DNA from: an uncultured delta proteobacterium
GTDB lineage: Bacteria > Desulfobacterota > Desulfuromonadia > Desulfuromonadales > BM103
Direction: 5' to 3'
Length of the DNA stretch: 64,000 bases
Assembly: GCA_963715335.1 (NCBI GenBank)
Contig: CAVQRZ010000023.1
Location: 32,001 to 96,000 of the forward strand
A program made the position numbers and the translations under genes. How positions within the stretch are numbered: position 1 is the first letter of the stretch; each line of letters starts with the position of its first letter. The notes beneath the pieces are model-generated. The model saw only the letters and a program-made list of their open reading frames with translations. It was not told the origin of the DNA and made no database searches. Below, in pieces: positions 1 to 64,000 of this stretch.

Positions 1-184
1 GGCGATCGGCATCAGGGTGTGCTGACACATCGGCAAGCCGGGCGACGACGACACCGTCAAGTCCATCGCCATGATGCTCCATGGCATCAACTTCAAGGCC
101 GACCATGGTCAGACGATGGGAAAGATCATCGGCTGAAAGGTCAAAATCAACATAATCCTTGAGCCAGTTCAAGGTGACTTTCAT
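1..184 (-). CDS. pheT: Phenylalanine-tRNA ligase beta subunit, 5' part (runs off the window)
   Basis: Manual translation from ATG 184 gives MKVTLNWLKDYVDFDLSADDLSHRLTMVGLEVD; lies downstream of pheS. Confidence 0.95.
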   Translation of the reverse strand, partial: MKVTLNWLKDYVDFDLSADDLSHRLTMVGLEVDAMEHHGDGLDGVVVARLADVSAHPDADR

Positions 185-253
185 ACTTCAAGTCCTTTGT
201 TATATAACTCTATGTAAATAGTTAATAGTGAATGGTAAAAATGAAATGCAACA

Positions 254-300
254 ACCAGCCCCAAGCCCCCAGCCTCCAGCTTCCGAATCCAACCCAGCCG
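254..300. repeat. Degenerate 7-mer tandem repeat (CCCAGCC-like)
   Basis: accagcc ccaagcc cccagcc tccagct tccgaat in the pheS-pheT spacer. Confidence 0.65.
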
Positions 301-306
301 CCGATT

Positions 307-1406
<1,100 letters not shown>

Positions 1407-1417
1407 AGTCTTGGCAA

Positions 1418-1774
1418 TTACTGCAACTGGGTCTTGGCTTTCTCTACAATCGAGCCAAACCCTGTCGGGTCGGTGACAGCCAGCTGGGCAAGAATCTTGC
1501 GGTCGATCCCGATCTCGGCCTGTTTCATACCGTAGATCAGACGGCTGTAAGACAGGCCATTGTCGCGGGCCGCGGCGTTGATCCGGGCAATCCACAGGGC
1601 CCTGAAGTCACGCTTGCGAACACGACGATCGCGGAAAGCGTAATTTAACGCGCGATCAACTGCTTCGGTTGCACTGCGGAACAATTTACTGCGCGCGCCG
1701 CGGTAACCCTTGGCAAGCTTTAATACCTTGTTCCTCCTGCGTCTTGCTTTGAATCCTCTTTTTACTCTTGGCAT
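1418..1774 (-). CDS. rplT: 50S ribosomal protein L20
   Basis: MPRVKRG...[11 protein letters not shown]; operon context. Confidence 0.99.
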
Positions 1775-1875
1775 CGCTTTTCTCCTTGAGAGTAGATGTG
1801 CGGATAACCCGCGCCCGGATCTGAAGGGGGAGCCATTATACCCAACAGTTCACGGGTGTGATTGTGCTGCGACCC

Positions 1876-2073
1876 TTAGAGGTAAGGGATCAGGCAGCTG
1901 ATATTCTTGGCGTCAGCCTTGTGGACCTCTGTCGCCTGGCGCAGGTCACGCTTGCGCTTGGTCGATTTCTTGGTCAGGATGTGGCTGGTAAAAGCTTTAT
2001 TCCGGCGGATTTTGCCGGTTCCGCTCTTACGGAAACGCTTGGCTGCGCCACGGTTGGTCTTGATTTTAGGCAT
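1876..2073 (-). CDS. rpmI: 50S ribosomal protein L35
   Basis: [14 protein letters not shown]...HILTKK. Confidence 0.99.
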
Positions 2074-2127
2074 TGTTCTTCTCCTTAGCTATTGTGCAAA
2101 CTTTACGACTGTTGAAAAGTCGTCATC

Positions 2128-2643
2128 TTATTTTTTGATGGGGCCGATAACCATGCTCATAAAGCGGCCGGACATATTCGGATGACTCTCAACCTGACCG
2201 ATCTCAACCAGGTCTTCGGCCACTCTTGTGAGGATACGGCGACCGAATTCAGGGTGGGTCACTTCACGGCCACGGAACATGATCGTCACTTTGACCTTGT
2301 TGCCCTCCAAGAGGAACCGCTTGGCATTCTTGACCTTGAACTGGTAGTCATGCTCATCTGTTTTAGGCCGCAGCTTGACTTCCTTTAACTCAACCCTGGC
2401 CTGCTTTTTCTTGGCTTCTGCGGCCCGCTTGCTCTGCTGGTACTTGTACTTGCCATAGTCCATGATACGGCAAACCGGCGGGGATGCATTGGGAGAAACT
2501 TCCACAAGGTCGAGACCCTGCTCCCCGGCAGCCTGCAATGCAGCACCTAACTCCATGATACCAAGCTGTCCACCCTCATCATCGATGACACGCACTTCAC
2601 TTGCGCGGATAGACTCGTTGATATTGGTCGTGTCCTTACTTAT
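2128..2643 (-). CDS. infC: Translation initiation factor IF-3, with a non-canonical ATA start
   Basis: IF3 motifs (LDLVEV, PPVCRIMDYGKYKY). The frame extends upstream of the ORF-track start to ATA 2643, preceded by SD AGGAGGT. Confidence 0.95.
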   Translation of the reverse strand: MSKDTTNINESIRASEVRVIDDEGGQLGIMELGAALQAAGEQGLDLVEVSPNASPPVCRIMDYGKYKYQQSKRAAEAKKKQARVELKEVKLRPKTDEHDYQFKVKNAKRFLLEGNKVKVTIMFRGREVTHPEFGRRILTRVAEDLVEIGQVESHPNMSGRFMSMVIGPIKK

Positions 2644-2653
2644 GACGCACCTC

Positions 2654-4570
2654 CTAATGGTACAGTTTGCACTCTTCCTGTATAAAACGAATAAAATCCG
2701 CAGGCTTCATCGGTTCCAGGTTTTCACCGGAGCGATGCCGTGCGGTTACTGTGCCGGCGGCCACTTCCTGGTCGCCAATCACCAGCATATACGGTATTTT
2801 TTCCATCTGGGCCTCACGGATCTTGAAGCCCAATTTTTCATTGCGCAGGTCAGCCTGAACACGGATACCCTCGGCGCGCAGTTCTTCACAAACCTGCTCG
2901 GCATAAGCGGCCTGGCTGTCAGTCACATTGAGGACTTTAACTTGTACCGGTGCAATCCAGAGCGGGAAATTGCCGGCGTGATGTTCGATCAAAACACCGA
3001 CGAAACGTTCAATGGCCCCCAGGATAACCCGGTGGACCATGACCGGCCGGTGCTTCTCGCCGTCACTCCCGATATAGCTGAGGTCAAACCGTTCCGGGAG
3101 AGTAAAATCGCACTGGATTGTAGCACATTGCCACTTCCTGTCAAGAGCGTCCTTAAGCTTGATATCGATCTTCGGGCCGTAGAAAGCGCCGTCGCCTTCA
3201 TTGATTTCATAAGGCAGACCGGTGTCATCGAGGGCACTTTTCAGCGCGTGGGTGGCACGCTCCCAATCCTCATCGGAGCCGATGGCTTTCTCCGGACGGG
3301 TTGATATCTCCAGTTCATACTCAAAACCAAAGATGCCCATGACGTCGCGGACAAAACCGAGGACCTTCTTGATTTCGCCGTCAAGCTGCTCTGGCATGCA
3401 GAGAATGTGGGCATCATCCTGGGTAAATCCGCGTACGCGCAGCAGGCCGTGAAGCACCCCGCTCTTCTCGTGGCGGTGGACTGTACCCAGCTCGAAATAA
3501 CGCTGCGGCAGGTCGCGATATGAGCGCTTCTTGGATTTGAAGATCAGCATATGGGCCAGGCAGTTCATCGGCTTGATCCCATAGCTCTGCTCGTCGACTT
3601 CCGTGAAGTACATGTTTTCACGATAGTTGTCGAAATGCCCCGAGGTCTTCCACAGTTCGGTACGCAGAATCTGCGGACCCATGACAATGTCGTAGCCGCG
3701 CTTGAGATGCTCCCGCCTTTCGAAATCTTCGATAATGGTACGGAGCAAGGCCCCTTTCGGGTGCCAGATCACCAGGCCAGCGCCAGCCTCATCGTTGAAA
3801 GAGAAGAGGTCCAGCTCCCGGCCAAGCTTGCGGTGATCACGCTTTTTTGCCTCTTCGAGACGATGCAGGTGCTGTTTCAGTTCCTTCTTGTCGGTGAACG
3901 CCGTCGCATAGATACGCTGCAGCATGGCGTTCTTTTCGTCACCACGCCAGTAGGCACCGGCAACGCTGGTCAACTTGAAAACTTTCAACATCCCGGTGGA
4001 CGGGATATGCGGGCCGCGGCAAAGATCAACGAATGTTCCTTGACGATAAAGAGTGACTTCCTCTTCACCAAGATCCTCGATCAGCTCGACCTTGTAATCT
4101 TCACCCAGCTCCCGAAACAATTTGATGGCTTCGGCGCTCTTCACGACCTGGCGCTCGATCGGCAAGTTCTGGTTAGCCAACTCGGCCATCTTCTGCTCGA
4201 TCCTGTCGAACTCTTCCGGGCTGAAAGTATGGGTATCACTGAAGAAATCGTAATAGAAGCCAGACTCGATCGCCGGGCCGATAGTAACCTGGACCTCGCG
4301 GCCGAAAAGTTCTTTCACTGCATGTGCCATCAGGTGGGCAGTCGAGTGACGGTAGAGTTTCAACCCTTCAGGAGTATTCAGCGTCACCAGGCGCAACCGG
4401 ACATCAGACTCAATCGGCCGGCAAGCATCGACGAGATCCTCACCAAAGTATGCTGCAACAGTCTGGCGCGCCAGACCCTCACCGATTGAACGTGCAACAT
4501 CCAGCGGAGTCGTCCCAAACGGGACTTCCTTAACCGCACCATCGGGCAATGTTACATTCAGCATTGACAT
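2654..4570 (-). CDS. thrS: Threonine-tRNA ligase
   Basis: TGS N-terminus, [31 protein letters not shown]. Confidence 0.99.
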
Positions 4571-4586
4571 GATCGTTATCCCTAAC

Positions 4587-4612
4587 GAAAAGAGGCATCC
4601 ACGGATGCCTCT
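4587..4612 (-). promoter_or_regulatory. Hairpin in the thrS leader (terminator for tRNA-Val and/or ThrRS operator)
   Basis: AGAGGCATC-CGTG-GATGCCTCT followed by TTT; CGU at -33..-31 from the thrS AUG. Confidence 0.6.
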
Positions 4613-4633
4613 ACGAGATTTGGGCGAAGATTA

Positions 4634-4708
<75 letters not shown>

Positions 4709-4932
4709 GCACCCAAAATGCCGGATACATTTAACAAAGGCGGCAGACTCTGTCAAGCCTTTTTATGCGCAATTTCCGCTATTTGTTAAACATTCATGGC
4801 ACCGACACAAATACTTTAACACAGCAACACAGGACTGTGTTGGCGCGGTCAGTGAGACAACGCTCCCGGCACGCGCAGCAGAGAGAATATCCTGATCCAG
4901 GCGTTGCCGGGGAAAAGGCCTGTCGTAATCAG

Positions 4933-4970
4933 AAAAAGGGCCTTGCAGAATGTGCTGCAAGGCCCCTTTT
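4933..4970. terminator. Intrinsic terminator downstream of tRNA-Val(CAC)
   Basis: aaaaagggccttgcag...ctgcaaggcccctttt. Confidence 0.8.
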
Positions 4971-4974
4971 GAAC

Positions 4975-5049
4975 TGGTGCAGGTAGTTGGGATTGAACCA
5001 ACGACCCCTCGCGTGTGAGGCGAGTGCTCTCCCGCTGAGCTATACCTGC
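4975..5049 (-). tRNA. tRNA-Val(CAC)
   Basis: 75-nt cloverleaf, anticodon arm CTCGC-CTCACAC-GCGAG, encoded CCA. Confidence 0.95.
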
Positions 5050-5135
5050 GTTTTCTCCTGCAAATCCGCTGGAGAGGAGAATTTTTATAACAGTAAGGGC
5101 GATGGAGTGTCAAGCCGTAAGCTGGGCCTGGACCG

Positions 5136-5714
5136 TCAGGGCAAAATCGAGGGCCTGTGTCCCTTCAGACATCTCATGTGGCTCTCAGTATCCCTGATGA
5201 AGATCCTGCGGGCGATGCGGAAACCGGGTTCGGTGACCATATGCTCCTGCAGAAGGCTCTCGATCTGCGCTTCACTCTTTGCGGGCAAAACTTCAGCGAA
5301 ATTGACCAGGGCGTCTGCATCCCAGATTACACGAAACTCGGGTGAGTCAAGACCATTGCGGGTGTGGTGACTGGCGACGATTGCGGCGACCTGATCCGTA
5401 ACAGCCTCCCCTGCACCCAGATTGGCCAGGATCTCCCTCGCGATCGGCGGGCCTTCGATCTCCTGCCACCGGCCCGAATTGGAACCATGCTTGCGTTCCG
5501 CCTCGTGGATGCCTATATCATGCAGATAAGCAGCAGCCAGGGTTATGACCGGGTCGGCGTCAACGTAAGCCAACAGCTCCTCTGCATAGAGAGACACCTG
5601 CAGAGCATGGTCGATGCGCCTCTGGTCAGCACCGAAATAGTCTTGCATGGCAGTTCTGGCTCGTGCCAGAAAAGCTTTCTGATCTGTATCCATTTTGACA
5701 ACAATATTGAACAT
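5136..5714 (-). CDS. HD-domain metal-dependent phosphohydrolase
   Basis: H...LHDIG...HH...DAD motif set. Confidence 0.85.
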   Translation of the reverse strand: MFNIVVKMDTDQKAFLARARTAMQDYFGADQRRIDHALQVSLYAEELLAYVDADPVITLAAAYLHDIGIHEAERKHGSNSGRWQEIEGPPIAREILANLGAGEAVTDQVAAIVASHHTRNGLDSPEFRVIWDADALVNFAEVLPAKSEAQIESLLQEHMVTEPGFRIARRIFIRDTESHMRCLKGHRPSILP

Positions 5715-5819
5715 TCCTCAGCTCGAAAAGAGTTATGGGGACACAATACGTATTGTGTCCCCATAGATCAAGCCTTGTGAATAATCTTGTTGCCTCTCAA
5801 TTTTTCGCGACACACGATT

Positions 5820-6599
5820 TTACTTTCTGTCGCCACGGATGCCGATACAGACTGTTTCCAAAGGAATATCGCGACCACTCTTTTCAATCGCCTGCCGGGC
5901 CATGAAGATCAGGCCATTGCAACAAGGGACCTCCATGTGGACAACGGTCAGGCTCTTGATGTTGCTTTGCGTGATCATGGCCACCAGCTTGTCAACATAA
6001 GGCTCCGTGTTGTCGAGCTTCGGGCAGGCAATGGCCAGGGCCTTGCCTTTGAGTAGATCTTCCTGGAAATCGGCATAGGCAAAAGGAGCGCAGTCGGCGG
6101 CCAGGACCACGTCGGCATTCTGAAAAAAGGGCGCGGTCGGAGGCAGCAGGTGCAGCTGGATCGGCCATTGGGCAAGGCGTGAGGGCCTGGAGCCGACTGC
6201 CTCAGCACCTTCTTCTCGCGGTGCGTTGAAATTCATGGTTCTTGCAGAAGGGCATCCGCCGCCGGCAGCCGGAACGGCAAAGTTTTTCACGGCAGCCGAG
6301 GGGCAGCCGCCGCCGGCCGGTGGGGCCGGTTTGTGCTGATGCGGTTGTGGCTCACGACCGATCTGCTTGAGATGATCCTCGACAGCAGCCTCATCAAATT
6401 CATCCGCATCGCGTTCTTCTATGGTGATGGCGTCGAGCGGGCAGTCCCCGAGGCATGCGCCGAGACCGTCACAGAGGTTGTCAGCGAGCAGCCTTGCCTT
6501 GCCGTCGATAATCTGGATAGCCCCTTCCGCGCAGGACGGGACACAGAGGCCGCAACCGTTGCACTTCTCTTCATCAATCTTGACCATTTTGCGTTTCAT
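5820..6599 (-). CDS. 4Fe-4S binding (ferredoxin-like) protein
   Basis: CNGCGLCVPSC and CDGLGACLGDCP; C-terminal WPIQL, ADC, CPKLD, MEVPCC; duplicated GGGCPSA linker. Confidence 0.9.
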   Translation of the reverse strand: MKRKMVKIDEEKCNGCGLCVPSCAEGAIQIIDGKARLLADNLCDGLGACLGDCPLDAITIEERDADEFDEAAVEDHLKQIGREPQPHQHKPAPPAGGGCPSAAVKNFAVPAAGGGCPSARTMNFNAPREEGAEAVGSRPSRLAQWPIQLHLLPPTAPFFQNADVVLAADCAPFAYADFQEDLLKGKALAIACPKLDNTEPYVDKLVAMITQSNIKSLTVVHMEVPCCNGLIFMARQAIEKSGRDIPLETVCIGIRGDRK

Positions 6600-6676
6600 G
6601 GTGACAACTCCTTATGAAAATTATCAGTAATGCGTATCGTTGAGGCCTAATTTACCGGCATACGGCTCCGTCTGCC

Positions 6677-6690
6677 TTGACCGGGGTCAA
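6677..6690. promoter_or_regulatory. FNR-like (HcpR-type) palindromic operator
   Basis: TTGAC-CGGG-GTCAA upstream of the Fe-S gene, close to a Crp/Fnr gene. Confidence 0.75.
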
Positions 6691-6693
6691 GCA

Positions 6694-7062
6694 TCAGAAA
6701 AAATAGTGCCAGAGCAGATCCAGCCGGCCGCGCCTGATCAGGTATTGACCGGAGAAGCGCATGACCTCCCGCACCTTCTGTCTGTATTCCGGCTTATAGC
6801 AGTGCACGGGGCAGTGTTTGCAGACAGGTTTTTCCTCCAGCGGGCAGCGTAACCGGCGCTCGAAAGCATACAAAAGGAATTCCCGGCACTCATCGCAGAC
6901 CGGAAACCTGCCCAGCGGCAGACGCTGGATTTCAGGCTCGTCAGCCGACACGACCGACTTGCGCCCGCCGTGCTTGACCTTGCAGTAGACCGCGGTGAAC
7001 TGCAAAAGGACCCTGAGATCCTTGAGTTCCTTGCGGGAGAGTGGTTGCGTTGAATCTTCCAT
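6694..7062 (-). CDS. YgbA-like (nitrous oxide-stimulated promoter family) protein
   Basis: YC...H, CxEC, RLRCP...KPVCKHCPVHCYKP...VMRFSG. Confidence 0.9.
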   Translation of the reverse strand: MEDSTQPLSRKELKDLRVLLQFTAVYCKVKHGGRKSVVSADEPEIQRLPLGRFPVCDECREFLLYAFERRLRCPLEEKPVCKHCPVHCYKPEYRQKVREVMRFSGQYLIRRGRLDLLWHYFF

Positions 7063-7085
7063 ATCATTTACTTACTGCAAATTTT

Positions 7086-7763
7086 TCAACTTTCCTTGCA
7101 TTTGTCCGCGAGCTCTTCGAGACGATCGAAATCGATAATTTCGACGGTCCTTCCTGCGACCGCAATCAAATCATCTTCAGAGAGCTTGCGTAAGGTCCGG
7201 GAAAGGGTTTCACTGACGGTGCCGAGGTTTGAGGCCAGTTGGCTTTTCGAAATCGGCAGATCAACAGACCGTTTTGTCCCACGGGAGAGGTCCATAAGAT
7301 AACGGGCCAATCGCGAGGGTACGTCCTTGAAGGTCAGGTCTTCAATCTGGTTGGCAAACTGACGCAGAAACCTTGACAGCCCGGCGATCATGTTGATCGA
7401 GATCCTGCTGTTATCCCGCAACAGGGCGAGAAAAGCATCCTTGGGCAAAAAAAGCAGTTTTGATACTTGCAGCGGTTCGGCATAGGCCGGGTAAAGCCCT
7501 TCAGCAAAAATTGCCGCCTCCGCAAAAGTCCCGCCCGGCTGAATAACATGCAGGATCCGCTCTTTGCCTTCCGGAGAGAGCTTGTAGACTTTCACCCTGC
7601 CATCCAGCACAATAAAAAACCCCTCTGCCGGCTCTCCCTCGGAAAACAGCAGCTCGCCCCGGGGGTGTTCATTGATCCGGACAATCCCCATCAAGTCATC
7701 GAGGTCCGTCTCACCAAGGCCGGCAAACAGAGGGACGTTCTTCAGTATTTCACGATAATTCAT
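7086..7763 (-). CDS. Crp/Fnr family regulator (HcpR-like)
   Basis: cNMP-type N domain and HTH LASNLGTVSETLSR; no FNR cysteines. Confidence 0.9.
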   Translation of the reverse strand: MNYREILKNVPLFAGLGETDLDDLMGIVRINEHPRGELLFSEGEPAEGFFIVLDGRVKVYKLSPEGKERILHVIQPGGTFAEAAIFAEGLYPAYAEPLQVSKLLFLPKDAFLALLRDNSRISINMIAGLSRFLRQFANQIEDLTFKDVPSRLARYLMDLSRGTKRSVDLPISKSQLASNLGTVSETLSRTLRKLSEDDLIAVAGRTVEIIDFDRLEELADKCKES

Positions 7764-7909
7764 ATTCCACCCCAGCTAAAAGACTGTAATCACATGGCAA
7801 TCTCATAAGTCGCAGACTTTTTTGTTCGTCATTATATATAGCATATCGTGAAAATCCTGACAAAACTGATAATATTTATCCAAACCCGAACAAGTCCCTG
7901 GAGGAACCC

Positions 7910-8386
7910 ATGAGAATTCTAGCTATCACAATCTTTGCCTGCATCGTCCTCGGAGGACAACTCCAACCGGCAAAAGCCCAGGATGATGCAGAAGCACTGT
8001 CCGGACTGACTTCGGTCCAGGCCGTATATGATATCCGGGCCAAGGATGAGGAAACCCTGCAATTCATCTTTACGGTGATTCGCGACACTTATGATGAAAC
8101 CGTACAGCAGAACGTCAAGGCGCACTACGTTGCCAGCATGCGCGGCCCCACGGTCAAATTGCTGGTTCGAAGTCGCCAGGGGGACGCTGGATTACAGCAG
8201 AAGACCACCAACCTGCTCAAGGAGTTGAACCAGCGAGGGGTCCGCCTGGAAGCCTGTGGCTATGCGCTCAACCTGTTCGGCGTCGAACCGGAGGACCTCT
8301 ATGACGGGGTCGTTACAGTCGGCAACAGCCTCAATTCATTGATTGGCTACCAGAACAAAGGGTATTCGCTGGTCGTTATGAATTAA
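7910..8386 (+). CDS. Secreted DsrE/DsrF-like protein
   Basis: Signal peptide; GVRLEACGYAL...YQNKGYS; SD GAGG. Confidence 0.75.
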   Translation: MRILAITIFACIVLGGQLQPAKAQDDAEALSGLTSVQAVYDIRAKDEETLQFIFTVIRDTYDETVQQNVKAHYVASMRGPTVKLLVRSRQGDAGLQQKTTNLLKELNQRGVRLEACGYALNLFGVEPEDLYDGVVTVGNSLNSLIGYQNKGYSLVVMN

Positions 8387-8390
8387 GCAC

Positions 8391-9027
8391 CGGGACGCGA
8401 GTTAATCTGTTGCCCTTGATTGATGTCCTCTGTGATTTAAAGACAAAAGCAAGACCGGCGGGTCGCGTCCCTCCGGTCTTGCTTTTATCATCTAAAATTA
8501 AAAACAAAGCAGAACCCGGGGGTCGCGCCCCCCGACTGCGCCTTACTCTTTTGCTAGCCCAAAAGAGTAAGAGAAAAGGGCCTGCGCTGCGCTGGGCATG
8601 TCTGGCTCGGAGTAGCGGCAACCTCAATCCGGATACTTCTAAACGATCAGGAGCCTACGCTTCCCCCGCAGGAGCCGAGGCTCTTGAGAGCCTCTCCTGC
8701 TGTGAAGACTTGGTAGGTAGGGGATGTTTTGGCTTTTCCCCTGTAAGTCGCACGGCAAGGTCAGGCCCTTTAACACAGGGCCGGATCCCCAGTACAGCAG
8801 GTTCTTGACGTCACAGAAATCCGGCCAAGGAGATGCCCTCCGCAAGGAGAAGGCACTTTTGCATACTTTTGTTGCCGGACAAAAGTATGGCGTCGGGCGG
8901 GACGCGACCCGCCGGTTTTAGTCTTAAGAATCCGATTTTACTCTTAGACATAAAGGATGAGGGCAACAGATGAACCATCTGTTGCACGCTCTATCATAAA
9001 TTCCGGCTGAACCTTGTCAGCACCCTG
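8391..9027 (-). mobile_element. Composite non-coding repeat, copy A (inverted relative to copies C and D; left end rearranged)
   Basis: Aligns in reverse complement with 15736-16373 and 32790-33381; hairpin at 8961-8985, half hairpin at 8401-8415, end TTGTCAGCACCCTG. Confidence 0.9.
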
Positions 9028-9047
9028 CGAAACACGCTCCGCAGCCT

Positions 9048-9074
9048 GATTCAACGGGCAAAGCCCGTTGAATC
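9048..9074. terminator. Perfect hairpin at the yciH 3' end
   Basis: gattcaacgggc-aaa-gcccgttgaatc. Confidence 0.6.
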
Positions 9075-9438
9075 ACCCCCCGGCCTTTTTGACCGGCCAA
9101 CCTTTCGCCTGGAGCAGTTCGATCAGGGTATCGCGATGATCGCCCTGGATCTCGATAACGCCGTCTTTGAGGGTGCCGCCGGTACCGCACTTCTGTTTGA
9201 GCTCTTTAGCCAGCAGCTTCAGCTGATCGACGGGCAGCGGCACACCGGTCACCAGGGTCACGCCCTTCCCCTTGCGGCCCTTGGTCTCGCGCCCGACGCG
9301 TACGATGCCATCACTTTTAGCTTCCGGTTGCTTCTGCTTTTGCGCGCCACAGCCACAGTGTTCAAAATATTTTTTGCATTTCGGGCAGATCCGTCCTGAT
9401 TCAGTGGAATAGACCAGCCTTGAATCGGTCTTGCGCAT
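9073..9438 (-). CDS. yciH: Translation initiation factor SUI1/YciH
   Basis: LVYST, RETKGRKGKGVT, CGTGGT, IEIQGDHR; start placed at ATG 9438. Confidence 0.93.
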   Translation of the reverse strand: MRKTDSRLVYSTESGRICPKCKKYFEHCGCGAQKQKQPEAKSDGIVRVGRETKGRKGKGVTLVTGVPLPVDQLKLLAKELKQKCGTGGTLKDGVIEIQGDHRDTLIELLQAKGWPVKKAGG

Positions 9439-9441
9439 TTT

Positions 9442-9491
9442 TCTTCCCTCTTCCCCTAGCATCCAGCCTCCAAACCCCATCCCCCAGCCCT
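9442..9491. repeat. Degenerate 7-mer tandem repeat
   Basis: tcttccc tcttccc, then cctagca tccagcc tccaaac cccatcc cccagcc. Confidence 0.65.
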
Positions 9492-10346
9492 CTACCGCTT
9501 TTCCCTGCGCAGCAGGTGTCTTATCCCGTACCAAAGCAACATGACCATGGCAATCAATGGCAACGCCGGGATAAACAGGCCGGTCACCTGGGCCAACATG
9601 TTGGCGATGAACAGGGCCACCACCGAGACCGGCAGATAAGCGCCGATCCGCCCGCGTCGCGCCAGGGATTCGCCGGTGCTGCCGAGCAGGTTGTCATTAA
9701 CGTCATGCTGCCGGGCAACAAGGGCGAAAAAAACCACCATGATCCAGTCCGAGATGCCGAAGACCGGAGCCAGGTTGACAGAACCGGGGAAAGCCAGCTT
9801 GACCAGAATCATATCGATCAGTGGCGGTGGGCCCTCGAGGGTTCGGTAATAATGTTCGATCTGTCCGACGAAGCCGGACGTCGGGCCTTTGAGCCAGCTG
9901 ACAAAGTCAGCCAGCGTCATGACGATACAGACCGGCACGATCTCCCAGAGCCTCTTCACGTAGCGGGCCAGCGCCGCGCCGACAATTGTTGCAACCAGCA
10001 GCAGCACGGCCGACTTGAGGGCCCAGAAGACGACCTGCCACGAATCCGAATAAGTAAGTTGGTTGACCAGCCAGAGCAGCAAGATCAGCGCACCGCTCCA
10101 GAACAGGTAAAAGCCGCGTGACCTGTCTTCAGGATGGAGCAGAAGCGCGGGGAGGATAAGCTGGGCCGCGGCGTAGAGCTGGACCAGCAGGAACACTGCG
10201 GACCAAATCGCCAGATCTGAGTCGATCAGCTGTCCGGTTGACCAGAGGCCGACTATCGCGCAGCTCCAGACCAGATGACTGGCAACCAGCAGAGCAATCA
10301 GCCGCCAGTTTGATTGATTGAAAGAGAAGAGGGATTGTAGCGACAT
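9492..10346 (-). CDS. Multi-pass membrane protein, possible presenilin/SPP-like aspartyl protease
   Basis: About 9 hydrophobic segments; LADF, FGISD and PALP motifs; start placed at ATG 10346. Confidence 0.7.
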   Translation of the reverse strand: MSLQSLFSFNQSNWRLIALLVASHLVWSCAIVGLWSTGQLIDSDLAIWSAVFLLVQLYAAAQLILPALLLHPEDRSRGFYLFWSGALILLLWLVNQLTYSDSWQVVFWALKSAVLLLVATIVGAALARYVKRLWEIVPVCIVMTLADFVSWLKGPTSGFVGQIEHYYRTLEGPPPLIDMILVKLAFPGSVNLAPVFGISDWIMVVFFALVARQHDVNDNLLGSTGESLARRGRIGAYLPVSVVALFIANMLAQVTGLFIPALPLIAMVMLLWYGIRHLLRREKR

Positions 10347-10387
10347 GGGCCCATTATGCCTTGACGACTCCGGGAGATAAAGAAAAA

Positions 10388-10419
10388 CAAAAAGCCGCAA
10401 CCAGTCGGTTGCGGCTTTG
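10388..10419 (-). terminator. Terminator downstream of tRNA-Leu
   Basis: aaagccgcaacc-agtc-ggttgcggcttt with a T-run on the minus strand. Confidence 0.8.
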
Positions 10420-10426
10420 TATTATG

Positions 10427-10513
10427 TGGTGCCGAAGGGGAGACTCGAACTCCCACGCCCATACGAGCACTAGACCCTGAACCTAGCGTGTCTACCAATT
10501 CCACCACTTCGGC
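10427..10513 (-). tRNA. tRNA-Leu(CAG)
   Basis: 87-nt cloverleaf with long variable arm, anticodon CAG, encoded CCA. Confidence 0.97.
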
Positions 10514-10626
10514 AATCAAGCGAGGGCAATTTATAGCAAAAGGGAAATACCAATGCAATAAAAAAATCGGGGGCTTGGCACTCGGGGGCCGGGGGCTGGC
10601 AAAAGCGGACAAAAGCAGCAGTGGCG

Positions 10627-12281
10627 TTATTCAGACAGCCTTGCAGGTGCAACCATCAGCGTGCGGTAGGAGTCGACCGTAACCAGGCCTGGCCTGGCCC
10701 CTTTTGGTTTCTTTACGTCCCTGCCCCTGGCAACGATCACCTCGACCTTGCCGGCGTCCCTCCCCCTGGAGTAGCCGGCAGCGAATGCCGCGGCAAACAG
10801 CAGGTCCTCTTCGGCGACCCGGTCGGCGCTGTCTCCACATTTGAGGACCAGGTGGGAACCGGGCATCCCCTGGGCGTGAAACCAGAAGTCCTGTGCTGCA
10901 GTCATGTTGCGGCTGACATAGTCATTGGTCTTGCTGTTCTTGCCCCAGTAAAGCTGCCACCCGCCGGGCGTCACATTTTGGTACAACTGGTCCTCGGGTC
11001 TCACTGCCTGCCGCCTGCCGAGCTGCCCCTTGGTCTGTTTCAACAATCCAGCCGTTTCGAGTTCAAGCTGCACCTGGTAGAGATCATCACCGGTAGCGGC
11101 TTCCTGCAGCGAGAGTTCGACCTGGTCGAGCCACTCCATTTCCTCGCCGGTATCCTGCAAGCGCCGTTCATGATGCTCGGCAGATCGCCTGGCCTTGCGA
11201 TAGAGCTTGAAATAGCGCTCGGCATTCTCCTGTGGGTTTGCCTTATCGTCGAGCTCAATCGTCACCGGGACTGCCGGAGACCGGTAGTAGTCTTCGACGA
11301 CAACTTTGGTATCACCGCGCTTGAACCGATGCAAATTGGCAAGCAGCAGATCACCGATAATGCGGAACCGCTCCGGGTCGGCCTGCCGCTCGCTTTCGGC
11401 AGCGATATGTTCGAGTCTCTTGTTGAGCCGTTTGCGTTGTTTGTCGATCACCCCGGCCATGCGCGCGGCAAGATCTTTGACAGACTCTTTGCCCTCATCT
11501 GCCAGGGCCGCCTCGACCAGGGCCGAGAGGTCGGCAAACTCTTCCATAGCGCAACCGTGCTCGCCCAGCGAGAGCGGCAAAAACCCGCAATGATCACCCC
11601 ACGTGACCCGCAGCGCGACAAACTTGCCCGACTGGAAGACCTCCCTGATGCGCGTGATGATCGCAGCGAAACTCTGCCCTGACTGCCTTGCCATGGAGAT
11701 CGCATGGGCCAGGGCTGGCGACAGCGGGGCTATGTTGGCGCGGCTCAAATCACCCTGTGCTTCGGCTTCCTGCAGCACCGCGACAACCTCCCGGGAATCA
11801 GCGAACAGCGACAATCGTTCTTTCTGCTTCGGTAGTGCATATGGCTTCTCCAGGCAGGAGCTTGCGCGGGCCTTCTTCCCTGAAGAGCAAATCGACGATA
11901 CGACCGGCATCGTCAACCAGGACCAGGTTGCCCCGCGCACCGAACGCCTCGAAGACCAGGTCGTAAGGCTCTTTATCTGGTCCGGTAAAATGAAAATGGA
12001 CGACACGGTCCAGCGGCTCAGGCCGCACACCTGTCAACCTTCGCAGTCGAGCTCGCAGAAGTTGACAGAACCTCGGCGGGCTGGACGGGGCTGGATGGAC
12101 TTGCACGGGTCTCGAAGAAGGCCCCGCCGTCAGCCTTGAGCAGCAGCTGGAGCTTTTCCTGACCGGTCCAGAATTTCAGGACCAGGGTCCCGGCCGTGAC
12201 CTGCACAACCTTGTCGAGCCGGCTGCCGGCAAATTTGCGCCCGACCTCCGCAGCCATCGCCTGAAAGAGTACACTATCCAT
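10627..12281 (-). CDS. rqcH: NFACT/Rqc2 (RqcH, FbpA-like) protein, split by two +1 frameshifts
   Basis: Three overlapping frames rebuild the protein: MDSVLF...; FCQLLRARL...DRVV...GNLVLVD; NAERYFKLYRK...GKNSKTND...WFHAQGMPGSH. Shifts near 12108 and 11846. Confidence 0.85.
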
Positions 12282-12465
12282 GCGCAGAGCTTAGAGCAAC
12301 TCCCTGCAGGACTGCAAGACATCTCTCCAGGGACCCTGAATAAATGACCCGGACTGTTGCTTCCCGCCGGTTGGCTCATGCCCTATAAATGGTACGATTT
12401 GACTCAGATTCGACCGGCTTGTACAATTTAACGGCTTAAAGCCGTAGAATGCTTGTCTTTTCTTC

Positions 12466-12493
12466 TTGACTTAAACGATAAATTTGGCATGAT
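12466..12493 (+). promoter_or_regulatory. Candidate sigma70 promoter of metY
   Basis: TTGACT-16 nt-CATGAT with extended TG. Confidence 0.4.
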
Positions 12494-12496
12494 TAA

Positions 12497-13822
<1,326 letters not shown>

Positions 13823-13848
13823 AAGAGAGTGGGCTGCAAGCTCTGCTC

Positions 13849-14102
13849 GACCAGCTGACAAAGGCCAGCCGGATTTCACGATAGAGAGGGCAACAGATGG
13901 TTAATCTGTTGCCCTCTTTCCTTTTCTTGAAATGCTTAAAAGCAAAACCGGCGGGTCGCGTCCCGCCAGACGCCATACTTTTGTCCGGCAACAAAAGTAT
14001 GCAAAAGTGCCTTCTCTTAGCAGAGGGCTATAAACGTTCTCGGAATTTCTATGGCTTTAAGGGAAAGCAGAGGAGACGAGTCGGCCCGTTACATGGGGCC
14101 TC
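13849..14102 (+). mobile_element. Composite repeat, copy B (left part only; strongly diverged after ~14028)
   Basis: GCTGACAAA end, hairpin 13885-13917, first inner hairpins almost identical to copies C and D, GGCCC..GGGCC hairpin retained. Confidence 0.85.
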
Positions 14103-14341
14103 GCAGCACAGCTCTCAATATGGTGTGGCAAGTTCACACTGAGGAGACATCCTGCAACCGGCAGGTACGGAACTTAAGCCCTTGAATCTGAGCGACACTT
14201 AAAATCAAGTATCCCGATTAAAATACAAAAAAACCAAACCGGCAGTTTTGTATACTGCCGGACGGCATAACCTTGTATTTTTTTGCCAGTCAAACAGCAA
14301 CATGCTATCCTGCCGCAAATTTCACAGAGAGTCTCTGCATC

Positions 14342-15229
14342 ATGCGTTATTGGCTGGAATACATCCCTTTTCTTACCATTGCAACGATCATACGCCTTTT
14401 GCCCCGCGGCGCCGCCCTGGCCCTTGGCCGGCAACTGGGTGCCGCAGGGCGGCACCTGCAGCCGAGACGGGTAAAAATTGCTGACGATAACCTGCGCCAT
14501 GCGTTCCCGCAAATGTCCCGGGAAGAGAGAGAGAACCTCGTGAAACGGGTTTTCCGTGACTTGGGGCTCGGCTTCATCGAGATGCTCCGTCTCGACAAGT
14601 TTCACGGCAAAGATGGTCTGGAAAAATTCTTTACTATTGAAGGGATTGAACACGTCCATGAAGCGCTGGCGTTGGGCCGCGGATGTATTCTCCTGACCGG
14701 GCATCTTGGCTTCTGGGAAGCCGGCAACTACGTCTTCCCGGTACTCGGCATTCCTACCGGAATTGTGGCAAAACCGATGAAGAACCCCCTGGTGGATGCA
14801 TACTTCCGGCGCATGCGCGAAGCTTATGGCGGCTACATTATCGACACTCACAAAGGCGCAAGAAGGATCTTCAAAGCCTTGCAGAACAATCACGCGGTCG
14901 GCATCCTTATGGATCAGCATATGCCACGCAGCCAGGCGGTCCGCGTGCCGTTTTTCGGCCGGCCGGCCTACACCACACCGATCATCGCCCAACTTGCCAT
15001 GAAGAATCAGGTACCGATCGTTCCGGCCTTTGCATACCGTAATCCTGACAACACATACCGGGTCAAGGTGTCGCCGCTGTTCTTTCTTAAGAAAGATCTT
15101 TCCGACGAGGGGATTCTCGCCAATACAGCACTCATGACAACGGTAATTGAGAATGGTATCAGGGAGGATGTCAGTCAATGGTTCTGGGTCCACCGCCGTT
15201 GGAAACACATGAAAAAAGATGCCGAATAA
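14342..15229 (+). CDS. lpxL: Lipid A lauroyl/late acyltransferase (LpxL/HtrB family)
   Basis: HLGFWE, MDQ...VPFFG, QWFWVHRRWK; start placed at ATG 14342. Confidence 0.9.
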   Translation: MRYWLEYIPFLTIATIIRLLPRGAALALGRQLGAAGRHLQPRRVKIADDNLRHAFPQMSREERENLVKRVFRDLGLGFIEMLRLDKFHGKDGLEKFFTIEGIEHVHEALALGRGCILLTGHLGFWEAGNYVFPVLGIPTGIVAKPMKNPLVDAYFRRMREAYGGYIIDTHKGARRIFKALQNNHAVGILMDQHMPRSQAVRVPFFGRPAYTTPIIAQLAMKNQVPIVPAFAYRNPDNTYRVKVSPLFFLKKDLSDEGILANTALMTTVIENGIREDVSQWFWVHRRWKHMKKDAE

Positions 15230-15695
15230 TCTTCCGCCTTTCCATATCGTACTGATTGAACCGGAGATCCCGCCGAACACCGGAAATATCGCCCGGCTGT
15301 GCGGGGCCACCGGCAGCATACTGCACCTGGTCGGAAAACTCGGTTTTTCGATCGACGATAAACACCTCAAACGGGCGGGGCTGGATTACTGGCAAGCGAT
15401 CGATATTCGCAGATGGGAATCCTTTGCCGAACTGCAGGCCGCGCATCCTGACAGCCGGTTCTGGTACACCTCGAAAAAGGCTACGAAAACTTATTTTCAG
15501 GCAGCTTTCGAGCCCGGCGACTTTCTGGTCTTTGGCAAGGAAACCCTCGGCCTCCCAGAAGACCTCCTCAGTGACAACAGCGAAAGCGCTATCCGGATTC
15601 CGATTAAGAACCCGATCGTGCGCAGCCTGAACCTGTCAACCGCAGCAGGAATTGTGCTCTACGAAGCGTTGCGGCAGACCGGGCAAGTCGGTTAA
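15219..15695 (+). CDS. trmL: tRNA (cytidine34-2'-O)-methyltransferase
   Basis: PEIPPNTGNI, RAGLDYW, FGKET, RSLNLS. Confidence 0.97.
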   Translation: MPNNLPPFHIVLIEPEIPPNTGNIARLCGATGSILHLVGKLGFSIDDKHLKRAGLDYWQAIDIRRWESFAELQAAHPDSRFWYTSKKATKTYFQAAFEPGDFLVFGKETLGLPEDLLSDNSESAIRIPIKNPIVRSLNLSTAAGIVLYEALRQTGQVG

Positions 15696-15735
15696 CAAGT
15701 CTTGCCCGCAGCCTGGGGCACTCAATAGAGCGCCT

Positions 15736-16373
15736 CAGGCTGCGGAAAAAGTTCAGATTTCATGTATAGAGATGGCAACAGATGGTGAATCTGTTGCCCT
15801 TTTTCCTTTTCTTTAAATCTTAAAAGCAATACCGGCGGGTCGCGTCCCGCCCGACGCCATACTTTTGTCCGGCAACAAAAGTATGCAAAAGTGCCTTCTC
15901 CTTGCGGAGGGCATCTCCTTTGCCGGATCTCTGTGACTTCAAGAAGCTGCTGTGATGGGATCCGGCCCTGTGTCAAAGGGCCTGACCTTTCTGTGTGATT
16001 TACCAGGGAAAAGCCAAAACAATTTCTACCGACGCAAACCTCCACAAAAGGAGAGGCTCTCAAGAGCCTCGGTTCCTGCGGGGGAAGCGTAGACTTTTGA
16101 TCGTTTAGAACGTTCTGCATTGAGGTCGCCGCCACTCCGAGCCAGACATGCCCAGCGCAGCGCAGGCCTTTTTCTGCTTACTCTTTTGGGCCAGCAAAAG
16201 AGTAAGGCGCAGTCGGGGGGCGCAACCCCCGGGTTCTGCTTTTGTCTTTGTTTTCCAGAGAACAAAAGCAAAGGGCAACAGATGAACCATCTGTTGCCCT
16301 TAGTTTCATAAAAACTCCACTTGCCAGGCAAAAAAACAGACCCCGCATCGGTGCGGGGTCTGTCAACAATCTG
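15736..16373 (+). mobile_element. Composite repeat, copy C (most complete, 638 bp)
   Basis: Ends CAGGCTGCGGAAAAA and TCTGTCAACAATCTG; hairpins 15774-15798 and 16271-16301; flanks share CAATAG(A/G)GCGCC. Confidence 0.92.
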
Positions 16374-16412
16374 ACACGCCCCAATAGGGCGCCATTTTTA
16401 ATGGAGCTGAGC

Positions 16413-17723
16413 TTACTGCAGCTGGTTTTCAATGCGAATCAGCAAAGTTTCCTGCTGGATCACATCCAGTTCATCGATCTCTCGCAACGCATTCGCAACG
16501 TTGCTTTCTGATGCCTCATGAGTCACGAATACAATCGGCACGGCCCCGACTTCATGTCGATGAGGCTGGACCATCGATTCAATACTGATGTCATACTTGC
16601 CCAGAATCCCGGAGATCTGCGACAGGACACCGGGCTGATCCTTGACCATACACCTCATGTAGTAGGATGAAACGATCTCTTCCATCGATCTGATCTTGTA
16701 CATGGCAAGCTTGGATTGTGGGCAGCCAAGGGCGGTCGATCTTTTGCCGGTGTCGGCAAGCAGATCCCTGGCGATCGACAGCACATCCCCCACCACGGCA
16801 CTTGCCGTGGCATCCATCCCCGCACCATACCCTGAAAGCATGACAGGGCCTGAGAAATCCCCGACCAGGCGAACACCATTAAAGACACCGTTGATCGCTG
16901 CCAGGGGATAATCTTCGGGGATCATGGTCGGGTGCACGCGGGCTTCAATCTCGTCGCCAATACGTTTGCCGATCGCCAGGAGCTTGAGTTTGAAGCCAAA
17001 GTCACGCGCATACTCAATATCCAGGGCCGTGACCTTGCTGATCCCTTCCGTATAAACCTTGTTGAAATCGACTTTTGTGCCAAAGCAAAGACTGACCAGC
17101 AAGGCCAGTTTATGGGCCGTATCGATCCCCTCGACATCAAACGTAGGGTCCGCTTCAGCGTACCCTTGCTGCTGGGCATCGGCAAGTACATCGGAGAAGC
17201 TGTCGCCGGCGTCTTCCATCCGGGTCAGGATATAGTTGCAGGTACCGTTCAGAATGCCATATATGGCAGAGAAGTTGTTGGCACCGAGGTTTTCCTTGAT
17301 CGCTGAAATTACCGGGATTCCCCCGCCCACGGCGGCTTCAAACATGACTGCCACGCCGGCTTCTTCCGCAGCCCGGAAGATTTCATCACCATGCAGGGCC
17401 AACAGGGCCTTGTTCGCGGTTACGATATGTTTGCCATTGCGAATCGCCTCCAGGACAAAGGTCCGTGCCGGCTCATAACCACCGATCAGCTCGATAACAA
17501 TCTGGACTTCGGGGTCACTGAGCATGGCCTGAGCGTCATCCGTCAACAATCCGGCCGGCAACTGCACACCGCGATCTGTCGTCGTATCGAGATCAGCGAT
17601 GCGTACCAGGTCGATCCCTGTACCAAGACGACTGGACAGAACCTCCTGGTTCTGCTGGATAATCTTCACAACACCGGTTCCGATTGTGCCGAAGCCCAAC
17701 AATCCAATTTTTATATTCTGCAT
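16413..17723 (-). CDS. hom: Homoserine dehydrogenase
   Basis: GFGTIG, TANKA, EAAVGGGIP, GYAEADP, C-terminal ACT domain. Confidence 0.98.
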   Translation of the reverse strand: MQNIKIGLLGFGTIGTGVVKIIQQNQEVLSSRLGTGIDLVRIADLDTTTDRGVQLPAGLLTDDAQAMLSDPEVQIVIELIGGYEPARTFVLEAIRNGKHIVTANKALLALHGDEIFRAAEEAGVAVMFEAAVGGGIPVISAIKENLGANNFSAIYGILNGTCNYILTRMEDAGDSFSDVLADAQQQGYAEADPTFDVEGIDTAHKLALLVSLCFGTKVDFNKVYTEGISKVTALDIEYARDFGFKLKLLAIGKRIGDEIEARVHPTMIPEDYPLAAINGVFNGVRLVGDFSGPVMLSGYGAGMDATASAVVGDVLSIARDLLADTGKRSTALGCPQSKLAMYKIRSMEEIVSSYYMRCMVKDQPGVLSQISGILGKYDISIESMVQPHRHEVGAVPIVFVTHEASESNVANALREIDELDVIQQETLLIRIENQLQ

Positions 17724-17768
17724 GAGGCCAACCTTTTCTTTGCTAGTACTTTACCTGTTTCGTAAAAG

Positions 17769-18230
17769 CTAAACCGCCACATCAGTGGAGCAGGTATAGC
17801 GACAAAATTGAATGCCTTTTCCAGCAGTTTCGAGTGCACCCTTGATCTGCTCGTGAAGGACTTTCACATCGATCTCAGCATGCGGGGAAAACGCCAGAGA
17901 CAGATCGTTGAAACCGGCCTTCTGTGCGACCATCAGCATATGTCGGACCAGAGAAGCGTGGGTCTCCTCACAGAGGCCCTGCCATTTGCCGCCGCCGACA
18001 AAAAGAACCCGGTCAGCCTTAACCTTGCCGTTTCCCTGTAAAAGCACATGCTCACCGGCCCGGCCATGCACCTCGCCAGCGAGGAGCATTCCGGTCAACT
18101 GACCGTCCAGCCGCCAGTCAAGGACTGCAGCAGGACCGTCCAGCGGTTTCTGATCAACAAAATAGAGAGCAACAACGGACATACCGGTCAGCTGATCGGC
18201 AGGTTGCTTGACGAGTTCAGGCTGAGTCAT
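17769..18230 (-). CDS. Peptidase M17 N-terminal-domain-like protein
   Basis: PLDGPAAVLDWRLDGQLT...GEHVLL; overlaps the nusB stop. Confidence 0.7.
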   Translation of the reverse strand: MTQPELVKQPADQLTGMSVVALYFVDQKPLDGPAAVLDWRLDGQLTGMLLAGEVHGRAGEHVLLQGNGKVKADRVLFVGGGKWQGLCEETHASLVRHMLMVAQKAGFNDLSLAFSPHAEIDVKVLHEQIKGALETAGKGIQFCRYTCSTDVAV

Positions 18231-18700
18231 GATGTTGAGGGACGATGTTGTTGCGCGATGTGATCAAGGACACCGTTAATAAATGAAGGCGTTTCCTCTG
18301 TGCCAAACCGCTTGCCAAGTTCTATCGCTTCATTGAGCACGACATTGTGAGGGACATCCGGGGAATAAATCAGTTCGAATGTCGCCAGCCGGAGAATTGC
18401 CAGATCGACCCTGGCCATACGGTCCAATGCCCAATTGGTCGAATAGGAATTAATTTCCCGGTCTATCTGCTCGAGGTTTTCGGCGACGCCGCAAACCAGC
18501 AGCTCGGCAAAGTGCCTGACTTCAGGCCTTTGAGAGTCCGGAGCATCCTCTACAACCTCGCCCAGGACATCATTGCGAAACTGAAAATTCTGCCAGAAAC
18601 CCTTGAGAACGGCCTCAAGCGAACCACCCTCGTGGTCCTCCAGACTGTATAGGACTTTCAGGGCCATTTCGCGTCCCTGCCGCCTTATTCCTCGCGCCAT
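18227..18700 (-). CDS. nusB: Transcription antitermination factor NusB
   Basis: RRQGRE, NWALDRMARVD, NEAIELGKRFG, FINGVLD; start ATG 18700. Confidence 0.97.
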   Translation of the reverse strand: MARGIRRQGREMALKVLYSLEDHEGGSLEAVLKGFWQNFQFRNDVLGEVVEDAPDSQRPEVRHFAELLVCGVAENLEQIDREINSYSTNWALDRMARVDLAILRLATFELIYSPDVPHNVVLNEAIELGKRFGTEETPSFINGVLDHIAQQHRPSTS

Positions 18701-18707
18701 TATGTTA

Positions 18708-19172
18708 TCAGAGTGCCTTGTAGAGGTTGGCCATTTCAATAGCGGCGACTGCGGCATCAAACCCCTTGTTCCCGGCTTTGCTGCCGGCGCGCTCGATCGC
18801 CTGTTCAATCGTATCGGTCGTCAGTACCCCAAAAGTGACCGGGATGCCCGAATCAATGGAAACACTGGCAACCCCCTTGGAGACCTCCGCACTGACATAT
18901 TCGAAGTGCGGAGTCGCGCCGCGGATCACTGCTCCAAGGCAGACAATGGCGTCATAACGCCCGGATTGAGCCATCTGCTTTGCAGTCGGCGGTATTTCAA
19001 AGGCCCCGGGGACACGCACGACGCTGATGTCGTCTTGCTCGCCACCATGTCGCAGCAGCGCATCGATTGCTCCCTCAACAAGTCGGTCGCTGACAAAACT
19101 GTTGAAACGACTGACCAGCAAGCCGACCCGCAACCCTTTGGCATCCAATTTTCCTTCGATAATCTTGGGCAT
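18708..19172 (-). CDS. ribH: 6,7-dimethyl-8-ribityllumazine synthase
   Basis: [22 protein letters not shown]. Confidence 0.98.
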
Positions 19173-19213
19173 ATCAATCTCCCGGGACAAGGTCCGAAAC
19201 CGAAGTTTCGGAG

Positions 19214-20419
19214 TTATAAATTTTCCAATAGATGACCAAGTTTTTCCTGCTTGGTCTTGAGATACTTCAAGTTGCTCTTGGTGGCCTTGATCTCGATCGG
19301 AACCCGCTCGACAATTTCCAGGCCATAACCTTCAAGCCCAATTATTTTACGCGGATTATTGGTCAACAGACGGATCTTTCTGACCCCCAGTTCGCTAAGA
19401 ATCTGTGCGCCGATACCGTAATCACGCAGGTCGGCCTGAAAACCAAGAGCCTCATTGGCTTCGACAGTGTCGCATCCATCGTCCTGAAGGTTGTAAGCCT
19501 TGAGCTTATTAACCAGGCCAATACCGCGACCTTCCTGGCGCATGTAGAGGACGACGCCTCTGCCTTCCTTTTCGATAATACGCATCGAGGTATGCAACTG
19601 GTCACCGCAGTCACAGCGCTCCGAACCGAAAACATCTCCGGTCAGGCATTCGGAGTGGACCCTCACCAGGATCGGCTCATCTGGCTTGATGTCCCCTTTG
19701 TACAGGGCGAGATGCTGCGAGCTGTCAACTTCATTGTCATAAACCACCGCGTTGAATTCTCCCCCTGACCTAGTCGGCAGACGGGTTTCCGCAACGCGTG
19801 TAATGAGCAATTCCTTGCGCATGCGGTAAGCAACCATATCGGCGATTGTGACTATTTTCAACTGATGTTTATCAGCAAATTTAACCAGTTCTGGCATGCG
19901 TGCCATGGTACCGTCATCGTTCATGATCTCGCAGATGACACCGGCAGGCTTCAACCCTGCCATGCGGGCCAGGTCAACCGAACCCTCGGTCTGTCCTGCG
20001 CGCACCATAACTCCGCCTTTTTTGGCACGCAACGGAAAGACATGGCCCGGTCGGGCCAGGTCATTGGCGGTGGTTTCATCAGCTATGGCAACCTGAATGG
20101 TGCGGGCCCGGTCTGCGGCAGAGATTCCGGTCGTCACCCCGCGGCGGGCCTCGATAGAAATGGTAAAGGCGGTACCGAAAGAGGATGAGTTATTTTGAAC
20201 CATTAATGGCAAGTCAAGGTGATCCGCACGGTCTTCGGTCAAGGAAAGGCAGATCAGGCCACGGCCTTCCCTGGCCATAAAATTGACTGCTTCCGGAGTA
20301 ACCATTTCAGCCGCCATGCAGAGGTCGCCCTCGTTCTCCCGGTCTTCGTCATCGACCAGGACAACCATTTTCCCCTGACGGATATCTTCTAGGGCCTCTT
20401 TGACACGCGCTAATAGCAT
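19214..20419 (-). CDS. ribBA: Bifunctional DHBP synthase / GTP cyclohydrolase II
   Basis: [33 protein letters not shown]. Confidence 0.98.
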
Positions 20420-20463
20420 AAAACTTCCCAATCTCTATAGGTTTCGCAAGGCTTCAAAATATC

Positions 20464-21111
20464 TCACAAAAAACCATGCTTGGCAAGGGTCTCCATCGTT
20501 ACGCCCTGCACCTTGCCATGGCCGCCATGCTGTAAAAAACGGGCAACATACTTGCCGATCAGGTCGGTCTCGATATTGACTTCATCACCGACTTTACGCT
20601 CCTGTAAAGTGGTCATGGCAAGAGTGTGGGGAATAACCGCAAGCGAAAAGGAATCGCTTTTTACTTGATTGACTGTCAGGCTGATCCCGTCAACGGCGAC
20701 GCTACCCTTGTCAACCAGTTGACTGAACAAGGTCGCGTCACCCTGGAACCTGAACCGCCAGGAATTGCCATCCTGCCGGCGCTCAACAAGCCGTGCCAGT
20801 CCATCCACGTGACCCGTGACCAGGTGCCCCCCGAGGCGATCAGAAAGCCGCAGTGCGCGCTCCAGGTTGACGCGCGATCCCGCAGAAAGTCGGCCCAAGG
20901 TTGTACAGTCGAGCGTTTCCGGAGAAACATCCGCAGAAAAAGCCCCCTCTGCGAACCGGGTTACGGTCAGGCAGACACCGTTGATCGCAATACTTTCACC
21001 GAGAGTGAATTCCACCATTGGCAAAGCCGTACCAACCGTCAGGACAGCCTGGCCTGCTCCGGTGCGGATGTCGCGTAAGATGCCGAGGTCCTCAATCAGG
21101 CCGGTGAACAT
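20464..21111 (-). CDS. ribE: Riboflavin synthase
   Basis: MFTGLIE, GVCLTV, VNLERAL, GGHLVTGHVD. Confidence 0.98.
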   Translation of the reverse strand: MFTGLIEDLGILRDIRTGAGQAVLTVGTALPMVEFTLGESIAINGVCLTVTRFAEGAFSADVSPETLDCTTLGRLSAGSRVNLERALRLSDRLGGHLVTGHVDGLARLVERRQDGNSWRFRFQGDATLFSQLVDKGSVAVDGISLTVNQVKSDSFSLAVIPHTLAMTTLQERKVGDEVNIETDLIGKYVARFLQHGGHGKVQGVTMETLAKHGFL

Positions 21112-22204
21112 ACTGCACCTCCCCTTCTATAAGAATATCGCAATCAACCCACCGGGTCTGCAACTCTTTCAAAGTGAAAGCCTTGCTGATGGCGTCAACG
21201 CCTTCACCCGTGAAGAGGCTCCGGCCTTCCCCACCGACCAGCTTCGGCGCGACGAAAATCATCAACCGGTCGACAAGCTCAGATTTCAGCATCGCCGCCG
21301 CCAGCTTGCTCCCCCCTTCAAGGAGGAGAGACTGAAGGTTTCGCCTGCCGAGTTCAATCAGCGCCTCATGCAAATCCAGGCCAGCTGCATGGCGCCGGAC
21401 CTGTATCACCTCAACACCTGCGGCCAGGAATGGTTGAACTTTCTCGGGACCATGTTCAGCAGCAGTGATCAAAAGAGATCCTGCCTGCGACGACTGAGTG
21501 TACACGTTCGCCTGCGGCGATGTTGAGAGCGAGCCGTCCAGGACAATTCGCACCGGGTCGCGACCTGGTACAGTCAATCTGGTTGTCAGTTTCGGATCGT
21601 CCGATTTCACGGTTCCCGAGCCGACCATAATGCCGTCGACCTGGTTACGAAACAGGTGGACCAGCTGCCGACTTTGTTCGCATGAGATCCATTTGGAGTC
21701 ACCGCTGGCTGTAGCCGTCTGACCATCCAGGGTCATGGCAGCCTTGTAGACAACGTACGGCAAGCCAGTCTTTAAAATCTTGCTAAAAGGCGCAATCAGG
21801 GTTCGGCATTCCGATCCGTTAAGCCCTTCGGTGACCTGGATCCCGGCATTCTGCAGGCGAATGATCCCTTTGCCGGCAACCTGCGGGTTGGGGTCAAGGG
21901 TTCCGACATGGACCCTGACGACACCTGCCTCGATGATCGCTTCCGTGCATGGGCCGGTTCGGCCAGTGTGACAGCATGGCTCGAGAGTAACATAGAGGTC
22001 CGCTCCTCGTGCGAGGGCGCCCGCCTCCCGTAACGCAAAGATTTCGGCATGCGGTTCCCCGGCTGCAGGGTGAAACCCTTCACCGACAACCTTGCCATCG
22101 CGTACGAGTACGGCACCAACCGGAGGATTGGGTGCTGTTCGGCCCAGCCCCATGCGGGCCAGAACAAGGGCTTGCTGCATGAATTGATCAGACTGGATTG
22201 TCAT
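21092..22204 (-). CDS. ribD: Riboflavin biosynthesis deaminase/reductase
   Basis: PNPPVG, HAE, TLEPC, EGG; start ATG 22204. Confidence 0.97.
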   Translation of the reverse strand: MTIQSDQFMQQALVLARMGLGRTAPNPPVGAVLVRDGKVVGEGFHPAAGEPHAEIFALREAGALARGADLYVTLEPCCHTGRTGPCTEAIIEAGVVRVHVGTLDPNPQVAGKGIIRLQNAGIQVTEGLNGSECRTLIAPFSKILKTGLPYVVYKAAMTLDGQTATASGDSKWISCEQSRQLVHLFRNQVDGIMVGSGTVKSDDPKLTTRLTVPGRDPVRIVLDGSLSTSPQANVYTQSSQAGSLLITAAEHGPEKVQPFLAAGVEVIQVRRHAAGLDLHEALIELGRRNLQSLLLEGGSKLAAAMLKSELVDRLMIFVAPKLVGGEGRSLFTGEGVDAISKAFTLKELQTRWVDCDILIEGEVQYVHRPD

Positions 22205-22241
22205 GATGGCTCGCTGTGCACCACCGAGCAGCGGAGAGGTG

Positions 22242-22706
22242 CTACGCTTGAGCGCCTTTGGCCAGGATGTCCTTGAGTTCGGACATAAATTCGTTGATAT
22301 CGCGGAATTGCCGGTAGACGGAGGCAAATCGCACATATGCAACTTCGTCGATTGATTGTAGTGCGCCCATGACCGCCTCACCGATACGACTGGCGGCGAT
22401 CTCCTTCTCACCACTTTCCTGCAGGGTAAGCTCCATCTGGTCGACAACTTTCTCGATGGTAGAAATAGAGACCGGACGCTTTTCACAGGCGCGCTGAATT
22501 CCGGAAATGATTTTCTGACGGTCAAAAGTTTCCCGTCGACCATCTTTCTTGATCACCAGGGGCAGAGTTTCTTCGACCCGCTCATAGGTTGTGAAACGTC
22601 GCTCGCAATCGATACATTCACGGCGTCTGCGAATATTATTGCCTTCCTTGCCGAGACGGGAGTCCACAACGCGTGTATCATCATGACTGCAAAACGGACA
22701 TTTCAT
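22242..22706 (-). CDS. nrdR: Transcriptional repressor NrdR
   Basis: MKCPFC, RRRREC, RFTTYE, ATP cone, [10 protein letters not shown]. Confidence 0.99.
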
Positions 22707-22708
22707 AA

Positions 22709-23179
22709 TCAGTCTCCTGGTGTTTTACCAACAACTTCGGCAAAAAGTCGGGTCTCAATTCCAGCCTCTTCAAGCATCTCCATGGACAGTTTGTCAGAGT
22801 ATCCCTCGAGGTAAATAACTTTGCGGATGCCGGCATTGATCAGCATCTTCGTGCAGATGATGCAGGGTGAATTTGTGCAATACAGAGTCGAGTCAGAAAT
22901 GTTCACCCCATGCCTGGCCGCCTGGATTATCGCATTCTGCTCGGCATGCAGGCCACGGCACAGCTCGTGGCGCTCTCCGGAGGGAACATTCAATTGCTCA
23001 CGCAGACATCCGGTCACATCACAGTGCGTAATCCCCGACGGGGTGCCATTGTAACCGGTGGTGAGAATGTTCTTCTGTTTGACCATGACCGCACCAACCC
23101 GGCGGCGCATGCAGGTCGAACGTTTCGCCACCAGGCTGGCAATGTCCATGAAATATTCGTCCCAGGACGGTCTTTGCAT
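22709..23179 (-). CDS. Deoxycytidylate deaminase family protein
   Basis: [19 protein letters not shown], PCxxC; start ATG 23179. Confidence 0.93.
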
Positions 23180-24429
23180 TAAACAAGCCTGTGGGCGTAA
23201 AGCGGGAACTGCTTGCACAGCTCGCTTATTTCTCCGCGGATCCTGGCCAGCACGGCGTCATTTTCAATGTTCTGCAGGGCTTCATCAATCCATGCGCCAA
23301 TCTGTCGCATCTCATTTTCCTTCAAGCCACGAGTCGTGCTTGCCGGCGTACCGATGCGGACCCCGCTGGTAACAAATGGTGAGCGCGTATCAAAAGGCAC
23401 GGCATTCTTGTTAACGGTAATTCCTGCCTTTTCGAGCGTTTCCTCGGCGACCTTGCCAGTCAGGTCGCTGCCGCCGAAATCAACCAGCATCAGGTGGTTG
23501 TCAGTCCCTCCCGAGACGAGGGTGTAGCCACGTGCAACCAGTTCTGCAGCAAGGGCCTGGGCGTTTTTGACGACCTGCCCGGCATAGTCCTTGAATTCTG
23601 CTGTCAAGGCCTCCTTGAGAGCGACGGCTTTGGCCGCGATAACATGCATCAGCGGTCCACCCTGGATGCCGGGGAAGATATTGCTGTTCAGCTTCTTGGC
23701 AAATTCTTCCTGACAGAGGATCATGCCGCCGCGGGGGCCACGCAGGGTTTTATGCGTCGTGGTCGTCACGTATTCCGCATGCGGGACCGGTGAGGGATGG
23801 ACACCAGCAGCGACCAGACCGGCGATATGTGCCATATCAACCATGACCGGCGCACCGACCATGTCGGCAATCCGGCGAAAAGCTTCAAAGTCGATTGTCC
23901 GCGGATAAGCGCTGGCCCCGACCACGATCAGCTTGGGTCGGTGCTCTTTGGCCAACGACTCCACTTCGTCGTAATCGATCCTGCCGGTATCCCGGCGAAT
24001 CCCATATGGGACAATGTTGAATAATTTACCGGAGAAGTTGACCGGAGAGCCATGGGTAAGGTGACCGCCATGGGCCAGGTTCATACCCAGGACCGTGTCG
24101 CCCGGCTGGCAGGCGGCGAAATAAACCGCCATATTGGCCTGAGAGCCCGAATGAGCCTGAACATTGACATGTTCGGCACCAAACAGTTGCTTGGCACGAT
24201 CGATCGCCAATTGTTCGACGACATCAACAAATTCGCAACCGCCGTAATACCTTTTGGCAGGGTAGCCTTCGGCGTACTTGTTGGTCAGAACGGAACCTTG
24301 TGCAGCGAGGACTTCCTCACTGACAAAGTTTTCCGAGGCAATAAACTCCAGACTGTATTCCTGACGCTCCGTCTCCTGACGGATCGCTGCAGTGATTTCA
24401 GGGTCGAATTGAGCGAGCTTGTCAAACAT
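23179..24429 (-). CDS. glyA: Serine hydroxymethyltransferase
   Basis: [27 protein letters not shown]. Confidence 0.99.
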
Positions 24430-24510
24430 TGACACAAACCTCCAGTTTAATGATCGGGAACCTTGCTTAAAATAAAACGGGCAGGCACTGGGCCTGCCCG
24501 CACACACCAA

Positions 24511-24966
24511 CTATATTCTGCCGGCGCGGAGGTCTTCTTCCAGCCGGGAGATCTTGTCGAGGCGCCGTTGATGACGACCAGCCTCGTAAGGTGAATCAAG
24601 CCACACGTTCACCATCTTTACGGCCAGGTCTTCGGCAAGGACCCGGCCACCCAAAACCAGAACGTTGGCATTGTTATGTTCTTTGGCCATTTGAGCCATA
24701 AACTCATCGGTTGCAAGAGCAGCGCGCACTCCAGGAAACTTGTTGGCCACAATTGACATACCAATACCCGTTCCGCAGACCAGGATACCAAGCTCAACAT
24801 CGCCGCGGGCAACAGCACCGGCTACTTTTTCCGCAAAATCCGGATAATCGACCGAATCGCCGTTGTCCGTTCCATAGTCGTCGACGTCCAGGCCGCGTAC
24901 AGCCAGGGCGGACTTGATGGCTTCTTTCAGTGCCAGCCCACCGTGGTCACTTCCGACAGCAATCAT
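24511..24966 (-). CDS. rpiB: Ribose 5-phosphate isomerase B
   Basis: SDHGG, DYPD, CGTGIG, HNNAN, GRH. Confidence 0.97.
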   Translation of the reverse strand: MIAVGSDHGGLALKEAIKSALAVRGLDVDDYGTDNGDSVDYPDFAEKVAGAVARGDVELGILVCGTGIGMSIVANKFPGVRAALATDEFMAQMAKEHNNANVLVLGGRVLAEDLAVKMVNVWLDSPYEAGRHQRRLDKISRLEEDLRAGRI

Positions 24967-24968
24967 GA

Positions 24969-26201
24969 TCAGACCTTGCGGAAAAGAATTGTCGCATTGG
25001 TGCCGCCGAATCCGAGCGAATTGGAAAGAGCGACTTTCACGTCTGCCTGGCGGGCGTGGTTCGGCACGTAATCGAGATCACACTCAGGATCCGGCTCCGT
25101 ATAGTTGATCGTCGGCGGCACGACCCCGTGAGTTATGGCCAGAAGCGTGAAAATTGCCTCTACACCGCCGGCTGCGCCGAGCAGATGCCCGGTCATGCTC
25201 TTGGTCGAGCTGATCATTAACTTGCGGGCGTGGTCACCGAACACCGACTTGATCGCCATCGTCTCGTAGAGATCGTTGAATGGCGTGGACGTGCCGTGGG
25301 CATTAATGTAATCGACATCTTCGGGATTCAGCCCGGCCGTATCAAGAGCCATCTGCATGCAGCGGGCCGCGCCCTCACCACCTGGCGACGGTGCGGTCAG
25401 GTGATAAGCATCAGCGGTCAGGCCATAGCCGAGAACCTCGCCGTAGATTCGGGCCCCCCGCTTTTTCGCCGACTCATATTCTTCGAGAACAACGATACCG
25501 GAGCCCTCACCCATAACAAAACCATCGCGGTTCTTATCAAAAGGACGGCTTGCCGCGGTCGGATCGTCGTTGCGGGTTGACAGCGCCTTCATAACAGAAA
25601 AGCCGCCGATACCGAGAGAACAGACTGTCGACTCGGCGCCGCCAGAGATAACCGCGTCGGCATCGCCACGCTGGATCATACGAAAAGCATCGCCGATGGC
25701 ATGCGTGCCCGTGGCACAAGCTGACACAGGGGCGATATTGGGCCCCTTGGCACCATGCTTTATGGAAATTTGGCCGGCGGCCAGATTGATAATCGACATC
25801 GGGATAAAGAAAGGGCTGATTTTACGATAACCCCCTTCAATCAATGCACTGTGGTATCTCTCTATGGACGGCAGCCCGCCCATTCCCGAGCCGACGACAA
25901 CACCGACACGTTCCGCGTTATCGTCATTGATCTCGAGACCTGAATCAGCAATCGCCATGGTTGCAGCGGCAAGTGCATAATGGATAAAGAGGTCCATCTT
26001 GCGGGCCTCTTTCTTGTCAATAAAATCATCAAGGGGCAAGTCCCTGATTTCACCGGCAAACTTGACTGGAAAATCGGTCGTGTCAAAATGAGTAATCGGC
26101 CCGATTCCGGAACGACCACTGGTCAACGCATCCCAGTTTTTTTCGAGACCGGTTCCCAAAGGGGAAGTGATTCCCAGACCTGTTACAACGACTCTGCGCA
26201 T
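24969..26201 (-). CDS. fabF: 3-oxoacyl-ACP synthase II
   Basis: [30 protein letters not shown]; start ATG 26201. Confidence 0.98.
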
Positions 26202-26312
26202 GAGGGTTATCTCCTCCAGACACAAAACCAGTCCCCGACAACCCGCCTGGGTCGCCGGGGAAGGTCATGTTATATATGACAACCTCGCTTAAATCCTGTG
26301 GTTGCCCGAAAC

Positions 26313-26546
26313 TTAGGCACCTTCGCCGATATAATCGATGGCATCCTGAACCGTCTGAATTTTTTCAGCATCCTCATCGGAGATCTCGATGTCGAATTCT
26401 TCCTCCAGGGCCATTACCAGCTCAACTGTATCCAGGGAGTCCGCACCGAGGTCGTCCATAAAAGACGCTTCGTTGGTCACCTGGTCCTCATCCACCCCCA
26501 ACTGTTCTGCAACAATCTGCTTGATACGCTCGTTAATACTGGACAT
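26313..26546 (-). CDS. acpP: Acyl carrier protein
   Basis: [12 protein letters not shown]. Confidence 0.99.
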
Positions 26547-26618
26547 TGTAGATCCTCCTTTTGGTTTCGATTCGATCTGTGACCGTCTCGTTTATGTTGT
26601 GTATCATCCACCGGTTGT

Positions 26619-27356
26619 TTACATATACATGCCGCCATTAACTCCCAGGACCTGACCGGTCACATAAGATGACTGGTCAGAACAGAGGAAGATTACGGCA
26701 TTTGCGATATCATTCACCTCACCAAGCCGCCCCAGCGGAATCTGCTCGGTCATTGCCTCACGAGCTTTATCCGTCATGCCGTCCGTCATATCCGTGACAA
26801 TAAAGCCAGGCGTAATGGCATTAACAGTCACGTTTCGTCGCGCCAGCTCGCGCGCAACAGACTTGGTCAAGCCGAGCAGTCCGGCCTTACTGGCACAGTA
26901 GTTCGCCTGGCCGGCGTTACCCATTTCACCAACGACTGACGAGATGTTGACAATCCGACCCGACCTTTGTTTGCTCATAACCTTTGCCGCGGCACGAATA
27001 CAGAGGAAAGCCCCTTTCAGATTCGTGTCAAGGACCGCGTCCCAGTCTTCGTCCTTCATGCGAAGCAGAAGACCGTCACGGGTAATGCCGGCGTTGTTGA
27101 CCAGGATGTCAACCTGACCATACACGTCAACAGCCTGTCCGATAAGGTGTGCGGCATCGGTGCCGACAGCGATATCACCAGCAACAGCGGTCGCCTCACC
27201 GCCCTGCCCCTTGATCTCGGCGACGAGAGTATCCAGAGCTTCAGCGTTTCGGGCCGACGCAACAACTTTAGCGCCTTGTGCGGCAAGTGCAAGAGCAATT
27301 GCGCGACCAATGCCGCGTGAAGCACCGGTCACTATAGCAACCTTTTCCGTCAACAT
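26619..27356 (-). CDS. fabG: 3-oxoacyl-ACP reductase
   Basis: TGASRGIG, NNAGITRD, YCASK. Confidence 0.98.
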   Translation of the reverse strand: MLTEKVAIVTGASRGIGRAIALALAAQGAKVVASARNAEALDTLVAEIKGQGGEATAVAGDIAVGTDAAHLIGQAVDVYGQVDILVNNAGITRDGLLLRMKDEDWDAVLDTNLKGAFLCIRAAAKVMSKQRSGRIVNISSVVGEMGNAGQANYCASKAGLLGLTKSVARELARRNVTVNAITPGFIVTDMTDGMTDKAREAMTEQIPLGRLGEVNDIANAVIFLCSDQSSYVTGQVLGVNGGMYM

Positions 27357-27375
27357 GTCAAGAATTCCTCCAAGG

Positions 27376-28297
27376 TTATACGGTTAACGCACTGATATCA
27401 GGTGACATTTTGTACGTTCTGAACAGTGCACTCCTTGGCCATCCGCTTGACCAGTCCAGCAAGGACTTTACCAGGGCCAATCTCAATATAACGATCGACG
27501 CCAAGCTTGACCATGCAGGCGATTGACTCTTCCCAGCGAACCGGCGCACTAACCTGATCAACCAGCAACTGGCAGACACGCGACGAGTCCTGGTTGAGAG
27601 TCGCCTCAACATTCGTTATCACCGGGACCGTCATGGCGCCGACCTTGATAGCGGCAAGGATGCCTGCCAATCGTTCACCGGCAGGGGCCATCAGGCTGCA
27701 ATGGAATGGAGCGCTGACAGGCAGCGGCAAAGCACGCTTGGCGCCATTCTCCTTGGCCAGGGCTATGGCACGGTCTACGGCTTCGGTATGCCCTGCAATA
27801 ACCACCTGCCCTGCACTGTTGAAATTTGCCGGAGAAACTACCTGCCCCTGAGCTGCATCGTTGCAAACCTTGTCCAAGGCCTCCATATCAAGGCCCAGAA
27901 TTGCTGCCATGGCGCCAGTGCCTACCGGAACAGCTTGCTGCATGAAGGTGCCGCGCTGGCGGACAATCCGCACCGCATCGGCAAAGGTCAGGGCGCTGGC
28001 ACAGACCAGGGCACTGTATTCGCCTAGGGAATGGCCTGCTGCACAATTCGGAGCAATCCCGGTCTCGGTCTCCAGAACACGCAGTGCTGCAATACTGGTT
28101 GTGAGTATTGCCGGTTGCGTATTGGCTGTCAACTTCAGATCTTCCTCGGGGCCGTTGAAACAGAGAGACGCCAGGTCAACACCCAAAGCGTCGTTCGCCT
28201 CTTCGAAAACTTGCCTGGCAATCGGAAAGTTCTCCGCAAGGTCCTTGCCCATTCCGGCATATTGTGACCCCTGTCCGGGGAACAGAAAAGCAATCAT
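27376..28297 (-). CDS. fabD: Malonyl CoA-ACP transacylase (possible +1 indel near 27401 shortens the C-terminus; as read it stops at 27398)
   Basis: FPGQGSQ, GHSLGEY, SAPFH; start ATG 28297. Confidence 0.96.
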
Positions 28298-28316
28298 ATC
28301 GATTCGAACTCCAAAC

Positions 28317-29297
28317 TTACCAGCGCAGACAGGTTGCAGCCCAGGTGAAGCCGCCACCAAAAGCATTCATTACAATAATGTCGTTCTTTTTCAATTTTCC
28401 GGCCCGATTCGCTTCATCAAGGGCCAGGGGGATCGTCGCCGCAGACGTATTACCGAAGCGATCGACATTAATATAAACCCTCTCAGCAGGCAGCTTCATC
28501 CGTTTCGCCGTTGCTTCAAGAATCCGGATATTGGCCTGGTGCGGAATCAGAAGGTCAACATCGTCAACCGTCATGCCATTGGCATCGAGTGCTTCCTGGG
28601 CAACTTCTGCCAGCATCTTTACCGCAACCTTGAAAACCTCGTTGCCCTGCATCTTCAAAAAATAACCACGATCACGGACAAGCTCCTCAGTCGGCGTCAC
28701 GGCAGTGCCGAACCCCGGTTGGTACAGTAACTCAAGATATGATCCGTCAGCGTGCAAATGTGAAGAGAGAATGCCCCGCTCACCTTCCCGGGCCTCAAGG
28801 ACCACAGCGCCGGCTGCGTCGCCGAACAGAAGACAGGTGTTGCGGTCATTGTAATCAACGATGCGTGAGAGCGTTTCTGCACCGATGACCAGCGCCCGTT
28901 TAATCGCGCCCGATTCAATCTGGGCGACCGCATTGCTCAGCGCATAGAGGAAACCGCTACAGGCCGCAGAAATATCGAAAGCCCCGCACTGCCTGGCGCC
29001 GAGCTTGTTCTGAACGATACAGGCCGTTGCCGGCCACGGATAATCTCCGGTGATCGTAGCTACAATGATCAAGTCAATATCTTCAGCCTTGATGCCGGCC
29101 ATATCAAGGGCGTTACGGGCGGCATGAACACACAGATCGGAGGTGTTCTCACCTTCAGCAGCGATATGTCGCTCGCGAATGCCAGTGCGGGCCACAATCC
29201 ACTCATCGGTGGTGTCGAGATACTTCTCGAAATCCTGATTGGTGAGAATTTTTTCAGGGACGTAAGATCCGGTACCGGTAATCCGTACTTTAATCAC
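28317..29297 (-). CDS. fabH: 3-oxoacyl-ACP synthase III
   Basis: AACSGF, HQAN, GNTSAA, FGGGFTW. Confidence 0.98.
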   Translation of the reverse strand: MIKVRITGTGSYVPEKILTNQDFEKYLDTTDEWIVARTGIRERHIAAEGENTSDLCVHAARNALDMAGIKAEDIDLIIVATITGDYPWPATACIVQNKLGARQCGAFDISAACSGFLYALSNAVAQIESGAIKRALVIGAETLSRIVDYNDRNTCLLFGDAAGAVVLEAREGERGILSSHLHADGSYLELLYQPGFGTAVTPTEELVRDRGYFLKMQGNEVFKVAVKMLAEVAQEALDANGMTVDDVDLLIPHQANIRILEATAKRMKLPAERVYINVDRFGNTSAATIPLALDEANRAGKLKKNDIIVMNAFGGGFTWAATCLRW

Positions 29298-29321
29298 TTT
29301 TCTGCTCCTTGCGGTGTGCAG

Positions 29322-30368
29322 TTAACTGACAGCTTCAGCAGGATCAGCATCATCCTTGATTTCCATGCGAACTTCATCGAGACGTTCAATCATGCGTTTC
29401 TCTACCTGGCGTTTACCGTAATCATGAGCCATCTTGATAGCGTTCATGATCGCTCTCGGGCTGGAACTGCCGTGGCAAATCATGGCAGTACCCTGGATGC
29501 CTAACAGGGGGGCGCCGCCATATTCGGCATAATCAACCTTTTTGCGGAACGCTTTCAGGGAGGGCTTTACCAGAAAATAGCCGATTTTAGACATGAGTCT
29601 GGAACTGAGTTCCCTGCGCAGCATCAGCCCCATTGCTTCTGCAAGGCCTTCTGAAACTTTCAGCACGACGTTCCCGACAAAACCGTCACAGACAACCACA
29701 TCGAGCTTGCCATTGTAAATATCGCGGCCTTCGGAATAACCAGCGTAATTCAAGGAGGTATCCTTGAGTTTCAGGTTGGTCAGGCGTGTCAGTTCATTCC
29801 CCTTGGACTCTTCTTCCCCATTTGACAGCAACCCGACACGCGGAGATTTTTTTTCGAACATCTGGGCACTGAAAACGCTCCCCATCAGGGCAAACTGGAG
29901 AAGATGCAAGGGTTTGCAGTCTACGGTGCCGCCAACGTCAAGGATAATCGTCTGGTCCTTCAGGTTCGGGACCACAGTTGCAATCGCCGGGCGGTCAATC
30001 CCTGGGATGCGTTTCAGCACAAACATCCCGGCGGCCATCGTGGCGCCGGAATTACCGGTACTCACAACCGCGCTGGCTTGCCCCTGTTTGACCAGGTCAA
30101 AGGCAACGCGAATTGACGAATCCTTTTTCTTGCGGACCGCATCAGAGGCCGAATCGTGCATGCCGACAACTTCACTCGCCTGCACGACCTTTATATCAAG
30201 GCCCTGGATATCGTGGTTTGCCAGCTCCTGTTCAACAAGTTCGGAGCGACCAACCAGGATAATAGGAATCTGCCACTTTCGGGCAGCCATGACTGCACCG
30301 GCAACTTCATGGGCAGGAGCGTTATCTCCCCCCATGACATCAATGGCGACGATAGGACGACTATTCAA
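29322..30368 (-). CDS. plsX: Phosphate acyltransferase PlsX
   Basis: [26 protein letters not shown]. Confidence 0.98.
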
Positions 30369-30379
30369 AGGAAGCGCCC

Positions 30380-30559
30380 TTATGCTTCAGTGTTGAGGAC
30401 TTCCTTGCCCTTGTAGCTGCCACAGGAAGGACAAGCGCGATGAGCCTGTTTGGGTTCCTTGCATTGCGGGCAGAGAGCGATACCGGGAGTTTTCAAGCTG
30501 TCATGGGAGCGGCGCATATTGCGCTTGGATTTCGAGGTTTTTTTCTTCGGGACTGCCAT
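30380..30559 (-). CDS. rpmF: 50S ribosomal protein L32 (59 aa, below the ORF-track cut-off)
   Basis: Manual translation [19 protein letters not shown]...CPQC...[12 protein letters not shown]. Confidence 0.98.
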
Positions 30560-30633
30560 TGTCTAAGAGTCTCCTTAAAATATGCCGATTTTCTGGTCTG
30601 ATATGTTGGTGGGCGCCATGCCCTTGTTCCTGG

Positions 30634-31173
30634 CTATTCTACTCTGAAGTTTTTCAATGCGGCAAGGCCTGCATGAAAAACCGGCGGTTCGCATGGACAT
30701 TGTCTCTGGTTCAGATCGACGCCGCAAACCGGACACAGCCCTTTACAGTCATCTCCGCAAATGAGTTGCTGCGGTAAAGCCATGACAATCTCCTGCTCGA
30801 CATCAGGCCGCAGGTCAATCTCCGTACCGGAGTAGGTTATCAGGCCCAGCTCTTCCCCCTGGATTTCCAAATCCTCGGCGATGTTTGCTTCGTCACTGGC
30901 CAGGTCGCTGTAACAGAACAACGCCTGAATCTCCAGATGACTGGTGACGGGCTTCAGACAGCGGGCGCACGATGACGTTACCGTTGTCTCCAGATTGCCG
31001 CCCACCTCGATGATCTTACCTGCCCAGGTTGCAGTCAAAGTACCGTGGATAGTATCATTAAAGACCACCGTTCCCTGATCAATGAGCTCACGCAGGAATG
31101 TGAAGCCGGAGGCCTGCTCATCAATCTCGATCCGGCGCGGCCGCCTTTTCAGCTTGTCGATCTGTATAAGCAC
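30634..31173 (-). CDS. yceD: DUF177/YceD family protein
   Basis: CARCL, CGDDCKGLCPVCG; upstream of rpmF. Confidence 0.93.
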   Translation of the reverse strand: MLIQIDKLKRRPRRIEIDEQASGFTFLRELIDQGTVVFNDTIHGTLTATWAGKIIEVGGNLETTVTSSCARCLKPVTSHLEIQALFCYSDLASDEANIAEDLEIQGEELGLITYSGTEIDLRPDVEQEIVMALPQQLICGDDCKGLCPVCGVDLNQRQCPCEPPVFHAGLAALKNFRVE

Positions 31174-31386
31174 GACAATTCACCTCATTCCAACTCAGGC
31201 AGGGCGCCAGTATAGGAACCTCTCGGCAACAGTCAAGAGGTTTTCATCCCAGCCTGAAACCAAGTCCTCTCTATTAACGTATTAAAGATAAATTTGCAAG
31301 TCTTAAGTGCCCCGAAATTACGGTCACTTGCAATCTCTTATGAGCTGCGGTAGAAGGAGTTAACACAGTTTGGGAAAAGATCCAAT

Positions 31387-32076
31387 ATGACTCATAAACT
31401 CCCCCATGAAAGCATTGCCACCCTGCTGCAAATCATGCGCGACCTGAGAGCCCCGGATGGTTGCCCATGGGATGTGGAACAGACTCCGGAAAGCCTGACA
31501 CCATACATTCTTGAGGAAGCCTGCGAGTTGATAGATGCCATTGAAGAAGGCGACTCGGAGCTCATACTCGATGAACTTGGCGATCTGCTTCTGCAGGTTG
31601 TGTTCCTGTCGCAAATTTTTTCGGAGCGGCATGAGTTTGATTTTTATGACGTGTCGGCGTGTATTGCAGAAAAGCTCCTGCGACGCCACCCCCATGTCTT
31701 TGCTCGTGAAGACCATGATTCTGCAACGGCCGAACTGGACACTCAGTGGGAAACAATCAAACGTTCTGAAGCGACCCACAACAAAAGCTGCCTCGCAGAC
31801 CATCTGCCAGGTAAGCTGCCAGCCCTGCAACGTGCGCAGAAACTGGTCGCCAGGGCGTACAAGGCAGAGCGTCAGCAGGAATTACCCGACTACAACGGAA
31901 TTTCTGAAATGGCAGACTGGATCGCAGACCAGGGCAAAGATCGGGTCATCGATGAAGAAATCATTGGCCGACTCCTGTTCCAACTGGTACGCGCATCACA
32001 TGATACAGGCCTTGACGCCGAAACAGCCTTACGCAAGACAACCCGCAAATTATTACAGGAGCTGGACAGAGAATGA
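31387..32076 (+). CDS. mazG: MazG nucleoside triphosphate pyrophosphohydrolase (second domain degenerate)
   Basis: GCPWD, EEACE, DELGDLLLQV, RRHPHVF. Confidence 0.93.
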   Translation: MTHKLPHESIATLLQIMRDLRAPDGCPWDVEQTPESLTPYILEEACELIDAIEEGDSELILDELGDLLLQVVFLSQIFSERHEFDFYDVSACIAEKLLRRHPHVFAREDHDSATAELDTQWETIKRSEATHNKSCLADHLPGKLPALQRAQKLVARAYKAERQQELPDYNGISEMADWIADQGKDRVIDEEIIGRLLFQLVRASHDTGLDAETALRKTTRKLLQELDRE

Positions 32077-32166
32077 AGCCGTCTCCCGCCCTGACGCTTG
32101 CCGGATTGCAATGAACTTCCCCGGGCTGGTAAATGCCGATATTCAAAAAAACGAAGTGTTTCAAGC

Positions 32167-32223
32167 ATCTCCACACCTTGTCCACAAAAAGTGTGGACAA
32201 GGTGTGGAAAACCATGTGTACAA
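32167..32223. promoter_or_regulatory. Cluster of five DnaA-box-like 9-mers, four of them in a 17-bp-arm palindrome
   Basis: ATCTCCACA, TTGTCCACA | TGTGGACAA, TGTGGAAAA, TGTGTACAA. Confidence 0.7.
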
Positions 32224-32387
32224 ACTAAACCTAAATCGGCTTTATAACCACTTCAGCTATATGCCCAAAAAATGTGCACTTTTTTTGTTCCATAAAAACG
32301 GATAGTTACCAAATAATCCGTTCAAAAACTATATATGATGTTTATTAGTAAAGCCTTCATTGCCTGAAATCCATTAAGCGAGGTGCC

Positions 32388-32780
32388 ATGTTTATAAAAC
32401 TCCTGTTAATCTTTGTTTTTGTACCGGTTATGGAGCTGTACATACTGATTGAGGCGGGCCGCATAATCGGCATCGGTGCGACCATTGGCCTGATCATGTT
32501 GACAGGGGTTGCCGGGGCCTGGCTCGCTCGGAGTCAGGGATTGGAAATCTTGAGAAGAATCCAACAGGACACTGCCAACGGCCAGATGCCAGCCCGGACT
32601 CTGATTGACGGCGCGCTGGTTTTAGTCGGTGGCTTGCTGCTGCTGACACCGGGCTTTTTCACAGATGCTCTCGGTTTCAGCTTGCTGGTTCCGATCACAC
32701 GTGAGCTGTGGCGAAAAGGTCTGACTGCGTGGCTGGAAAAGCAGATTCGACAAGGTTCTGTGACGGTCTATCGAATGTAG
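32388..32780 (+). CDS. fxsA: FxsA family membrane protein
   Basis: PVMELYILI, LARSQG, LLLTPGFFTD. Confidence 0.95.
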   Translation: MFIKLLLIFVFVPVMELYILIEAGRIIGIGATIGLIMLTGVAGAWLARSQGLEILRRIQQDTANGQMPARTLIDGALVLVGGLLLLTPGFFTDALGFSLLVPITRELWRKGLTAWLEKQIRQGSVTVYRM

Positions 32781-32789
32781 GAGGCGATC

Positions 32790-33381
32790 CGGAACGTTCA
32801 ACCAGACTTCACGACAGAGAGGGCAACAGATGGTTCATCTGTTGCCCTGGTTCCTTTTCTTGAAATACTTAAAAGCAAAACCGGCGGGTCGCGTCCCGCC
32901 CGACGCCATACTTTTGTCCGGCAACAAAAGTATGCAAAAGTGCCTGCTCCTTGCGGAGGGCATCTCCTCTGCCGGGTTTCTGTGACTTCAAGAACCTGCT
33001 GTAATGGGAATCCGGCCCTGTGTCAAAGGGCCTGACCTTTCTGTGCGATTTACCAGGGAAAAGCCAAAACAATTACTACCGACGCAAACCTCCACGAAAG
33101 GAGAGGCTCTCAAGAGCCTCGGTTCCTGCGGGGGAAATGTAGAATCTTAATCGGTTAGTATGGTCTGAATTGAGGTTGCCGCCTTGACGCGCCAGACATG
33201 CCCAGCGCAGCGCAGGCCTTTTTCTGCTTACTCTTTTGGGCCAGCAAAAGAGTAAGGCGCAGTCGGGGGGCGCAACCCCCGGGTTTTGCCTTTGTCTTTG
33301 AATTCTAGAGAACAACAGCAAAGGGCAACAGATGGTAAATCTGTTGCCCTAAACTTCATAAACACTCCACCTGACAGGCAA
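32790..33381 (+). mobile_element. Composite repeat, copy D (outer ends eroded)
   Basis: Hairpins 32821-32847 and 33323-33349; inner module closely matches copy C. Confidence 0.92.
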
Positions 33382-33383
33382 CA

Positions 33384-35243
33384 TCAATCGCTTTTCACAC
33401 CTTCTGTGTTAACTCTCGCCAGTAATTGGTTGCTCCGATCCAGAAAACGCGACATGCGCTCCTGATCAAAGGCCCGGCATGTCAACATGGCCAGATCATA
33501 CACCTGGGCAACCAACAGCTCCACATCTTGCGTTTGCTGCTTTGCATGTAACTCGAGGATGTTTGCCACGACCGGACAGGAAGCGTTGACCAACAACGAC
33601 GGCCCCTTCTCGGAGAGGGAGACATCCCTACCCAGGGTACGCGACATCTCCTGAAAACGCCGATCCTGTTCGGAAAAAAGCGCCATTGCCGGAACCGAAC
33701 TATCCTTCAGTCGTTCAACACGGATCTCGATTGAATCGTCCTGAAGATTTTGTTTGAACAAGTCGGCGATCCTCTCATCGCGGGTCTTGCCATCCTCACC
33801 ATCAATCAGGTCGGCAGCCTTGTCCTGCTGGAGCAGGTTCTCCGTGACGTCTGCATCGACCCTGGCGAACTTGATTTCGGTGTTTTTCATCTCCAGGAAC
33901 TGGATGAAATGTGAGTCGATCTGGGCATCCAGGACCAGCACGTTCAACCCCTGGGCTTTGAACAGTTTGAGATAAGTCGATTGGGCAACGGCATCGTTCG
34001 TGTAATAAACCGTCGTGGCTTTTGCCGCAGAGTTGCTCTCTAAGTATTCCGGCAGGGTCGTCCACTCATCAGAACCGCTCAGGGCGAACAACATATGGTC
34101 CTTGAGCTTTTCGTAGAATTTGTCATCCTTCATCATACCGAACTTGACAAAAGTGTGAATATCCTTCCAGACAGCTGAAAATGCTTTTCGATCGTCCTTG
34201 TCCAGTTCTACCAGTTTCCCGGCAACGCGACTGGAGATGACATCGCGAATCTTGCGCACCTGCGGCTCATTCTGCAGGTAACTACGGGAGACGTTCAACG
34301 GCAGATCCGGGGCATCAAGACAACCCTGCAACGGCATCAGAAATTCAGGGATCAGTTCCGGGCAGTTGTCGCTGACAAAGACCTGGTTACAGAATAGCTT
34401 GATGTGACTTTTGGTCACATCGAACTCATTTGTCAGCCTGGGGAAGTAGAGAATCCCCTTGAGATTGAAAGGAAAGTCAATATTCAGGTGAATCCAGAAC
34501 AGAGGCTCATCGGAAAACGGATACAACTTACGGTAGAACTTTCTGTAATCCTCCTCGTTAAGTTCCGAAGCCATTCGCGTCCACAAGGGGTTCTGATCAT
34601 TGACGACATCACCTTCAAGGTGAATGGCAACCGGGAGAAAGTTACAATAACGGGTCAGGACTTCGCGAGCACGGGCAGGCTCAAGAAATTCCAGCTCATC
34701 TTTTACGAGATGGAGAACAACTTCAGTCCCCCGCTCGCTTTTTTTAATTTCGTTTATCTCGTAACTGGTCGAGCCATCGCACGTCCAATGGACACCCGTG
34801 GCACCCTCCTGGTAGCTGAGGGTCCGTATTTCGACCTTCCCTGCGACCATGAACGAAGAATAAAAGCCGAGTCCGAAATGTCCTATGATCTGGCTCTTGT
34901 CTTCAAGGTCTTTGAATTTCTGCACAAACTCCTCTGCCGAGGAGAAGGCAATCTGGTTGATGTAACGGCGCACTTCATCTGCCGTCATGCCGATCCCGTT
35001 GTCCTTGATCGTCAGGGTCTTGTCGGCCTTGTTCAGGTAGACGTCAACACGATATTCCTCGGACTGCTGCAAGCCCTCCATGAGGTTGACATGCTGCATT
35101 TTATGAATCGCGTCAACGGCGTTGGAGACGAGCTCACGCAGGAAAATTTCTTTTTCGCTGTAAAGCCACTTCTTGATGATCGGAAAGATATTTTCCGTAT
35201 GAATGGAGATACTACCCTTTTCTGTTTTTTTTCTGGCTGACAT
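33384..35243 (-). CDS. htpG: Chaperone HtpG (Hsp90)
   Basis: FLRELVSNA, DNGIGM, IGHFGLGFYS, LPLNVSRS. Confidence 0.97.
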   Translation of the reverse strand: MSARKKTEKGSISIHTENIFPIIKKWLYSEKEIFLRELVSNAVDAIHKMQHVNLMEGLQQSEEYRVDVYLNKADKTLTIKDNGIGMTADEVRRYINQIAFSSAEEFVQKFKDLEDKSQIIGHFGLGFYSSFMVAGKVEIRTLSYQEGATGVHWTCDGSTSYEINEIKKSERGTEVVLHLVKDELEFLEPARAREVLTRYCNFLPVAIHLEGDVVNDQNPLWTRMASELNEEDYRKFYRKLYPFSDEPLFWIHLNIDFPFNLKGILYFPRLTNEFDVTKSHIKLFCNQVFVSDNCPELIPEFLMPLQGCLDAPDLPLNVSRSYLQNEPQVRKIRDVISSRVAGKLVELDKDDRKAFSAVWKDIHTFVKFGMMKDDKFYEKLKDHMLFALSGSDEWTTLPEYLESNSAAKATTVYYTNDAVAQSTYLKLFKAQGLNVLVLDAQIDSHFIQFLEMKNTEIKFARVDADVTENLLQQDKAADLIDGEDGKTRDERIADLFKQNLQDDSIEIRVERLKDSSVPAMALFSEQDRRFQEMSRTLGRDVSLSEKGPSLLVNASCPVVANILELHAKQQTQDVELLVAQVYDLAMLTCRAFDQERMSRFLDRSNQLLARVNTEGVKSD

Positions 35244-35323
35244 AAAAACCTCCCGGAGACATAAATACCCGGGAGGAAGATAGTTACGATGAAGAGGAAT
35301 GTCAAGTCTGCCAGGTGCCAGGG

Positions 35324-35662
35324 TCAGGCGCCGTGGACGTCATCATGGGTATCCAGAGGCCCTTTCTGCTTCCACAAACGCATGAGGTCGCGATAAGAGT
35401 CAACGTTGAGATTCAGTTCTGGTTCGTTATGATGCAGCACAACCGTAGCGTCATAATGACGTACGCCCCAACCGAGACAGAAGACACATATCAGCATGGG
35501 CAAGGCGACCCTGGCGAAAAAATACAGAGAGTGACCCAATGTACGGCCCCACAGTCGCCGCAAATTGGCCAGGATCCCATCCTGACGGCCGGAAAGGACC
35601 ATATACAGAGACACGGCTGCAACATAAAGGGCAAACAACCCGAATACAATATGTGCATTCAT
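35324..35662 (-). CDS. Small hypothetical membrane protein
   Basis: SD GGAGGT before ATG 35662; two hydrophobic segments. Confidence 0.65.
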   Translation of the reverse strand: MNAHIVFGLFALYVAAVSLYMVLSGRQDGILANLRRLWGRTLGHSLYFFARVALPMLICVFCLGWGVRHYDATVVLHHNEPELNLNVDSYRDLMRLWKQKGPLDTHDDVHGA

Positions 35663-35780
35663 GACGCCTACCTCCGCAGAGTTACAACAGAACCTTAACT
35701 CTCTTTCATTATAAGCAACACTCCTGAATTTGCAAGATAATATAGAACAATGTTCTAACAGATGCGCCAGAGATCGCGCA

Positions 35781-36200
35781 TCATTCGCCGATAATCTTGA
35801 CCAGAACACGCTTGCGTCGGCGGCCATCAAATTCACCATAGAAGATCTGCTCCCATGGGCCGAAATCAAGCTGACCGGCAGTGACAGCAACCACCACCTC
35901 TCGCCCCATTATGGTTCGTTTCAGATGCCCGTCGCCATTATCCTCGCCGGTGTTGTTATGCTGGTAGAGTGACAAAGGCTCATGGGGCGCCAACAGTTCG
36001 AGCCAGCGCTCGAAATCCTGGTGCAGCCCTCTTTCGTCGTCATTTATAAAGACGGACGCGGTAATATGCATGGCATTGCACAGGACAAGTCCTTCCCGTA
36101 TACCGCTTTCACGTACACAGGCTTCGACCTGGGAAGTGATATTCATAAAGCCACGACGGCTGGAAATTTCGAACCATAACTCTTTGCGATAAGACTTCAT
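35781..36200 (-). CDS. yjbQ: YjbQ / UPF0047 family protein
   Basis: [33 protein letters not shown]; start ATG 36200. Confidence 0.93.
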
Positions 36201-36267
36201 ATTCGCTCCCTTGACCCAGGTCATTGAATAAACTGCTGGTTGTTTATACAAAAGACATCATGATAAA

Positions 36268-37338
36268 ATGCCGGTTGAGGTTCTGTCGATGCACAGGCAG
36301 GCTGACCCACTCCATCGAGGTCACTTGATGACTGTTTCCCCGTTCATAATATCACCCAGAGTGTTATTGCTCACCTTGATTTACATTCTTCTTTTATCCG
36401 GTCACGCCGTACCGACCCGTGCGGATTCGACACTGGTCGACCTCGAAGAAATCCCGGCAATTAGCCTGGAGACGACAAACGGGCTGCAGGCCTTTTTCCA
36501 GACCCTCGATTATGACTGGAAAGAACTGGAAGAAGGCGTCCCACCATTGATACTCGAAAACATTCCAGACGACATCGACCGGACAGCGAGCGCCATGGCA
36601 AAGAAACATACGTTTTTTATGGGCCTGCTACCAATGGTTCTGCTGGCCAACCAGGAGATCGAACAGGAGCGGGAAGATATTTTGGCGATATTGGACAGAC
36701 ACAAATCAAATCGGATACTGGACGGAGATATCGAACGTCTGGATGAAGTTCTCAAGCGTTACGGTCTGCGTGGCCACCCGTTCACTGACCACCGGACCCG
36801 GTCCCGATTACTGCGGAGAGTCGACATCATTCCTCCAGCCCTGGTCCTGGCCCAAGCGGCCAACGAATCGGCGTGGGGGAGCTCGCGGTTTGCCCAGCTC
36901 GGCAACAACCTGTTCGGTGAATGGACATACAAGCCAGGGACAGGGATCGTGCCGCAGGGACGGCCGGAAGGGGCAACTTACGAGGTCCGCAAATTCTCCA
37001 GTCTTTATGAATCGATCCGCAGTTACATGAACAACCTCAATCGCAACGGGGCGTACCGCAAGCTGCGTGAGATACGGGAGAAGCTGCGCAAATCGGGTCA
37101 ACCAGTGACCGGAATGGCGATGGCTGGAGGGTTGGAAAAGTATTCCGAGCGTGGCCATGACTATATCAGGGAGATCCAGGTCCTGATCCGCCAGAACAAA
37201 CTCGCACGGGCCAACGATGCCTCCCTGCGCCGGCCAGAGATGGACACCAGCACGATCATCGGTACATCCGGCTCCGGTCTCTTCTCTACGCGCAGCAGAC
37301 TGATCGGGCATCGTCTACCGGCGCGGCAAAACCCATAA
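36268..37338 (+). CDS. Bax-like glucosaminidase-domain protein (start may be 36328)
   Basis: LAQAANESAWGSSRFA...NNLFG, YMNNLN, YSERG. Confidence 0.85.
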   Translation: MPVEVLSMHRQADPLHRGHLMTVSPFIISPRVLLLTLIYILLLSGHAVPTRADSTLVDLEEIPAISLETTNGLQAFFQTLDYDWKELEEGVPPLILENIPDDIDRTASAMAKKHTFFMGLLPMVLLANQEIEQEREDILAILDRHKSNRILDGDIERLDEVLKRYGLRGHPFTDHRTRSRLLRRVDIIPPALVLAQAANESAWGSSRFAQLGNNLFGEWTYKPGTGIVPQGRPEGATYEVRKFSSLYESIRSYMNNLNRNGAYRKLREIREKLRKSGQPVTGMAMAGGLEKYSERGHDYIREIQVLIRQNKLARANDASLRRPEMDTSTIIGTSGSGLFSTRSRLIGHRLPARQNP

Positions 37339-38340
37339 CTGGCTGTACCAGTACCAGGTCCTGCCGTCACGTTCCGATGCCGTGACCGTATATTTGCTGC
37401 GCCGCCCGGCAAGCGGACGGTTAGGCTGGATCTCGTAGAGGTTCTCCTCGCCCGGCACCACCCTCACCTGGCATTCCGGCTGACCGGGCACGAAACAACG
37501 CAGCGTCCTCCTGTCAAACGGACCGTCTTCAAGCGAGAAGACCAGTCTTGGAGGATTATCGTCCTCAATCACGGGGGTCTTGGGAGTGACAACCTTGACA
37601 GGCAGGTGTTTTAAGAGAAGTTTGTCCTGGAATTCACCGGGATCGGCATAAACGCCTCCCGTCGGGAAACGCGGCAAGCTGAAAAGATCCTGGTCTGACG
37701 TCAATACGCCTGATTGCTGACCGAAGGCGGCATCGAACCCGACTTGCCTGACCAGTTCGACAAGTTCCGGGGAAAATTCACCATAGGGATAGGCGAACAG
37801 GCGCGGCGCAAAGCCCAGGTTTTTTTCAAAGAGCTGCTGGGCCTGGCTGAGATCTCCAAGAACTCTGGCCGCCCAATTCTCATCGTTCATCTGGTCAAGC
37901 AGATAAGCATGGCTGGCAGAGTGATTGCCTATCTCAACCCCCTCTCCGCGCAAAGCTCTCAACTCATGCCAGTCTAGATATTCCCCCTCACCCACCGTAT
38001 CCGCACTGACAAAAAGAGTTGCCGGGAAACCAAAGCTCTTGAGAAGTGGCCAACCGGCGGTGGCAAAAGAACGATAGGCATCGTCTATGGTGATTACCGC
38101 GCAGCGTTGCGGCAGGCTCTCCCCACGCTTTATCCTGTCAACTACCTCCCCGAGTGGAAGAACGGTAAAATTCAGCCGTTGTATGGTTTCAAGGTGGGCG
38201 CGGAAATCCCGGGTGGGAATATTGGTCGAAGGGAAGCGGGCATCGTCGAAGCGGTGGTAAACAAAGACATTCGCCTGGCCTGCGGCTGCTGCCTGCACAG
38301 ACAGGCAAAGCAAAACGACTCCGAAAACCAGTAAGCTGGA
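37315..38340 (-). CDS. Secreted polysaccharide deacetylase (start codon uncertain)
   Basis: YHRF, ITIDDAY, IGNHSASH, FAYPYG. Confidence 0.88.
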   Translation of the reverse strand, partial: SSLLVFGVVLLCLSVQAAAAGQANVFVYHRFDDARFPSTNIPTRDFRAHLETIQRLNFTVLPLGEVVDRIKRGESLPQRCAVITIDDAYRSFATAGWPLLKSFGFPATLFVSADTVGEGEYLDWHELRALRGEGVEIGNHSASHAYLLDQMNDENWAARVLGDLSQAQQLFEKNLGFAPRLFAYPYGEFSPELVELVRQVGFDAAFGQQSGVLTSDQDLFSLPRFPTGGVYADPGEFQDKLLLKHLPVKVVTPKTPVIEDDNPPRLVFSLEDGPFDRRTLRCFVPGQPECQVRVVPGEENLYEIQPNRPLAGRRSKYTVTASERDGRTWYWYSQLWVLPRR

Positions 38341-38347
38341 GAGGAGA

Positions 38348-39835
38348 TCAGGCTTTCTCCTTGCCGCCGCGCTGCTTGACTTTGGAGCGCAGGTAACGAC
38401 GGATACTGTTGCGGGCCCGCGGCGTGACAGCCCACTCCAGCCATTTGGGCAACACGGTTGGTCGGTCTGCTGTTTCAACATCGATTTGATCCCCATCCAT
38501 CAGGCGTGCCTTGAGTTGACGAATCTTGCCGTTGATGCGTACGCGAACGGCGTGCAAGCCGAGTTGTTCGTGGATATTAAAAGCAAAGTCCAGCGCGCTG
38601 CAACCTTCGGGTAACGTACGGACATCCCCCTGAGGGGTATAGACCTGGATTGATGCAGAGGCAAGGCGCAGGCTGTCCATGTCAAAAGCCGACTCGCCTT
38701 CGATCAGAGACTGCATCAATTCTTCAAAGTTCTTGCTGCGGAATTCGAAGCCTGGGGCCAGCACACCGGAATCGTTGAAACGCGCAAGCTTGCGCGTTGT
38801 GATTTCGATACGTAAACGCGCCTCTCCGGCCTGGACGCTGGTTTTCAAGGCCTGGTAACCATATTGCGAAGGCACATTCAGGTGGTCCCGCAGTTTACCG
38901 GGGATCGGCGGGTAGAGACGATGCAACAAACCCAGAGTGTGGTAGGCATCCATAAAACTGTCCACCAGGATATCCAGAGTATAGAGGGCCTGCAGTCCGC
39001 GGGGAGTGGAGCGGGCGGCGGCGATTGAAAACGAGCGCCAACGATCCTTGACCAATGCATCGATCTTGTGATGTTCGAGGATATTATGGACTTCTGAACG
39101 GATCAACCCGAGACTCGAATCATAACCTTTGCGGAGTTCAGCGACGGCGGCTGCGTATCGCTCTGCACGGTTCGGATAGAGGATCGTCAGCGACAGCGCT
39201 TCGAGCTCAGTCGCAACGCGCCCCATGCCAAGATGCCTGGCGAGGGGAACGTAAATAGTCCTGGTTTCCTCGGCGATCAGGCGCTGTTTCTCAGAGTTCA
39301 GGGCCTGTATGGTCTGCAGGTTGTCAATCCGATCCCAGAACTTCAGGCACAGGACCCGAACATCCCGAACCGCAAGCAGGACCTGTTTACGGTACGTCTG
39401 TTCCTTGAGGGCACTCCGGCTGAGCAAGTCGTCATCCACCTTGGTCAGACCGTCAACCAGCAGGCGGGTCTCTTCGCCGAACATATCGTTGATATCCTCA
39501 AGGGTTGTCGGCGTATCTTCAACGACATCGTGTAATATGGCTGCGTTGACCGAGGCGAAATCCATCCAGTGCCGGGCGGCCATGTGAGCAACTCGCAGGG
39601 GGTGGAAAAAATAGGGCTCACCAGACTTGCGCAACTGTTGGCGATGCGCTGTCTGCGCGAGTTTGATGGCCTTCTGCAATGCATCGATCGATTCGTCGAG
39701 GACAGAATCACTGAGACTGCCGCCATAATGCGTTACCAGCAACTCCATGATTTCGTTAATCAGGCGCAGCTGACGCTTGTCGTCGTACTTCTCCGGCGCA
39801 TCAGGCTCGGCTATTGGTTGATGAATCGTCTCCAT
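38348..39835 (-). CDS. RelA/SpoT homologue: HD hydrolase, degenerate synthetase and TGS domains
   Basis: RKSGEPYFFHP, ILHDVVEDT; TGS (LDFAFNIH); synthetase motifs eroded. Confidence 0.85.
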   Translation of the reverse strand: METIHQPIAEPDAPEKYDDKRQLRLINEIMELLVTHYGGSLSDSVLDESIDALQKAIKLAQTAHRQQLRKSGEPYFFHPLRVAHMAARHWMDFASVNAAILHDVVEDTPTTLEDINDMFGEETRLLVDGLTKVDDDLLSRSALKEQTYRKQVLLAVRDVRVLCLKFWDRIDNLQTIQALNSEKQRLIAEETRTIYVPLARHLGMGRVATELEALSLTILYPNRAERYAAAVAELRKGYDSSLGLIRSEVHNILEHHKIDALVKDRWRSFSIAAARSTPRGLQALYTLDILVDSFMDAYHTLGLLHRLYPPIPGKLRDHLNVPSQYGYQALKTSVQAGEARLRIEITTRKLARFNDSGVLAPGFEFRSKNFEELMQSLIEGESAFDMDSLRLASASIQVYTPQGDVRTLPEGCSALDFAFNIHEQLGLHAVRVRINGKIRQLKARLMDGDQIDVETADRPTVLPKWLEWAVTPRARNSIRRYLRSKVKQRGGKEKA

Positions 39836-39936
39836 TCAGAAAACTTCCAGGTTAGGGATATGGCCGATATTAAATCAGAAATCACCGTGTCGCAACCCTG
39901 TTCCTGCCGATCGATCGAAGTACGGCAAGGCCCCTT

Positions 39937-40284
39937 CTAACCGGGAGGCCAGGTCATGTCGCGGCCGCCCATCAGATGAAAGTGAATGTGCCACACAGTT
40001 TGGCCGCCGGCATCGTTGGTATTGTTGACCATACGGAAGCCATCTTCGGAGAAACCGAGGTCATGGGCGAGTTTGCCCGCCACCTGGTAAACGTGTCCGA
40101 TCAACTCATTATCGGCGGTCGTCAAGTCCAGAGTTGTGCGGATATGCTTCCTGGGCACGATCAAAAGATGGTTGGGGGCCTGGGGGTTGATGTCTTCGAC
40201 GACAACGACCCGGTCATCCTGGTAAACAAATTTCCCCGGGATGTCTCCGGCGATGATCTTACAAAAGATGCAATTGTCGGGCAT
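39937..40284 (-). CDS. hinT: Histidine triad nucleotide-binding protein
   Basis: CIFCKI, GQTVWHIHFH; start ATG 40284. Confidence 0.93.
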   Translation of the reverse strand: MPDNCIFCKIIAGDIPGKFVYQDDRVVVVEDINPQAPNHLLIVPRKHIRTTLDLTTADNELIGHVYQVAGKLAHDLGFSEDGFRMVNNTNDAGGQTVWHIHFHLMGGRDMTWPPG

Positions 40285-42412
40285 GCTCTCCTCCTTCCTC
40301 ATCCGTGTTCGCGTCGGCAGTGCCCCCGTCCAGCGGGACCACATGCCAGCGCTCTCGTGCGGCCCGCTTGCCTAGTTCCAGGTTATGACTAAACAGGACC
40401 AGTTGTCCATCAGCTGAGGCAAGGTCAACCAGGTTCAGCGCAGTCGCGAGGCGTTTCTGATCAAGGTGCACAAAAGGGTCGTCAAGCATCAGGGGCAAAG
40501 ACCTGCCATCATTACGGATCTTTGTCAAACTGGTACGCAGGGCCAGGTAAAGGGCGTCTAAAGTCCCTCTGCTCAAGTTTTCGGCCGACAGCCAACGGCG
40601 CCCGTCAATCTGGACTGACGGGATCATGTTTTCATCCAGCCTGATTGCCGTGTATTGACCAGCCGTGATCTTGGCAAACAACTTACCGGCCTCCTGGTTG
40701 AGGCGGAGAAGATGCGAGCGGCTGAATTCATCAACAGCACCGGCCAGAAGATTGATCGCTTTGCGCAGCAAAGCGATGCGAAGCTCAAGTTCATGCTTGC
40801 GCTTCTGCAATGCGGTGCCATCGCCTTCTGCTCTGCCAGCCTGTGTAGAATTCAGCTTCTCAAGCTGCATAGTCAGGCTTTGCAGGTGATCTTCTTTCCG
40901 GCTCATTTCAGCTTCAAAGTCTGCCAGCCGGGCTTCCAGCTCAGACAGCTCATCGGCAGGGCCATCCTCTTCATGAAGTCCGGTTTCCACGTTTTGCTCT
41001 TGCGGTCGAGGCTCAATGTGCTCCGCAACATCGTCAACCGGCTGCTCGGCAGCCGGCTGGGACCAGTAACGCTCCAGCAGTTCACGGTTCGATGATACAA
41101 TTTTCTGCAGCCGGACCAGGTCGATCGGTGAGCATGGCAGGCCAATAGCTTCGCAACGCTCACTGAGTACAGACTGACGCTTCTGTGTGGCAAGTTTTTT
41201 CCGGTCCAGCTTGCCGCGTTCTGTTTTGCATTCGGCATGAGCCTTTCTGCTGCACATCAAACGCCAGCCGCACCAGCCTGAGAAGAACGCCACGACAATG
41301 CCGGCAAAGACTGCAACGGCGAGTGGATAAAGCTGCCGCCACCACGCGGCGCCGGTTACCAGTGCAAGCAGGATGCAGACCGACAACAGCGCCGTCCAGG
41401 GCGTCCCTGGGATCTTTTTTTCACGGTTGCCGAGGACGGCATAAGGCTGTTGCAGTGTGCTCATCTCCTGCCTGATCTCGGCAGCCTCGGCCAGCAGTTC
41501 GGGAAGGTTTCTCGGTGGGTTCTCAGGCAGGCCGGCTGCTGCCAGCTGCATACAGATATGATCATTTTTTACCGCATCGACCGGTTGAGATTGTTTGTCA
41601 CTAACCGTTTGAAAGATCTTTACCGGGGATGTCGTTTGCTGGCTGCGGACATGCTCGACATAGCGGAGACCTTTTTCATGTTCGAGACGATCGCTGACCA
41701 GTTCAGCAGACAAGGTTTCGATCTGCCCTGCAATTTCAGTTGCGTCATCTAATTCAACGAAAACCGGCACCGTATCGACAGGTCCGAGGTTACCCAGCTC
41801 CCGACAGATGTCTTCATATTCACGATCACGCTGCTTGTCACGACCCCATGGGTTGCTGCGCGTCAGGTTGAAGTGTTCGTCCAGCAGGCTATCAAGGATA
41901 TCGGCGTAGTCGACTTCAGCTGTGCCGCTGACCAGGGTGCGGAGCTTCTGCGCCAGTTCGTCGTCACTCCATTCCTGGGGTCGGTGGCCAAAGAAATATG
42001 TCGCCCGGAACAATTTCTCGTCAGAGATGCCAATTAAAGATTCAAGCAGTTCCCGGTATTCACGACACGATGAACTACGCCCGCGCAGGGGAACTTTACC
42101 GGAGAAGTGTGACAAAGGCTGATAAAGGTCGTCGCGTTCAACCAGTTCGACATCATCGGTGACCAGATTGCGTTTGACCTGGATCGTCCTGCCGCCACCC
42201 TCAAAGAAAAGCGTCGCCGAGCAGGCATTACGGCCCCAGGGCTTGAACCTTTCCAGGCGATCCGTGCCAAACAGCACCGCCGGAACAGCTTCTGCAATGG
42301 TTGACTTGCCCGCTTCATTGGGCCCGATCACAAGGTTCAAACCACGTCTGAATTCGACGGTCTGACCACGAAACCTGCCGAAATTCTCCATTTCGATACT
42401 GCGCAGGATCAT
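40259..42412 (-). CDS. SbcC/Rad50/YhaN-like ABC ATPase with coiled coil and two central TM helices
   Basis: GPNEAGKST, LSRGT, LMLDDPFVHLD, LFSH. Confidence 0.88.
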   Translation of the reverse strand: MILRSIEMENFGRFRGQTVEFRRGLNLVIGPNEAGKSTIAEAVPAVLFGTDRLERFKPWGRNACSATLFFEGGGRTIQVKRNLVTDDVELVERDDLYQPLSHFSGKVPLRGRSSSCREYRELLESLIGISDEKLFRATYFFGHRPQEWSDDELAQKLRTLVSGTAEVDYADILDSLLDEHFNLTRSNPWGRDKQRDREYEDICRELGNLGPVDTVPVFVELDDATEIAGQIETLSAELVSDRLEHEKGLRYVEHVRSQQTTSPVKIFQTVSDKQSQPVDAVKNDHICMQLAAAGLPENPPRNLPELLAEAAEIRQEMSTLQQPYAVLGNREKKIPGTPWTALLSVCILLALVTGAAWWRQLYPLAVAVFAGIVVAFFSGWCGWRLMCSRKAHAECKTERGKLDRKKLATQKRQSVLSERCEAIGLPCSPIDLVRLQKIVSSNRELLERYWSQPAAEQPVDDVAEHIEPRPQEQNVETGLHEEDGPADELSELEARLADFEAEMSRKEDHLQSLTMQLEKLNSTQAGRAEGDGTALQKRKHELELRIALLRKAINLLAGAVDEFSRSHLLRLNQEAGKLFAKITAGQYTAIRLDENMIPSVQIDGRRWLSAENLSRGTLDALYLALRTSLTKIRNDGRSLPLMLDDPFVHLDQKRLATALNLVDLASADGQLVLFSHNLELGKRAARERWHVVPLDGGTADANTDEEGGEHARQLHLL

Positions 42413-42594
42413 ATCGCGTCACCTTCCATTGCCTGGAAGCGGGTCAGGAGAAGTTGCAGGGCCTGTTCCAGCAGCGTCACCTCATCGGTGTCTGCCCCTT
42501 CAGCCTGTTCAAGTACCATGCGGACCAGAACACCCCGCACACTCTCCTCGCGGGCCAAGGCCTTGATCTGGTCGCTTCCCAGCAATCCTGTCAT
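42409..42594 (-). CDS. 61-aa helical protein translationally coupled to the ATPase
   Basis: SD GGGGAG; ATGA overlap with the ATPase start; amphipathic helices. Confidence 0.65.
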   Translation of the reverse strand: MTGLLGSDQIKALAREESVRGVLVRMVLEQAEGADTDEVTLLEQALQLLLTRFQAMEGDAI

Positions 42595-42750
42595 TCGACT
42601 CCCCCATCAAAGAATTCTGTATAATAACAAACGTGCTGTCGGCAGGCCACACCGAACCTTATACAGTAACCACCCACTGTTCGGCGACAAGCGTAGATTA
42701 ATCCGGTAAAATTTTCCGCCAGGGCAGCAAATTCTTCAGTCAGCATCACG

Positions 42751-43551
42751 TTACTGACCCTCTGTTTCAGCATCAAAAAAGTCGTTATCCCGGTTCTTCC
42801 AGATATGATCCCGTCGGTAATCCCACCAGCTCGAGTCAGCATCAAACGACAAACTTTCACCGACCAGAATCAGGGTCAGTGCCGGACGCGGGTTCGGGTT
42901 TTCGAGGTTGAAAAAATCTCTCGAGCCGACTCTATCCACAATCGTGTCGAGTGTCGCCATGATCAACTCCTCTCCTGGCAGCCCTACCTTGTGCGCCAGT
43001 GCTATCGGCACATCTCTACCATAACCGGTTCGCAGCTGTGATACCAACTCGGCCAGCGGCAGATTATTCATGTAAATCACCAGGGTCACCCCGGGGGCGG
43101 CGAGGTCTGTCATGGTTAGAGCGTCGGGGCCATCACCGAGCGTCCGTGGCGAAGCCAGGACGGCTCGACTGCAGGCCCCCGGGAGGTCCAGGGTCTTTTT
43201 CAACACCGCTGATGCGGCATTTACCGAACCGACACCCGGGACAACTACGGCGAGCTCACCCAGCCCGTCAACCAGGGCCTGAAACGGTGAGTAGAAGGTC
43301 AGATCACCCGGCACCAGGAAAGCGACCGGAGCTGTTTCGAGCTGGGCCCTGATCATTCTGGTCAGATCGGCAAAATAGTATGCAAAGGGGACAAACAGCT
43401 CCTTGCCAACCAGAAGTTCGGCAAAAGTCTGGTCGTAAAACGGTGGGACATAGACGACCGGACAACCTTGTAGAATGCGTTCGGCACGACGCGTCAACAG
43501 TTCCGGGTCACCGGGTCCGGCACCGAGGAAATAGACCCGGTTCTCCATCAC
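42751..43551 (-). CDS. Tetrapyrrole (CbiF/CobM-like) SAM-dependent methyltransferase
   Basis: GAGPGDPELLT, PGDLTFYS, VVPGV. Confidence 0.8.
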   Translation of the reverse strand: MMENRVYFLGAGPGDPELLTRRAERILQGCPVVYVPPFYDQTFAELLVGKELFVPFAYYFADLTRMIRAQLETAPVAFLVPGDLTFYSPFQALVDGLGELAVVVPGVGSVNAASAVLKKTLDLPGACSRAVLASPRTLGDGPDALTMTDLAAPGVTLVIYMNNLPLAELVSQLRTGYGRDVPIALAHKVGLPGEELIMATLDTIVDRVGSRDFFNLENPNPRPALTLILVGESLSFDADSSWWDYRRDHIWKNRDNDFFDAETEGQ

Positions 43552-44291
43552 GGTCTCCCCGAACGCAGATGAATCAGAAATTCACGGTTGCCTTTCGGCC
43601 CGAGGAGCGGGCTCTCGCAAAGGCTCACCACCTGGCAGCCGAAATTTTCGGCCAACAGCTTGATTTTCTCTATTACCTGGGCATGTTGTTCGGGATTGCG
43701 TACTACCCCTTGTTTACCGACCTGCCCTTTACCGACTTCGAACTGGGGTTTGATCAGGGCAATGATGTCACTGGCAGGCCGGAGGAGTGAAATAGTGGCC
43801 GGCAGAACCTTCTCAAGGGAAATGAACGAGGCGTCAATCACTGCGAAATCCGGCACATCGTCAAGTTGGTCCGCAGTCAGGTGCCTGATATTGGTGCGTT
43901 CGAGATTGACGACTCGCACATCATCCCGAAGCTTCCAGGCCAGTTGACCATAGCCGACATCAACAGCGAACACCTTCCTGGCACCGCTTTGTAACAGGCA
44001 GTCGGTAAAACCACCTGTCGAGGCCCCGACATCAAGCGCCGTACGACCTGCAGCATTCACCTGAAAAGTCTCCAAGGCCTTCGCAAGCTTTAATCCGCCG
44101 CGCGAAACATAGGGGATATCCTCCCCTTTGAGACGGATGAGAGCCTCGGAATCGACTTGGGTTCCGGCCTTGTCGACAGGCTGGTCATCGACCAGAACAC
44201 GGCCGGCCATGATCAGGGACCTTGCCCGTTCACGCGACCCGGCCAATTGTCGCTGCACCATCAACTTGTCGATTCTTTCCTTGCCAGTCAT
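43548..44291 (-). CDS. tlyA: TlyA rRNA methyltransferase
   Basis: S4 domain, YVSRGGLKL, DVGASTGGFTD, LIKPQFE, GNREF; start ATG 44291. Confidence 0.97.
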   Translation of the reverse strand: MTGKERIDKLMVQRQLAGSRERARSLIMAGRVLVDDQPVDKAGTQVDSEALIRLKGEDIPYVSRGGLKLAKALETFQVNAAGRTALDVGASTGGFTDCLLQSGARKVFAVDVGYGQLAWKLRDDVRVVNLERTNIRHLTADQLDDVPDFAVIDASFISLEKVLPATISLLRPASDIIALIKPQFEVGKGQVGKQGVVRNPEQHAQVIEKIKLLAENFGCQVVSLCESPLLGPKGNREFLIHLRSGRP

Positions 44292-44315
44292 AGCAAAAAC
44301 CGTCAATCAGGCAGT

Positions 44316-44864
44316 CTATAAGGTTGCCAGAAGCCTTTCTTTCGCTGTGGCACCTGCGAAACCCATGCAGTTCTGCAGAAAATCAGCAAAAATCATTGCC
44401 AGCCAATCGAGCTGTTCGACAAGGGCATGACCGGCCGGGACCACGTGCAGCATCGCCCGGTGAGTGCGGGCAAACTCAAGGACCATGTCGAAAGGCACTA
44501 TATCGTCGGACCAGCCGTGAACGATGGACAATTTCCGTGCGTGTGGTTCCGGCATCGACTCCTTGTAACCAGGCATGCCCAGGGCCGGGGCCATCAGGAA
44601 CAAACCGACCGGCTGGATAGCCTGAGAAGCCGTGGTTGCAACGTACCCCCCCATACTCGAACCAACCAGGACAACGGAGCCATCGATAGCCCTGGCTTCA
44701 TCTATCAGCCGGGTCACCCGCAAATCAGGGTCGAGGGTATCGCTGTCATCACGGCTGACGACCCGGTAACCCAGGGTTTCGGCAATTTTGGCCATCACCC
44801 TGATCTTTATTCCCCACGGTCCGCTTTCACGCCCATGAGAAAAGCACACGGTAAAATTCTGCAT
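44316..44864 (-). CDS. Alpha/beta hydrolase (YqiA-like)
   Basis: SHG, GSSMGG, HGWSDDIV, GH. Confidence 0.85.
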   Translation of the reverse strand: MQNFTVCFSHGRESGPWGIKIRVMAKIAETLGYRVVSRDDSDTLDPDLRVTRLIDEARAIDGSVVLVGSSMGGYVATTASQAIQPVGLFLMAPALGMPGYKESMPEPHARKLSIVHGWSDDIVPFDMVLEFARTHRAMLHVVPAGHALVEQLDWLAMIFADFLQNCMGFAGATAKERLLATL

Positions 44865-45008
44865 CCGTTACTCCCGGCAAAAATGATGGCAGACTATACC
44901 ATGATTCAGCATGCAATCCCACAATCAAGGCGAAATATTTATGTCAATTTCAATCACGATTTCCATGGTCGGCCGCAACAGCCAGTTGGTCAACTGGAGG
45001 GCCTGCGT

Positions 45009-45258
45009 CTAACCTGAGGGGTAACGGCAAAGGGCAGAGGACAACGCATTGAGCAGAAGGTCGGCGACCTCAACATCCTCAAAGCACTCATGGGCCATAA
45101 CATGGCGCAATGGCAGGTTGAATAGCCGATCGAGAGAAAAATCAGCCGGTTCTCCGCCTGTGCACGCTGAAAGGCAGATTCAGCCCAGGATGCCAGTCAA
45201 CCGGATTGTCAACGTGTTGTAACAGGTAGGGGCTTTTCTCGGTCTGTAAATGGTTCAT
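45009..45258 (-). pseudogene. Truncated, frameshifted YyaL/DUF255 thioredoxin-domain gene remnant
   Basis: Manual translation across three frames: [24 protein letters not shown] / [26 protein letters not shown] / [17 protein letters not shown]. Confidence 0.85.
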
Positions 45259-45323
45259 ATAATTAAAGTAATTTATTATACATTATAGCATAAATTACTG
45301 TTTTTATTATATTAAATTCGGCA

Positions 45324-45635
45324 TTAGTCCGTATTTAGTGAGCGTCCCGAGCCGCGCCAACGCGACATGTGCCCCTCCAGAAGCTGAAGATTCTTGTAGC
45401 CGCGAAACTTAAGCAGCATCCTTGCCATCTGGGCTCGCGGTCCGTGTTCACAAACGATAACCAGAAGGTCTTCTTTCCTGGTGTTTACGGCTTCCACAGC
45501 TTTGAGCACTCCAGGCAGCGGGGCATGTATCGCCCCGGGAATATGCCCGGATTGGTATTCGAAAGCGCTTCGGACATCGAGAAGAACTGGCGCATCCCCG
45601 CTTTTTAAATGCATTGCAAGCTGTTCAGCTGTCAT
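45324..45635 (-). CDS. Rhodanese-like domain protein
   Basis: LDVRS..EY..GHIPGA, CEHGPRA, LEGH..W. Confidence 0.9.
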   Translation of the reverse strand: MTAEQLAMHLKSGDAPVLLDVRSAFEYQSGHIPGAIHAPLPGVLKAVEAVNTRKEDLLVIVCEHGPRAQMARMLLKFRGYKNLQLLEGHMSRWRGSGRSLNTD

Positions 45636-46482
45636 CTTCACCCTTCTCCATGAAATCTTCAGGTCTCTCCAGGCTGACCCGGCTGATGAGGCCGGCGCGC
45701 AGCTCCCGCAACAGCAGCTCCGAGGCGCGCTGCCGATCAACGTCACCACCGGCAATCAGACAGCCTCGCCGACGTCCGATCTCGTTGACAAGTTCCGAGG
45801 CACTCTCCGGAAGGCCCTGAATCTTGTAGCGAGCGGCCAGCGGTGCCGGGTAATGGTGCATCAGGTAGTCGGCGGCGTACAGGGCCACATCGACATAGTC
45901 CATGGCCGCATCACCAATTGCGCCGCTTGCGGCAAGACGGTAAACACTCTTCTGATTGCGGATATCCGGCCACAGCAGTCCGGGTGTATCGGCCAGATGG
46001 ATACCGTTGCGAAGATCAATCTGTTGGGGACAGGTCGTGATAGCCGGTTTGTCGCCAACCCGGGCCATCTTTCTGCCTGCCAAAGTGTTGATCAGAGTCG
46101 ATTTGCCGACATTGGGAATACCGACCACCATCGCACGCAAGGTCTTCCCCGGTACACCTCGGTTCGGCACCATGCTACGGCACAGGCCCGTAATCTGGCT
46201 CACGGTTGACCGTTTTGACGCCTCAATGGGAAGGGCCTTTACGTCCGCGAACTGATCGAAGTATGCGACCCATGATTTTGTCACGGCAGGGTCTGCAAGA
46301 TCATTCTTGTTCAGAACCTTGATACAGGGCTTATGCCCGCGCAGTTTCTCCAGCAAGGGGTTGGAGCTGGAAACCGGCAGACGCGCATCAAGCACCTCGA
46401 TGACGATATCAATTCTCGGCATGACTTCGGCGATCTGCCTTTTGGCTTTCGCCATATGTCCTGGAAACCACTCTATTGCCAT
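45625..46482 (-). CDS. rbgA: Ribosome biogenesis GTPase RbgA/YlqF
   Basis: WFPGHM, DARLP, NKND, GIPNVGKS, DTPG. Confidence 0.97.
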   Translation of the reverse strand: MAIEWFPGHMAKAKRQIAEVMPRIDIVIEVLDARLPVSSSNPLLEKLRGHKPCIKVLNKNDLADPAVTKSWVAYFDQFADVKALPIEASKRSTVSQITGLCRSMVPNRGVPGKTLRAMVVGIPNVGKSTLINTLAGRKMARVGDKPAITTCPQQIDLRNGIHLADTPGLLWPDIRNQKSVYRLAASGAIGDAAMDYVDVALYAADYLMHHYPAPLAARYKIQGLPESASELVNEIGRRRGCLIAGGDVDRQRASELLLRELRAGLISRVSLERPEDFMEKGEDDS

Positions 46483-46568
46483 AAATCAATACCCTGTCGG
46501 AGAAACGGCACACCGATGTGATGACCTGACCAAGGCCGATGCATTACGAAGTTTTCGGTGTTTTGAGT

Positions 46569-47060
46569 CTAATAGGACTTGCGGAAAACCGTCTTATGAC
46601 ATTTGGGACATGGCGGAATACGCGCGGTCTTTGTCATATGCATCTCGGCTTCGCAATCTTTGCAGGTCAGGGTCCCGGCACTGGTTATTTCCCCGGTTTT
46701 ATACTCCAGGGATTTCTCGGACCGTTCTGCCAGTTCCGTTAAGGTTGTCGCCGCACCGGTCAAGATACGGGAAAAGGCGCTCTGTGCACCGGCCGCAAGG
46801 CGCTGCGGCTCAATGGCCTTTTTAACCGCCTCTGCAGCTTTGGCAGCGTTCTCCTTCAAGTCACGCCTGACGTAATCGCCGAGCCTGTCCGCCTGTTCTC
46901 GTGAGAAATCACCAGCCGAAGCGAGTTCCTCCTTGGCTTTCTTCAGAGCCTCATCGAAGGTTTTCTTCCCTTCTTCAAGGAGATCTGCAGTACGGGAAGC
47001 CAGCTTTTCATAAAGGCCAATCTCTTCGTGTTCATTTTTGTTTTCATTCTGGTCGCTCAT
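46569..47060 (-). CDS. Zinc-ribbon protein (DUF1451-like)
   Basis: YKTGEITSAGTLTCKDC...IPPCPKC; start ATG 47060. Confidence 0.8.
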   Translation of the reverse strand: MSDQNENKNEHEEIGLYEKLASRTADLLEEGKKTFDEALKKAKEELASAGDFSREQADRLGDYVRRDLKENAAKAAEAVKKAIEPQRLAAGAQSAFSRILTGAATTLTELAERSEKSLEYKTGEITSAGTLTCKDCEAEMHMTKTARIPPCPKCHKTVFRKSY

Positions 47061-47284
47061 GAGATCTCTCCTGGGGAATTTATAGATGAATCTTATTGTA
47101 AAGACTACCACAAAAGACACACTTTGGTTATCAACGAAGGCTCATTTTCCTGTACTCTGCCGCAATTTTATACTGGAGCTTGTCGTGCCTGGTGCTATTG
47201 AGATAATTATTTGAAGAAATAACCAGAAGGTGTAAAAATAATGCAGTCTTTATGATTGTTTCTTAACAACCACTGGAGGTGAAT

Positions 47285-47815
47285 ATGCAGAAGAGATATA
47301 TCATGACAGCATTCGGCAAGGACCGCCCGGGGATCGTTGCCGATGTTACGGAAGTCCTTTATGAGAACGGTTGCAACCTAGAGGATACCAGCATGTCAAT
47401 GCTGTCCGACGAATTTACCATTAACCTGTTGTTCTCATCCGGCAACAACGACATCGAATCCATTCTTGAGAAAGAGTGTGCTTCACTTGAACAACAGAAA
47501 GACATCTCGGCTTTCATTCGCCCCGTCAAGTCTATCCAGCAGGAGGCCCTGGAAAAACTTCCCCTTTGCACCATTCATGTTGAAGGCCTGGACCAGGCTG
47601 GTATCGTCTATAAGATCAGCAGGTACCTGTCGGACAATCAACTCAACATCGTTGACCTGAAATCTACAGTAAAAGCCACACCGGAAAGCGGTACGGCGCT
47701 CTACCTGATGGATATCCACATTCAACTGCCGGCAGCCTCCTCAATCCTCTCGGTTAGCGATGCTCTGAACGCCGTTGCCGAAGAGATCAATGTCGACATA
47801 ACGGTCTCTCCCTGA
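47285..47815 (+). CDS. GcvR-like double-ACT-domain protein
   Basis: GKDRPGIV and GLDQAGIV ACT motifs. Confidence 0.9.
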   Translation: MQKRYIMTAFGKDRPGIVADVTEVLYENGCNLEDTSMSMLSDEFTINLLFSSGNNDIESILEKECASLEQQKDISAFIRPVKSIQQEALEKLPLCTIHVEGLDQAGIVYKISRYLSDNQLNIVDLKSTVKATPESGTALYLMDIHIQLPAASSILSVSDALNAVAEEINVDITVSP

Positions 47816-47941
47816 CAGACTGGCCACAGAATGCCAGAGCGCTGCACATGAACGGTGTTGCAAAGGCAGACAAGATGAATTTATTTGCTAGAATGCATAA
47901 ATAAACCAACTGTGATGGACCTGAAGCGGTCAAGGGATGCC

Positions 47942-48310
47942 ATGCACCGGGACCATGTTCTCAATGTTCTGCAACAAACAGAGGAAAAGCGCGTCCGCTT
48001 CCTTAAGGCCTGGAAACACGGCGTCGAATACCTCGGGCCACGGTTTTTTGGTCCGGGTCTGCCTGAAACGGCCAAGAGCAAGGCCGAACTCATACCGCTT
48101 CGGGATATCGTGGAAGCCGAATTCGAGAAAGAGAGTGAGGGGGAAGAAGAATTTCTGGCTGCAATGGTGAGCTTCTACGACCCGGCATGGGGAGAGGAAC
48201 TCGCCGCGCGCATCGAGTGTCACAAATCGCTCAGCGGTCTCACCCTCGACCTCGATCATGAATGTACTGAAATCATTTGCGAACTTCTACTGAACCATGA
48301 AGGCTGGTAG
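47942..48310 (+). CDS. Hypothetical protein (start could be 47915)
   Basis: Open frame with plausible composition; AAGGGA before ATG 47942. Confidence 0.65.
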   Translation: MHRDHVLNVLQQTEEKRVRFLKAWKHGVEYLGPRFFGPGLPETAKSKAELIPLRDIVEAEFEKESEGEEEFLAAMVSFYDPAWGEELAARIECHKSLSGLTLDLDHECTEIICELLLNHEGW

Positions 48311-48609
48311 CCTGCTGGTCGACCTCAAAGTCACATGAAACAGGCAGCGATTTACGCGACTCCATCTCCGCGACAGCGGCAAAAGAGCCGATTACACAAA
48401 AAAGTCGGCTGAACAAAAGAAGTGCTTCTGCAGGGGTGAAATCTGTTGCAACTTGGATATAATTACAACAGCAACGTTGCTGCCAACGTCAACCCCTCAC
48501 AAGGAGGTCTCGCCTATCGAAATAAACCTGATCATTGCGAAGAGATTCAGACCAGCCGGCGTCAAGCGCCGGATTTACCCGTGATTAGGGTCAGAAGATA
48601 GGTAAAAAT

Positions 48610-48638
48610 AAAGGCCTGCGCACAAGTGGCAGGCCTTT
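48610..48638. terminator. Bidirectional terminator-like hairpin
   Basis: aaaggcctgc-gcacaagtg-gcaggccttt. Confidence 0.7.
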
Positions 48639-48663
48639 CACTTCTCCAAAACACTATCGCCCC

Positions 48664-49005
48664 CTACTCTCCCCGTTGCAGATCAAGATCGTCACAGAGG
48701 CCGCGGTACAACTCTTCGCCAGACAAGAATGAGATGATCTCCACGCCCATCCCGCCCTTCATTTTATGGATCATGCTCGCGGGTATTTTTTTAGACCAGC
48801 AAACCTCCCCGAGCAAAGCAATCAGACCGTCAGGATGACAGATTTCAACCCTGATCTTTGATCCTGGTTTCGCGACGACCGCGGAACGGATAAAGAGCCC
48901 CTGGTAATTAATGTCATTCGTAAACCCCAGTTTCTCAGCCTTGTCGAAACCGAATTTCAGCGAGAACCTTTTAGGATGACGTCTTTTGATGCGGTTTTCC
49001 GGCAT
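48664..49005 (-). CDS. PilZ-domain protein
   Basis: KRRHPR-like RxxxR (KRRHPKR), DINYQGLF, GMGVE. Confidence 0.75.
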   Translation of the reverse strand: MPENRIKRRHPKRFSLKFGFDKAEKLGFTNDINYQGLFIRSAVVAKPGSKIRVEICHPDGLIALLGEVCWSKKIPASMIHKMKGGMGVEIISFLSGEELYRGLCDDLDLQRGE

Positions 49006-49026
49006 AAACTCCAGATATCATCCTGA

Positions 49027-49518
49027 TTAATTGGCAGAATATTTTGCACGCCGCTCTTGCAGAATTTTGGCGTGCCGGCTTTCCTCACCCGCCAGCCAGG
49101 AGAATGCTTCCCTGCCGTCGTCCGACTGGGCAAGCTGGCTGGCTTTTTCGAAGTATTCGGCAAATTTTACTTCTGCCTCGATAGCCATGTCGAGTGCCTG
49201 GATGTCGGCATTCTCTGTTTTCAATACCGCTTCCAGACGTTCCGCATCGGGGAAGATCTTGTCATCGGAGAACCGGTTGAGGTATGGCAGGAACTCTTCT
49301 TCGTAATCGGCAAACGAACCGTCCTGGTATTTTGCCTCCAACTGGTTCAAACGTCGGAGATGTTCCACCTCGTCCTGGGCAAGCCAGGTGAAGAGTTCCT
49401 GCAATGCCGGGTCCGTGGCACGCTCGGACATGGTCGAATAAAAGCGATGGCCGTTCTTTTCTACTTCCTTCGCGGCCCTGACGACTTCAAATCCGCTGAA
49501 GTGCTTGATACCACTCAT
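49027..49518 (-). CDS. Ferritin-like / rubrerythrin-family protein
   Basis: E..G..FY, DEVEH, EAE, EESRH diiron motifs; start ATG 49518. Confidence 0.88.
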   Translation of the reverse strand: MSGIKHFSGFEVVRAAKEVEKNGHRFYSTMSERATDPALQELFTWLAQDEVEHLRRLNQLEAKYQDGSFADYEEEFLPYLNRFSDDKIFPDAERLEAVLKTENADIQALDMAIEAEVKFAEYFEKASQLAQSDDGREAFSWLAGEESRHAKILQERRAKYSAN

Positions 49519-49573
49519 AAAAGACATCCTTAATGGAAAGTAAGGGTTGTTGTATACCAGGCCAAAAGACCTG

Positions 49574-51969
49574 TCAATTGCCAAAAAGTTTTTTCAGTGA
49601 ATCCTGCATCGACTTGTTCGTCGGATTGTCGACCGGGTTGGTCTCCTTAGCGGGCTGTTGCTGGTCATCTTGCTGTGCTGCCGGAGCTGGTGAACCGAAC
49701 AATTTATCAAGATGGCGGCCCAATTCCTTGCCAAGCACTTCCGATGCCTGCTTCTGCACCCCTATCGGGTCCAGTCCGAACTTCGGCGCAGCGTAGTTGC
49801 CAGAGACAAGCAACGGAATCTGGCTCCAGCCGTCCTTGTCGGCCAGGTATTTTGCCATATTTCCGCCTGAATCGAGCCGGGCGGCAAGTTGTGGACTCAA
49901 ACGGGTATCCACCGACAGGTTCATGGTGCCGTCCAGGCCGATCGTCCCTCTGGGGAAAAGCTTTAGCTCGTCACTGAGGATACTGCTGTCGATGTTTAAT
50001 TTACCGTCGACGATTTTAATATCGCCCTGAAAATTTTTAAAGCGTATTTCATCCTTATTTGCAAGTTGCAGGAAGGAGGCGAAGCCTTTGACAAGCCCCG
50101 GACTGACTACACGACCGTTGGCGATCTGCATGTTGCCCTGGCCGTTAAGCTGCTTGCTCAGGGATTCCCACTGGGTCCCGCGACCCTTGAGATTGAGATC
50201 GAGGTCCATCGCCCCAAACAGTGCACCGCTGGCCTTGGGAATGAACGCAGTCAACAAGGGGTCTGCCTGGATTGTCTTGACCGCGAGGTCAGCGCTGTAG
50301 GTCAAACCTTTTGTGCCGAGGTTAACCTGCGCCGTGTTGGAAAATGAGCCTCCTGCTATCTTACCGTCCATTTGGCTGATCGTCAGGACATTGTCCTTCA
50401 ATTGGTACCTGGCAACAAAATCATCGATCGCAAGCGTCTTGTAGACGGTCTTGCCGATACTGAGTGTGCCACTGGCCAGAACGGGGATGTCAAAGGGGCC
50501 AAGTTCTTCCCCATTGCCTGTTGCCGGCACTCCACCTTTAGCGGCAGCGACCCCGGCGGCTCCGCCAGCACTCAGCAAAGGATCAAGCAAAAAGCTCTCG
50601 GAAGCAACGTCGGCCTTGACGACTATCGTTTTACCGAAAAGGTTGCTGGCGTTCAGGTCAATACGGGCACGATTCTCGCCCATGCGCATTTCCAGCCCTT
50701 CGGAAACCAGCTTTTCATCAGCAAACCTGAGTAGTCCAAAAATTGCCGGGCGCTGGCCGTTTGCAGCTATCTGGACATTGTCCAGGGTGACAACGGCCTT
50801 GCGGAGCAGCTTGACCGGATTATCCAGGCCTCCTGCCAGTTGTGCATCGACCTTGACCATACCGGAAGGGTCGGTATCCCGGGCTCCGGCGACCAGGCCG
50901 GCAGGCAAGCTTTGCATGGCCTGTCTCAGATCGATGCCTGGCACGTTCAGTTGCATTGCCAGGTCCTGCTGGCCGAAGAGGTTCTTGATTTTTCCGGTCG
51001 CCTCGGCAACCAGCCCATTATAATCGACACGCCCGCGACGCAAATCCAATAGTCCTGATTTCAAGTCAACGGACAGATCATAACCGATTTCGACTCCGGC
51101 ATTTTTCAGGGGCGCGTCGGGCAATGCATCAAGCGTCAGGTCAATACCTGTCATATTGATTGTGCCGGCAGCAGAGACATCTTCAATGCCCCCTGAAATT
51201 TTCGTTTCAAGATTCAGCTTGAGACCATCAAGCTTACCCGGCACAGAATCCTTGAAGTAAGGTGCAAAGGCCATGGCATCAAGGCCCTCAAGCGTAACCT
51301 CAAACACTCCTGAACCATCTAAAAGGCTGACCGTTCCATCCATATCAAGGCTGGCCTGATCGATCTTGCACTTGATTGCAACCGGCACAGAACCGGTCAG
51401 GGTAATGCCTTTTGCGGCGACTTGCAGTTCGCTAACCTGGATGGTGTGCGGAGGTTTATCTTTGACTGTGTTGTCAATAAAGACAAGGTTTCCATCCTCG
51501 ATACTCACTTGCGAAATCAGGAGACTGATCGGCGTTGTGGCCGATTCCCCTTGCTTACGCTCTTTTGTGGTTTTTTTATCAGTTCCGCCGACTATATCAT
51601 CAAAGCTGAATTGGCCATTGCTCATACGAACAACCCGGATCCTGGGAGACTCAACCCTGACCTCGTCGATCACCACCTTCATGGCCAATAGTGGTAAAAG
51701 TTGGTACTTCAGTCGAACCAGTTTCGTGCCGACGAAAACATCCTTACCGTCTTTCTCATAAACCTTGAGGTCGTTCAGTTCGATCCCTGTAAACAGGCTG
51801 ACGCTGATATCACCAAGTTCAACCTTGCGCTGCAATGCGTCCTCGGCAAGCGGTAACACGGTCTGCTTGACACGCTCTGGTGTAATCACAATTTTGGCCA
51901 GCACAACCAGACCAATGACAAGCACCACTACAACTACGGCGACGACGGCAAGTATCTTCGAGAACTCAT
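49574..51969 (-). CDS. AsmA family protein (true start probably ATG 51969 with a 1-base deletion; as read the frame opens near 51928)
   Basis: N-terminal TM anchor, long beta-rich body, C-terminal IPLLVSGNYAAP. Confidence 0.85.
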
Positions 51970-52037
51970 TGTTCCATTATGTACCGTTCAAATAGATCAA
52001 ATCGGCTGGAAAATATTTGATATTGGAAAAATTTTTA

Positions 52038-52525
52038 TCAATGTGATTGGCTCAACGGGTCTTCGATCTGGTTGACCAGCAACACCTCACGCCACTGTTC
52101 TTGGTGACCGGTTGAACGGACAATCGGTTGCCCTTGCGCAGGACATCCATCCCCGACAGGACCGGATGCCTGCGGAGGTCGTCCCGGGTCAGCGGGCATG
52201 GCAGGTGACACAAGTACCGTACGTCCACCACAAACCAGATCGGTTTCGCATCAGAAGCGTTCGGATCAAAATGCTTTTCACGCGGATCCAGGGCAGTCAG
52301 GTCTGGATACCCTTCACGAACAACCTTCGCCAGCCCGACAATTGCCGGCTCCTTGCAGTTGCTGTGATAGAACAGTACGCCGTCACCGGCCCTGATTTGA
52401 TCGCGCAGGAAGTTGCGTGCCTGGTAGTTGCGTACACCATCCCACCGGTCCGTACTCTCCGGGCAGGCTTTCAGATCATCGATAGAGAAACAATCCGGTT
52501 CGGATTTCATCAACCAGTAGTTCAT
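52038..52525 (-). CDS. EVE-domain protein (probable -1 indel near 52101)
   Basis: YWLMKSEP, WDGVRNYQARN, FYHS, RLSVQPV; the shifted frame gives EQWREVL. Confidence 0.93.
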
Positions 52526-52629
52526 TATAACCTCGATGAGCGAGGGTCGAAGCGAGAAGTGTGAAAGTTCATGACTTTATTCCTCCAACCATCCTCACTT
52601 CGCGTCCCGCACTTCATTTTTCGATTTTT

Positions 52630-52643
52630 TTGACCTCTGTCAA
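52630..52643. promoter_or_regulatory. FNR-like (HcpR-type) operator upstream of hcp
   Basis: TTGAC-CTCT-GTCAA. Confidence 0.75.
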
Positions 52644-52814
52644 AGCGCGCTGAAACAAAACCGGATAAGCTCGCGTCAACTTCACTCACATGTGTAAGTA
52701 TATCAAATCACCGAGTTGAAGCTGCGAGATATTTTACATAAACCTGTTAAACTCGTTGTGATTTGAACGCCCGATTCATAGATTGCAACCCAACCGAAGG
52801 AACGGAGGAGAACC

Positions 52815-54437
52815 ATGTCCATGTTTTGCTACCAATGTGAACAAGCTGCCCAAGGCACCGGCTGCACCGCAATCGGCGTCTGCGGCAAGCAACCCGATGT
52901 CGCCGCCCTGCAGGACCTGCTGGTCTACACCCTCAAGGGGATCGCATTCTGGGCCGACAAGGCCCGGACGAAAGGCGCCAGGGACCAGGAAATCGACCGC
53001 TTCATGATCGACGGCCTCTTCACCACAGTTACCAATGTCGACTTCGATCCGGAAGCCGTCTCCAAATTCATTGCCGAGGGCGTCCGCCTGCGCGGCAAGG
53101 CCAAGCAGCTTGCCGGTGCGTTTGACGGCAAAGTTCCCCCGGCCGCACAGGACTGGGCTCTGCCGAAATCAATTGACGAGCAGGTCAAGCTTGGCGAACT
53201 GCATGGCGTGAAGGATTACACCGTCGATCCCGACATCCACTCGGTACGTGAGATCACCATGTACGGGATCAAGGGGTACGCCGCCTATGCCGACCACGCC
53301 AAGATCCTCGGCAAGGAATCCGAAGAGATTTATGCCTACACGCACAAGGCCCTTGCCGCCCAACTCGACGACAGCCTCGACCTGATGGCTAACGTCGGCC
53401 TGGCCATGGAGGCCGGCAAGATCAACTATGTGACCATGGAGCTGCTCAACCAGGCCCATGTCGAGGCTTACGGTCATCCGGTCCCGACTCCGGTCCAGCT
53501 TGGCACCAAGGCCGGCAAGGCGATCCTGGTCTCCGGCCACGACCTGAAATTCCTCGAAGAATTGCTCAAGCAGACCGAGGGCACCGGCATCAACATCTAC
53601 ACCCACGGCGAGATGCTGCCGGCCCACGGCTACCCCGGCCTGAAGAAATATGCCCACCTGGTTGCCAATTTCGGTGGCGCCTGGCAGGACCAGCACAAGG
53701 AATTCGCCGAATTTCCCGGTGCCATCATCTTCAACACCAACTGCATCCAGAAGCCGGCTGAGAGCTACAAGGACCGCCTCTTCACCTGGGGCCTGGTCCA
53801 GTGGCCCGGCGTCAAGCATGTCAACGGCTGGGATTTTTCCGAAGTCATTGCCAAGGCGAAACAATGCGCAGGTTTTACGGACAACCCCGGCCAGGAGATC
53901 CTCACCGGCTTTGGTCACAACGCCATCCTCGGCGTCGCCGACAAGGTCATCGCAGGCGTCAAGGCCGGCGCCATCAAGCACTTCTTCCTGGTTGGCGGCT
54001 GCGACGGTGCCAAGTCTGGTCGTAACTACTACACCGAGTTTGCCGAGCAGGCACCGAAAGACACCGTCATCCTGACCCTGGCCTGCGGCAAGTTCCGCTT
54101 CAACAAGCTCGACCTCGGCGATATCGGCGGCATCCCGCGCCTGCTCGACGTCGGCCAGTGCAACGACGCCTACAGCGCCATCCAGGTCGCTCTGGCTTTG
54201 GCGGACGCCTTCGAGTGCGGTGTCAACGACCTGCCGCTCTCCATGGTCCTGTCCTGGTACGAGCAGAAGGCGGTTGCGATACTTTTGACCCTGCTCCACC
54301 TCGGCATCAAGAACATCAAGCTCGGACCGTCACTGCCGGCGTTCATCACGCCGAACGTGCTCAACTTCTTGGTTGAGAACTTCAATATCGGACCGATCAC
54401 AACTGCAGAACAGGATCTCAAAGAGATTCTCGGTTAA
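52815..54437 (+). CDS. hcp: Hybrid cluster protein (hydroxylamine/NO reductase)
   Basis: MFCYQCEQ...GC...GVCGK, SGHD, THGEMLPAH, GGCDG, GQCND, SWYEQKA. Confidence 0.98.
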   Translation: MSMFCYQCEQAAQGTGCTAIGVCGKQPDVAALQDLLVYTLKGIAFWADKARTKGARDQEIDRFMIDGLFTTVTNVDFDPEAVSKFIAEGVRLRGKAKQLAGAFDGKVPPAAQDWALPKSIDEQVKLGELHGVKDYTVDPDIHSVREITMYGIKGYAAYADHAKILGKESEEIYAYTHKALAAQLDDSLDLMANVGLAMEAGKINYVTMELLNQAHVEAYGHPVPTPVQLGTKAGKAILVSGHDLKFLEELLKQTEGTGINIYTHGEMLPAHGYPGLKKYAHLVANFGGAWQDQHKEFAEFPGAIIFNTNCIQKPAESYKDRLFTWGLVQWPGVKHVNGWDFSEVIAKAKQCAGFTDNPGQEILTGFGHNAILGVADKVIAGVKAGAIKHFFLVGGCDGAKSGRNYYTEFAEQAPKDTVILTLACGKFRFNKLDLGDIGGIPRLLDVGQCNDAYSAIQVALALADAFECGVNDLPLSMVLSWYEQKAVAILLTLLHLGIKNIKLGPSLPAFITPNVLNFLVENFNIGPITTAEQDLKEILG

Positions 54438-54485
54438 GCGTTACAACAGACTGCAGAAAATAAAGGGCGGCCCATAAAGCCGCCC

Positions 54486-54623
54486 CGGATTGTTGACAAA
54501 CCCCGCACGTGATGCGGGGTTTGTTTTTTTACCTGGCAGGTGAAGCTTCTATAAAGCATGGGGCAACAGATGGTTAATCTGTTGCCCTCCTAAACATCAA
54601 TGCTGAAATTTGTCAGCAGCCTG
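54486..54623 (-). mobile_element. Composite repeat, copy E: empty shell (138 bp, one hairpin, no inner module)
   Basis: Ends CGGATTGTTGACAAA and TTTGTCAGCAGCCTG; arms match the outer arms of copies A, B and C; hairpin 54561-54587. Confidence 0.85.
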
Positions 54624-54742
54624 GAGCGCCCCTTTTGCCATCGGCTTAAACTGTTTTTCGTGACAAACAAAAGGCCCCCGATCCGCAAAGAGGGGGCTTT
54701 TGAATTTTATAGGCAGTGACACACGACGATCAATGCAAGCTT

Positions 54743-56152
54743 TCAGGCTTGCGAGATCCGGTCCTTGCCCGACAACTTAGCCTTGTACATAGCCTTGTCA
54801 GCAAGTTGCACGAGTTGGTCGCAAGATTGGGCGCTGTTACCTGTCAAGGTTGAGGTTCCTAAGCTGATAGTGACCTGCTCACCATCGAGACATTCAAACC
54901 GGTGGTCACGGATTATCGAGCCTAACCGGGTTGCCAGCTGCAGGGCTCCTTCAGAGGTTGTGTTCGGCAGGACAACCGCAAATTCTTCTCCTCCATATCG
55001 TGCCGGCACATCACTCAACCTGGCGACGTCCTTCGTGAGCTTACCGATTTCTCTTAGGACAGTATCTCCCTGGGTATGGCCATAATTGTCGTTGATCCGC
55101 TTAAAATTATCTATGTCAAAGAAGACCAGAGAAAGGGGTGTGTGGTAGCGTCTCGCTCTGCTGAATTCTTTTTCAAGACAACTGTAAAAATGTTGATGGT
55201 TGTAGAGTTTTGTCAATCCGTCCCGAATCGACATTTCCTCAAAATACTCTTGTGCGGTTTGCATCGACTCAAACAGGACAGCCGTTTCCAATGCGTTGGC
55301 GGAGAGGTTCGCCACCAATTGACACAACTTGTGGATTCTTTTGGTGACGCAACCGGGTAGCGGGCTCGCCATCCGCAAGAGGAAAGTCCCTATGACACTT
55401 TCTTTTTTAATAACCGGAATGACAACGATTGAATTGAAATTAAGACCAGCGATCTGTGCTCTTACAGAATCCATGAGCGGGTCGTTTTTTATGTCATTGA
55501 TGATGACGGGTTGTTTGGTGGCTAGGGCCTTGCTGATTTCCGGGTAGTTGCATAGTTCCAGTTTTATCTCTTCGTAAATCTCAAGGTCGCTACTGGCTTT
55601 GACATAAGGGATGCCGTCATCCTTGATGCTGACAATGGAACAGCGTGCTTCATCAATGATGGCCGACATCCTGTCGACGATCAGATGAAGTATCGTCATG
55701 GGATTGCGTATCGCAGAAATGTTTTCTGCCAGTTCAAGGAGCAGTATCAAATCTCTTGGTTCTAAATCGGCATAGTAATCTTTGGGCCTGAGATGGGCAC
55801 CTACACGTGCAAGGATTTCTGGAAGACACATCGGTTTTGTAATGTAATCGTCCGCCCCAACCTTTAACCCCCGAGCAATGTCTTCCTTTTTTGCAAGGGA
55901 GGTGAACAAGATGATGGGGATTTTTCTTGTCTTGACACTCTCCTTGAGAGTACGACAAGCATCAATCCCGTTTTTTCCTGGCATTTCAACATCCATGATA
56001 ATCAGATTGGGTTCCTGTGTCCTGGCAAGACGGATGGCCTCATCACCACTCACTCCTTCTATGATGTCGTATTGATCTTTCAAAGCATCTTTCAGAACAC
56101 TCCTGAAAAAGAGCTCGTCATCGACAACTAGAATTTTCAGTCCTGTTTTCAC
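54743..56152 (-). CDS. Response regulator diguanylate cyclase (REC-GAF-GGDEF)
   Basis: VVDD, MDVEMP, DIDNFK.IND.YGH..GD, RYGGEEF. Confidence 0.93.
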   Translation of the reverse strand: MKTGLKILVVDDELFFRSVLKDALKDQYDIIEGVSGDEAIRLARTQEPNLIIMDVEMPGKNGIDACRTLKESVKTRKIPIILFTSLAKKEDIARGLKVGADDYITKPMCLPEILARVGAHLRPKDYYADLEPRDLILLLELAENISAIRNPMTILHLIVDRMSAIIDEARCSIVSIKDDGIPYVKASSDLEIYEEIKLELCNYPEISKALATKQPVIINDIKNDPLMDSVRAQIAGLNFNSIVVIPVIKKESVIGTFLLRMASPLPGCVTKRIHKLCQLVANLSANALETAVLFESMQTAQEYFEEMSIRDGLTKLYNHQHFYSCLEKEFSRARRYHTPLSLVFFDIDNFKRINDNYGHTQGDTVLREIGKLTKDVARLSDVPARYGGEEFAVVLPNTTSEGALQLATRLGSIIRDHRFECLDGEQVTISLGTSTLTGNSAQSCDQLVQLADKAMYKAKLSGKDRISQA

Positions 56153-56309
56153 AAATACCCCTAATATATCCAGAGCTTGAATTAATTATCACTTTAACAG
56201 TACTCATTTACTGATTCGTTTACAAGGCAAGAAAGCATCGAGATGCTACTGAATCGAATAAAGTTGGCAAAGTCGAGCGTGGTCGAGGATTTTTGCTGCC
56301 CCTGATTAA

Positions 56310-56346
56310 CAAAAAAATGGCCACTTGGTGAGATCCAAGTGGCCAT
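56310..56346 (-). terminator. Terminator downstream of the OsmC-like gene
   Basis: atggccacttgg-tgagat-ccaagtggccat with a T-run on the minus strand. Confidence 0.75.
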
Positions 56347-56421
56347 CATTGTGTTAATTGGCAAGCGTCCCAAATGCCTCTATCAAAAGTTGGGACTGGA
56401 TTTGAATACTGATCCTATCCT

Positions 56422-56886
56422 TCAGGCTGAAACCAGCTCAAGAGAATGTTCGATCCGGATACACCCGGTAACGCTCATCGCTGCGGGGCACTTTTCAATA
56501 TAATTTTCCATTGCCCATCGAGCATCAGCTTCTTCTTGGTGACTGAGTTTCAGTACATAGTGAACGCGAATCACAGTAATTTTGAGTATACCCTCTACGT
56601 TCTCAATATCGCCTTCGACATTGGCCCGAAAAAGATCGGTGTGGGTTCTTATCTTTTTGGTCGCCAGCACGCTGGCGAAGGTGCCCATCATTCAAGCCGA
56701 GACTGCACCGACGATGTGATCCAAAGTAGCCGCGTGCTCTTCTACCGGATCGACCTTGTAAAATTTTTGTATTCCGCCATGGACCCCATAGAAGACCGGA
56801 TCAGAAAAGCCTTCTATTTGAGCTATCCTGATCGGACCCCTGTCTCTTGTGATGGTGATGCGTGATGTGTGAATTATTTCAGCCAT
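56422..56886 (-). CDS. OsmC-like selenoprotein (Sec at in-frame TGA 56692-56694)
   Basis: Two abutting in-frame ORFs joined by TGA at the OsmC first-Cys position; second Cys in EKCP; SECIS-like hairpin. Confidence 0.85.
56661..56678 (-). promoter_or_regulatory. Bacterial SECIS-like stem-loop
   Basis: UCGCCAGC-GU-GCUGGCGA, 13 nt after the UGA. Confidence 0.75.
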
Positions 56887-57236
56887 TGTAATGTCTCCTT
56901 TCTTAAGAACATCGACATGTAAAACGTTACCACATTGCAGTGACCGCGCTCACAAGGCAGAGGGGAAATGTGTCATGGAAGTTGTTTGAACTAACCTGGT
57001 CAAAAATAGCTGACCTGGTCAAAATTTCTACAACTTTCACGAACAAGACGTCATCTTCCCCCTGCAAAATCTACTTGAACAAGACTACTTTAACGCATTG
57101 ACTCTATATAGCAAAGCTGTTGCATCCAAAACCTTGATAAAATCAGCAAAATGGTTTACCAATGGTGACGGATTGCTGCGATAAACCAGGCAATTCCGGG
57201 TTTGCCTGAAGAGCTTGACAGGAGCGCGTGGCGCAC

Positions 57237-57653
57237 TCAACTCATGCCTTCAAAAGTCAGAACCTTTGCCGTAAAATCAGCGTCCAGCCTTCTCGGTTTA
57301 CGTTTCTGGTAATCGAAACAGACCAGCGCCGTTTCTCCTTCGGCCGTGACTTCACCATTTCGTTCGATGCGATATGCCATACTGAAGGACGAGCGGCTCA
57401 AATCGCGCACCCTGACAGCAATCAACAACTCATCATCGTGAAACATCTCCGCCCGATACTTGACATGCGCCTCGGGCAGAATAATCCCACAGCCCCCGCC
57501 TATATCGAGCTCTGAATAGCCGCCGAGATTTTTCAGGTAACCAATCCGGGCATCCTGAAAAAAATTCAGGACCGCAGAGTTGGCGACATGCCCACCGTAG
57601 TTGACATCGGCAATCCGTACTCTGTACGGGAGCGTGAACTTGAATCCTTGCAT
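57237..57653 (-). CDS. Acyl-CoA thioesterase (4HBT/YbgC family)
   Basis: RVRIADVNYGGHVAN hotdog motif. Confidence 0.9.
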   Translation of the reverse strand: MQGFKFTLPYRVRIADVNYGGHVANSAVLNFFQDARIGYLKNLGGYSELDIGGGCGIILPEAHVKYRAEMFHDDELLIAVRVRDLSRSSFSMAYRIERNGEVTAEGETALVCFDYQKRKPRRLDADFTAKVLTFEGMS

Positions 57654-57709
57654 GTTTGACTCCTGGGGCGAGAACTTCAGGGCTTTATATCCTTCAAGAC
57701 CTGATCAAT

Positions 57710-58525
57710 TCATTTCTGGCATTTTGCGCAATGGTAAGTCGATCGCTGTCCCAATCTTGTCTGTATAATGGCGCTACCGCAGGCTGTACAAGGTTCTCCC
57801 GCCCTGCCGTAAACCCGGAGTTCCTGTTTGAAATAGCCGGGCCGGCCCTCGGTGTCCATAAAATCCCTGATCGTAGTCCCACCGGCGGCAATCGCTTCGG
57901 CCAGAACCTCCTGCACAGATTGGACGAGCAGCGCAAACGCTTTTCTGCTGACCCCGCCAGCTTGCCTGCCTGGTGAAATGCGCGCGCGGAATAACGCTTC
58001 GCTGGCGTAGATATTGCCGACTCCAACAACCACATGCGCGTCCATGATGAACGGTTTGACGGCTACTTTACGATCCCGAGAGGTGCGAAAAAGGTAATCG
58101 GCGTTGAAAAGACCGGTTAACGGCTCCGGCCCAAGGCTGACCAGGCGTTCATGTTGCAGGGGATTTGTGTCTGTCCAGAAGATGGCACCGAACCGCCTTG
58201 AGTCATTGAAGCGCAAAACCGAGCGGTCGGTAAAGAACAACTCTACATGATCGTGTTTGCGTTTCTCTTCGCCAGACCGGCAAACCCGCAGATGACCGGT
58301 CATGCCCAGGTGGATTATCAGCGTTCCCTGTTCGAAGTTCATCAACAGGTACTTGGAGCGCCGCTCCACTGCGCAGACTTTTTGTTTTATGAGGGTTGCA
58401 TTGAGGTCCGGCGGGACCGGCCACCGTAATGAGGCATTGTGAACCAGCACCCGTTCTACATACTTGCCCCTGACCAGTGGCTCAATCCCACGTCGGGTGG
58501 TTTCAACTTCCGGCAGTTCAGGCAT
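57710..58525 (-). CDS. mutM: Formamidopyrimidine-DNA glycosylase
   Basis: MPELPEVE, HLGMTG, GVGNIYA, C-terminal Zn finger. Confidence 0.99.
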   Translation of the reverse strand: MPELPEVETTRRGIEPLVRGKYVERVLVHNASLRWPVPPDLNATLIKQKVCAVERRSKYLLMNFEQGTLIIHLGMTGHLRVCRSGEEKRKHDHVELFFTDRSVLRFNDSRRFGAIFWTDTNPLQHERLVSLGPEPLTGLFNADYLFRTSRDRKVAVKPFIMDAHVVVGVGNIYASEALFRARISPGRQAGGVSRKAFALLVQSVQEVLAEAIAAGGTTIRDFMDTEGRPGYFKQELRVYGRAGEPCTACGSAIIQTRLGQRSTYHCAKCQK

Positions 58526-58555
58526 ACAAGACCGGGACGCGGAAAATGATTTGCA

Positions 58556-59029
58556 TCATTTTTGGGATACTTTCTCCATCAGATTCGCTAGATAGCTTTC
58601 TGCTTCAATGGATCCTTCGGCAGGCGACCAGGGAGCGAAATCTTTATCCGACATGGGCACGTAAGGGCCGGGTTTGGTCTCGAAAAACACACTGCCGGGC
58701 TCAAGGGCCAGCAACGTGTGCCAAAGACCTGACGGCAGTTCTATGGCCACAGCATTGTGGCCATCGCCGAGAGGTACGATTTCTTCAATCTCACCGTGGG
58801 CATCGAAAACAAGCAGAGCCATCCTGCCCCGGACTGCCAAAAAACATTCGGGCTTAGGGGGATCGATGTGACGATGCGGACGAATATAAGTACCAGGCTC
58901 CACTGCATTAAAGAGCCTTTGGCACGGATCGTCGTACTGCTCATGCAGGTTGAGGTTCTTGCGGCGGCGGTCAGACTCTGCCGCCTCTCTGCTTAAACCG
59001 TCGAGAATGCCTTGATTGATTATTTTCAT
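58556..59029 (-). CDS. WbuC-family cupin-fold protein
   Basis: RRRKNLNLH, QRLFNA.EPGTYIRPHRH, WHT, FETKPGPY; start ATG 59029. Confidence 0.9.
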   Translation of the reverse strand: MKIINQGILDGLSREAAESDRRRKNLNLHEQYDDPCQRLFNAVEPGTYIRPHRHIDPPKPECFLAVRGRMALLVFDAHGEIEEIVPLGDGHNAVAIELPSGLWHTLLALEPGSVFFETKPGPYVPMSDKDFAPWSPAEGSIEAESYLANLMEKVSQK

Positions 59030-59041
59030 GGCTGAGCGCAC

Positions 59042-59473
59042 TCAGTAGATCGTGTTCGGATCAAGGTTGTCAAAGTCGCCAATGGTCAGGGCTTCCGGTT
59101 CAGCAGGGAGTTCACTTGCGGTCATCTTCAGTCCCCGATGATATCGCCAGGCTTGATCTTCCATTTTCAGCCAGACGAGTTCCGCAAACCACAGCAGGTC
59201 GCCCTGGACATCCATCTGCATCAGAAAAACCACCCTGGATTCCTCACTGTCGAGCTCTTCGTCGAGAACTCTGCAATCGAGGATTTTATAACCTGGGCCG
59301 AGGTTCTCTTCACCGAAGCGACAGTACTCGTTACGGTCCGGGAACTGCCGCCGAAAATTCGACGCGGAGTGGTAGGAGTCATGAATAAAACCGAAATCGC
59401 CTGCCGAAAAAGCATGATTTCGGGCCAGGATCAGTTCAGACGGCGTGTAATCGGACAGGCTCTTCCTGTTCAT
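59042..59473 (-). CDS. YchJ-like (NTF2-like) protein
   Basis: TPSELILARNHAFSAGDFGFI..SYH, WRYHRG. Confidence 0.7.
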   Translation of the reverse strand: MNRKSLSDYTPSELILARNHAFSAGDFGFIHDSYHSASNFRRQFPDRNEYCRFGEENLGPGYKILDCRVLDEELDSEESRVVFLMQMDVQGDLLWFAELVWLKMEDQAWRYHRGLKMTASELPAEPEALTIGDFDNLDPNTIY

Positions 59474-59542
59474 TCCAGCGACCCTGTTAATATAGAAGAA
59501 AAGCCACCGTTCCAGGGCTTAAAGGCCTTACAGCCCTGCAAT

Positions 59543-60385
59543 TCAGTCCTTGATCCTAGGATCCATGGCATCGCGGATTCCCTCACCCAGCAGGTTGTAG
59601 CCAAGGACGGTGAAGAGAATCGCCAGGCCGGGGAAGACCGACAACCACCAGGCCGTGCCCAGGGTCTGCTTGCCGGCAATCAGCATGTTGCCCCAGGACG
59701 GAGTCGGGGGTTGAACGCCGATACCGAGGAAAGAAAGTGCACTTTCCGTCAGGATCGCACCGGCAATGCCGAGCGTCGCAGAAACCAGCACCGGCGAAAT
59801 GGCGTTCGGCAGGATATGCCTGAAGATAATCCTTGTATCCCGTGCGCCGATTGCACGTGCTGCGACCACGAAGTCGCGCTCCCGCAACGACAGGAATTCT
59901 GCCCTGACCAGCCTGGCTACACCCATCCAGCTGGTCAGGCCGATGATAATCATGATGTTCCAGATCGATGGCTCGAGAAAGGCAATCACGGCCAGGATCA
60001 GAAAAAAGGAAGGGAAGCAGAGCATGATATCGACGAATCGCATGATCAGGGAATCGATCCACCGACCGTAAAAGCCGGCAAGAGCACCGAGCAGGATGCC
60101 GATGAAAGTCGCGATGCCTACGGCGACGAACCCAACCAGCAGAGAAATCCGTGCCCCGTACAGAATTCTGGCCAGCACATCACGACCCAGGTCGTCCGTA
60201 CCGAGAGGATAATCGAAACTGGGGGGCTGGAGCCGGTGGACAATGTCTATCGCGCCAGGGTCGCGACCCGAGACCGGCGCGAGCATAGCAAGACAGAACA
60301 TGGCCAGAACGATCAGCCCACCGGCCATGGCCATGTGGTTTCGTTTCAGGCGTGTCCAAAGCACTTCACGAAAAAAAGCAGCCAT
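59543..60385 (-). CDS. Peptide ABC transporter permease (OppC/DppC type)
   Basis: LGTDDLGRD, EAA-type loop, HILPNA, PSWGNML. Confidence 0.95.
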   Translation of the reverse strand: MAAFFREVLWTRLKRNHMAMAGGLIVLAMFCLAMLAPVSGRDPGAIDIVHRLQPPSFDYPLGTDDLGRDVLARILYGARISLLVGFVAVGIATFIGILLGALAGFYGRWIDSLIMRFVDIMLCFPSFFLILAVIAFLEPSIWNIMIIIGLTSWMGVARLVRAEFLSLRERDFVVAARAIGARDTRIIFRHILPNAISPVLVSATLGIAGAILTESALSFLGIGVQPPTPSWGNMLIAGKQTLGTAWWLSVFPGLAILFTVLGYNLLGEGIRDAMDPRIKD

Positions 60386-60547
60386 TGAATCCTCGAAATG
60401 TCATTTATACCATTGTCGGCAGGTTACTTTGAGCCATTCGGCACTAAACCCGCGCGAATCGACATTCTAACATAACCCCGCATGAAACGCGGAACGGGGC
60501 CGGCGACCCGGCAAATGGACGGAAGCCGTTCAATGGTCTCGCGCAAC

Positions 60548-61882
60548 TCAGCGCCGGCCGATGCCGAAATACTCGAAACCGGCCTCTTTCAGGCTGCGCG
60601 GGTCATACTGGTTCCGACCGTCGAAGATGACCGGTTGCTTCATCATCTCTTTCATGGCCCGGAAGTCCGGATGACGGAAGGGTTTCCATTCCGTAACCAG
60701 TGCCAATGCGTCAACCTGCTCCACAGCCTCGTACTGATGCCGCACGAGAGTCACTGAGCCGTTATCGAGCCATGCACCGGGCAACTCGTCACGGGTAGCC
60801 TCCAGCGCCTCGGGATCGTAGGCACGCACCCTGGCCCCTGCGTCGACCAATTCCCTGATCAGGATGAGGGCCGGAGCCTCGCGGATATCATCCGTGCCGG
60901 GCTTGAATGCCAATCCCCACAGGCCGAAAGTCAACCCTGAAAGATCAGCGCCAAAGCGGGCTTTGATCTTGCGGAACAGGACGTGTTTCTGGTCTTCGTT
61001 ACGCTCATGTACAGCCTGAAGTATCATCGACGGGTAATCATTCTCGCCAGCCATATGGATAAGCGCCCGGACATCCTTGGGGAAGCATGACCCCCCGTAA
61101 CCGCACCCCGGGTAGATAAAGGAATAGCCAATCCGGCTGTCGGCGCCGATGCCGAGACGGACGTTCTCGACGTCAACATCGAGATGGTCACAGAGGTTGG
61201 CGATTTCGTTCATAAAGGAGATCTTGGTTGCCAGCATGGAGTTGCCGGCGTACTTGGTCATTTCCGCATCCTTGACGCCCATGAACAGGATCCTGTCATG
61301 GTTGCGGCTGAAATCCTTGTAGAGTTCACGCATGACCTCACGGGAGCGATCCGAATCAATCCCGACCACGATCCGGTCGGGCTTCATGAAATCGGCGACA
61401 GCAGCCCCCTCTTTAAGAAACTCCGGATTGCTGACCACGTCAAAAGCTACGCTGACTCCACGGCTTTGCAGTTGCCTGCTGACTGCCGCCTTGACTTTCT
61501 CGGCCGTCCCGACCGGCACGGTCGATTTGGTGACAACGACAACGTAATCAGACAGGTTTCTGCCGATCTCGGAGGCAACGGCCAGCACATGCTGGAGATC
61601 TGCCGAGCCGTCCTCGCCGGGGGGTGTCCCCACGGCAATGAAGATGACTTCCGAATCTTGCATGGCTTCGGCCAGAGCCGTCGAGAAGACCAGCCGCCCT
61701 TCTTCGCAATTACGTTCGACGATCGGCTTGAGCCCCGGCTCGTAGATAGGAATCCAGCCATCCCTTAGCCTGGCCACCTTTTCGATATCTATGTCCACAC
61801 AGGTCACGTGATGTCCCATTTCCGCAAAACAGGATCCTGTGACCAGTCCGACGTATCCGGTTCCAACGACAGTTAACTTCAT
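60548..61882 (-). CDS. ugd: UDP-glucose 6-dehydrogenase
   Basis: GTGYVG, KSTVPVGT, SNPEFLKEG, GYGGSCFPKD; start ATG 61882. Confidence 0.96.
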   Translation of the reverse strand: MKLTVVGTGYVGLVTGSCFAEMGHHVTCVDIDIEKVARLRDGWIPIYEPGLKPIVERNCEEGRLVFSTALAEAMQDSEVIFIAVGTPPGEDGSADLQHVLAVASEIGRNLSDYVVVVTKSTVPVGTAEKVKAAVSRQLQSRGVSVAFDVVSNPEFLKEGAAVADFMKPDRIVVGIDSDRSREVMRELYKDFSRNHDRILFMGVKDAEMTKYAGNSMLATKISFMNEIANLCDHLDVDVENVRLGIGADSRIGYSFIYPGCGYGGSCFPKDVRALIHMAGENDYPSMILQAVHERNEDQKHVLFRKIKARFGADLSGLTFGLWGLAFKPGTDDIREAPALILIRELVDAGARVRAYDPEALEATRDELPGAWLDNGSVTLVRHQYEAVEQVDALALVTEWKPFRHPDFRAMKEMMKQPVIFDGRNQYDPRSLKEAGFEYFGIGRR

Positions 61883-61890
61883 AAAACCTC

Positions 61891-61920
61891 CGAGACGCGC
61901 AGCGCGAAACGCGCAACGCG
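61891..61920. repeat. Degenerate 7-mer tandem repeat
   Basis: cgagacg cgcagcg cgaaacg cgcaacg cg. Confidence 0.7.
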
Positions 61921-61972
61921 ACAAATGATTAACCTCTCAAATAACGGCCCAAACCTGAAATGGAGCTTGTTC

Positions 61973-63869
<1,897 letters not shown>

Positions 63870-63870
63870 T

Positions 63871-64000
63871 TCAACCTCCAACACACGTGAGTTCTGCCAG
63901 GGACAGGTTTCGGTCATGGAAATGCAGGCTGCCACGGGCGACAGACGCATCGACCCGTAGCGAAAAATCCGGGCAAATGCAACTGAGCCACGCCCGGTTC
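63871..64000 (-). CDS. 3' end of an upstream gene (product not identifiable here)
   Basis: Open frame ...NRAWLSCICPDFSLRVDASVARG...CVGG* ending next to the era start. Confidence 0.5.
   Translation of the reverse strand, partial: NRAWLSCICPDFSLRVDASVARGSLHFHDRNLSLAELTCVGG

Follow-up and report, generated by a model that had tools for sequence, protein, structure and literature searches.

A three-layered intergenic repeat of a Desulfuromonadales bacterium: a palindromic cassette within a putative IS1182-type MITE

The intergenic element designated copy C raises two questions: what a repeat without a gene of its own is built from, and how it came to be dispersed. It lies in a window of 64,000 nt, a term used here for the whole stretch of DNA that was analysed, taken from the genome (G000) of an uncultured bacterium of the Desulfuromonadales. 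A first-pass annotation had described copy C as an end motif, a spacer, a palindrome (H), an inner part, a second H, a further spacer and a hairpin, and this layout was borne out (Table 1). The inner part measures 473 bp, the last hairpin overlaps the right end of the element, and the right arm is an imperfect inverted copy of the left arm. A 21-bp hairpin duplication that flanks copy C had been missed. The left 21-bp flank corresponds to one hairpin at the empty site of the relative G001 and to two direct copies in the relative G002.

Folded as DNA, copy C has a z of -12.4. The stop-free frames of the copies (147 codons in C, 138 in A and 90 in D) differ from one another and none of the three ORFs tested had a Pfam match, in agreement with the earlier statement that the element holds no credible ORF. 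An Rfam search returned nothing at the gathering score (best 26 bits vs. 41, on the terminator hairpin), and the plasmid and phage collections gave just one 39-bp and one 32-bp weak match. With respect to the surroundings, an ORF of 398 codons that lies between B and C (14174-15370, - strand) is conserved in four same-genus genomes and has no NCBIfam or Pfam match, and an L20-Deltaproteobacteria leader is also present in the window. Elsewhere in the genome there are approximately ten copies of another repeat, which we take to resemble the cyclic di-GMP riboswitch (C9:14700-16240, C21:61080-62120, C16:32500-32920 and C2:880-1060).

Table 1. Features of copy C and of the four related copies in the window
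Feature	Coordinates	Strand	Details
Left copy of duplicated 21-bp target hairpin, decayed	15715..15735	+	Terminator between trmL and homoserine dehydrogenase
Shell L end: IS1182-type terminal repeat and spacer	15736..15772	+	Consensus comparison
Palindrome H, left cassette tip, loop GGTGA read inward	15773..15799	.	Loop polarity
A/T-rich linker and left arm	15800..15915	+	Hairpin 1 15834-15851, hairpin 2 15858-15885, closing stem; folds
Cassette core, main type	15896..16165	+	Internal hairpin 15961-15985; other cores replace the main type at other sites
Right arm and linker	16148..16272	+	Hairpin 2' 16177-16206, hairpin 1' 16213-16232; folds
Palindrome H, right cassette tip	16273..16299	.	Loop is the reverse complement type of the left H
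Shell R end: spacer, subterminal hairpin 16335-16364, IS1182-type terminal repeat	16300..16373	-	Profile match
Right copy of duplicated target hairpin	16374..16394	+	Window reading and orthologous sites
Copy A: L end, H, cassette, extra arm stub, H remnant; R end lost	8391..9027	-	
Copy B: L end, H, left arm, second core type, decayed GGGACAC-type palindrome at end	13849..14215	+	
Copy D: decayed L end, H, cassette, H, truncated R spacer	32790..33381	+	
Copy E: 138-bp empty shell, single H (54561-54587)	54486..54623	-	

The repeat is real and abundant, and it is composed of three nested layers: a shell, the palindrome H and a cassette. Across the 3.30-Mb assembly (43 contigs) it occupies 82 loci that span 37.3 kb, or approximately 1.1% of the genome, a count that takes in two diverged arm-only loci and two adjacent loci that are probably one element. 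A few copies were perhaps counted twice since near-identical flanks occur on different contigs (C15:1417 / C28:1108, C14:67167 / C37:14461 and C6:118393 / C13:9630), which fits the 6.9% contamination or strain mixing of the assembly. Both shell ends are found at 15 loci, one at 27, and none that is recognisable at 40; the arms number 151, and the main core type has 55 copies that are nearly complete (at least 230 of 270 nt covered). Exact H occurs at 45 sites and the reversed pattern at none, while a search at up to four mismatches gave 105 matches compared to one in 1.9 Mb of shuffled DNA. Convergent genes flank 38 of 77 loci, compared to 340 of 1945 intergenic regions (p = 5e-11, with crude gene calls). 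The public sequencing runs are assembled contigs, one of which skips 15694-16402; the sole RNA run shares 5% of words and was uninformative.

All five copies named in the first-pass annotation were found, and its boundaries required some correction: copy B extends beyond 14102 to about 14215 with a second core type, and only C and E are complete shells, A being without its R end and D without both true tips. Comparison with orthologous sites in the relatives G001 to G004 demonstrates that the nested parts are separable, as had been proposed, with empty, filled and solo forms all in existence. At site C, one hairpin and no element is found in G001, while G000, G002 and G004 carry the element between two hairpin copies. 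Site A is empty in G001, G003 and G004, and in G002 has the cassette reversed and an R end. Site B has a different arrangement in each of the four relatives, and site D has an L-type right end in G002 and an R-type left end in G004. At site E, G003 and G004 have one terminator and no element behind the same gene, and G002 has a filled shell with two H; the site C6:20911 is, like A and E, empty in some relatives. The polymorphism that the annotation had asked to be looked for is therefore present at both levels: the shell is present or absent, and the cassette is either there or represented by a single H.

A search for DUF772 transposases in the family identified four loci with ends that match those of the shell, and the complete IS1182 protein scores 487 bits against NF033551 (cut-off 270). 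The left-end consensus is CAGGCTGCTGACAAAGTTC for the shell and CAGACTGCTGACAAAGTCC for the IS1182 element; at the right end, it is CAGATTGTTGACAAACCCC plus a hairpin for the shell and CAGACTGCTGACAAACCCC plus a hairpin for IS1182 (both IS1182 consensuses being from 80 metagenome relatives). A profile of the shell R end matched IS1182 right ends with E-values down to 2e-7 (36 matches in the 80 loci). Of the earlier remark that the outer ends recall IS1182/IS5-type termini, the IS1182 half stands, as a specific clade is matched at both ends. The terminator-like hairpin noted at the right end is indeed a hairpin, and its origin is the IS1182 element's own subterminal hairpin. The search that had been recommended for a transposase flanked by the same ends succeeded for the shell ends (IS1182, in relatives) and gave none for H among the loci examined.

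Shell and IS1182 element also share a target. The flanks of IS1182 copies fold at -8 kcal/mol or lower in 111 of 117 cases compared to 25% of shuffles, and those of the shell in 39 of 57 cases in this genome compared to 25% of windows behind genes (24-25% for the controls taken together). Direct repeats of a whole hairpin flank three IS1182 copies from genomes (18 bp at L215, 27 bp at L217 and 31 bp at L219) and, with a length of 20-30 bp, six of the 46 metagenome copies with both flanks; the other 40 show no duplication by these tests and have a different hairpin on each side. For the shells, a threshold was set at the 99th percentile of mismatched flanks. Complete shells exceed it in 7 of 15 cases in this genome and in 15 of 34 across all loci fetched, the direct repeat being better than the inverted one in 11 of these 15, while 19 of the 34, copy C included, fall below. 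The absent duplications, of IS1182 and shell alike, are likely due to collapsed assemblies of the multicopy IS and to decay.

Another genus provides a plain 141-bp MITE of the IS1182 element that is devoid of H (L403), as well as filled shells with near-exact repeats (L392, L393, L397 and L413). Shell ends are also swapped at H, with L-L and R-R forms in existence. With matching terminal inverted repeats, no gene, dispersed copies, the same hairpin-target signature and empty orthologous sites, the shell has the attributes of a MITE and, on the evidence of its sequence, is assigned as a putative non-autonomous member of the IS1182 clade. The partner transposase is not in this 43-contig assembly. 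Of 233 genomes from the order, only 10 contain a relative, and within the genus the gene was seen only as an 85-residue fragment (88% identical) at a contig end of G003. The shell does not explain all of the spread, since there are the 40 loci without a shell end and a shell-less polymorphic site, C19:124636.

The inner cassette is tipped by H, which is polarised: of the 78 H linked to an arm, 73 have loops of the same polarity when read inward. In cases of loop variation between genomes, the paired H of an element are mostly still reverse complements of each other. H, linker and arm together form an imperfect inverted repeat of approximately 130 bp. Among double changes in the H stem, 22 keep pairing and three do not, and there are 128 one-sided changes; palindromes are extended into the flanks in 35 of 143 H compared to 12% expected. 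An explanation of the inverted loops as an inverted target duplication was rejected, as the loops sort mostly by genome and not by locus. A T-run lies inward of H, and H is accordingly scored as a terminator whichever side a transcript comes from. Every layer would give a hairpin and a T-run to transcripts from either direction, and the element is thus likely to act as an insulator.

H is also found behind the same few genes that are paired differently in different genomes (L048, L052, L071, L094, L098, L107, L153 and L158), as if marking rearrangement breakpoints. Read from their C-termini, these genes are putatively gapA, nikR, metX and those for a cytochrome c and a thioesterase. At L102:1420-1610 and L061:50-180, H is the centre of a long palindrome, with an R-H-R shell and approximately 45 bp of flank inverted across H. 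Just downstream of a solo H, L048:1545-1665 is a small element with IS5-type ends that is absent at the orthologous L114.

The cassette takes either orientation within the shell (18 to 22 overall): the L end faces the left arm in 12 cases and the right arm in 14, and the R end does so in 6 and 8. Between G000 and G002 it is reversed at sites A, C and C6:20911, and at site E an empty shell with one H in this genome is a filled one in G002, indicative of cassette turnover that is independent of the shell. At C19:124636, which is shell-less in three genomes, G000 has H-cassette-H while G001 and G003 have one H with opposite loop directions, and no target duplication is found; further genomes from the family likewise have H-cassette-H at places where no shell was detected. 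Cores at five orthologous sites are 69-81% identical, less than paralogues in G000 (medians of 86-89%) and less than the flanking segments (about 85-93%). In a tree built from 37 cores (19 from G000 and 18 from G002 loci and look-alike loci; bootstrap not fully settled), the genome label changes three times compared to 12.6 when shuffled (0 of 500), and orthologous pairs do not group. The cassette sorts by genome rather than by site and is homogenised within each genome.

The arms attract insertions of their own: an IS481-like element (C6:1218-2566 of G000) and a 593-codon DUF772 gene (L214) are each inserted at or into arm hairpin 2. The IS481-like element was considered as a mobiliser and discarded as a passenger, being inserted in an arm. 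Directly outside the first hairpin of the arm, 6-bp CAAAAN runs are found at L436, L437, L438 and L440, the last of which also has a 34-bp tandem repeat.

The layers differ in their spread, as judged from genome sets that are samples with many incomplete members. Copy C has matches in 53 of the 61 genomes compared, which represent 19 of the 24 other families of the order, and outside the genus these are mostly arms. Of 43 further genomes from the family, 21 have exact H, and of 189 genomes from other families, none does; records with exact H are mostly titled Desulfuromonadales, Geobacteraceae or Deltaproteobacteria. The shell R end is found in 13 of 44 family genomes and is strong only in this genus and one neighbour. 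The right arm was not found in 300 other genomes of a phylum sample, a weak result with two candidates scored per genome, and the viral contigs gave no match for the arm pattern. The earlier description of a two-tier system must be replaced by one of three layers with the arms as the oldest.

Taken together, these data are probably best explained by an IS1182-family MITE that took up an older palindromic cassette, the turnover of which is driven mostly by host recombination. The IS1182 transposase, acting in trans now or formerly, would have moved 140-bp empty and 640-bp filled shells into terminators. Cassette swapping and apparent flipping would be ectopic gene conversion among the approximately 80 copies, seeded in the arms; since the arms are near-symmetric, conversion could proceed in either orientation. 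A solo H may arise by slippage or recombination between two H. Host recombination is the simplest account of flipping and swapping in the inner layer and requires no new enzyme. However, it leaves the arrival of cassettes at shell-less sites unexplained, and plain RecA conversion does not obviously predict the strict loop polarity or the flank-extended palindromes.

A different reading, tentative and rather unlikely, gives the cassette an enzyme of its own. The cassette would then belong to an undescribed, order-wide class of large palindromic units, with copies inserted, flipped and overwritten in place; within the genus it would also ride the IS1182 MITE into terminators, and H would mark breakpoints of gene order. 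The search for such an enzyme gave no transposase among the 58 ORFs looked at (of 92, at 30 loci) next to arms in other genera, and neither H nor an arm is present within the 80 IS1182 loci. A second IS5/IS1182-like gene on contig C5 was rejected, as its ends are different.

More specifically, the cassette could be a giant unit resembling a REPIN or TIR dimer, with a TIRYT (HUH Y1) enzyme that cuts at H-type palindromes and the IS1182 shell as a later vehicle. We regard this as doubtful, despite several points of similarity. The half-units are arranged as doublets (inward or outward), in tandem or singly, and in this resemble the REP/TIR dimers of Di Nocera 2013 (PMC3733652). Palindromic doublets or clusters at gene 3' ends are shared with TIRtrons/TIRYT and REPIN/BIME (PMC3733652; PMC6006769, subclass 2.1) and, in the available parts of these reports, some TIRs are self-complementary; Y1 genes of the TIRYT kind are present in this genome. 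The TIRYT genes of the family are flanked by 24-27-bp palindromes that are similar in build to H, and both kinds of palindrome extend into their flanks above chance. At 5 of 151 arm ends (with approximately five looser cases), H gives way to GGGACAC-type palindromes, and these do conform to the TIRYT motif, GGGGWSAS; an intermediate GGGGCAACAATAC form is present at an orthologous site in G004. The lack of a target duplication at shell-less C19:124636 also accords with a Y1 enzyme.

The remaining observations speak against this reading. H starts with GGGCAAC, which does not fit GGGGWSAS, and its foot lacks the GTAG/GTGG that is the rule for REP hairpins (Quentin 2018, PMC6006769), the flank bases of 143 H being AA, GA, TA and CA. 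The units here measure 200-230 bp compared to 20-40 in TIR/REP systems, as given in the available parts of these reports. In the genome collection, for which IS1182 was not among the queries, the 80 H loci listed had no Y1 gene at a distance of up to 1.5 kb from H. Conversely, no H or arm flanks the Y1 genes at 51 loci, nor at the 50 examined out of more than 300 matches in a second set that partly overlaps the first. TIRYT has no match in the four same-genus genomes that are rich in the repeat, and the Y1 query gave none in the viral contigs. The first-pass suggestion that H recalls the REP sequences of RAYT enzymes is, so far, unsupported. The two Y1 genes of this genome were themselves rejected as mobilisers of H, being flanked by GGGACAC palindromes instead. 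Around these two genes (C9:53600-75300 and C10:22200-41500; L001 and L002), TIRYT palindromes of this type are found at many gene boundaries, and the two regions have the same neighbouring sequences in a different order, like shuffled cassettes.

There is a very slim chance that the shell was moved by an IS5-family element of this genome (C6:3385-4730). This element encodes an intact 359-aa transposase and its ends, CAGGCTGTTGAAAAAC, are identical to the shell L end at 13 of 15 positions. However, its target repeat is the 4-bp TTAA and it is devoid of a subterminal hairpin, a relative of it (L188) has a CTAG flank, and both the shell R end and the hairpin-duplicating habit match the IS1182 clade instead.

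It is highly improbable that a tyrosine recombinase uses H as its core site (10-7-10 or 11-5-11), with the cassette as an inverton. H does have symmetric arms about an asymmetric centre, with centres that are inverted and matched within an element even where the centre differs between genomes. In contrast, the only two genes of the phage integrase family in the genome encode proteins of 300 and 309 aa, the size of XerC/XerD, from which their identity was taken; no such gene lies beside H among the loci seen, and inversion alone would not produce core replacement.

A structured RNA reading of the cassette is unlikely, and the least probable explanation of all is a non-coding RNA under functional constraint with incidental copies: the multi-branch fold is very stable as RNA (z = -9.4) and the arm hairpins are conserved across the order, but paired columns show no strand preference (449 G-T vs. 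418 A-C in an alignment that holds some copies twice), the cassette has a random orientation, no promoter-like site and no Rfam family, and it is turned over quickly at orthologous sites.

Several known systems share features with the element, as far as the available parts of the cited reports describe them. Members of IS1182 target terminator hairpins (Furi 2016, PMC4923244, also citing Siguier 2015). IS1272/TnSha1 of staphylococci, like the clade identified here, belongs to the DDE family NF033551 and uses terminator hairpins without a fixed sequence; it deletes part of the hairpin with no duplication (PMC4923244), whereas this clade duplicates the whole hairpin directly and the shell is gene-less. 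MITEPye1 of Paracoccus yeei is, like the shell, non-autonomous with IS1182-like ends and is thought to be mobilised in trans, but it has 1-3 copies, 4-bp target repeats and no nested cassette (PMC11578231). BOX of Streptococcus pneumoniae is likewise modular and MITE-like, with a variable interior and presumed movement by an IS in trans; its modules are in tandem, whereas this element has an invertible cassette with its own ends (PMC3184786, PMC10969869). From the same bacterial group, the MITE Chunjie of Geobacter uraniireducens is 178-235 bp and A+T-rich with 21-bp TIRs and 9-bp repeats (PMC3184786, PMC10969869), and is set apart by this description alone.

The closest likeness of the inner layer is with Pcar_R1001-R1028 of Pelobacter carbinolicus (Aklujkar 2012, PMC3543383), a family of 28 copies listed without function or enzyme in the available parts of that report. 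By eye, it has the same two-hairpin arm end, with the motifs of the right arm (CTGCTTACTCT...AGAGTAAGGCG...GGCGCRACCCC), and its copies are also intergenic and in tandem. Unlike the cassette, it has one arm per 230-bp unit, a different core, no H and no IS1182 shell. Geobacter genome papers mention multicopy repeats in general terms in the parts available (PMC2996986, PMC2700814). A motif search of 12 of the 19 supplements of PMC2700814 and 12 of the 15 of PMC2996986 gave no match, although gapped alignments could hide one. The available parts of two reviews of bacterial MITEs (PMC10969869, PMC3184786) contain nothing of this layout, and those of PMC9208149 nothing specific. No description of the nested element was found in the literature covered, a scope that leaves out most subscription papers.

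The link from the shell to an IS1182 clade is a new contribution. The outer layer is an IS1182-type MITE, as judged from its ends, with an enzyme family that is now identified, and the novelty lies in its nesting and in a cassette that flips and is self-homogenising. With the shell, a transposase clade that apparently reads hairpin shape and copies the whole hairpin would gain a concrete pair of enzyme and substrate, and the shell would also be a case of an IS1182 MITE that carries 500 bp of a foreign repeat as cargo. The cassette makes up about 1% of the genome, turns over faster than the surrounding genes and yet has a structure that is conserved across a metal-reducing order. If host recombination suffices, the cassette offers a clean example of how a dispersed repeat in bacteria undergoes concerted evolution; should it require an enzyme, it would represent a new mobile system.
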